Virus record (IMG/VR): IMGVR_UViG_3300042319_000316
Span: 1-25,758 of that record
Reading direction: 5' to 3' (one strand)
Source of the DNA: a virus
Taxonomy: Duplodnaviria; Caudoviricetes
DNA length: 25,758 nt
The translations under genes were made by a program, and so were the position numbers. The notes below the pieces were generated by a model, which saw nothing but the letters and a program-made list of their open reading frames with translations, did no database searches and had not been told where the DNA came from. The first letter of the stretch is position 1, and each line of letters starts with the position of its first letter. This document shows, in pieces, positions 1 through 25,758 of this stretch.

Positions 1-412
1 AACCAAAAATATGAAAGGCAGTTGGAAAGAGTTTGTTGCCAGTATGCTTGAAGAGCTACTACGCAGTCAGATTCGTCAGACTATGGCAGGCTTATTTCAA
101 ATAGGATTAGGTCAAACCAAAGGTGGTGGCGGTGGATTACTTGGAGGTAGTATTATTCCAGGCATATTGGCAGCAGGCGGTCCTGTTAGTGATCGTCGCC
201 CTTACTTGGTAGGCGAGCGTGGTCCAGAACTATTTGTTCCTAACTCAGCAGGATCAATGGTGCCTAACAGCGGACTTCAGGGTGGTGGCAATGTTACCTA
301 TAACATATCAGCAGTTGATGCAATGAGCTTCAAACAGATGATTGCCAAAGATCCAAGTTTCATTCACGCAATAGCAATGCAGGGTGGTAAGTCAACACCT
401 GCTAGGAGATAA
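1..412 (+). CDS. Tail tape measure protein, C-terminal fragment (5' truncated)
   Basis: The frame is open from position 2. It contains GGPV..RPYLVGERGPELFVP...VTYNISAVDA, a typical TMP C-terminal motif, and tail-tip genes follow. Confidence 0.85.
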   Translation, partial: TKNMKGSWKEFVASMLEELLRSQIRQTMAGLFQIGLGQTKGGGGGLLGGSIIPGILAAGGPVSDRRPYLVGERGPELFVPNSAGSMVPNSGLQGGGNVTYNISAVDAMSFKQMIAKDPSFIHAIAMQGGKSTPARR

Positions 413-414
413 CA

Positions 415-795
415 ATGACATTTCAATGGATAGTAAATCAGGCTGAAACACTCAGCATCAACAGAAAGAAAATGGTTGCTTCAACCACAGCTCGTGATGG
501 CACAGTCCGTGCAGTCAGTCGTGGCACACAACCAAAACGCTTTGAAGTCAAACTACCAGATGGTATTCCTTGGACTGTGTTGAGAACAGATATTGCAGCC
601 GCTGAAGTTCTTGATAGAATTACCACAGCCACAATCTCAATACCCTACGCCAAGTTTCCTTGGTATTACAATAACACGGCACCAGGCAGTGATGACAGTT
701 ATACAGTACGCTGTATTCAGTTCCCAGAGTGGACAATCTTTAGCCGCAATCAAGTTTCGTGGAGTGGTCCTTTTGTCTTCCAAGAGGTAGTATAA
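415..795 (+). CDS. Putative distal tail (Dit-like) protein, 126 aa
   Basis: Lies immediately after TMP, has a Dit-like size and ends F.F.EV. Assignment is mainly by position. Confidence 0.55.
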   Translation: MTFQWIVNQAETLSINRKKMVASTTARDGTVRAVSRGTQPKRFEVKLPDGIPWTVLRTDIAAAEVLDRITTATISIPYAKFPWYYNNTAPGSDDSYTVRCIQFPEWTIFSRNQVSWSGPFVFQEVV

Positions 796-1376
796 TGGCT
801 GTACTAAGTTTAACAGGTTATGGCAGCATTGAAAGCAATCTATTCATCAAGATTACTTTAGCCAGTTCAACATTATTGTTTAGTGATAGATTAGTATCAA
901 CAACCATTGCTGGTGATACCTATGTTGGCCTTGGCAAGCTATTAAGCATTAGCGGAAGTAGTAGTGAACTTCGCAGCACCAGCGGTGAAATAACTATAGG
1001 CATTAGTGGTGTTCCAGACTCAATGATTAGTGATATTGTTGCTGCTAATATCAAAGGCAATCCAGTTAGAGTTATAAGAGGACTATTCAACGCTACTAAT
1101 GGCACATTTCTAAGTGCGATTACAGGCAATCCAATAAATCGTTTTATGGGTTATGTTAACAATATCAGCCTAGAAGAAGAATATGATGTTGACAGTAGAG
1201 ACAGTAGTAACACCTTGTTGTTGACCTGTGCCAGTAATGTTGATATCCTAGACAACAAGATAGCAGGCCGCAAGACCAATCCAGCCAGTCAGAAGAAATT
1301 CTATAGCACTGACATCTCAATGGATCGTGTGCCTAGTCTAGAAAGTAGTTACTTTGACTTTGGAGCTAAAAAATGA
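795..1376 (+). CDS. Minor tail-tip protein (lambda gpL-like/hub component), 193 aa
   Basis: Start re-called to ATG 795 (TAATG overlap, GAGG upstream). Motifs TYVGLGKLLSIS, ITIGISG and RFMGYV resemble siphophage tail-tip proteins. Confidence 0.6.
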   Translation: MAVLSLTGYGSIESNLFIKITLASSTLLFSDRLVSTTIAGDTYVGLGKLLSISGSSSELRSTSGEITIGISGVPDSMISDIVAANIKGNPVRVIRGLFNATNGTFLSAITGNPINRFMGYVNNISLEEEYDVDSRDSSNTLLLTCASNVDILDNKIAGRKTNPASQKKFYSTDISMDRVPSLESSYFDFGAKK

Positions 1377-2155
1377 GTTGGTTAGATAATTTAAGCAGTC
1401 TAGGAAGTGCAATCTTCAGAAGTGAGGCTTCAAAAAATATTGCAATTAATGTGGCTAAAACGGCAGCTTTAGGCTTGATACTAACTCAAGTTAACAAGAG
1501 TGTAAAAAAAGGCAATTCAAAACCTGAAACGGCTAAAACTGCTCAACCTGATAGATATGTTCGCGAACAACTTAGCCCTGACACTAACCACGCAATACCA
1601 ATAGTCTACGGAACTGCATTTACCAAAGGTATTATTACAGATGCTGTTCTTAGCAGTGATAATAAAACAATGTGGTATTGTATTACAATTTGTGAAAAAA
1701 CTGGAACACTATTAAGCACAGGTGCTGCCAGTTCATTTACATTTAACAAAGTTTATCTAAATTCAAGCGAAGTTACATTTCAAAGTGATGGCATTACTGT
1801 ACAATCAATTACAGATGCGGATGGTAATGTAGATAATCAAATGAATGGTTTTATTAAGATCTATTGTTTCAACAACGGATCAAACTCACCAGTAGTGCCA
1901 GAAGGTTACACTAATGGTAATATGTTATTTGCTAGAGACTTAATGCCAAATTGGACTGCAAATCACGCAATGACAAATTTAATATTTGCTCTTGTTCGTG
2001 TTGAATACAACAAAGAACGCGATGTTACCAGCCTTGGTGAAATTGAATTCAAACTCACAAACTCAATGACCTTGCCTGGTGATTGCTTAAATGATTATAT
2101 GAGAAATACCAGATACGGTGCTGGTATTCCAGATGCGGAGATTTATAGCGTATGA
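1373..2155 (+). CDS. Tail-tip hub (J/Tal-like) protein, N-terminal half, 260 aa
   Basis: Has IPIVYG near the N-terminus and ends PGDCLNDYMRNTRYGAGIP, matching the NPA..L.DYL...RYG.G motif that normally sits mid-protein in J-like tail-tip proteins. Confidence 0.7.
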   Translation: MSWLDNLSSLGSAIFRSEASKNIAINVAKTAALGLILTQVNKSVKKGNSKPETAKTAQPDRYVREQLSPDTNHAIPIVYGTAFTKGIITDAVLSSDNKTMWYCITICEKTGTLLSTGAASSFTFNKVYLNSSEVTFQSDGITVQSITDADGNVDNQMNGFIKIYCFNNGSNSPVVPEGYTNGNMLFARDLMPNWTANHAMTNLIFALVRVEYNKERDVTSLGEIEFKLTNSMTLPGDCLNDYMRNTRYGAGIPDAEIYSV

Positions 2156-5100
2156 ACAGCCTAACAGAATTAAATGGATATGCATCAGCACTCAGTTTTG
2201 AATTTACAGATAACAGAATTCCTAATGTAACTTTTACAACACCTACTGCTGTTAATCAAAGCCAAATTGTTGATGAGGGATTTAGTTTTAGTTCCGCAGT
2301 TGGAATTGAAATACTTGAAATACTAAACGCAGGTCAAAGTCAACCAACATACACTATCAATGTTTCCAATTTAAATGGAGCAACAGTTTCCTGGGCAAGT
2401 TTACCAACTGGTGTCACTGCGACAACTGTATCAACTGGCGTTTACAGACTTAGCGGTATTACTAGTAAAGCTCAATGGGATGCTGTAAAATATGCAAGTA
2501 TTTCAATGCCTGCTAATTATAACGGTATTTGGAACTATACCAGTACTATTGCATATTACAGTCAAGTCAGTGGTAATCAAAGCAAGTCTTGGGTTACATC
2601 AGTAACAGTAAATGATGTTGTATTTTTAACAACACCACTAGAATTTACCTATACTGCCAGTAATACTGCTTTAGTCACTAATGGAACACAACTGGTAAAC
2701 TTAGATGCAAGTTATCCAGGTGTGACCTGGACAGTGGTTGGCACACCTAATGATAAAGCTTCAATTAATAATTGGACAACCACAGGCACAGGCGGCACAT
2801 TCTCAGTTAATGCAACAACAAAAGTGTTTACTATAGTTGGGACAAGAACTCAAGTAAACAGTCGTCTAGCAGGGCTTACTTTAACAACCAATGCTCAAGA
2901 TACAGATTTTTCTATAAATTATGCAGTATCAAATAGTTTAAATTCAACAACAGACAATACAATTCAAACTTTTAAAAGTTATAATTTAACAAAATTAACT
3001 AACACAAGTCCAAGTTATTTTATTGAAGATGCTTCTTTTAATAATGTCACTGGATTTCCTATTATTACAGACACGCCTTATGATGGAACAGGAACTTATA
3101 ATTTAAGAATAACTCCATCAACAACTACAGGAGTATCAACTATTAGCTCACAGCCCAGGGCAAAGACAATGTCTAATGCAGGGGCTGCAACAACTTCAAC
3201 AGCACAAATTAAATTTGGAGCTGCATCAATGAGTTCTAATGGTACTACAACTTCTTATATTAGTACAAATGTTAATTTAAATGATTTTAACTTTGGTGCA
3301 AATGATTTTACTGTAGATTTTTGGATAAGAGTACCTGCACAGACCAGCTCAGGTGGCATTATGAATAAAATTAGTTCTAGTGCATCTGGAGCTCACTTAG
3401 GATGGAGTATTGCATTACAAAATGGTTATGTAGAATTCTTAGGCGGATACAACCCACCAACATCAGTTTCTCCATTAGTTGGAGTAGCTAGGTTAGGAAT
3501 TACATCTAGACTTACAGCAGATACTTGGACTCATATTGCGTTTTCTTGCAAAGATGGGGTGTTATCAACTTATAAAAACGGAACACGCGAACAACAAACT
3601 GCTGTAACCACAATAGCAGATAGCACAGGTAATTTGCAAATTGGCAAAGGTTATTATTTTAATGACGGCCTTGGTAACAATAACGGGGCTTGGAGAGAAA
3701 CTTGGACCGCTGTTGTTACTACTGCGGCCTTAACTCCTGTAGTTAATGCAAGTACCGCAATTGAATCAATTACTATTACTAATGGAGGAAGTGGATATGC
3801 TACTCCACCAACTATTTCAATTAGTGCTCCAGCAGGAGGTTCAAATGCAGTATTAACTGCGGTTCGTAACGCAACAACAAATGTAATTACTTCTGTAACA
3901 GTGACCAGCGGTGGTAATGGATACACTACGGCTCCTGTACTTACTTTTTCAGGCGGGGGTGGCAGCGGAGCAACGGCCACTGCCACCATTTCAAATGGTG
4001 TTGTTACTAGTGTTACTGTTAATAATCAAGGAACAAATTATACTTCTGTTCCTTCAATAGCAGTTTCAGCTACAAATAGAGTTCAAGCAACTGCCACGGC
4101 AGTAATTACAAACGGTGTTATTACTGCCGTTACCGTTAATAATGCAGGTTCAGGGTATACCAGTAATCCAACAATAACATTATCAGGCGGAACTACTGTA
4201 AACGGTACTTTAAATGGTTACCTAGATGAAGTTAGAATTAGCAATATTGCAAGATATGTTGATTCAACTTTTGTTCCTAATGCAGTAGCCTATACTTGGA
4301 ATCCAAACACTAAACTTTTATTACATTTTAATGGTAATTTTATAGACGATGTTGAAACACAAGGACAACTTGGATCGCAATCTTTTAATAGTTCCACAAA
4401 AGCATTAACACTTACTGGAACTAGAGCAGAAATTAACGATACGCTAAACTATCTAACAGTGACTACTTCAGTTGACTGGGCAAGCGATTTTGCATTAAGT
4501 TATTTGTTAACAACACCTAGAGATGAAACAGCCACTAAAACGCAGGCAATATTATGCGGAAGCAATGACATTGAAATAACAAATATGAACGAAACAAGAT
4601 CTTATATTGCTAATCGTGGTAATGAGATTTTTGCAACAACAACTCCTGTTATTAGCGACTTTGATTCTGCTGAAGGAAATACCTACACCATTGGATTTAC
4701 TAGTTCATTAGGCCAATTTGCTTTTGGTAGTAGTGATACTCCTGTAAACAGTTTAACATTTGCTGGTACTAAGGCACAATGCAATGCTAAATTTAGTAGT
4801 GTTAGATTTTATCCAACAGCAGGGGTTTCTAGCAACGGAACGCTTACCTACACGCAGATTAAAAACGCAGTTACACAGATATCACAAACTGTTGCACTAA
4901 CTGGTACCTATGCTACCTATGCTAATGCAAGAAGTTTTATATTCACTTCTAGTCAGACTTATACTCCAACTTTTGAAGATATTAGATATGGCAATTTTGA
5001 AATTGCCCTGGTTGGTGGTGGTGGAACAAGAGGTGCTCCGTTTCCTCCAAATGGCTCAGGATTTGATGAAATTAGATGTCGCGGAGGTGGCGGTGGCGGT

Positions 5101-6051
5101 GAAGTTATCCAACAGTCAAATGTTGAAATTACAAATCAAACATATTCTATTACCGTTGGAGCAGCTGGCAATGTTTCCCCAGGATCAAATATGAATGTAT
5201 CAGATGGCGGTAATACTGTTGCGTTTGGTCTAACTGCTAGAGGAGGAAAAACAGGTATTAATGTTCCTCATCTTGCTACCACACGGAATAATGTAAGAAC
5301 AGGCGGAGCCAGCGGTAATGGTAATTTAGGAGGGTTGGCAACCTATCTAAGAGACAACAACAATTATCAAGGTGGTGGTGGTGGTGGTGCTGGAGATACT
5401 AAAAATAATGCATCAATCATTGCTGATTTTGATACTACTGCAAATAATGGAAGAACTAGTCAGATAAATGCGGTTCTTGGCACTGGAACATTAAATTACT
5501 CAAATATTTCTGGCACTAATGTAACGGGAACAGGAACAGGATTAACATTTAATATTTCAGTTCCTGGTCCAGAGGGTTATTTTGGCACCTTATATCCACC
5601 TACCATTACAATTAGCAATCTAGGAAGTGGTTATGGTCCAGGTGACACTATTAAGATTTTGTCTAGTCAAGTTCAGAACACAGTCAGAGGTACAAATCCT
5701 GCTGGTATAAGTTTTTATGAATTTACAATAACCATTACTGCTGTTAGTAATGGATCTTCAGTGTTAACCGCTGACCCTGTTGGCGGAAGAGGCGTTGCTA
5801 TATTTTGGGATGCAAGTGCTAACTCTATGTATGGATATTATGGCGGCGGCGGTGCTGGTGATATTGTCAACCAAGAATTTGTCAATGTTGGAAGTGGTGC
5901 CATAGGTAATCTTATTTCTAATCCAGTTGCTCATAACAATGGTATAACAACATCAACTAACTTTAGTGGCGCTTCAGGCGGCGGGGGTGGCTCTGGTGGG
6001 AATTATCCAGGTTCAGGCGTAGTTGGTGTTAGAATAACATCTAAGGGATAA
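2152..6051 (+). CDS. Large mosaic virion adhesin/tail protein, 1299 aa (Ig-like modules, LamG domain, GGSGY repeats, Gly-rich C-terminus)
   Basis: Motifs seen: LamG (DFTVDFWIR, WTHIA, GYLDEVRIS, LLLHFNG); repeats of the form SVTVTxGGxGYTxxP; and a C-terminal LVGGGG...GGGGG...GSGVV Gly-rich domain. Confidence 0.75.
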   Translation: MNSLTELNGYASALSFEFTDNRIPNVTFTTPTAVNQSQIVDEGFSFSSAVGIEILEILNAGQSQPTYTINVSNLNGATVSWASLPTGVTATTVSTGVYRLSGITSKAQWDAVKYASISMPANYNGIWNYTSTIAYYSQVSGNQSKSWVTSVTVNDVVFLTTPLEFTYTASNTALVTNGTQLVNLDASYPGVTWTVVGTPNDKASINNWTTTGTGGTFSVNATTKVFTIVGTRTQVNSRLAGLTLTTNAQDTDFSINYAVSNSLNSTTDNTIQTFKSYNLTKLTNTSPSYFIEDASFNNVTGFPIITDTPYDGTGTYNLRITPSTTTGVSTISSQPRAKTMSNAGAATTSTAQIKFGAASMSSNGTTTSYISTNVNLNDFNFGANDFTVDFWIRVPAQTSSGGIMNKISSSASGAHLGWSIALQNGYVEFLGGYNPPTSVSPLVGVARLGITSRLTADTWTHIAFSCKDGVLSTYKNGTREQQTAVTTIADSTGNLQIGKGYYFNDGLGNNNGAWRETWTAVVTTAALTPVVNASTAIESITITNGGSGYATPPTISISAPAGGSNAVLTAVRNATTNVITSVTVTSGGNGYTTAPVLTFSGGGGSGATATATISNGVVTSVTVNNQGTNYTSVPSIAVSATNRVQATATAVITNGVITAVTVNNAGSGYTSNPTITLSGGTTVNGTLNGYLDEVRISNIARYVDSTFVPNAVAYTWNPNTKLLLHFNGNFIDDVETQGQLGSQSFNSSTKALTLTGTRAEINDTLNYLTVTTSVDWASDFALSYLLTTPRDETATKTQAILCGSNDIEITNMNETRSYIANRGNEIFATTTPVISDFDSAEGNTYTIGFTSSLGQFAFGSSDTPVNSLTFAGTKAQCNAKFSSVRFYPTAGVSSNGTLTYTQIKNAVTQISQTVALTGTYATYANARSFIFTSSQTYTPTFEDIRYGNFEIALVGGGGTRGAPFPPNGSGFDEIRCRGGGGGGEVIQQSNVEITNQTYSITVGAAGNVSPGSNMNVSDGGNTVAFGLTARGGKTGINVPHLATTRNNVRTGGASGNGNLGGLATYLRDNNNYQGGGGGGAGDTKNNASIIADFDTTANNGRTSQINAVLGTGTLNYSNISGTNVTGTGTGLTFNISVPGPEGYFGTLYPPTITISNLGSGYGPGDTIKILSSQVQNTVRGTNPAGISFYEFTITITAVSNGSSVLTADPVGGRGVAIFWDASANSMYGYYGGGGAGDIVNQEFVNVGSGAIGNLISNPVAHNNGITTSTNFSGASGGGGGSGGNYPGSGVVGVRITSKG

Positions 6052-6054
6052 ACA

Positions 6055-7920
6055 ATGTCATCATTATATCAACCATTAAACATAAACGGTGTTGTTTCAA
6101 CAGACAAAACAGCACTACAAAATCTAAACGATCTTTGCACAGCCGCTGGTGCATTCCTTACTTTTGATATTAGCCAAGGCAAGTGGGCTGTAATTATAAA
6201 CACTACAGGTTCTAGCATCAAGAGTTTTAACAACTCAAATATCATTGGTAGTATTAATGTTAGTGAAACAGGAGTTAGTGAACTTTACAATAGTTGCAGT
6301 CTAGAGTTTCCGCATAGAGAACTTCGTGATCAAACAGACTTTGTTGAAGTCGCAATTCCTAGCGAAAATAGATATCTTAACGAAGTTGATAATACTCTCA
6401 ACATTCAAAGCAATCTTATTAATGATCCTGTACAGGCACAATATATTGCCAGCGTTGAACTAAAACAAAGTAGACTAAACAAGATCATAACTTTTACCAC
6501 TGACTACACAGCACTAGGTCTTAAAGCAGGTGATCTTATTGATGTTACTAGCACAATGTATGGATATACCAGCAAGGTATTTCGTGTTACACGACTTGAA
6601 GAAGTAGATGAAGAAGGCATCACAATTAACATTACTGCTCTAGAATATTCCGCAGATGTTTACTCAACCGCTGGTCTAATTGCTGTTGAAAAGACCAAGA
6701 AGACAGGTATTAAACTTAAAGAAAATAATGAAACTTTAAAAGATCTAGATGATGCCAAGGTTGCTCTTAGCATTGGTCGTATGCTTGCCGCCAATGTGGG
6801 TCTGGGTGTTGTTAACAGTTTGTTAAACAAGTTGTTTGGAAGAACACAGGCCAAAGATGCCAATGGCAATCCAATAGTTGATGCCAATGGCAATCCAGTT
6901 TATACCAAACAAACAAAACCAACTGATACTGCGGCTGCAGAACTTGACAAAGTGCTAGGTGGTGCTAAAAAGCCAGCATTAGCCACTATTTCCGCAGGCG
7001 GCACAATGTGTGAAGGCGGCACAAAAACAATTACTGTTGGCCATACTTGTTCAGTCTGTTTATTTGATATTCCTCCATTAGATTACGATTACACTATTAC
7101 TGGCATCTCAGCAGGAGATATATCAATTCCTTTAACAGGTGTTGTTACAGTAACTAATGGTACAGGTACACTAACATTTACTGCTATTGCAGATGCTACT
7201 ACTGAAGGCAACGAAACAGCCACAATTACTATTGGTGGTCTTGTTACCACTGTTAACATTTATGATACCTCTGCTGATTACACTTATAGTGTAGCTAAAT
7301 CTGCAGCCAGTATAACAGAAGGTGCCAGTGTCACCGTTACCGTAACAGCTACAGGATCAAAAGCCAATGTCACTGTACCTTACGCTATTACAGGTGCTGG
7401 CACAGGTAGAGTAAGCACACCACTTACTGGCAATATAACAATTAGCGGTGGAACTGGAACATTAGTAATTGCCACAACTGATGACAACACATTTACTGGC
7501 ACACAAGGCATTACATTTACCATTGAACCCTTATTAAATAATCCTTGTGCTGAAGTTGGAACAAATTCAACCAGCATTTCAATATTAGATAATGATACTG
7601 CTACAACTACCTGTTCATATGTTTCAGTTCCTGTAGTTTGGTGTGGAATATTTAATGGTACTACAGGAGCATTGGTTGGTATAAGTTCAAGACAAAGTGC
7701 TTATTTTCCTGTACCACAAGCAGGAGAAGCCACAATATTGATACCATATGTTTGCACAGTGTCAAACGGTTCTATTGTTATTAGTGAGCAAATTCAAGTA
7801 GCCGCTGCCAGTGTTAATGCAGGCGGGTTCCCAGTTAGAGTTATTACTACTTTTAATACAATACCAGCAAGAGGAATTATTACAGGCAGTACAACCACAC
7901 TCTATGGCTACAATGCCTAA
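6055..7920 (+). CDS. Tail-tip hub protein, C-terminal half, with Calx-beta/Ig-like extension, 621 aa
   Basis: Starts INGVVSTDKTALQNLNDL..AAGAFLTFDISQGKWAV and contains LKAGDLIDVT...KVFRV...ITALEY, both phage tail-hub motifs. Calx-beta-like segments DATTEGNETATITI and SISILDND follow. Confidence 0.7.
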   Translation: MSSLYQPLNINGVVSTDKTALQNLNDLCTAAGAFLTFDISQGKWAVIINTTGSSIKSFNNSNIIGSINVSETGVSELYNSCSLEFPHRELRDQTDFVEVAIPSENRYLNEVDNTLNIQSNLINDPVQAQYIASVELKQSRLNKIITFTTDYTALGLKAGDLIDVTSTMYGYTSKVFRVTRLEEVDEEGITINITALEYSADVYSTAGLIAVEKTKKTGIKLKENNETLKDLDDAKVALSIGRMLAANVGLGVVNSLLNKLFGRTQAKDANGNPIVDANGNPVYTKQTKPTDTAAAELDKVLGGAKKPALATISAGGTMCEGGTKTITVGHTCSVCLFDIPPLDYDYTITGISAGDISIPLTGVVTVTNGTGTLTFTAIADATTEGNETATITIGGLVTTVNIYDTSADYTYSVAKSAASITEGASVTVTVTATGSKANVTVPYAITGAGTGRVSTPLTGNITISGGTGTLVIATTDDNTFTGTQGITFTIEPLLNNPCAEVGTNSTSISILDNDTATTTCSYVSVPVVWCGIFNGTTGALVGISSRQSAYFPVPQAGEATILIPYVCTVSNGSIVISEQIQVAAASVNAGGFPVRVITTFNTIPARGIITGSTTTLYGYNA

Positions 7921-7946
7921 GTGATCTTTTTCTACCTTTTTTCAAT

Positions 7947-7970
7947 GATTTTTGAGGATTTGTGTAAATA
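7947..7970 (+). promoter_or_regulatory. T4-late-like promoter (TGTAAATA) with upstream GATTTTT
   Basis: Intergenic TAAATA at 7965-7970, upstream of a structured leader and the AAGGAG RBS of the 8049 gene. The same motif recurs at other gene starts. Confidence 0.55.
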
Positions 7971-8048
7971 CAATGTCAAAAACATTTTGACCATAGACAA
8001 CCCTATGTTGTCTAGTCAGACAACATATTCAAAACAAAGGAGACTATT

Positions 8049-8495
8049 ATGTCCGCGGCCTCAAATTTTTTAGAAGCAAAACTATTAGACCATACATTGC
8101 GTTATGGCACAGCACCATATGTAGCACCAACTACATTATATCTAGCATTGTTCAAGAGCGACATTGATGCCGCTACCACTGCAGCCAATCTAGAAGCAGG
8201 CACAACTTCAACTAATGAAGTAGCAACAGCAGGTAGCACAGCCTATGCTCGTAAGGAAGTAACATTTGCAGCCGCAACTGGTACTAACCCTACCAGTTCA
8301 GCAACAGCCGCAACTGTAACATTTGATCCTGCAACAGCAAGTTGGGGCACAGTGACTCACATTGCAGTTATGGATGGTGGCACACGCGGTAGTGGTAATG
8401 TGCTATTCTACGGACAAGTCACAACCAGCAAGACCATAGATTCAGGTGACACTTTTCAGGTAAGTTCAGGCAATTTAACAATCAGCCTAGCCTAA
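8049..8495 (+). CDS. Virion structural/fibre protein, 148 aa
   Basis: SNFLEAKLLDH...TLYLALF...YAR..VTF...WGTVTH.AV.D...GNVLFYG...KTI..GD is a widespread phage structural family. Strong RBS, with its own promoter and terminator. Confidence 0.75.
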   Translation: MSAASNFLEAKLLDHTLRYGTAPYVAPTTLYLALFKSDIDAATTAANLEAGTTSTNEVATAGSTAYARKEVTFAAATGTNPTSSATAATVTFDPATASWGTVTHIAVMDGGTRGSGNVLFYGQVTTSKTIDSGDTFQVSSGNLTISLA

Positions 8496-8509
8496 TAGGT
8501 CTATGCTAT

Positions 8510-8543
8510 GGGCACTTGGGCTAATGGCTCTTGTGCCCTTTTT
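8510..8543 (+). terminator. Rho-independent terminator
   Basis: GGGCAC-tt-GGGCT-aat-GGCTC-tt-GTGCCC followed by TTTTT. Confidence 0.8.
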
Positions 8544-8566
8544 AATAATATTAAAGGATCTAGGAA

Positions 8567-10102
8567 ATGACCAAGCCAGTAATAGTAACCAGAGCAGGCA
8601 AAGGCTCAGCACTCTCTTTCGTTGAAGGTGATGCAAACTTTACCAACCTACAGAATGCTACTGTTACCGTTGCTGGCGATAGCGGCACCCCACAGGTGTT
8701 AGATCTCAATGACACACTGACTATTAGTGGTGGTACTGGATTAAGTTCAGTAGCATCAGCAACAGACACGGTTACGCTAAATCTAGACAATACTGCTGTC
8801 ACAGCAGGTAGTTATACGCTATCTAGCATCACAGTTGATGCACAAGGTCGTATAACAGCCGCAAGCAATGGCACAGATGCCAATACTACATATACACAAA
8901 ACGCAAGTTCTGTCACAGGTGGTGCTAACCTAAATCTAGTTGGTAGTGATAGCACAACAGACGCAGTTAAATTTGCTGGTGCAACTAATGTCACAGTGTC
9001 TAGAACAGACGCTGACACAATTACTATCACAGGTCCAGACCTAAGCGGTTATCAAACCAGTCTAGGCTTCACAGCAGAGAATTCAGCTAACAAAAATCAA
9101 AACAATGGTTATGCAGGATTGGATGCTGGTGGCAAAGTGGCATCCGCTCAACTGCCAAGTTATGTGGATGATGTGGTAGAAGCCGCTAATCAAGCCGCAT
9201 TGCCAGTCACAGGCGAAACATCAAAGATCTATGTCACACTAGACACCAACAAGATCTATCGTTGGAGTGGTTCAGCTTATGTTGAGATATCAGCAAGCCC
9301 AGGTTCAACTGATTCAGTCACAGAAGGTTCAACCAATCTTTATTTTACCACACAGCGAGCCCGTGATAGTTTTTCACAATCAACAGGCATCAGCATCTCT
9401 AGTGGTGCTATTTCAATTGCTAACACAGCAGTTACCCCCGCTGCCTATACTTACGCAAGCATTACAGTAGATCAACAAGGTCGCATCACAGCCGCATCAA
9501 GCGGTACTACTCCATTAGTAAGTGGTGGTGCTCTAGGCACACCAAGTTCAGCCACATTAACCAACGCTACTGGATTGCCAATTGGCACAGGTGTAAGTGG
9601 TTTAGGTACAGGCGTTGCTACATTCTTAGGCACACCAAGTTCTGCTAATCTTATTGCCGCAGTAACTGACGAAACAGGCACAGGTGCATTGGTATTTGCC
9701 ACTTCACCAACATTCACAACACCATTGTTAGGCACACCAACAAGTGGTAATTTGTCAAATTGCACAGCAGATGGCACTAACGGTGTAGGCTTTAGAAGCA
9801 TACCTTCAGCAGGTGCTGAAAAATCCAGTTCATACACTCTACAGACATCAGACCGTGCTGAATTTGTGCAGGTGGCAAGTGGTGGATCAATTACTGTTCC
9901 CAACTCAACATTTGCCGCAGGCGATGTTGTGGTAGTTTACAATAACCACACAGCCGCAATTACAATTACATTGAGTACAACCAATGCTTACATTGCAGGC
10001 ACTAACACCAATAAGACTTCAGTAAGTTTAGCCACACGCGGTGTTTGCAATATCTTATTCATAAGTTCAACCGTGGCCATCCTAACAGGAAACATTACAT
10101 AA
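8567..10102 (+). CDS. Tail fibre protein, 511 aa
   Basis: N-terminal TRAGKGSALSFVEGDANFTNL, followed by modules typical of phage fibres: SITVDxQGRITAAS x2, QLPSYVDDVVE, TEGSTNLYFT and LGTPSS repeats. Confidence 0.75.
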   Translation: MTKPVIVTRAGKGSALSFVEGDANFTNLQNATVTVAGDSGTPQVLDLNDTLTISGGTGLSSVASATDTVTLNLDNTAVTAGSYTLSSITVDAQGRITAASNGTDANTTYTQNASSVTGGANLNLVGSDSTTDAVKFAGATNVTVSRTDADTITITGPDLSGYQTSLGFTAENSANKNQNNGYAGLDAGGKVASAQLPSYVDDVVEAANQAALPVTGETSKIYVTLDTNKIYRWSGSAYVEISASPGSTDSVTEGSTNLYFTTQRARDSFSQSTGISISSGAISIANTAVTPAAYTYASITVDQQGRITAASSGTTPLVSGGALGTPSSATLTNATGLPIGTGVSGLGTGVATFLGTPSSANLIAAVTDETGTGALVFATSPTFTTPLLGTPTSGNLSNCTADGTNGVGFRSIPSAGAEKSSSYTLQTSDRAEFVQVASGGSITVPNSTFAAGDVVVVYNNHTAAITITLSTTNAYIAGTNTNKTSVSLATRGVCNILFISSTVAILTGNIT

Positions 10103-12780
10103 TGAGTATCCTATGTTCAATGGTTGGTGCTAATTTTGCCACTGTGGCAGCAGTGGTAACAATCTTGCGTTCAAAGAAAGGCATCATTGCCGTTGGCAAT
10201 GCACAAGTATCAACCGCACAAAGTAAATTTGGTGGAGCAAGTGCTTTATTTGATGGTACTGGTGACTATTTGTTTGTAGCATCTAACAGTGATTTTGGAT
10301 TTGGCACAGGTGATTTTACTCTTGAAGGTTGGTTCCGTTTCACCAACTTTACCAACGGGCCAGCCCTGTTTGATCTGCGTGCCTCAGGTGGAACAGAAGT
10401 CAAACCTGTGGTCTATTGTGGCAGTGATGGAGTAATCTATTATTATGTAAACGGTGCAACGGCTATAACAGGAAATACTTTATCAGCCAACACTTGGTAT
10501 CACATTGCCCTAAGTCGTAGCAGTGGTGTTACCAAACTGTTTAGAGATGGAACTCAAATAGGTAGCAATTATACAGATACTAATAACTATCCTGCCACTG
10601 TGGTCAGTATTGGCATTGCCAGTTGGAATACTTCATTTAATGCATTAAATGGCTATGTTGATGAAGTTCGCATTTCAAACTCTGCCCGTTATACCGCAGC
10701 CTTTACCCCAAGCACCGTGCCATTTGTCAACGATGACAACACCCTGCTATTGATACACGCCAACGGTACCAATGCCACCACATTCTTTGAAGATGACAAC
10801 GGTGCCACAACTACGAGAACTGCCAAGACATTTACCGCAGTGGGTAATGCACAATTAAGTACCGCACAAGAAAAGTTTGGACAGAGTTCAATGTTGTTTG
10901 ATGGTACAGGAGATCATTTTATTTCTTCAGCCAGTAATGATTTTACATTCACTGGCAATTTTACTGTTGAACTTTGGGTGAGATTAGCATCAACAGGTGC
11001 AATTAGGGTTCCTATTGGTAATAGAAGCAGTGGTACAGGACTAGGAATATGGTGGGTTGAAGTAGGCACTGATCAAGCAGGTTATAGTGCTTGGCAAAAT
11101 ACTGCAGGCACCAGTTATTATCCAACATACACTGGAACAATATCTGCCAACACTTGGACTCATTTAGCAGTTGTCCGTAATGGAACTACACTAACAATGT
11201 ATAAGGACGGTGTAGGCGGAACAGCAGTCACTGGAGTTACAGGCACATTTGGTGGTAATGGTGCAATCTACATTGGTGGAATAGCCGCCAGTTATAACTG
11301 GGATGGTTACATAGATGAAGTTCGTATCTCAAAGGTAGCTCGTTATGCTGCCAACTTTACAGCACCTGCAACAACATTTGAAAATGATGCCAATACAGTA
11401 TTGTTAGTTCACGCAGATGGTGCTGATGCTTCTCTCATCGTAACAGACGATGTAAGTGGTCGCAGTCCCCACGGATTGAGCCAACAAAATACTGCGGCAA
11501 TTTCTACTACACAAAGTTATTTTGGTGGATCAAGTTTAAGTCTGAATGGTTCATCCAGTGTGAATACCCCAAGCAGTTTTGCATTTGGCACAACAGACTT
11601 CACAGTTGAATATTGGATTAGACCTACCTCACTGTCAAGTTATGATATACATTGGGATTTGAGAGGCGGAAATACCAGTCAGATCTCTCCAATAGTTTAT
11701 ACTCTTAATGGCACACTAACAATGGATGTGGGAGCAACCACTAGGATTACTGGTAGCACCTTATCTACCAATACCTGGTATCACATAGCATTGTCAAGAT
11801 CAGGTTCATCAACAAAATTGTTTGTTAACGGCACACAGACAGGCAGCACCTATACAGACACAAATAATTATTTGGCTGCTACACCTTTATACATAGGCCA
11901 AAGTAGTGGTAGTGGTGTTGATGGCTTTATGGATGAATTCCGCATTAGTAATTCTGCAAGATACACTGCCAACTTTACACCCAGCACTACGCCATTTGTC
12001 AATGATGCCAACACCTTGTTGTTATGTCACTTTGATGGCACTAACAGTAGCACAGTATTCCGTGATGACAATGGCACAAGAAGACAGCAGGGCGTTATTT
12101 CTAACGGCAGTGCCGCAGTATCAACCACTCAATCAAAGTTTGGTGGCTCCAGTTTGTATGTCAATGGAACAAATCAATTTTTAACATCACCTGATGCATC
12201 TAATACTGCATTTACCACAGAAGATTTTACAGTTGAAGCCTGGTTATATCCAATAAGTTCTACTGGTAATTTTGTTACCAATTTACAGAACGGAACAAAC
12301 AATGGATGGCAAGTTTCACATTGGAGCACAGGTAGAATATTATTCTGTAATAACACATCAGCAGGTACCCCAGGCATTGATGTAAGATTCAGCAGTGACA
12401 ATGCCTTTACTCTAAATGCCTGGAACCATATTGCCGTTTGTAGAACTGGCACTACATTGACAATGTATTCAAACGGAAATAGAGTGTATTCTGCTAGTAA
12501 TTTGCCTGCTACTCTGAAAGCAAGCAATGCAGGATTAAGAATTGGACATTCAAACGGTATTGCTGACGGTCTTTGGCAGGATGCAGGTGCATATTCTAAC
12601 AGTTATTCAAATGAAATTAGAATTAGTAATATAGTAAGATACACTGGAACAACTTACACCATTCCTACTGCACCATTCCAGAATGATGCAAATACCCTAT
12701 TGTTATTACACAACAATGGAACCAATGGTTCAACCGTGTTCTTTGATGACAACGGTATAGCACCTTACACTCCAACTTAA
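10102..12780 (+). CDS. Tail-associated protein with four tandem LamG/ConA-like domains, 892 aa
   Basis: Start re-called to ATG 10102 (TAATG coupling). Four repeats of STxQSxFGGxS...DFTxExW...WxHxA...ExRIS...RYT..NDxNTLLL. Confidence 0.85.
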   Translation: MSILCSMVGANFATVAAVVTILRSKKGIIAVGNAQVSTAQSKFGGASALFDGTGDYLFVASNSDFGFGTGDFTLEGWFRFTNFTNGPALFDLRASGGTEVKPVVYCGSDGVIYYYVNGATAITGNTLSANTWYHIALSRSSGVTKLFRDGTQIGSNYTDTNNYPATVVSIGIASWNTSFNALNGYVDEVRISNSARYTAAFTPSTVPFVNDDNTLLLIHANGTNATTFFEDDNGATTTRTAKTFTAVGNAQLSTAQEKFGQSSMLFDGTGDHFISSASNDFTFTGNFTVELWVRLASTGAIRVPIGNRSSGTGLGIWWVEVGTDQAGYSAWQNTAGTSYYPTYTGTISANTWTHLAVVRNGTTLTMYKDGVGGTAVTGVTGTFGGNGAIYIGGIAASYNWDGYIDEVRISKVARYAANFTAPATTFENDANTVLLVHADGADASLIVTDDVSGRSPHGLSQQNTAAISTTQSYFGGSSLSLNGSSSVNTPSSFAFGTTDFTVEYWIRPTSLSSYDIHWDLRGGNTSQISPIVYTLNGTLTMDVGATTRITGSTLSTNTWYHIALSRSGSSTKLFVNGTQTGSTYTDTNNYLAATPLYIGQSSGSGVDGFMDEFRISNSARYTANFTPSTTPFVNDANTLLLCHFDGTNSSTVFRDDNGTRRQQGVISNGSAAVSTTQSKFGGSSLYVNGTNQFLTSPDASNTAFTTEDFTVEAWLYPISSTGNFVTNLQNGTNNGWQVSHWSTGRILFCNNTSAGTPGIDVRFSSDNAFTLNAWNHIAVCRTGTTLTMYSNGNRVYSASNLPATLKASNAGLRIGHSNGIADGLWQDAGAYSNSYSNEIRISNIVRYTGTTYTIPTAPFQNDANTLLLLHNNGTNGSTVFFDDNGIAPYTPT

Positions 12781-12789
12781 GGATCTAAA

Positions 12790-15700
12790 GTGGATCAGTT
12801 TTACTTTGAAGAAGGTTATCTTGTAGCTGGCTATGTAACCGTAGTCAAAGAAGCCTCTGCTGGTCTTACACCTTACTTTGTTGAAGGCTATCTACCTGTT
12901 GATTATTTTGTTTTTGAAGGTAATGCGATCAATGGTGAATACAGTTTAACAGCACTACTGACCAAAGTAGGAGATGCTGTTTTTGGTGTTGGTACTTTTA
13001 CTACAATTACCACTACCAGTGTTAGTGTAAATGTTATAGCCAGTGGTCAATCCGCAATCACAGCTGCATTTACACAAACAGCAATAATCAGTCACATTGA
13101 AGGTGCTGACCTATTTGCATTCAGCAACGCACAGTTAGAGGCAGCGGTTCGTAGAATTCGTGATAATAATATAACAGCCAGTGCGGCCTTTAGTGTGGCT
13201 GTTGACTTTGTTAGAACTAGAAACACAGCCAGTGAAGAAGCGGCGGAGTTCTCTTTTACTGCTAACACAGTCAGAAGCCGCGATTATGCATCAAGTCAAT
13301 CAGCGGCTTTTTCATTGGCGGCAGCAATTGACGATAGAACAAGAGATCAATCAAGTGCTCTAACATCTCAGTTTGTGTTCACTGCCACTATCAGTCATAT
13401 TGAAGGTGCTGACCTTGTGGCATTTAGCAATGCTGAATTAACAGCCACTGCTACAAGAATCAAACAGATAGCGTCAACACAATCTGTCAGCACCACAGTT
13501 GTTGCAGATGTAAGACGCAATCCAGGTATTATACTAAATCTATCCAGTCAGTTTACACAAACAGCACTGGTTAATAGAACAGCAAGAATAACACAGACAC
13601 TAAGTGCTGTGGCCACTGTGGTGTATCGTGATAGACCTTTAGACATCAAGAGATTATCATCAGACGCAAGTAAAAGACTAATAGATACCAGCATCAAGAA
13701 GTTTGGTACTGGTAGTTTGTCAATTACATCAGGCACTGGCACAACATTTACTGGAGCCAATCTAGGCTATGTTGATTATCACGCTACTCCTTCAATGGCC
13801 ACTAGTTTTGGTGGTGCTTACAATGATAGAGTAGTTGAGTTTTGGTTCTATTCTGGTGGTATAACACAAAATTTTGTACCTATTGTAGGTTTATATAGTT
13901 CTACTAGCTTCTCCTACCCAAATTATGTTTGGTATGTTACAGTAAAAACTGGAGCCACTGGCGGAATAGCAATGCTTGGAGGAGTTACTTTTCAAGTATT
14001 TGATATTAACATTACCGTGAACACTTGGCATCATATTGCCATTGCTACACAGGGCTACGCCAATGGAGATAATCCTGGCAACGCTATTTGGCTGGACGGT
14101 AATAGAGTAGCTTTTAACACTGCCCACATTAATGGTCAAGCAGGTTTTAGCAATTATTTCTTAAGAGTTGGCCCAGATGGTCAATACAATACTAGTTTTA
14201 AAATTGATGAATTAAGAATTATCACTGGCCCACAAGGTACAAATAACGCCAGTGGTTTTGCTCCTACACAAACATCAATCACAGTACCAACTAATCGTCG
14301 TTGGAACGCTGACAGCGAGTATACCAGAGCCTTATTCCATTATGACATTGACTATCGCGATGACATAGGCATTCAACAGGTTGCTGAAGCCGCCATATCT
14401 ACTGCGGCCACTATTACAGCCACAGTTGATAAAATAAGATTTATTGAGGCATCTGCTGTCATATCTAGTGCGGCGTCAACTTCTGCAACCATATTAAGAA
14501 TACAATCAAGTAGTGCCGCTTTAGACAGTGCGTTTACACAGTCAGCAGATGTTGCAAGAACAAGAGGTCTTATAAGTAATCAAGACGCAGTATTCACACA
14601 ATCCACAGAGGCTGTTAAGACAGCAAACATAGTTTCTGCTCTTGACTCTCAGGCTACTTTTACAGGCACAATTAGTCACATTGAAGGTGCTGACCTTGTG
14701 GCCTTTAGCAATAGCACACTATCTGCTGATGGCGTAGTAACAAGAAGTGCAGTATCAACCCAATCAAGTGCATTTACATCCACTGCTAATATTCTAAGAG
14801 TTAGATTTGCTGCCAGTGATATTAATTCTGCATTTACACAATCAGTAGATGCAGTAAAAACTGCTGTTGGTTCTAGCACAATATCATCAGAAACCGCTAC
14901 ATCAACACAAGGTCAAAGAGTTAGATTTGCTGATAGCACCTTAACTTTAGTTTCTAGTTTATCAGCGACAGCAGAAAAAATTAAAGTAGCCAGTGCCCAA
15001 TTAGTCAGTGAATTTTCTACTTCTAGACCATATATTTTAGCAGACTATTTAGAAACTGGCTACTACGAAGTTCTTGAAATATCAGCCATTAAGACTGCTA
15101 GGGCAGTAATAAACACTGAAGCCCTTGCCAGTCAGCTAACGGCAGTGGTCAAGGTTGCTAAATTCTTTGTAAATGCTAATATTGTTTCAACACTAACTGC
15201 TGAAATAACCGTTGACAAAGAACTTTCTGCGGATCTAAGTAGTGAAATTGTTTTAGGTGTGGAAAACGGTAGAGTACGCGGCTTTGGCGTTATTCTACAG
15301 GTCAATACAACACAATCAGCCAGCATTGGCAGAATAAAACAGGCTAGTTCAACGCAAGCCAGTCAATTTACAGTTGCAGCCGCAGCCATCAAGACTGGCA
15401 ATAACGCTGTTATTGTTTCTAGTGAATTTGCATTAACTAGTATCGCTATAAAGATAAACGGCTTTGATTCTGCAGTATCAAGCGAATCTGCAATAGCGGT
15501 TAGTGCTAATATAATTCGTAGAGCAATCTCAAATCAATCAAGTGCATTTGCACAGTCTGCCACAATAGACAATCGCGTCAGAAGTATTAATGTTGAGATC
15601 AATAGTGTTGCAACACTAACTGCTGATGCTCTTGCTGGTAAGTTTGCTGAAAGCGATCAAAGTGCAGTATTCACACAAACTGCATCTGCATTGAGATTGA

Positions 15701-16377
15701 GAGGTGTTGATAGCAGTATTAGTTCAAACTTCACAGTCATTGCGGCTGTTAATGAAGTTGTTCAATTAAGTTCTACAATTGCCAGTGAAGCAACACTATC
15801 AGCGGCTGTAAACAGAACTGCCAGTGCATCAAGTAGTCAAACTGCTGTTGCCAGTGTAAGCTGCGTTATCAGTCACATTGAAGGTGCTGATATTGTTGCC
15901 AATGGCTTTGCTACATTAGACGCTAATGTTGATAAAATTGCAGGAATTGCTGTCACTGCAACATCAGTAGTTAACTTAACTGCAAGTGCTGACAAGTTCC
16001 GTGCATTTAGTGCTAACTTGGCTGTATCTACTGCACTGATTGTAAATGCAGTTAAAATACACCGCGGACAGGCCGCACTACAGGCTCAAGCCACTATCCA
16101 GGCAAATGCGACCAAGATAGTTCAATTCTCAGCGGTGATTAGTTCTGCAATGACCTTTGTGGCTGCTGTTCGTGAAATTGATGCGGCCAGTCTAACCCAA
16201 TTTGTCTACACCATAGCTCGTGAGGATTATGTTTACATTGTACCAGACGAAGTACCAGTTTACAATGATATTCTGTATGTGATACCCAACGAGAACTGGA
16301 CATACAATATCACAGCGGAAACAAGAGTATTCCCCGTTGATCAAGAAACAAGAATATATAATATAAGGAGCACATAA
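12790..16377 (+). CDS. Long Ala/Ser/Thr-rich repetitive fibre protein with central LamG-like domain, 1195 aa
   Basis: GTG start after AAGGA. Shows ~22-aa periodic low-complexity repeats, a LamG-like insert (VVEFWFY, WHHIA, IDELRI) and a C-terminal Y/F-x-I/V-x-x-E repeat tail. Confidence 0.75.
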   Translation: MDQFYFEEGYLVAGYVTVVKEASAGLTPYFVEGYLPVDYFVFEGNAINGEYSLTALLTKVGDAVFGVGTFTTITTTSVSVNVIASGQSAITAAFTQTAIISHIEGADLFAFSNAQLEAAVRRIRDNNITASAAFSVAVDFVRTRNTASEEAAEFSFTANTVRSRDYASSQSAAFSLAAAIDDRTRDQSSALTSQFVFTATISHIEGADLVAFSNAELTATATRIKQIASTQSVSTTVVADVRRNPGIILNLSSQFTQTALVNRTARITQTLSAVATVVYRDRPLDIKRLSSDASKRLIDTSIKKFGTGSLSITSGTGTTFTGANLGYVDYHATPSMATSFGGAYNDRVVEFWFYSGGITQNFVPIVGLYSSTSFSYPNYVWYVTVKTGATGGIAMLGGVTFQVFDINITVNTWHHIAIATQGYANGDNPGNAIWLDGNRVAFNTAHINGQAGFSNYFLRVGPDGQYNTSFKIDELRIITGPQGTNNASGFAPTQTSITVPTNRRWNADSEYTRALFHYDIDYRDDIGIQQVAEAAISTAATITATVDKIRFIEASAVISSAASTSATILRIQSSSAALDSAFTQSADVARTRGLISNQDAVFTQSTEAVKTANIVSALDSQATFTGTISHIEGADLVAFSNSTLSADGVVTRSAVSTQSSAFTSTANILRVRFAASDINSAFTQSVDAVKTAVGSSTISSETATSTQGQRVRFADSTLTLVSSLSATAEKIKVASAQLVSEFSTSRPYILADYLETGYYEVLEISAIKTARAVINTEALASQLTAVVKVAKFFVNANIVSTLTAEITVDKELSADLSSEIVLGVENGRVRGFGVILQVNTTQSASIGRIKQASSTQASQFTVAAAAIKTGNNAVIVSSEFALTSIAIKINGFDSAVSSESAIAVSANIIRRAISNQSSAFAQSATIDNRVRSINVEINSVATLTADALAGKFAESDQSAVFTQTASALRLRGVDSSISSNFTVIAAVNEVVQLSSTIASEATLSAAVNRTASASSSQTAVASVSCVISHIEGADIVANGFATLDANVDKIAGIAVTATSVVNLTASADKFRAFSANLAVSTALIVNAVKIHRGQAALQAQATIQANATKIVQFSAVISSAMTFVAAVREIDAASLTQFVYTIAREDYVYIVPDEVPVYNDILYVIPNENWTYNITAETRVFPVDQETRIYNIRST
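13087..15900 (+). repeat. Four dispersed copies of an ISHIEGAD(L/I)-encoding repeat (13087, 13390, 14671, 15868)
   Basis: Near-identical DNA, at(c/t)agtca(c/t)attgaaggtgctga, at all four sites. Confidence 0.9.
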
Positions 16378-16378
16378 T

Positions 16379-16705
16379 ATGGCTACAACAGGATTTTTTC
16401 AAACCATCCAGGGACTAACAATCCAGAAGGACACAGAAGCACAATTAGTCTATACCTTTGAGTGGAGCGAATGGCTTCCAGTAGGTGACAGTCTAAGTGC
16501 TGTGTCATATACTATTACCGCTCGTGCCAATGACCCAGACCCTCTGATCAAGGTAAGTCAAAATCGTGTAGGCACCAAGACCTTTGTGGAACTAAGCAAC
16601 GGACAGGAAGGCAAGACCTATACTGTGACCTGCCAAGTGACCACAACCAATGGACTAATTGATCGTAGAAACTTCCGTGTCAAAGTTCTAGCGAGGTCAG
16701 CATAA
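16379..16705 (+). CDS. Fibre-tail adaptor-like virion protein, 108 aa
   Basis: KD.EA.L.Y.FEWSEWL..GDSL...G..G..Y.VTC.VTT..G..D.R.F.V is a family commonly found directly after long fibre genes. AAGGAG RBS. Confidence 0.65.
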   Translation: MATTGFFQTIQGLTIQKDTEAQLVYTFEWSEWLPVGDSLSAVSYTITARANDPDPLIKVSQNRVGTKTFVELSNGQEGKTYTVTCQVTTTNGLIDRRNFRVKVLARSA

Positions 16706-16896
16706 TGACTATCAAAGAACTTGCCCAAGAAATCAAAACCATCAAAGAAAATCATCTTGCTCATATGGCAGAAGACATTGATCGTGTTGAAACCAAAGTA
16801 GACAAGATAGACAATCGCATTTGGGCCATATTGATTATTCTTTGTGGTGCAACATTCCTTCCAATTCTAGTGGAGTTCGCAACCAGTCTCAGGTAA
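16705..16896 (+). CDS. Small coiled-coil plus single-TM protein (holin/XhlA-like), 63 aa
   Basis: Heptad-rich N-terminus, then hydrophobic IWAILIILCGATFLPILV; sits at the end of the structural module. Confidence 0.55.
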   Translation: MTIKELAQEIKTIKENHLAHMAEDIDRVETKVDKIDNRIWAILIILCGATFLPILVEFATSLR

Positions 16897-16903
16897 GTAT
16901 GGG

Positions 16904-17380
16904 ATGGACGACAAAGAATTTAAAAAAATCCTCAGTGAAGTGGCAGAATGGCGATTTGAAAAGGTCAGCGACACTCAAATTAAACAAAGCCGTAAAATGG
17001 CCAAGGGTAAATTCAAACCCATTGTGGAAGGTGAAGAGCCAGAAATGGCAGTGCAGCTTGTTGATGGTGTCAATCCCACAGTGGTACCCATATTGGTCAA
17101 ACTTAAACCCTGTGCCACTAACTGCGAAGACTGCGGTAAACACTGCCCCAATGGCAGACAAGTCACTGCCAAAATATATCCATCAAGAGCACTAGGCCTG
17201 CATTGGCGTAAACGATGTGTGACCTGTCAACGATATCTTAACAAAGACACTGGCAAATATACCGTACCAGACAACAATGCTTCAAATCATTACAGCACAC
17301 TTAAGACTGGACATCAAGTGTCATTTGAAAGTGATAAAGAAATAATCACAATTCATTGTGAAAACACACAGGCGGAATAA
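16904..17380 (+). CDS. Hypothetical Cys-rich (putative Zn-binding) protein, 158 aa
   Basis: CxxxCEDCGKHC and RCVTC motifs; basic N-terminus. Confidence 0.65.
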   Translation: MDDKEFKKILSEVAEWRFEKVSDTQIKQSRKMAKGKFKPIVEGEEPEMAVQLVDGVNPTVVPILVKLKPCATNCEDCGKHCPNGRQVTAKIYPSRALGLHWRKRCVTCQRYLNKDTGKYTVPDNNASNHYSTLKTGHQVSFESDKEIITIHCENTQAE

Positions 17381-17383
17381 ATA
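17376..17383 (+). promoter_or_regulatory. T4-late-like promoter (AATAAATA) for the small RNA
   Basis: Applying the 5-nt spacer seen at the leaderless genes puts +1 at A17389, the start of the sRNA closing stem. Confidence 0.5.
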
Positions 17384-17387
17384 TTAT

Positions 17388-17482
17388 TAGCAGGGACAAA
17401 TATCCGTTAATCCTAAGGGATGGTTTGGCTGTCACTAAATCAAAAAGTAGTTTCTTATTGCCATTAGAAACGAGCCCTGTTA
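17388..17482 (+). ncRNA. Cloverleaf small RNA (~95 nt), candidate C4/CI-like trans-acting antisense RNA
   Basis: Closing stem TAGCAGGG/CCCTGTTA. Arms: TATCC..GGATG; GGTTTGG-ctgtca-CTAAATC; GTTTCT-tattgccatt-AGAAAC. Several G-U pairs; flanked by a promoter-like box and a terminator. Confidence 0.65.
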
Positions 17483-17516
17483 GAAACCCAGTCGCAATGA
17501 TTGGGTTTCGTCTTTT
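17483..17516 (+). terminator. Rho-independent terminator
   Basis: 12-bp stem GAAACCCAGTCG-caa-TGATTGGGTTTC followed by GTCTTTT. Confidence 0.8.
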
Positions 17517-17547
17517 ACCACATTTAATTCTGATATTTTGTCTCTTA

Positions 17548-17555
17548 TATAAATA
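17548..17555 (+). promoter_or_regulatory. Perfect T4 late promoter consensus TATAAATA
   Basis: Exact TATAAATA just after the terminator, with GATATTTT upstream; predicted +1 near G17561. Confidence 0.6.
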
Positions 17556-17560
17556 CTTGT

Positions 17561-18005
17561 GACAGGCAAAACACTTAGGCATCATTGGCAATCCAAATCA
17601 TTTTAGGCACTATCATCTAACACACAAGGTTGGCCCGCCAGATTGTAATAGGGCTGTGGAAAAACCAGGGAATAACTGGGCACGAGACATATTGAGGCAC
17701 CCCCGTTGCTACGGCAACTATCCTGAAAAATTGGAAGTGGGTTTGAGGTTGAAAGCAAAGATAACCAACGCATTGATATAGTATGAATGTTAGCATACGA
17801 ACACACTGGCTATAAACATCTAGACACTAGGAACGAGGTCTAGAGTGCGGTAACGCATATCGTGGCAGGTAAGGAAAAGCACAGAGTCCTTTAGCATACA
17901 GTGATGAAAACACCTGCTTCCATAAGTCTTGGCTGGGGCAACTCACATAAAGATAGACGGTGCCGCTGAAAACGGTTCCGTCTGACTGAAACAATCTACA
18001 TAAAG
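17561..18005 (+). ncRNA. Large (~440 nt) structured, pseudoknotted ncRNA candidate, family not recognised
   Basis: No + strand ORF. Tetraloop hairpins: cUACGg (17705-17718) and GUAA (17846-17857). Helices: TCTAGAC/GTCTAGA, GCAGGT/ACCTGC, AAGGA/TCCTT, TGGAAG/CTTCCA, CACTG/CAGTG, AGACGG/CCGTCT, and long-range AGATTGT(17640)/ACAATCT(17991). Confidence 0.65.
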
Positions 18006-18032
18006 TATCTCAATAGATCATTATGTGTTTCT

Positions 18033-18094
18033 GAACGAAGCGAAGCGACATACGAGTGAGCGGAAGCGAAATGAGTTGATGTCTGTAAGACATC
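18033..18094 (+). other. Primosome-assembly-site-like / ssDNA-origin-like element
   Basis: GAACGAAGCGAAGCGA..GAGTGAGCGGAAGCGAA resembles the ColE1/pBR322 n'-pas region as I recall it. Contains the GCGAAGC mini-hairpin and a GATGTCT-GTA-AGACATC hairpin. Confidence 0.4.
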
Positions 18095-18117
18095 TTTAAT
18101 AGTAAGGAATAAGTGAT

Positions 18118-18543
18118 ATGTGGATTTACAATAATAAAGAGATTACTGAACTTCCTGATGATGTAGTTGGCTTTGTGTATCTGATTACGAACTTGATAAA
18201 TGACAAAAAGTATATTGGTAAGAAGTTAGCCAAGTTTGCCAAAACACGATATAAGATGCACACACAGAAAAATGGTAAACGAGTAAAGAAAAAGATTCGT
18301 TCATATGTGGATAGTGATTGGTTGACATATTACGGATCAAGTGATGCTCTTGCCAAAGACATTGAGCTACAGGGCAAAGATCAGTTCTCACGAGAGATCA
18401 TTCGCTTGTGTTACTCCAAAGCAGAGTGTTCATATTGGGAAGCCAAAGAGCAGTTCTACAATGGCGTTTTGGAATCTGCAGATTGGTATAATGCCCAAAT
18501 ATCAGTGCGCTGTCACAAGAACAACATATTGGGCAAACGCTAA
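18118..18543 (+). CDS. Stand-alone GIY-YIG nuclease (Seg-like), 141 aa
   Basis: GFVYLITN..NDKKYIGKK (GIY-YIG signature), YYGSS, FSREI, a conserved Glu (SYWEAKEQF) and WYN. AAGGA RBS. Confidence 0.85.
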   Translation: MWIYNNKEITELPDDVVGFVYLITNLINDKKYIGKKLAKFAKTRYKMHTQKNGKRVKKKIRSYVDSDWLTYYGSSDALAKDIELQGKDQFSREIIRLCYSKAECSYWEAKEQFYNGVLESADWYNAQISVRCHKNNILGKR

Positions 18544-18560
18544 ATTGGATGTTTTTGTCA

Positions 18561-18589
18561 TTGACAATAAATACAGCATACGCTATAAT
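18561..18589 (+). promoter_or_regulatory. Consensus sigma70 promoter (early promoter)
   Basis: TTGACA (18561-66), 17-bp spacer, TATAAT (18584-89). An AATAAATA box is nested at 18566-73. Confidence 0.9.
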
Positions 18590-18594
18590 AATAC

Positions 18595-18622
18595 ATAGAC
18601 AGCGCAATAGTGTGCTGTCTAT
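18595..18622 (+). promoter_or_regulatory. 5'-terminal leader hairpin of the early transcript
   Basis: ATAGACAGCGCA-atag-TGTGCTGTCTAT, a 12-bp stem starting at about the predicted +1. Confidence 0.6.
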
Positions 18623-18645
18623 AACACATACAGAAAGACAGCAAA

Positions 18646-18837
18646 ATGTATTATATTATTTACGGCGAGTCTCACCAGCGTAGGGAAACCGTTAAATTTG
18701 ACACCCTTAAAGAACTTGCCCAATATCTCGTTAAAGAATACGAAGAGATTGAAGAGTTGTGTTGTATTGAAGACGAAGATGGTTGGGGCTTCAATGCTGA
18801 AGATTTAGTAAAAGAACATTTAGAGGCTGCAGAATGA
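18646..18837 (+). CDS. Small acidic early protein, 63 aa
   Basis: First ORF after the sigma70 promoter; ATGA-coupled to the next ORF. Confidence 0.7.
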   Translation: MYYIIYGESHQRRETVKFDTLKELAQYLVKEYEEIEELCCIEDEDGWGFNAEDLVKEHLEAAE

Positions 18838-19034
18838 AAGTTATCACAGTGATTCGTGAATATACCACAAGCGAAATTAAAGCAGTTTATCTACATCCAA
18901 CTAAAACAGCCGCCATAAAACAACTGAAAATAGATGGCTGGTGGGATAGCCCAGACTATGCTTACGCTGTCCGCAAACTTACACCTAAACTATTAGAAAA
19001 ATATTCTAAAGAGATATTGGAGGCCGCAGAATGA
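18834..19034 (+). CDS. Small early hypothetical protein, 66 aa
   Basis: GAGG RBS and ATGA overlap at both ends. Confidence 0.7.
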   Translation: MKVITVIREYTTSEIKAVYLHPTKTAAIKQLKIDGWWDSPDYAYAVRKLTPKLLEKYSKEILEAAE

Positions 19035-19195
19035 ACACACAAGAAACACTGATGGAACAGATTCGTCGCCTAAATGAGCAAGAAGCCCGCAAGCACGAAT
19101 TGAAAAAACAGGCAACAATAAATAAGATTAGAGAACTTCGTCGTGCCCAAAGAGAGCAAGAAGAGCTCAATCACAGGGAAAAACATTATGGGTGA
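19031..19195 (+). CDS. Small charged coiled-coil protein, 54 aa (not in ORF track)
   Basis: My translation: MNTQETLMEQIRRLNEQEARKHELKKQATINKIRELRRAQREQEELNHREKHYG. GGAGG RBS and ATGA overlap; it fills the gap exactly. Confidence 0.7.
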   Translation: MNTQETLMEQIRRLNEQEARKHELKKQATINKIRELRRAQREQEELNHREKHYG

Positions 19196-19433
19196 TAGAT
19201 TATTTGTAAATGAGCAAGTCAACGGTTCAAGAACAGCTCAATGGTTTCAGCGTCTAACAGAACAAGACTATGTGGTCTACTGTTTCTGTTGCGGACACGA
19301 AGCAGAGTCAGAGCCGTTCCCCACAGAATACGATGCCGCAGTATGGGCCGCAAGATGGTGCAATCATCAAGAAGAACTTGAAGTATTAGTAGCGGCAGTG
19401 GGTCCAGAAGGTTGTGGTTGCAGTGATCATTAA
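19188..19433 (+). CDS. Cys-rich hypothetical protein, 81 aa
   Basis: Start re-called to ATG 19188 (AGGGA upstream, overlapping the previous stop). Contains CFCCGH, WCNH and CGCSDH. Confidence 0.65.
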   Translation: MGDRLFVNEQVNGSRTAQWFQRLTEQDYVVYCFCCGHEAESEPFPTEYDAAVWAARWCNHQEELEVLVAAVGPEGCGCSDH

Positions 19434-19440
19434 CATCAAC

Positions 19441-19526
19441 TGAGTGACTCCAGTTGTGACAGCGGACTGGGGGTCTCACCCTTGTTCTACCACTTCCCCC
19501 CGTAGTGGTCCGCGAAACGGGGGACC
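19441..19526 (+). promoter_or_regulatory. GC-rich structured leader: hairpin plus H-type pseudoknot
   Basis: Hairpin GACTCCAGTT-gtgacagcg-GACTGGGGGTC. Interleaved stems ACCACT/AGTGGT and CCCCCGT/ACGGGGG. Lies directly upstream of the AAGGA RBS. Confidence 0.55.
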
Positions 19527-19536
19527 TTTAAGGATA

Positions 19537-19746
19537 ATGGCAATGCGAATTCTAATACTTTTAGTAGCAGTAGGTCTAAGTGGTTGTGCCACACCCTTTG
19601 AAATGTATGCTCACTATCTAAACACACAGGACCCTTGTCAAAGCCAAAACAATGGCGGCCGCTATCCCAGCTTCTGTGGAGCAGGTGGGAGCAAGACCTA
19701 CATATACAATAATCAAGGTGCACGAGTTGGCTACACAAAGAATTGA
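19537..19746 (+). CDS. Small lipoprotein, 69 aa (possible superinfection-exclusion protein)
   Basis: Start re-called to ATG 19537. Signal peptide MAMRILILLVAVGLSG-C with an LSGC lipobox, plus two further Cys. Confidence 0.75.
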   Translation: MAMRILILLVAVGLSGCATPFEMYAHYLNTQDPCQSQNNGGRYPSFCGAGGSKTYIYNNQGARVGYTKN

Positions 19747-19765
19747 ACTAGAATGGCGACCCGTA

Positions 19766-20023
19766 ATGGGTTGGTATGAACACAGCGAACTAAAGCCCTA
19801 TGATTACATCACTGAGTGGCAGGCAGCAGATTCTCGCCACGAAATGTTTACCAAAATACGGCACAGCGATGAAATACTGTACGATGGTGGTTGGGGACCA
19901 GAACGATTGCATTGGAATCCTAAACAAGAACAGGGTTGGATTCATTGCACAGAAGCACGGCACAAAGAAATAATGCAATGGATCACTGATACCGTGAATG
20001 AATGTGCTCCAGGAAATGAATGA
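19766..20023 (+). CDS. Hypothetical Trp-rich protein (start uncertain)
   Basis: Fills the gap between neighbouring genes. The track's start at 19652 overlaps the lipoprotein, so ATG 19766 (or a start near 19742) is more plausible. Confidence 0.55.
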   Translation: MGWYEHSELKPYDYITEWQAADSRHEMFTKIRHSDEILYDGGWGPERLHWNPKQEQGWIHCTEARHKEIMQWITDTVNECAPGNE

Positions 20024-20038
20024 TTATTTAGGCACCAG

Positions 20039-20046
20039 AATAAATA
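20039..20046 (+). promoter_or_regulatory. T4-late-like promoter, leaderless gene
   Basis: AATAAATA-acact-ATG(20052), with no RBS. Confidence 0.6.
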
Positions 20047-20051
20047 ACACT

Positions 20052-20348
20052 ATGCCAAGAACAGGAATTAGACCACACACCTGGAAAGTACAGGGAGAAA
20101 TACCGCATCAACAGAACATAGCCTGGTTGAGGGCACAAGCGCAGGCACGATTTCGTAATGAAGTTTGGCTGCTAGACTTTGATGACTTTCAAAGACTTTG
20201 GGCAGGATTATGGCAGTTTCGTGGTCGTGGTAGTGAAGACTATGTAATGACTCGTGATGATCACCAAGGAGCCTGGGTGTTAGGCAATGTATCTGTGACC
20301 CGCAGATATGAATATTTAAAAAGACAAAGAGAGTATAGAGGATATTGA
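20052..20348 (+). CDS. Putative HNH-like/DNA-binding phage protein, 98 aa
   Basis: AQARFR...W.L.F..F..LW...RGR....YVMTR.D..GAW..GNV pattern, recalled from degenerate beta-beta-alpha-Me phage proteins. Start re-called to 20052. Confidence 0.5.
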   Translation: MPRTGIRPHTWKVQGEIPHQQNIAWLRAQAQARFRNEVWLLDFDDFQRLWAGLWQFRGRGSEDYVMTRDDHQGAWVLGNVSVTRRYEYLKRQREYRGY

Positions 20349-20349
20349 A

Positions 20350-20790
20350 ATGGCAAAAAGAACCTATGATCAAAAACTACAGAACATTCTAGATTATGTA
20401 GAGATTACCAACTATCACTGGGATCGCCTCAAAGGTGAGCTACACGATGATGAAGAATTCTGGCAGCACATATTTGGCACAATGACTGATCAAGATTGGT
20501 GGGATTGGGTTGACATCCAACCTGCACTGAAAATACAGTATGAAACTGAATACCGCCGCTGGTATAAACTAGATGAAGGCACCGCAGATATTCACAAGCG
20601 TTTGGCATTTGGCAAGCCCTTGTATAGAAAAGATCAGAAGAATGGCAACAAGGCTGTGTTCCGTGCCTGGATGAATATCAAAGACTTCATCAACGACATC
20701 ACGGGTCAACCTACTACTCAATATACTGCCAAAGACCGTGAGCCTGTGCCAGAACCCACCCCCAAAGAACTACTATTCTCCTTTGAATAA
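20350..20790 (+). CDS. Hypothetical protein, 146 aa
   Basis: GAGGA RBS and tight packing with neighbours; family not recognised. Confidence 0.75.
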   Translation: MAKRTYDQKLQNILDYVEITNYHWDRLKGELHDDEEFWQHIFGTMTDQDWWDWVDIQPALKIQYETEYRRWYKLDEGTADIHKRLAFGKPLYRKDQKNGNKAVFRAWMNIKDFINDITGQPTTQYTAKDREPVPEPTPKELLFSFE

Positions 20791-21011
20791 TGAATGACTT
20801 TCACAACACGGGCTGGGACCCATATCAAGAACTACAGATAGCCAAACACAACATTGGACAATTGATTGTTGGGCATAACAACAATCAAAATTTAATGAAT
20901 GATCTAGTTGAACAACATCGTCAACTAATAGATCTAGTCAAAAGCACTAGACTGCAGGTTGATCTACTTCGCAATGAAGTCAATATGTTAAGAGCACAAA
21001 AAACTCAATAA
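20790..21011 (+). CDS. Hypothetical coiled-coil protein, 73 aa
   Basis: TAATG coupling; WDPYQEL followed by a heptad-rich helix. Confidence 0.7.
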   Translation: MNDFHNTGWDPYQELQIAKHNIGQLIVGHNNNQNLMNDLVEQHRQLIDLVKSTRLQVDLLRNEVNMLRAQKTQ

Positions 21012-21034
21012 ACACACCAGATTTATAGCACGAC

Positions 21035-21042
21035 AATAAATA
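21035..21042 (+). promoter_or_regulatory. T4-late-like promoter, leaderless gene
   Basis: AATAAATA-ttgct-ATG(21048), the same spacing as at 20039. Confidence 0.6.
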
Positions 21043-21047
21043 TTGCT

Positions 21048-21515
21048 ATGAATACAATCATAGACAGCGGTGCCATCACCGCACGACCGCCACAGCCAAA
21101 AACACAAGCAACGGTTGAAGAGCCGCATCAAGATCTAACTAAATTTCCCAAGTGGGAGTATCCTCAACGCAAGGATCCCAAGTGGGGTGAAGTCACCAAG
21201 CAGGGTCTAATTGTAGGCCGTGAAAAGCGTGTGGTGCCACCAGATGAAGTCTATAAACTGGCAGAACTGGGCTGTAATAACAAAGAGATTGCAGAGTGGT
21301 TTATGATCAAGGAAGACACTCTGAACTACAACTTTTGCGATTATCTTACAAAAGCCCGTGCAGGAATGAAACGCCGTTTAAGAGCCGTGCAATTACAAAC
21401 AGCATTGGCTGGCAATGCCACTCTGTTGATATGGTTGGGCAAGCAGTATCTAGGACAATCAGACACACCAGCTAACAGCCAGGATCAAGAAGCCTTACCT
21501 TGGAACGATGAATAA
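21048..21515 (+). CDS. terS: Putative terminase small subunit (HTH), 155 aa
   Basis: HTH-like VYKLAELGCNNKEIAEWF and LIWLGKQYLGQSD motif; lies upstream of TerL. Confidence 0.65.
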   Translation: MNTIIDSGAITARPPQPKTQATVEEPHQDLTKFPKWEYPQRKDPKWGEVTKQGLIVGREKRVVPPDEVYKLAELGCNNKEIAEWFMIKEDTLNYNFCDYLTKARAGMKRRLRAVQLQTALAGNATLLIWLGKQYLGQSDTPANSQDQEALPWNDE

Positions 21516-21547
21516 AAATTAAAACGATATTTGCTACAAGGACACAA

Positions 21548-22675
21548 ATGAAATATCAAATCTTACAGGGCGATAACAGGGAAACCCTTAAAACTATTCC
21601 TGACAATAGTATAGATGCCATCGTCACAGACCCACCCTACGGCATTGATTTTCTAGGTAAAGCGTGGGATGCCAACACTGGAGCACTTGAGACCTATCAA
21701 GAATGCCTGCGTGTGCTCAAGCCAGGCGGACATATACTTGCGTTCAGTGCGGCACGAACCTATCATCACCTTGCAGTTACCCTAGAACAAGCAGGCTTTG
21801 AAATCCGTGATCAGATTATGTGGATCTATTCTAGTGGCTTTCCCAAGAGCCAGGACATTGGTAAAAGCATTGATAGGGCCGCAGGTAAGAAAAACAATTT
21901 AAAAAGACACGATAGTCCCAAGAAAGACAATAACGGATTAGATGTAGGTAGTGGAGTAAAATGTCCTAAATGCCATAAAGATAGTGCCGCTCGTTATGAT
22001 TGTCAAGAAGTTGAATGCGGTATGATCTACAAGGCACAAACACCAGAAGCAGAACCGTGGCTAGGTTGGGGCTCAAGTCTAAAGCCAGCACACGAACCTA
22101 TTGCCCTGGCACGCAAGCCTTTATATAAGAATAATAGTATTGCCAAGAACGCTCAGCAGTGGGGCACAGGTGCTCTCAACATTGATGCTACTCGTGTGCC
22201 CTATGCCAATGACAAAGACAAAGCCAGCATTGACCACAAGGTGCCCACAGCAGCCTGGAGTGGACATACTCTACAGGTAGACAGTTATGAAAAGGGAGAG
22301 TTTGTTAAAGTAGAAACCAACGAACTGGGACGCTTTCCCTCTAATGTTCTAGGTGAGATAGCAGAACCATATCAAAAGTATTTCTACTGCCCCAAGGTCA
22401 GCCGTAGTGAAAGACACATAGATGATAGTGTTGAAAACAATCACCCCACAGTGAAACCCATAGAACTAATGAAGTATCTTATTAAACTGATCACTCCACC
22501 AGGTGGCATAGTGTTGGATCCTTTTAACGGAAGTGGTTCAACAGGCTGTGCCGCAGTGGCATTAGATCACGAATACATAGGCTGTGAGTTAGACCCTGCC
22601 TATGTTGAGATAAGCAAGCGAAGAATAGAAGAATATAACAAGAGCGAAAACAACTTTGATGCATTATTTGAGTGA
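21548..22675 (+). CDS. DNA N4-cytosine/N6-adenine methyltransferase (beta class), 375 aa
   Basis: Catalytic DPPY precedes HPTVKP and the SAM-binding VLDPFNGSGSTG. No adjacent restriction enzyme gene. Confidence 0.92.
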   Translation: MKYQILQGDNRETLKTIPDNSIDAIVTDPPYGIDFLGKAWDANTGALETYQECLRVLKPGGHILAFSAARTYHHLAVTLEQAGFEIRDQIMWIYSSGFPKSQDIGKSIDRAAGKKNNLKRHDSPKKDNNGLDVGSGVKCPKCHKDSAARYDCQEVECGMIYKAQTPEAEPWLGWGSSLKPAHEPIALARKPLYKNNSIAKNAQQWGTGALNIDATRVPYANDKDKASIDHKVPTAAWSGHTLQVDSYEKGEFVKVETNELGRFPSNVLGEIAEPYQKYFYCPKVSRSERHIDDSVENNHPTVKPIELMKYLIKLITPPGGIVLDPFNGSGSTGCAAVALDHEYIGCELDPAYVEISKRRIEEYNKSENNFDALFE

Positions 22676-22836
22676 CACTAGAACAACAACATCTTGTCTT
22701 GGCATTAATCATTGTCAACTATCTGTGGATTCGTCCCTGGCTGACTGGCTTGGTCTGGGACAAGGATGTCATCATAACTCTCACAATAATAATCACGCTG
22801 ACCATACTAGGTCAAGCCTACAATGCCTTTAAGTAA
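22672..22836 (+). CDS. Small two-TM membrane protein, 54 aa (not in ORF track)
   Basis: GTGA overlap with the MTase stop. My translation: MTLEQQHLVLALIIVNYLWIRPWLTGLVWDKDVIITLTIIITLTILGQAYNAFK. Confidence 0.6.
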   Translation: MTLEQQHLVLALIIVNYLWIRPWLTGLVWDKDVIITLTIIITLTILGQAYNAFK

Positions 22837-24058
22837 TGCACAAGATCAAGTGGCCAATGACGCAACACGATTCCGTGTTGTGGTTGCTGGTCGCAGATTT
22901 GGCAAGACACATCTCTCTATTAGAGAACTTTGCAAACACGCCAAGGAACCTGGTCGTGAAGTATGGTATGTGGCTCCAACCTACAAGATGGCCAAACAGA
23001 TTGTGTGGCGTAAACTTAAGAACAAACTACAAGATCTCAACTGGGTAAAGAAAGCAAATGAAACAGAACTCACTCTTCAACTTCGCAATGGCAGTGTCAT
23101 CAGTCTCAAGGGAGCTGATAATTATGATAGTCTACGCGGTGTTGGTCTTGACTTTATTGTGCTTGACGAGTTTGCAGACATTGACCCTGAAGCTTGGTAT
23201 GAAACTCTTCGTCCTACTCTCTCTGACAAGCAGGGCCGTGCTCTTTTTATTGGTACACCCAAGGGCATTGGCAATTGGGCTTATGAGATATATCAGAACA
23301 GCATAGACAATGCAAACTGGCAATCATATTCTTTTACCACCATTGACGGTGGTCGTGTGCCCCCAGAAGAAATAGAAGCTGCCAAGCAGGATCTAGATGA
23401 ACGCACCTTTAGACAAGAATACCTAGCCACCTTTGAAACATTTGCAGGCAGAATCTATTATGGCTTTGACCGTGCTCACAATGTAAAGAGTTGGGACAAA
23501 CCCATTCCTGATGTGGTCTACATAGGTATGGACTTCAACATAGATCCTATGAGTGCAGTCATAGCAGTAAGAGAAGGAGACTCCCTATATGTCATTGACG
23601 AAATCCGCCTGTTTTCTTCTAACACCCAAGAAGCAGTGGCTGAAATTAAAAGCAGATACGGGCGTAGTAAAGTCTTTGTCTATCCAGATCCAGCAGGACA
23701 CCAAAGGAAAAGCTCAGCAAGCGGTGCTACTGACATCACCATCCTGTCTAATGCAGGGTTCGTGGTCAAAGCACCTAGACACCACACTCCAGTGCGAGAT
23801 AGAATCAACGCAGTCAACTCAAGATTGTGCTCAAGTAGCGGCATTAGACAGCTGTATATTGATCCCAAGTGTAAATACACTATTGAAGGACTTGAACGCC
23901 AAACCTACAAAGAAGGAAGCAGCCAGCCAGACAAAGACGGTGGCTACGACCATATGAATGACGCACTAGGTTATATGGTAGATTATCTATTCCCAGTCAA
24001 GCGGGACATAGACCCAGATACAACACTGCCAAGACGCTGGTCACACGCCTTGGCTTAA
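22823..24058 (+). CDS. terL: Terminase large subunit, 411 aa
   Basis: Walker A AGRRFGKT, Walker B FIVLDE, coupling motif IGTP, and nuclease motifs GMDFN and DHMNDALGY. Confidence 0.95.
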   Translation: MPLSNAQDQVANDATRFRVVVAGRRFGKTHLSIRELCKHAKEPGREVWYVAPTYKMAKQIVWRKLKNKLQDLNWVKKANETELTLQLRNGSVISLKGADNYDSLRGVGLDFIVLDEFADIDPEAWYETLRPTLSDKQGRALFIGTPKGIGNWAYEIYQNSIDNANWQSYSFTTIDGGRVPPEEIEAAKQDLDERTFRQEYLATFETFAGRIYYGFDRAHNVKSWDKPIPDVVYIGMDFNIDPMSAVIAVREGDSLYVIDEIRLFSSNTQEAVAEIKSRYGRSKVFVYPDPAGHQRKSSASGATDITILSNAGFVVKAPRHHTPVRDRINAVNSRLCSSSGIRQLYIDPKCKYTIEGLERQTYKEGSSQPDKDGGYDHMNDALGYMVDYLFPVKRDIDPDTTLPRRWSHALA

Positions 24059-24071
24059 ATAGGACACAACG

Positions 24072-25758
24072 ATGAACATAATTGAAACGCTATCAGACGA
24101 ACTTAGTAGACTATTGCAGGGCAATCTACTCTATGACACCTACTTCCCACAGTGGCAATACCTACTACAAAGTTATGTGGGTGGCCAAGAATACAAAGAC
24201 GCACAGCACCTAACCAGATATCAACTGGAAACAGACGGTGAATATCGTGCTCGTATTCGCACAACACCACTTGAGAATCACTGCCAAAGTGTGATATCAG
24301 TGTATAATAGTTTCTTATTCCGTGAAGAACCTGTAAGAGAATTCAACGGGCTTGAATCATTTCCTGAATTAGAAGACTTCTTAAATGATGCAGACTTTGA
24401 TGGTCGCAGCCTCAACGCATTTATGAAAGATGTTGCTACCTGGACATCAGTGTTTGGACACGCTTGGATCATAGTAAGCAAGCCTAATGTGGGTGCTGTC
24501 ACCGTGGCAGATGAACAATCAATGGGTGTTCGCCCATATGTCAGTCTATTGACTCCTATGGTTGTATTAGACTGGGAATACAGTCGTGCACCAAGTGGTC
24601 GTGTGACTCTAAACAAATTAAGATACCTAGAAGAAACCACAGGTGATATCAAGATTGTAAAACTATGGACTCCTGAAACAGTGACTACCACTGTGATAGA
24701 TACCAAGAAAGAAGAGATAGTAGAAGAGATAGTAGAAGTCAATGGCTTGGGAATGATACCTGCTGTGTGTGCCTACAATGGTCGTTCAATCATTCGTGGC
24801 TTTGGCGTTAGTGATATCGCTGACATTGCTGATGCACAAAAGTTTATCTACAATGCCACATCAGAAGTAGAACAATCAATTCGTATGGACAGCCACCCCA
24901 GTCTTGTTGTGACTCCAGAAACCAAAGTAGGCACAGGATCAGGGGCATTGATCCATATGCCAGAGAATCTAGATCCAGGCTTGAAGCCATACCTACTAGA
25001 GTTTGGTGGTGCTTCAATTGATTCAATCTATCAAGCCATTCAACACTCAATAGACTCAATAGACAAGATGGCCAACACAGGTGCAGTTCGTGCCACAGAA
25101 AGCAAGGTTATGAGCGGTGTTGCAATGGAAACAGAATTCCAATTGCTAAATGCACGACTAAGTGAAAAGGCAGATAACCTAGAATTAGCAGAAGAACAAA
25201 TGTGGATGATATGGTGTGCCTATATGGGCACAACCTGGCAAGGTAGCATAGATTATCCAGGCAGCTTCAACATCCGTGACACAGGCAGTGAGATTACACA
25301 ATTACAAACTGCCAAAAACACAGCAACAGATCCTGCAGTTCTACGCAAGATAGATGAACATATCCTAGAATGGATGGGTGAAGAGAAAGAACTTCTACCA
25401 TTCCAAGATCCTAATCCACAACCAGGTAGACTGTATCCTGATGGTGAAGAGATTAATGCCAACTTGCCAGCAGCTTATCAACCTGCTTCAAACCCTGAAG
25501 TTCCACAAGGTGAAAACTGTGGCAACTGTGAATACTACAAGCCAGGTGAACTCTATTGCACCAAGTTTGATGCACCAGTTCGTGCAGTCTACTGGTGTGC
25601 TAAGTGGGAGCCATATGAAGAAATGTCCAGAGTTATGACTGCTGAACTGATGGCACAGATACAAGAAATGATTATGACAGGTATGACCAATGCTGAGATT
25701 ATGGCAGCATTGCCAGGTATCACAGTAGAAGACATTGTGAAAGCGGCTGCAGAGGCAG
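24072..25758 (+). CDS. Portal protein (SPP1 gp6-like) with C-terminal HiPIP-like 4-Cys domain; 3' truncated, not in ORF track
   Basis: I translated an open frame from ATG 24072 (AGGA RBS) to the window end: SYVGGQEY, DADFDGRSLNAFM, FGHAWIIV, LGMIPAV, SGVAMETEFQLLNARLSEKADNLE. Directly follows TerL. Confidence 0.9.
   Translation, partial: MNIIETLSDELSRLLQGNLLYDTYFPQWQYLLQSYVGGQEYKDAQHLTRYQLETDGEYRARIRTTPLENHCQSVISVYNSFLFREEPVREFNGLESFPELEDFLNDADFDGRSLNAFMKDVATWTSVFGHAWIIVSKPNVGAVTVADEQSMGVRPYVSLLTPMVVLDWEYSRAPSGRVTLNKLRYLEETTGDIKIVKLWTPETVTTTVIDTKKEEIVEEIVEVNGLGMIPAVCAYNGRSIIRGFGVSDIADIADAQKFIYNATSEVEQSIRMDSHPSLVVTPETKVGTGSGALIHMPENLDPGLKPYLLEFGGASIDSIYQAIQHSIDSIDKMANTGAVRATESKVMSGVAMETEFQLLNARLSEKADNLELAEEQMWMIWCAYMGTTWQGSIDYPGSFNIRDTGSEITQLQTAKNTATDPAVLRKIDEHILEWMGEEKELLPFQDPNPQPGRLYPDGEEINANLPAAYQPASNPEVPQGENCGNCEYYKPGELYCTKFDAPVRAVYWCAKWEPYEEMSRVMTAELMAQIQEMIMTGMTNAEIMAALPGITVEDIVKAAAEA

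Follow-up and report, generated by a model that had tools for sequence, protein, structure and literature searches.

Introduction

The described systems closest to the locus reported here are the antisense RNAs of ColE1 (RNA I/RNA II) and R1 (CopA/tap-repA). PMC12361487 and PMC3167613 present these as multi-stem RNAs of about 100 nt that either block a coupled leader ORF or bind a long structured RNA at its 5′ leader, and that are cis-encoded on the opposite strand, fully complementary, and directed at one target; divergence of their sequences would define incompatibility groups, as it would here. The concept of a primosome assembly site is also found in PMC3167613. The CI RNA of the satellite phage P4, according to PMC4825925 and PMC5499578, is cut by RNase P from the transcript that it regulates, where it lies between seqA and seqC, and it pairs with both of these, causes termination and maintains lysogeny. 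The C4 RNA of P1 and P7 (RF01695) is covered in PMC5499578; it is a cloverleaf whose short exposed loops act on several phage sites. A preprint (bioRxiv 10.1101/2022.04.08.487710) describes SviR of PLE, an integrated island, as a helper-induced, trans-acting satellite sRNA with several targets.

Here we describe a 95-nt RNA (the sRNA) of a small tailed phage represented by a 25.8-kb record that is 89% complete; this whole stretch of DNA is referred to as the window. The first-pass annotation had proposed a C4/CI-like multi-loop antisense RNA, a repressor or immunity factor that shuts off early genes and modulates a large RNA nearby. The trans-acting antisense part of that proposal is upheld by covariation at the 5′ end of the large RNA and at a start codon at 20350, whereas early-gene shut-off and immunity do not emerge as the main role.

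Like RNA I and CopA, the sRNA is predicted computationally to pair with the 5′ leader of an adjacent long transcript. It differs from them in being encoded on the same strand as that target, 80 nt upstream, with its own terminator and a T4-late-type promoter, in pairing imperfectly in two to three blocks rather than with full complementarity in cis, and in having a second target; its role in replication is one that we infer. With P4 CI it shares a probable satellite-phage setting, trans action through short complementary blocks, and a nearby transcript leading, here putatively, into replication genes, but its promoter and terminator are separate, its targets lie only downstream, and both an integrase and a sequence match to CI are absent. 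A terminator (17483-17516) and a promoter (17548) stand between the sRNA and its target, placing it outside the target transcript. C4 represses an antirepressor operon; no antirepressor target was found here, and none of the 30 window ORFs matched an antirepressor or a repressor in family searches, in keeping with the first-pass remark that no protein repressor is visible in the region. The sRNA is not a member of the C4 or CI family: the C4 covariance model (RF01695) does not match the sRNA at E≤10, the sRNA has its own promoter and terminator, and its layout carries no sign of precursor processing. A helper target of the SviR kind is likewise unsupported and, unlike PLE, this phage has genes for a complete head and tail and for a terminase.

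Results

A small phage with its own virion genes

Over the 10.5 kb compared, the window is identical to a complete genome of 31,125 bp with terminal repeats (G001). The genes lie on one strand and include those for terminase, portal, tape measure, tail, fibre, a methylase and a SegE-like GIY-YIG protein, with capsid and scaffold genes assigned by layout. Neither family searches of the 30 window ORFs nor inspection by eye of the missing 5.4 kb revealed a recognisable polymerase, primase, helicase, integrase or repressor. We note that G001 carries a full virion gene set with no replication, lysis, integration or sigma genes recognised, making it a candidate jumbo-phage parasite. The motif TAAATA, which we take to be the core of the T4 late promoter, is found in the complete phage ahead of the sRNA and the large RNA as well as of several genes.

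A conserved cloverleaf RNA

The features of the sRNA are as follows.

17376..17383, + strand: T4-late-type promoter of the sRNA (AATAAATA), recognised by its TAAATA motif across homologues
17388..17482, + strand: cloverleaf sRNA of 95 nt, recognised by fold, stem covariation and its single copy in the window
17405..17435, + strand: 5′ half of the sRNA with arm 1 (CCUAAG, 17412-17) and loop 2 (CUGUCA, 17429-34), a covarying, colinear, imperfect complement of leader 17559-17590 (predicted duplex of -27.0 kcal/mol)
17456..17465, + strand: loop 3 (UAUUGCCAUU), putative anti-start-codon seed for (A)AUGGCA, from UGCCAU conservation and target covariation
17483..17516, + strand: intrinsic terminator of the sRNA, with compensatory stem changes among relatives

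The predicted cloverleaf has a folding energy of -25.2 kcal/mol (z -2.55; 2 of 200 shuffles were equally good) and leaves loops 2 and 3 unpaired. Its closing stem and stem 3 covary, with 97.9% of positions paired and 36 cells in which both sides have changed, a result matched by none of 500 shuffles. The sRNA is nearly unchanged among relatives whose upstream protein is 74-93% identical. That protein is encoded by a 158-aa Cys-rich ORF (16904-17380 in the window) of no recognised family, which always stands directly before the sRNA promoter.

Homologues were collected with two patterns. A loop-based search gave 34 loci, from which nine were dropped as chance (terminator and promoter context absent) and seven as duplicates, leaving 18 distinct members, all 18 with TAAATA 3-4 nt before the closing stem. 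A loop-free pattern, using only the promoter and closing stem, gave 54 loci; it recovered all 18 members and, with 10 of 22 loci dropped as chance, added 11 new ones, 10 of which also score in a search with an sRNA model. The resulting 29 distinct homologues all reside in small tailed phages or in short contigs of like layout. Conservation of the loops in homologues, which the first-pass annotation had set as a check, is evident: UGCCAU of loop 3 is kept in 28 of the 29 and CUGUCA of loop 2 in 22, while arm 1 is variable. More distant small phages (L105, L091, L479, L486 and L490) retain segments with CUGUCA and UGCCA within different scaffolds at the sRNA position; neither segment is present there in L495.

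Rfam searches at gathering and E-value thresholds gave no credible match in the window and 14 related loci, a tRNA search found none, and a search of three jumbo records, together about 555 kb, gave no homologue (best E 0.088). One RNA run (0.05 share) left the sRNA uncovered and contained only short pieces of a relative's large RNA, in contigs lacking end or strand information. We found no description of the sRNA or its phage group in published work, though supplementary phage-RNA catalogues could list it. Judged by sequence comparison, the cloverleaf is a real conserved RNA, uncatalogued in Rfam and the C4 models.

Pairing with the leader of the adjacent transcript

The sRNA is followed closely by a second transcription unit.

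17548..17555, + strand: second T4-late-type promoter (TATAAATA), a TAAATA motif
17560..17610, + strand: unstructured leader, the putative primary target, with GACAG (17561-65), CUUAGG (17574-79), UUGGCAAU (17585-92) and four GGCA boxes; fully open in the centroid structure
17585..17620, + strand: relic UUG-GCA start of an 11-codon frame that ends 8 nt before the anchor of the large RNA, homologous to AUG-GCA ORFs in L276 and L293

A terminator and a second TAAATA lie within about 80 nt of the sRNA in every member with enough contig, L006 having an insertion. The leader is constant only at GACAG, and the two bases before it vary among relatives, a pattern that a transcription start near 17560-61 would produce. 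In many relatives the leader opens an ORF at AUG-GCA, with the predicted sRNA pairing lying over its ribosome site and start; the window lineage has UUG-GCA at that position, and the UUG-GCA frames range from 2 to 45 codons among relatives (11 in the window), their length not being conserved.

The complementarities first noted are all present. Loop 2 (GCTGTCAC, 17428-35) matches GTGACAGC at 19456-63 (8 bp), GACAGC at 18637-42 and GTGACAG at 17559-65; loop 3 (ATTGCCATTA, 17457-66) matches TAATGGCAAT at 19535-44 (10 bp), AATGGCAA at 20349-56 and TGGCAAT at 17586-92; and the arm 1 site CTTAGG is found at 17574-79. Arm 1 also matches the ribosome site at 19531, but the match spans only 5 bp and overlaps the loop 3 site at base 19535. 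Single seeds are nonetheless common and so count for little: the complete 31-kb genome has 21 sites for loop 2 (≥6 bp) and 26 for loop 3 (≥7 bp) on its + strand. It is comparative evidence that must decide. The observation that two loci carry the targets in the same order holds for the pair GTGACAG..TGGCAAT within 100 nt, which occurs twice against 0.225 expected, but this comparison is post hoc (P 0.022; 11 of 6320 ordered pairs of sRNA 7-mers reach two).

The 5′ half of the sRNA and leader positions 17559-17590 form a predicted colinear duplex of -27 kcal/mol. When each sRNA was compared with its own and other leaders, cognate pairs were favoured by energy, with a residual of -2.98 kcal/mol (17 of 18 negative; 0 of 20000 permutations). 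Counting Watson-Crick pairs only, cognate blocks average 18.9 nt and non-cognate blocks 15.3 nt (n=28; 0 of 20000 permutations), and the preference persists in 12 cluster representatives (33 of 20000) and in 10 members found by the loop-free pattern (101 of 20000); these permutation P values are too small, since the homologues are related. L330 lies on a contig without the leader and hence is outside this comparison.

Individual relatives display natural compensatory swaps between sRNA and leader: loop CUGACA with leader UGUCAG in L341; UGCCAUUACCU with AGGUAAUGGCA in L327, an 11-bp match over AUGGCA; UCUUAUUCUCC with GGAGAAUAAGA in L321, where 11 bp cover the ribosome site; UUCUCCAUA with UAUGGAGAA in L299; UCUACCU with AGGUAGA in L288; and CUGCCAUU with AAUGGCAG in L285. 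L320 has rearranged sRNA arms that are still colinear with its leader. The check for compensatory change thus succeeds at the adjacent leader and at the 20350 slot described below, but not at the early-leader and 19456 sites.

In 15 of 18 loci the sRNA pairs better with its own leader than with other late leaders (six loci had none to compare). A plain duplex ranking across whole genomes is strong in two phages, with 8 of 2572 windows as good in the window phage and 0 of 707 in L022, and weak in four (103 of 2387 in L024, 106 of 1266 in L032, 535 of 2593 in L030 and 951 of 1117 in L019). Cofolding of sRNA and leader gains only about 4 kcal/mol over separate folds, and within the 18-member set loop 3 alone has no cognate effect against leaders. 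From these comparisons the adjacent leader is the best-supported partner of the sRNA, and we think it highly probable that the sRNA is an antisense regulator of the adjacent downstream transcript.

The large RNA and the link to jumbo phages

The leader runs into a large RNA, followed by two further conserved elements.

17611..18010, + strand: large structured RNA, supported by covariation and common to T4-like jumbo phages, a candidate RNA-primed origin
18030..18100, + strand: conserved GCGAAGCG / GAGCG..AGCGAA tract, with a small hairpin, following the large RNA in both small and jumbo phages
18118..18543, + strand: SegE-like GIY-YIG gene with 59% identity to its jumbo counterpart; in several small-phage loci no copy was found close to the large RNA

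In the large RNA, about 400 nt long, 30 of 65 pairs covary. A 14-mer from it occurs in an estimated 1100 viral stretches or so, and 85 of 120 that were fetched are true copies; the 121 14-mer matches fetched from cellular genomes include none (the scan covering 4 of 64 parts), and neither form of the RNA matched in a cultured phage collection. Two contigs that carry it behind a GIY-YIG gene (109 and 116 kb, each 31% complete) come from T4-like phages and encode late sigma, gp46/47, portal and capsid proteins, and a 332-kb, 95%-complete jumbo record has one copy at 77% identity together with a family B polymerase. Small-phage and jumbo copies interleave on a tree, forcing at least three label changes, although three of the rows labelled small are so labelled simply as loci without an upstream GIY-YIG match. 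We also note that the RNA is uncatalogued both in the window and in G011 (309495-309896), with conserved AGGCA boxes upstream.

Several further features tie the two kinds of phage together. The complete small genomes and the jumbo have a GIY-YIG protein and a LamG fibre-like protein in common; a late sigma factor and PolB are absent from three of three complete small genomes and present in the jumbos; and 20 of 42 jumbo TAAATA sites lie just before a start, with 1.0 expected. The small phage is likely to parasitise T4-like jumbo phages of about 350 kb. Like a phage satellite it would have missing functions (late sigma, PolB) supplied by a helper, but it does not borrow helper virion parts, as terminase, portal, tape measure and tail genes are all present in its own genome.

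What follows the sRNA can be exchanged, the slot being occupied elsewhere by other structured stretches or ORF chains, and some small phages (L495, L527) have the large RNA without the sRNA. We observe at least three other structured-looking non-coding stretches, in place of the large RNA, downstream of the sRNA in L285, L321, L288, L320, L267, L342 and L271, behind an ORF family of 104-142 aa. The target ORF families have no identity in Pfam, PHROGs, PDB or Atlas. In L318 the slot (2819-4528, − strand) encodes a 569-aa protein with N-terminal repeats that are in tandem at the DNA level, polymerase-A-like motifs and a polymerase-A/D5-primase lead below the Atlas bar; PDB, Pfam and PHROGs gave no match, and it is possible from its sequence that this is a primase-type initiator. 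The tract at 18030-18100 is reminiscent of a primosome assembly site, and from this, together with the want of any other replication candidate in the genome, we infer that the downstream slot is a replication module.

The pairing could also be accepted and the large RNA be a scaffold, a regulator or a partner of the GIY-YIG protein instead of an origin, or the pairing could activate or chaperone it. The large RNA has no catalogued function; GC skew in the 95%-complete jumbo gives no signal of an origin at its position, which neither supports nor excludes one; and most copies lie behind a GIY-YIG gene, closely so in jumbo loci, although no GIY-YIG match is found near it in L006, L022 or L024. 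Translation also appears to end at its first helix: an ORF runs up to the RNA in 76 of 80 loci, and 33 stop at one identical base. Activation fits poorly with the many homologues in which the ribosome site and start codon lie within the paired region, a pattern that suggests repression, and with an unstructured leader in which there is nothing to unlock; such an sRNA was moreover not found in the three jumbo records. We therefore regard these variants as unlikely, and retain repression of a replication module as the preferred reading.

Other candidate targets

Four further sites in the window match the sRNA.

20349..20356, + strand: AAUGGCAA start of a 146-aa ORF, a second covarying target by start-codon enrichment and matching changes
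18561..18642, + strand: perfect sigma-70 promoter followed by an early leader in which GACAGC occurs at 18598 and 18637, a weak candidate target
19436..19530, + strand: third conserved RNA, a doubly pseudoknotted hairpin often followed by U tracts, holding GUGACAGC at 19456-63 (14 cells with both sides changed; 0 of 500 shuffles)
19535..19544, + strand: 10-bp loop 3 match over the lipoprotein start, poorly conserved

The 20350 slot, the gene after a 98-aa ORF, starts with ATGGCA as called in 11 of 17 loci, against a background of 18 of 171; among the rest, two are called from an upstream ATG (one shown as ATGGCA), one has ATGGCC and three lack it. Its proteins have several different N-termini despite the shared ATGGCA. 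Matches of 10 bp to the sRNA occur in L293 and L320, and L283 has a GUGCCAU/AUGGCAC swap. Sequence comparison makes this start a probable real target of the sRNA, in a gene with no family identity.

The early-leader, lipoprotein and 19456 matches are weaker than these two. The lipoprotein start, which had been proposed as a target, reads ATGAAA in four of five homologues. The 8-nt site at 19456 had been placed in a hairpin loop; comparison puts GUGACA in a joiner between helices, with the last GC within a pseudoknot helix. We note that this third RNA, also uncatalogued, has two covarying pseudoknot helices formed by its hairpin loop and two GUGAC copies. It is possibly an attenuator and an sRNA target; a riboswitch or a ribozyme are also candidates. 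L283, in which the third RNA was not found, has at about 7030-7100, in sRNA orientation (G004), a second long hairpin RNA, sigma-70-driven, with UUCUCCUGG and UAGCCAUU segments.

These sites bear on the original proposal that the sRNA is a C4/CI-like immunity factor mainly silencing early genes and attenuating at 19436-19530. GACAGC does follow sigma-70 promoters in 5 of 17 loci (0.26 expected; rank 3 of 4096) and is found in 6 of 19 translation starts, and the third RNA keeps GUGACAGC in 11 of 15 copies, where it overlaps the pseudoknot helix before a terminator-like hairpin; a protein repressor was also not found. Neither site has compensatory changes, however, and the closest relative, L004, whose sRNA is identical, breaks both, its early leader reading GTCAGC. 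L320 keeps the third RNA without loop 2. GACAGC is part of a reused AGAAAG-type ribosome-site cassette, the copy at 18598 is self-paired in a 12-bp hairpin with its own GCUGUC, and arm 1 matches the early AGGUAGA ribosome site in only one of five loci with that leader type. No integrase was recognised, and the late-type promoter would make the sRNA only with the helper's late sigma factor, not in a quiescent immune state. Such a role is thus quite improbable.

A SviR-like weapon, in which loop 3 would block AUG-GCA starts of helper late genes, appears still less probable. Helper-induced timing is compatible with it, the helper portal and tail-tube genes start with ATGGCA, and loop 3 is near-invariant even where the adjacent start differs (L321 and the window). 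This invariance is explained by the phage's own 20350 slot, however; ATGGCA starts are not enriched in the jumbo (24 of 348, against 18 of 171 in small phages); and the sRNA pairs better with its own leader than with all 126 jumbo late leaders, none of which pairs as well. A chance origin of the complementarity, or its being an inverted repeat that serves a protein at the DNA level, can be largely dismissed, for although seeds are common and jumbos without the sRNA likewise conserve GGCA boxes upstream of the large RNA (24 per kb versus 1.1), the stem covariation, loop placement, use of G-U pairs, rearranged arms that are still colinear, and matches that track ribosome sites all speak against it.

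Discussion

The account that we favour is that the sRNA represses the adjacent transcript by pairing and so limits replication of a small parasite of jumbo phages; taken as a whole we hold this to be somewhat better founded than not. The late sigma factor of the helper would switch on the sRNA and its target together; loops 2 and 3 would seed contact, and the 5′ half of the sRNA would then zip along the leader. Relatives led by an ORF would have the ribosome site and AUG-GCA covered, blocking a translationally coupled operon, while in the window lineage pairing would cover the relic UUG-GCA leader, such that the large RNA is neither translated into nor folded to its active form. With the downstream slot acting as a replication module, the dose of sRNA would rise with copy number, giving feedback as well as incompatibility between sibling parasites, and loop 3 may also damp the 20350 gene.

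A more ambitious version, which we put forward tentatively and consider rather doubtful as it stands, is that a widespread class of full-virion tailed phages of 29-32 kb runs wholly on the late sigma factor and replisome of jumbo phages, and has repeatedly captured a jumbo origin, namely a primer RNA of about 400 nt that becomes active when a ribosome stops at its first helix. The cloverleaf, as an antisense RNA encoded in tandem and acting in trans, would throttle this origin and also set incompatibility among siblings.

The family offers unusually clear natural compensatory swaps, making the code between loops and targets directly testable with reporters. It represents control of a leader by an antisense RNA whose gene does not overlap its target, and which can follow a swappable downstream module. 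The larger object is a group of phages with full virions and no recognised replication genes, tied to abundant uncultured jumbo phages through a common large RNA. Should this RNA prove to be the jumbo origin, it would provide a first handle on how jumbo phages initiate replication, and these phages would be a new kind of phage-on-phage parasite.

What the first reader, a model, noticed from the sequence alone, without database searches (positions are those of the whole stretch)
17548..18543. Large pseudoknotted ncRNA next to a minimal GIY-YIG nuclease: candidate new RNA-protein system
Seen: ~440 nt without a + strand ORF, after a perfect TATAAATA. It has RNA-type tetraloops (cUACGg 17709-14, GUAA 17850-53) and at least ten helices. 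Some helices cross: CACTG/GCTA (17804-12) pair into the region enclosed by GCAGGT/ACCTGC, and AGATTGT in the loop of the first hairpin pairs with ACAATCT near the 3' end. The adjacent GIY-YIG protein is only 141 aa and carries a very basic insertion (KKLAKFAKTRYKMHTQKNGKRVKKKIR). Established: GIY-YIG homing enzymes such as I-TevI get specificity from an appended DNA-binding domain, which is absent here; IscB and TnpB get specificity from an adjacent ncRNA. Inference: the RNA may bind or guide the nuclease, be processed by it, or act with it in replication initiation. I do not recognise the RNA family.
Basis: partly seen in the sequence, partly recalled or inferred. Interest (0 to 1): 0.9.

Follow-up and report, generated by a model that had tools for sequence, protein, structure and literature searches.

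The report
Knotted phage RNA, likely replication origin
A small lake-type phage with no recognisable DNA-copying genes carries a real, multiply knotted RNA of about 400 bases followed by a DNA-hairpin tail, shared with giant phages, which likely starts DNA replication, while the neighbouring nuclease is a replaceable partner and probably not an RNA-guided enzyme.

Summary
The RNA is real. In 47 homologues, 94% of cells pair and 35 of 74 pairs show compensatory change, including crossing helices. It has no Rfam match; a cousin class carries Rfam Polynucleobacter-1 as its 5' third.

Linkage to the SegE-type GIY-YIG gene is strong both ways: 43 of 51 RNA-found loci and 75 of 80 protein-found loci. 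It is not exclusive. Other phages put a PD-(D/E)xK resolvase or Endo VII in the same slot, RNA class switches repeatedly on the protein tree, and one complete 30-kb phage lacks the gene. An RNA-guided nuclease is therefore unlikely.

New anatomy: the RNA ends in a 7-nt direct repeat that varies between phages, is identical within one (122 of 124), and has no pairing partner inside the RNA. An AT-rich spacer and DNA-type mini-hairpins follow. There is one copy per genome.

Best reading (about 50%): a ColE1-like RNA-primed origin shared by about 345-kb jumbo phages and 31-kb phages that lack polymerase, helicase and late sigma, possibly satellites. Untested. The scan reached this reading before for the cousin class on other DNA (e1-5684341).

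The parts
17483..17516 (+). Intrinsic-terminator-like hairpin plus U-run that insulates the element from upstream genes; end of a second small folded element (17385-17516)
   Evidence: sequence; conserved in kin; fold
17548..17555 (+). TATAAATA, T4-type late-promoter-like motif (core TAAATA conserved); likely promoter of the RNA
   Evidence: alignment; TAAATA is intergenic-enriched in a sister phage (11 of 21 in 11% of sequence) and in jumbos (84 of 204 in 9%); T4 label recalled
17560..18004 (+). Class A ornate ncRNA; conserved covarying body 17612-18004; ends not mapped
17617..17793 (+). Pseudoknot 1: 17617-22 pairs with 17788-93 in the loop of hairpin 17781-98
   Evidence: helices 1 and 7 (100%, 99% paired)
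17809..17921 (+). Knotted core: 17809-12/17892-95, 17830-33/17918-21 (invariant), 17862-64/17880-82, 17865-70/17912-17, 17872-75/17887-90
   Evidence: helices 8, 10-13
17945..17951 (+). 7-nt repeat, copy 1 (ACATAAA after ACTC); inferred internal guide
17955..17983 (+). Terminal hairpin between the two repeat copies
   Evidence: helix 15 (92% paired)
17998..18004 (+). 7-nt repeat, copy 2 (ACATAAA after ATCT); inferred DNA landing site
18006..18094 (+). DNA-type tail: AT-rich spacer, mini-hairpins GCGAAGC (18040-46) and GCGGAAGC (18060-67), and a 7-bp hairpin with GTA triloop (18078-94); inferred single-strand initiation signal
   Evidence: PMC13037366 passages
18118..18543 (+). SegE-type GIY-YIG nuclease (PF19835, phrog_447 labelled 'NAD synthetase'); basic residues 39-65 predicted as a long beta-hairpin; likely a branch/junction-resolving nuclease
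   Evidence: syntenic replacement by resolvases

Best explanation
The element is likely an RNA-primed replication origin: a conserved, multiply knotted RNA followed on the same strand by an AT-rich spacer and DNA-type mini-hairpins, present once in each genome examined. Predicted steps: (1) transcription from the TAAATA promoter; (2) the folded RNA presents repeat copy 1, which would pair with the template DNA strand at the identical copy 2 and seed a persistent RNA-DNA hybrid; (3) the displaced strand would fold the mini-hairpins that load primase/helicase; (4) the RNA is trimmed and extended as the leading-strand primer. The GIY-YIG protein is likely the branch or Holliday-junction nuclease of this module and is interchangeable with other resolvases. 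The 31-kb phage likely borrows polymerase, helicase and late sigma from a jumbo helper or its host. Shown: structure, repeat identity, tail anatomy, copy number, linkage, nuclease replacement, gene absence. Inferred: all four steps and the enzyme's substrate.
For: (a) Repeat: with fixed anchors the two 7-mers are identical in 88 of 89 class A and 34 of 35 class B distinct loci; 0.17 would be expected for class B if independent. There are 10 and 18 variants and spacing of 48-67 nt without helical phasing. The best covarying partner of each variable position is the other copy, never a Watson-Crick partner, so the shared complement is most simply the template strand. (b) Tail: motif RAGYG-N1-4-ARCGW in 133 of 182 tails, against 2.4 in shuffles, 19 on the other strand and 2 in the RNA body. 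It is followed by hairpins with GNA triloops in 88 of 133 and only 19 G-T in 1073 pairs. The spacer is 74% AT against 55% in the body. GCGN(N)AGC occurs in 70 of 95 and 56 of 87 tails against about 3 by chance, including the GCGTTAGC and GCGAAAGC forms reported at St-1/alpha3 and G4 primase origins and more stable as DNA than RNA (PMC13037366 passages). (c) ColE1 precedent: a 550-nt RNA, persistent hybrid, and displaced strand used for helicase loading with a downstream ssi (PMC5043065, PMC3167613 passages). (d) One class motif per genome in 5 of 5 genomes read whole or nearly whole. (e) 3 of 3 complete 30-31-kb phages lack PF03796, PF00136 and phrog_12791, which 2 of 2 jumbos have. The GIY-YIG is the only strong protein match between them (56-61%). 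(f) Jumbo slot: late sigma, SbcD, SbcC, nuclease, RNA, 5-9 kb from a divergent strand switch. Cultured 121Q, Phosso and PA5oct keep a resolvase plus a 0.66-1.0-kb gap there, with RNase HI beside it in Phosso. (g) RNA modules are swapped between near-identical phages while the tail stays (L010/L013, L009/L005), like plasmid incompatibility types.
Against: No experiment. Third-position GC skew gave no origin signal. A 7-bp hybrid is weak alone. Jumbo phages have their own primase/helicase and could use recombination-dependent replication. The mini-hairpin motif also occurs 11-28 times per jumbo genome and is absent right behind the element in G027 and G020. Atu_ph07 has no long gap in the slot and SCTP-2 none beside its resolvase. 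PA5oct's four reported ncRNAs lie elsewhere (PMC7318152 Table 1), and its gap matches the class B model only weakly (14.8 bits, rough E 0.005). Transcription is not shown: metatranscriptome data are contigs of relatives only. Only three replication families were tested in the small phages; unannotated small ORFs could include an initiator.
Confidence: 0.5

Rival explanations
1. A trans-acting structural RNA or scaffold with two identical protein-binding sites (the repeats), acting in late infection, for example in debranching or packaging with whichever resolvase is present.
For: Late-type promoter. Position among recombination and virion genes. Pieces in RNA libraries fall mostly on the RNA body (weak). 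Two identical motifs could bind a dimer.
Against: The 7-mer changes among relatives without matching the protein tree. It does not explain the strand-specific DNA-type tail.
Confidence: 0.2
2. An RNA-guided GIY-YIG nuclease: the RNA binds the basic beta-hairpin and directs a nick, at most to the element's own copy 2.
For: Linkage in 43 of 51 and 44 of 56 RNA-found loci and 75 of 80 protein-found loci, kept through inversion and reordering. The RNA was seen only with homologues at least 46% identical. No appended DNA-binding domain; long basic hairpin.
Against: PF24608 replaces it beside the RNA: present in 2 of 4 GIY-less large records and 0 of 16 GIY-bearing ones. Complete phage G006 has the RNA and no GIY match. 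L385 (66% identical) has coding DNA on both sides. There are 14 class changes on the tree. No long variable guide.
Confidence: 0.12
3. A selfish homing cassette: a free-standing Seg-like endonuclease that spreads itself and the neighbouring RNA module between co-infecting phages.
For: Seg-family homology; allele swapping of the RNA; shared by unrelated small and jumbo phages.
Against: Fixed single locus with deep synteny. The gene is intact in all 32 aligned members and is replaced by housekeeping-type resolvases. It does not explain the RNA's conservation.
Confidence: 0.1
4. The repeats are processing, circularisation or template-jumping sites: a ribozyme or RT template that yields a roughly 55-nt circle or a concatemer.
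For: Exact 7-nt terminal repeats resemble alignment regions of templating RNAs (recalled: telomerase, DRT2); ribozyme-like knotted core.
Against: No RVT_1 match in 0 of 5 genomes. The junction pattern gave 75 metagenome hits, none element-like on inspection. No go-back joints in 8 runs with thin cover. No internal pairing partner for the repeats.
Confidence: 0.08

Closest known systems
Polynucleobacter-1 RNA motif (Rfam RF01718; Weinberg et al. 2010, PMC2864571)
   Same: Matches the 5' 140 nt of some class B cousins (L223, L237, L235, L254, L217; 69-109 bits), which share the terminal repeat domain, tail and GIY-YIG neighbour. The window shares a short ACUAUCC..GGA submotif (by eye).
   Different: The window has no match even at E 10. 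The Rfam model lacks the core, repeats and tail. The paper's table lists it as probably cis-regulatory; the descriptive supplement text was not seen.
ColE1 RNA II origin with downstream ssiA/n'-pas
   Same: Large folded RNA upstream of a single-strand initiation-like element on the displaced strand; no encoded initiator (passages of PMC5043065, PMC3167613).
   Different: No sequence likeness. Phage-borne, several pseudoknots, a variable 7-nt direct repeat, an adjacent resolvase. No antisense RNA I was looked for.
Mini-hairpin primase origins of G4, St-1, alpha3 and RSF1010 ssiA
   Same: Same GCGN(N)AGC and C(GNA)G hairpins (PMC13037366 passages).
   Different: Those are stand-alone ssDNA signals; here they trail a 400-nt RNA in dsDNA phages.
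OMEGA systems (IscB-omegaRNA/HEARO, TnpB-reRNA)
   Same: Small nuclease gene abutting a large pseudoknotted RNA.
   Different: No RuvC/HNH, no transposon context seen, no long variable guide, replaceable nuclease, no Rfam HEARO match.
T4 Seg / I-TevI GIY-YIG endonucleases and Slx1-type GIY-YIG resolvases
   Same: Catalytic-domain fold (best Foldseek match I-TevI 1mk0, E 0.014); invariant Tyr, Glu and Asn. Slx1 as a junction resolvase is from search-listing abstracts.
   Different: No C-terminal DNA-binding domain; long basic beta-hairpin; no conserved Arg at the position recalled for I-TevI R27.

Membership tests
Any Rfam 15 family (GOLLD, ROOL, OLE, HEARO, group I/II, RNase P, tmRNA) | Match to a covariance model at gathering score | tested here: not met
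   0 hits in window; best E 0.79 far below cut-off; no tRNA/tmRNA
Polynucleobacter-1 (RF01718) | Model match of at least 37 bits | tested here: not met
   window 0 matches at E 10; class B cousins do match
ColE1-type RNA-primed origin | Large structured RNA upstream of the start site | tested here: met
   (structure); transcription itself not shown
ColE1-type RNA-primed origin | Single-strand initiation-like element downstream on the displaced strand | tested here: inconclusive
   strand-biased DNA-type mini-hairpins; function unproven; no plasmid sequence match
ColE1-type RNA-primed origin | Persistent R-loop, RNase H trimming, primer extension | not testable with these tools
   RNase HI beside the syntenic gap in Phosso is only a hint
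ColE1-type RNA-primed origin | Antisense copy-control RNA | not tested
   no strand-resolved reads available
OMEGA-like RNA-guided nuclease | Obligate, class-matched nuclease-RNA pair | tested here: not met
OMEGA-like RNA-guided nuclease | Variable guide of about 15-20 nt at an RNA end | tested here: not met
   only a 7-nt self-matching repeat
OMEGA-like RNA-guided nuclease | RNA binding and programmable cleavage | not testable with these tools
   needs biochemistry
SegE-type GIY-YIG (PF19835) | Profile match over the curated cut-off and GIY-YIG fold | tested here: met
   113 bits against 25; model pLDDT 91.9, I-TevI best match
Holliday-junction resolvase | Cleaves four-way junctions | not testable with these tools
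   inferred only from slot sharing with PF24608 and Endo VII
RT-template RNAs (retron, DRT, telomerase-like) | Reverse transcriptase in the genome; repeat products | tested here: not met
Phage satellite | Lacks functions supplied by a helper phage | tested here: inconclusive
   3 of 3 small genomes lack PolB, DnaB and late sigma but use TAAATA; no helper or host identified

The most novel reading that the evidence does not exclude
A widespread family of ornate phage RNAs that start replication by using an internal 7-nt guide to capture their own template DNA, with an exchangeable junction nuclease to process the joint; 31-kb virion-only phages have captured the jumbo phage's RNA origin and late promoter and replicate as its satellites.
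Probability: 0.3. Interest if true: 0.9.

Novelty: new variant of a known kind. Interest (0 to 1): 0.72.

Why it matters
To my knowledge (recalled; searches and passages of PMC13282480 gave nothing) no replication origin is mapped for T4-like jumbo phages of the 121Q/PA5oct kind. This gives a precise candidate with a clean genetic test: mutate one repeat copy, then rescue it with the other. The RNA family is large (about 1,100 class A and 1,200 class B stretches estimated in IMG/VR), has several pseudoknots, and is a ready structural target. It would give the orphan Rfam motif Polynucleobacter-1 a full-length context. It also suggests that the common phage protein phrog_447, labelled 'NAD synthetase', is a junction-processing nuclease, and it points to a possible new satellite-jumbo pairing.

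Tried and rejected
- MFE z-score: not informative.
- Rfam weak hits such as skipping-rope: chance.
- blastn of class A and B RNAs against cultured phages: no real match. Tail against plasmids: 6 chance hits.
- First iterative nhmmer run drifted into the coding sequence and was discarded beyond iteration 0.
- K-turn/box C-D reading of the repeats: rejected, because variation hits the would-be G-A pairs. Palindromic kissing: rejected, as the window's repeat is not palindromic. DNA iterons: spacing is not helically phased.
- Dual-strand bridge-RNA-like pairing upstream of copy 2: no complementary covariation found; the ATCT is invariant, so this is untestable there.
- Circle or concatemer junction: 75 hits, 4 flagged by a loose filter and all judged coding by eye.
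- GC and GC3 skew: no origin signal.
- nhmmer of class A/B profiles on 5 cultured jumbo regions: no hit.
- Metatranscriptomes: 8 runs, contigs only, share of words 0.06-0.11; pieces of relatives lie mostly at 17585-17975 but also on the upstream element, the tail and the GIY-YIG gene. They show presence in RNA libraries, not strand, ends or level; two runs are probably DNA.
- (0 of 20 records with GIY-YIG) had no positive control in the same call, and 19 of the 20 records are incomplete.
- PDB sequence search: nothing significant.
- Rows dropped: L087 and L136 (chance class A matches) stay in the 51-locus count but were left out of alignments; L230 and L284 were left out of tail counts; 40 loci per scan had only 300-nt flanks and were not used for linkage.
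- The tree is the quick IQ-TREE result; the careful search did not finish.
- The descriptive text on Polynucleobacter-1 in the 2010 supplements was not found and may already mention the neighbouring gene.

Full report
Setting. The window is most of a tailed-phage genome: tail, terminase, portal, methyltransferase and small ORFs. A record with an identical GIY-YIG locus, G001, is a complete 31,125-bp genome with direct terminal repeats. Its remaining 5.4 kb holds scaffold-, capsid- and tail-like genes. G001 and two other complete 30-31-kb phages with the element (G004, G006) have no match to DnaB_C, DNA_pol_B or the jumbo late sigma factor, whereas two about 345-kb genomes with the element have all three. 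No RVT_1 match was found in the five.

The observation. The non-coding stretch and the listed loops are there. Folding energy alone is not unusual, and Rfam gives nothing. A DNA pattern taken from the RNA alone retrieved 120 loci from IMG/VR, about 1,100 estimated. Mutual information on 104 distinct cores and 53 full-length copies gave many Watson-Crick covarying pairs, z up to 22. A 74-pair structure written on the window was counted on 47 sequences under 95% identity: 94.3% paired, 35 pairs with changes on both sides, 0 of 500 shuffles as high, slid controls 32-42%. G-U pairs are frequent, as expected of RNA. Five crossing helices are in the model: three show compensatory change at 87-100% pairing, one is invariant, and one (17637-40/17930-33) is mostly invariant at 85%. 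The structure was derived from these sequences, so the slid control favours it; the compensatory counts are the stronger evidence.

The family. Distant GIY-YIG loci carry other RNA classes. Class B (120 loci retrieved, about 1,200 estimated) has a different core. Near-identical small phages L010/L013 and L009/L005 carry classes C and D between the same flanks. Classes A and B share a terminal domain, ACTC-N7, hairpin, TGAC, ATCT-N7; a back-reference pattern for it gave 0 hits in 2.1 Mb of shuffled DNA. Class C has a looser duplicated motif. Some class B members match Rfam Polynucleobacter-1 over their first 140 nt. Of the 2010 paper (PMC2864571) I saw main-text passages and supplement rows, not the descriptive text. 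The searches found no paper on the full-length RNA or its nuclease link; the library lacks most subscription journals.

Linkage. From the RNA side, 43 of 51 class A loci with long flanks have the GIY-YIG within 2 kb on the same strand (40 gene-first, 3 RNA-first; 2 of the 8 misses are chance pattern matches); for class B it is 44 of 56. From the protein side, 75 of 80 loci (redundant, 53-100% identical) carry an element: 47 by the class B model, 20 more of class A by nhmmer or inspection, and 8 by inspection (L050-52, classes C and D). The other five are cut within 200 nt on one side. Many have the RNA upstream on the opposite strand. Among 48 genome-collection loci, elements were seen only with homologues at least 46% identical, and four cultured T4-like homologues have no room for one.

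The nuclease is replaceable. In GIY-less large phages the adjacent gene resembles a PD-(D/E)xK resolvase in 9 of 17 loci inspected (PF24608 confirmed for three). PF24608 was found in 0 of 16 GIY-bearing large records, two of them complete. The jumbo gene order is late sigma, SbcD, SbcC, nuclease, RNA, then baseplate hub genes on the other strand. Cultured relatives keep the slot: 121Q has Endo VII and an 836-bp gap, Phosso a resolvase, a 1,014-bp gap and RNase HI, PA5oct a resolvase and gaps; Atu_ph07 and SCTP-2 show no such gap in the stretches read. The PA5oct gap gives a weak class B hit (14.8 bits); the 121Q and Phosso gaps contain C(GNA)G hairpins but no profile match. Complete phage G006 has class A RNA without a GIY-YIG match, and L385 has the protein without an adjacent RNA. 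On a quick tree of 121 proteins, classes A and B each need 14 changes, 4-5 forced by strong branches, and the small-phage clade holds A, C and D. The AlphaFold model (pLDDT 91.9) is an I-TevI-like domain with a long basic beta-hairpin, a family trait. I infer a structure-selective nuclease, as Slx1 is in this fold (abstracts only), not an RNA-programmed one.

The repeat. The two 7-mers are identical in 88 of 89 class A and 34 of 35 class B loci when located by their anchors alone. They vary between phages, match for exactly 7 nt in most, and lie 48-67 nt apart in all but two. Their covariation is identity with each other, with no complementary partner in the RNA, and the complement of the window's repeat is absent from the window. 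Identity is most simply enforced by both copies pairing with the same strand, the DNA template. A comparable RNA II-template contact in ColE1 is recalled (Masukata and Tomizawa 1990), not read here. Circle or concatemer products were looked for and not found.

The tail. Behind copy 2 come an AT-rich spacer, a strand-biased mini-hairpin motif (133 of 182 tails) and a hairpin with GNA triloop and almost no G-T pairs. The commonest forms include those reported at St-1/alpha3 and G4 primase origins, which are far more stable as DNA than RNA (PMC13037366 sections 2.3, 4.1 and 4.2 as passages). They lie on the strand that an R-loop would displace, as in ColE1 (passages of PMC5043065 and PMC3167613). 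The motif is not unique in jumbo genomes and is missing behind the element in two of three.

Mechanism and odds. One class motif per genome in 5 of 5 (a second generic-pattern hit in G020 was not followed up), a position near a divergent strand switch, presence in phages without recognisable replication genes, module swapping with a constant tail, the self-matching repeat and the DNA-type tail together favour an RNA-primed origin (0.5). Against: no skew signal, no transcript mapping, and PA5oct's reported ncRNAs lie elsewhere (PMC7318152 passages and Table 1). Rivals: trans-acting scaffold 0.2, guided nuclease 0.12, homing cassette 0.1, processing or templating RNA 0.08. The small phage's TAAATA motifs without a late sigma, and the cassette being its only strong link to jumbos, suggest a satellite; this is untested.

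Earlier scan notes. e1-5684341 reached the same origin reading for a class B jumbo element. I saw it, after recording the idea; it is agreement, not evidence. e1-5363936 judged a class A relative independent of its nuclease. I agree that it is not a guided nuclease but find the linkage much tighter than 'independent'.

Verdict. A real, widespread, uncatalogued RNA class with a testable mechanism: new variant of a known kind, interest 0.72.

Noticed in passing
window 17385-17516: A second small folded element after TAAATA at 17378, conserved in close kin and ending in the terminator; a piece of it appears in one RNA library.
   Followed up: partly
window-wide; G004, G006: TAAATA precedes structural operons of 30-31-kb phages that encode no match to the jumbo late sigma factor; possible satellites of T4-like jumbo phages.
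   Followed up: partly
window 18118-18543: phrog_447 is labelled 'NAD synthetase' but is a SegE-type GIY-YIG; 692 cultured phage records hold a relative.
   Followed up: yes
window 16904-17380: 158-aa Cys-rich, probably zinc-binding ORF of no family, kept upstream of the element in small phages; a shorter Cys-motif ORF sits between nuclease and RNA in L017, L084 and L114.
   Followed up: no
window 19998-20348: 116-aa ORF that looks by eye like an HNH/His-Cys-type nuclease (recalled likeness; only phrog_16521 at E 0.001).
   Followed up: no
L011 about 1980-2150; L009 574-1002: Small extra ORFs inserted between RNA and nuclease (L011) or between terminator and RNA (L009).
   Followed up: no
L508 (PA5oct) 11700-13180: Four tiny annotated ORFs overlap a gap that weakly matches the class B RNA model; they may be misannotations.
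   Followed up: partly
L509 (Phosso) 13760-14773; L511 (121Q) 12510-13345: Long hairpin-rich gaps beside a resolvase, with no Rfam match; Phosso's mini-hairpins lie on the minus strand, next to RNase HI.
   Followed up: partly
window 17765: Contigs from two RNA runs end in adapter sequence at the same place; may be a processing site or chance.
   Followed up: no
G020 C1 166007: A second match to the generic repeat pattern far from the class B element, near several mini-hairpin motifs.
   Followed up: no
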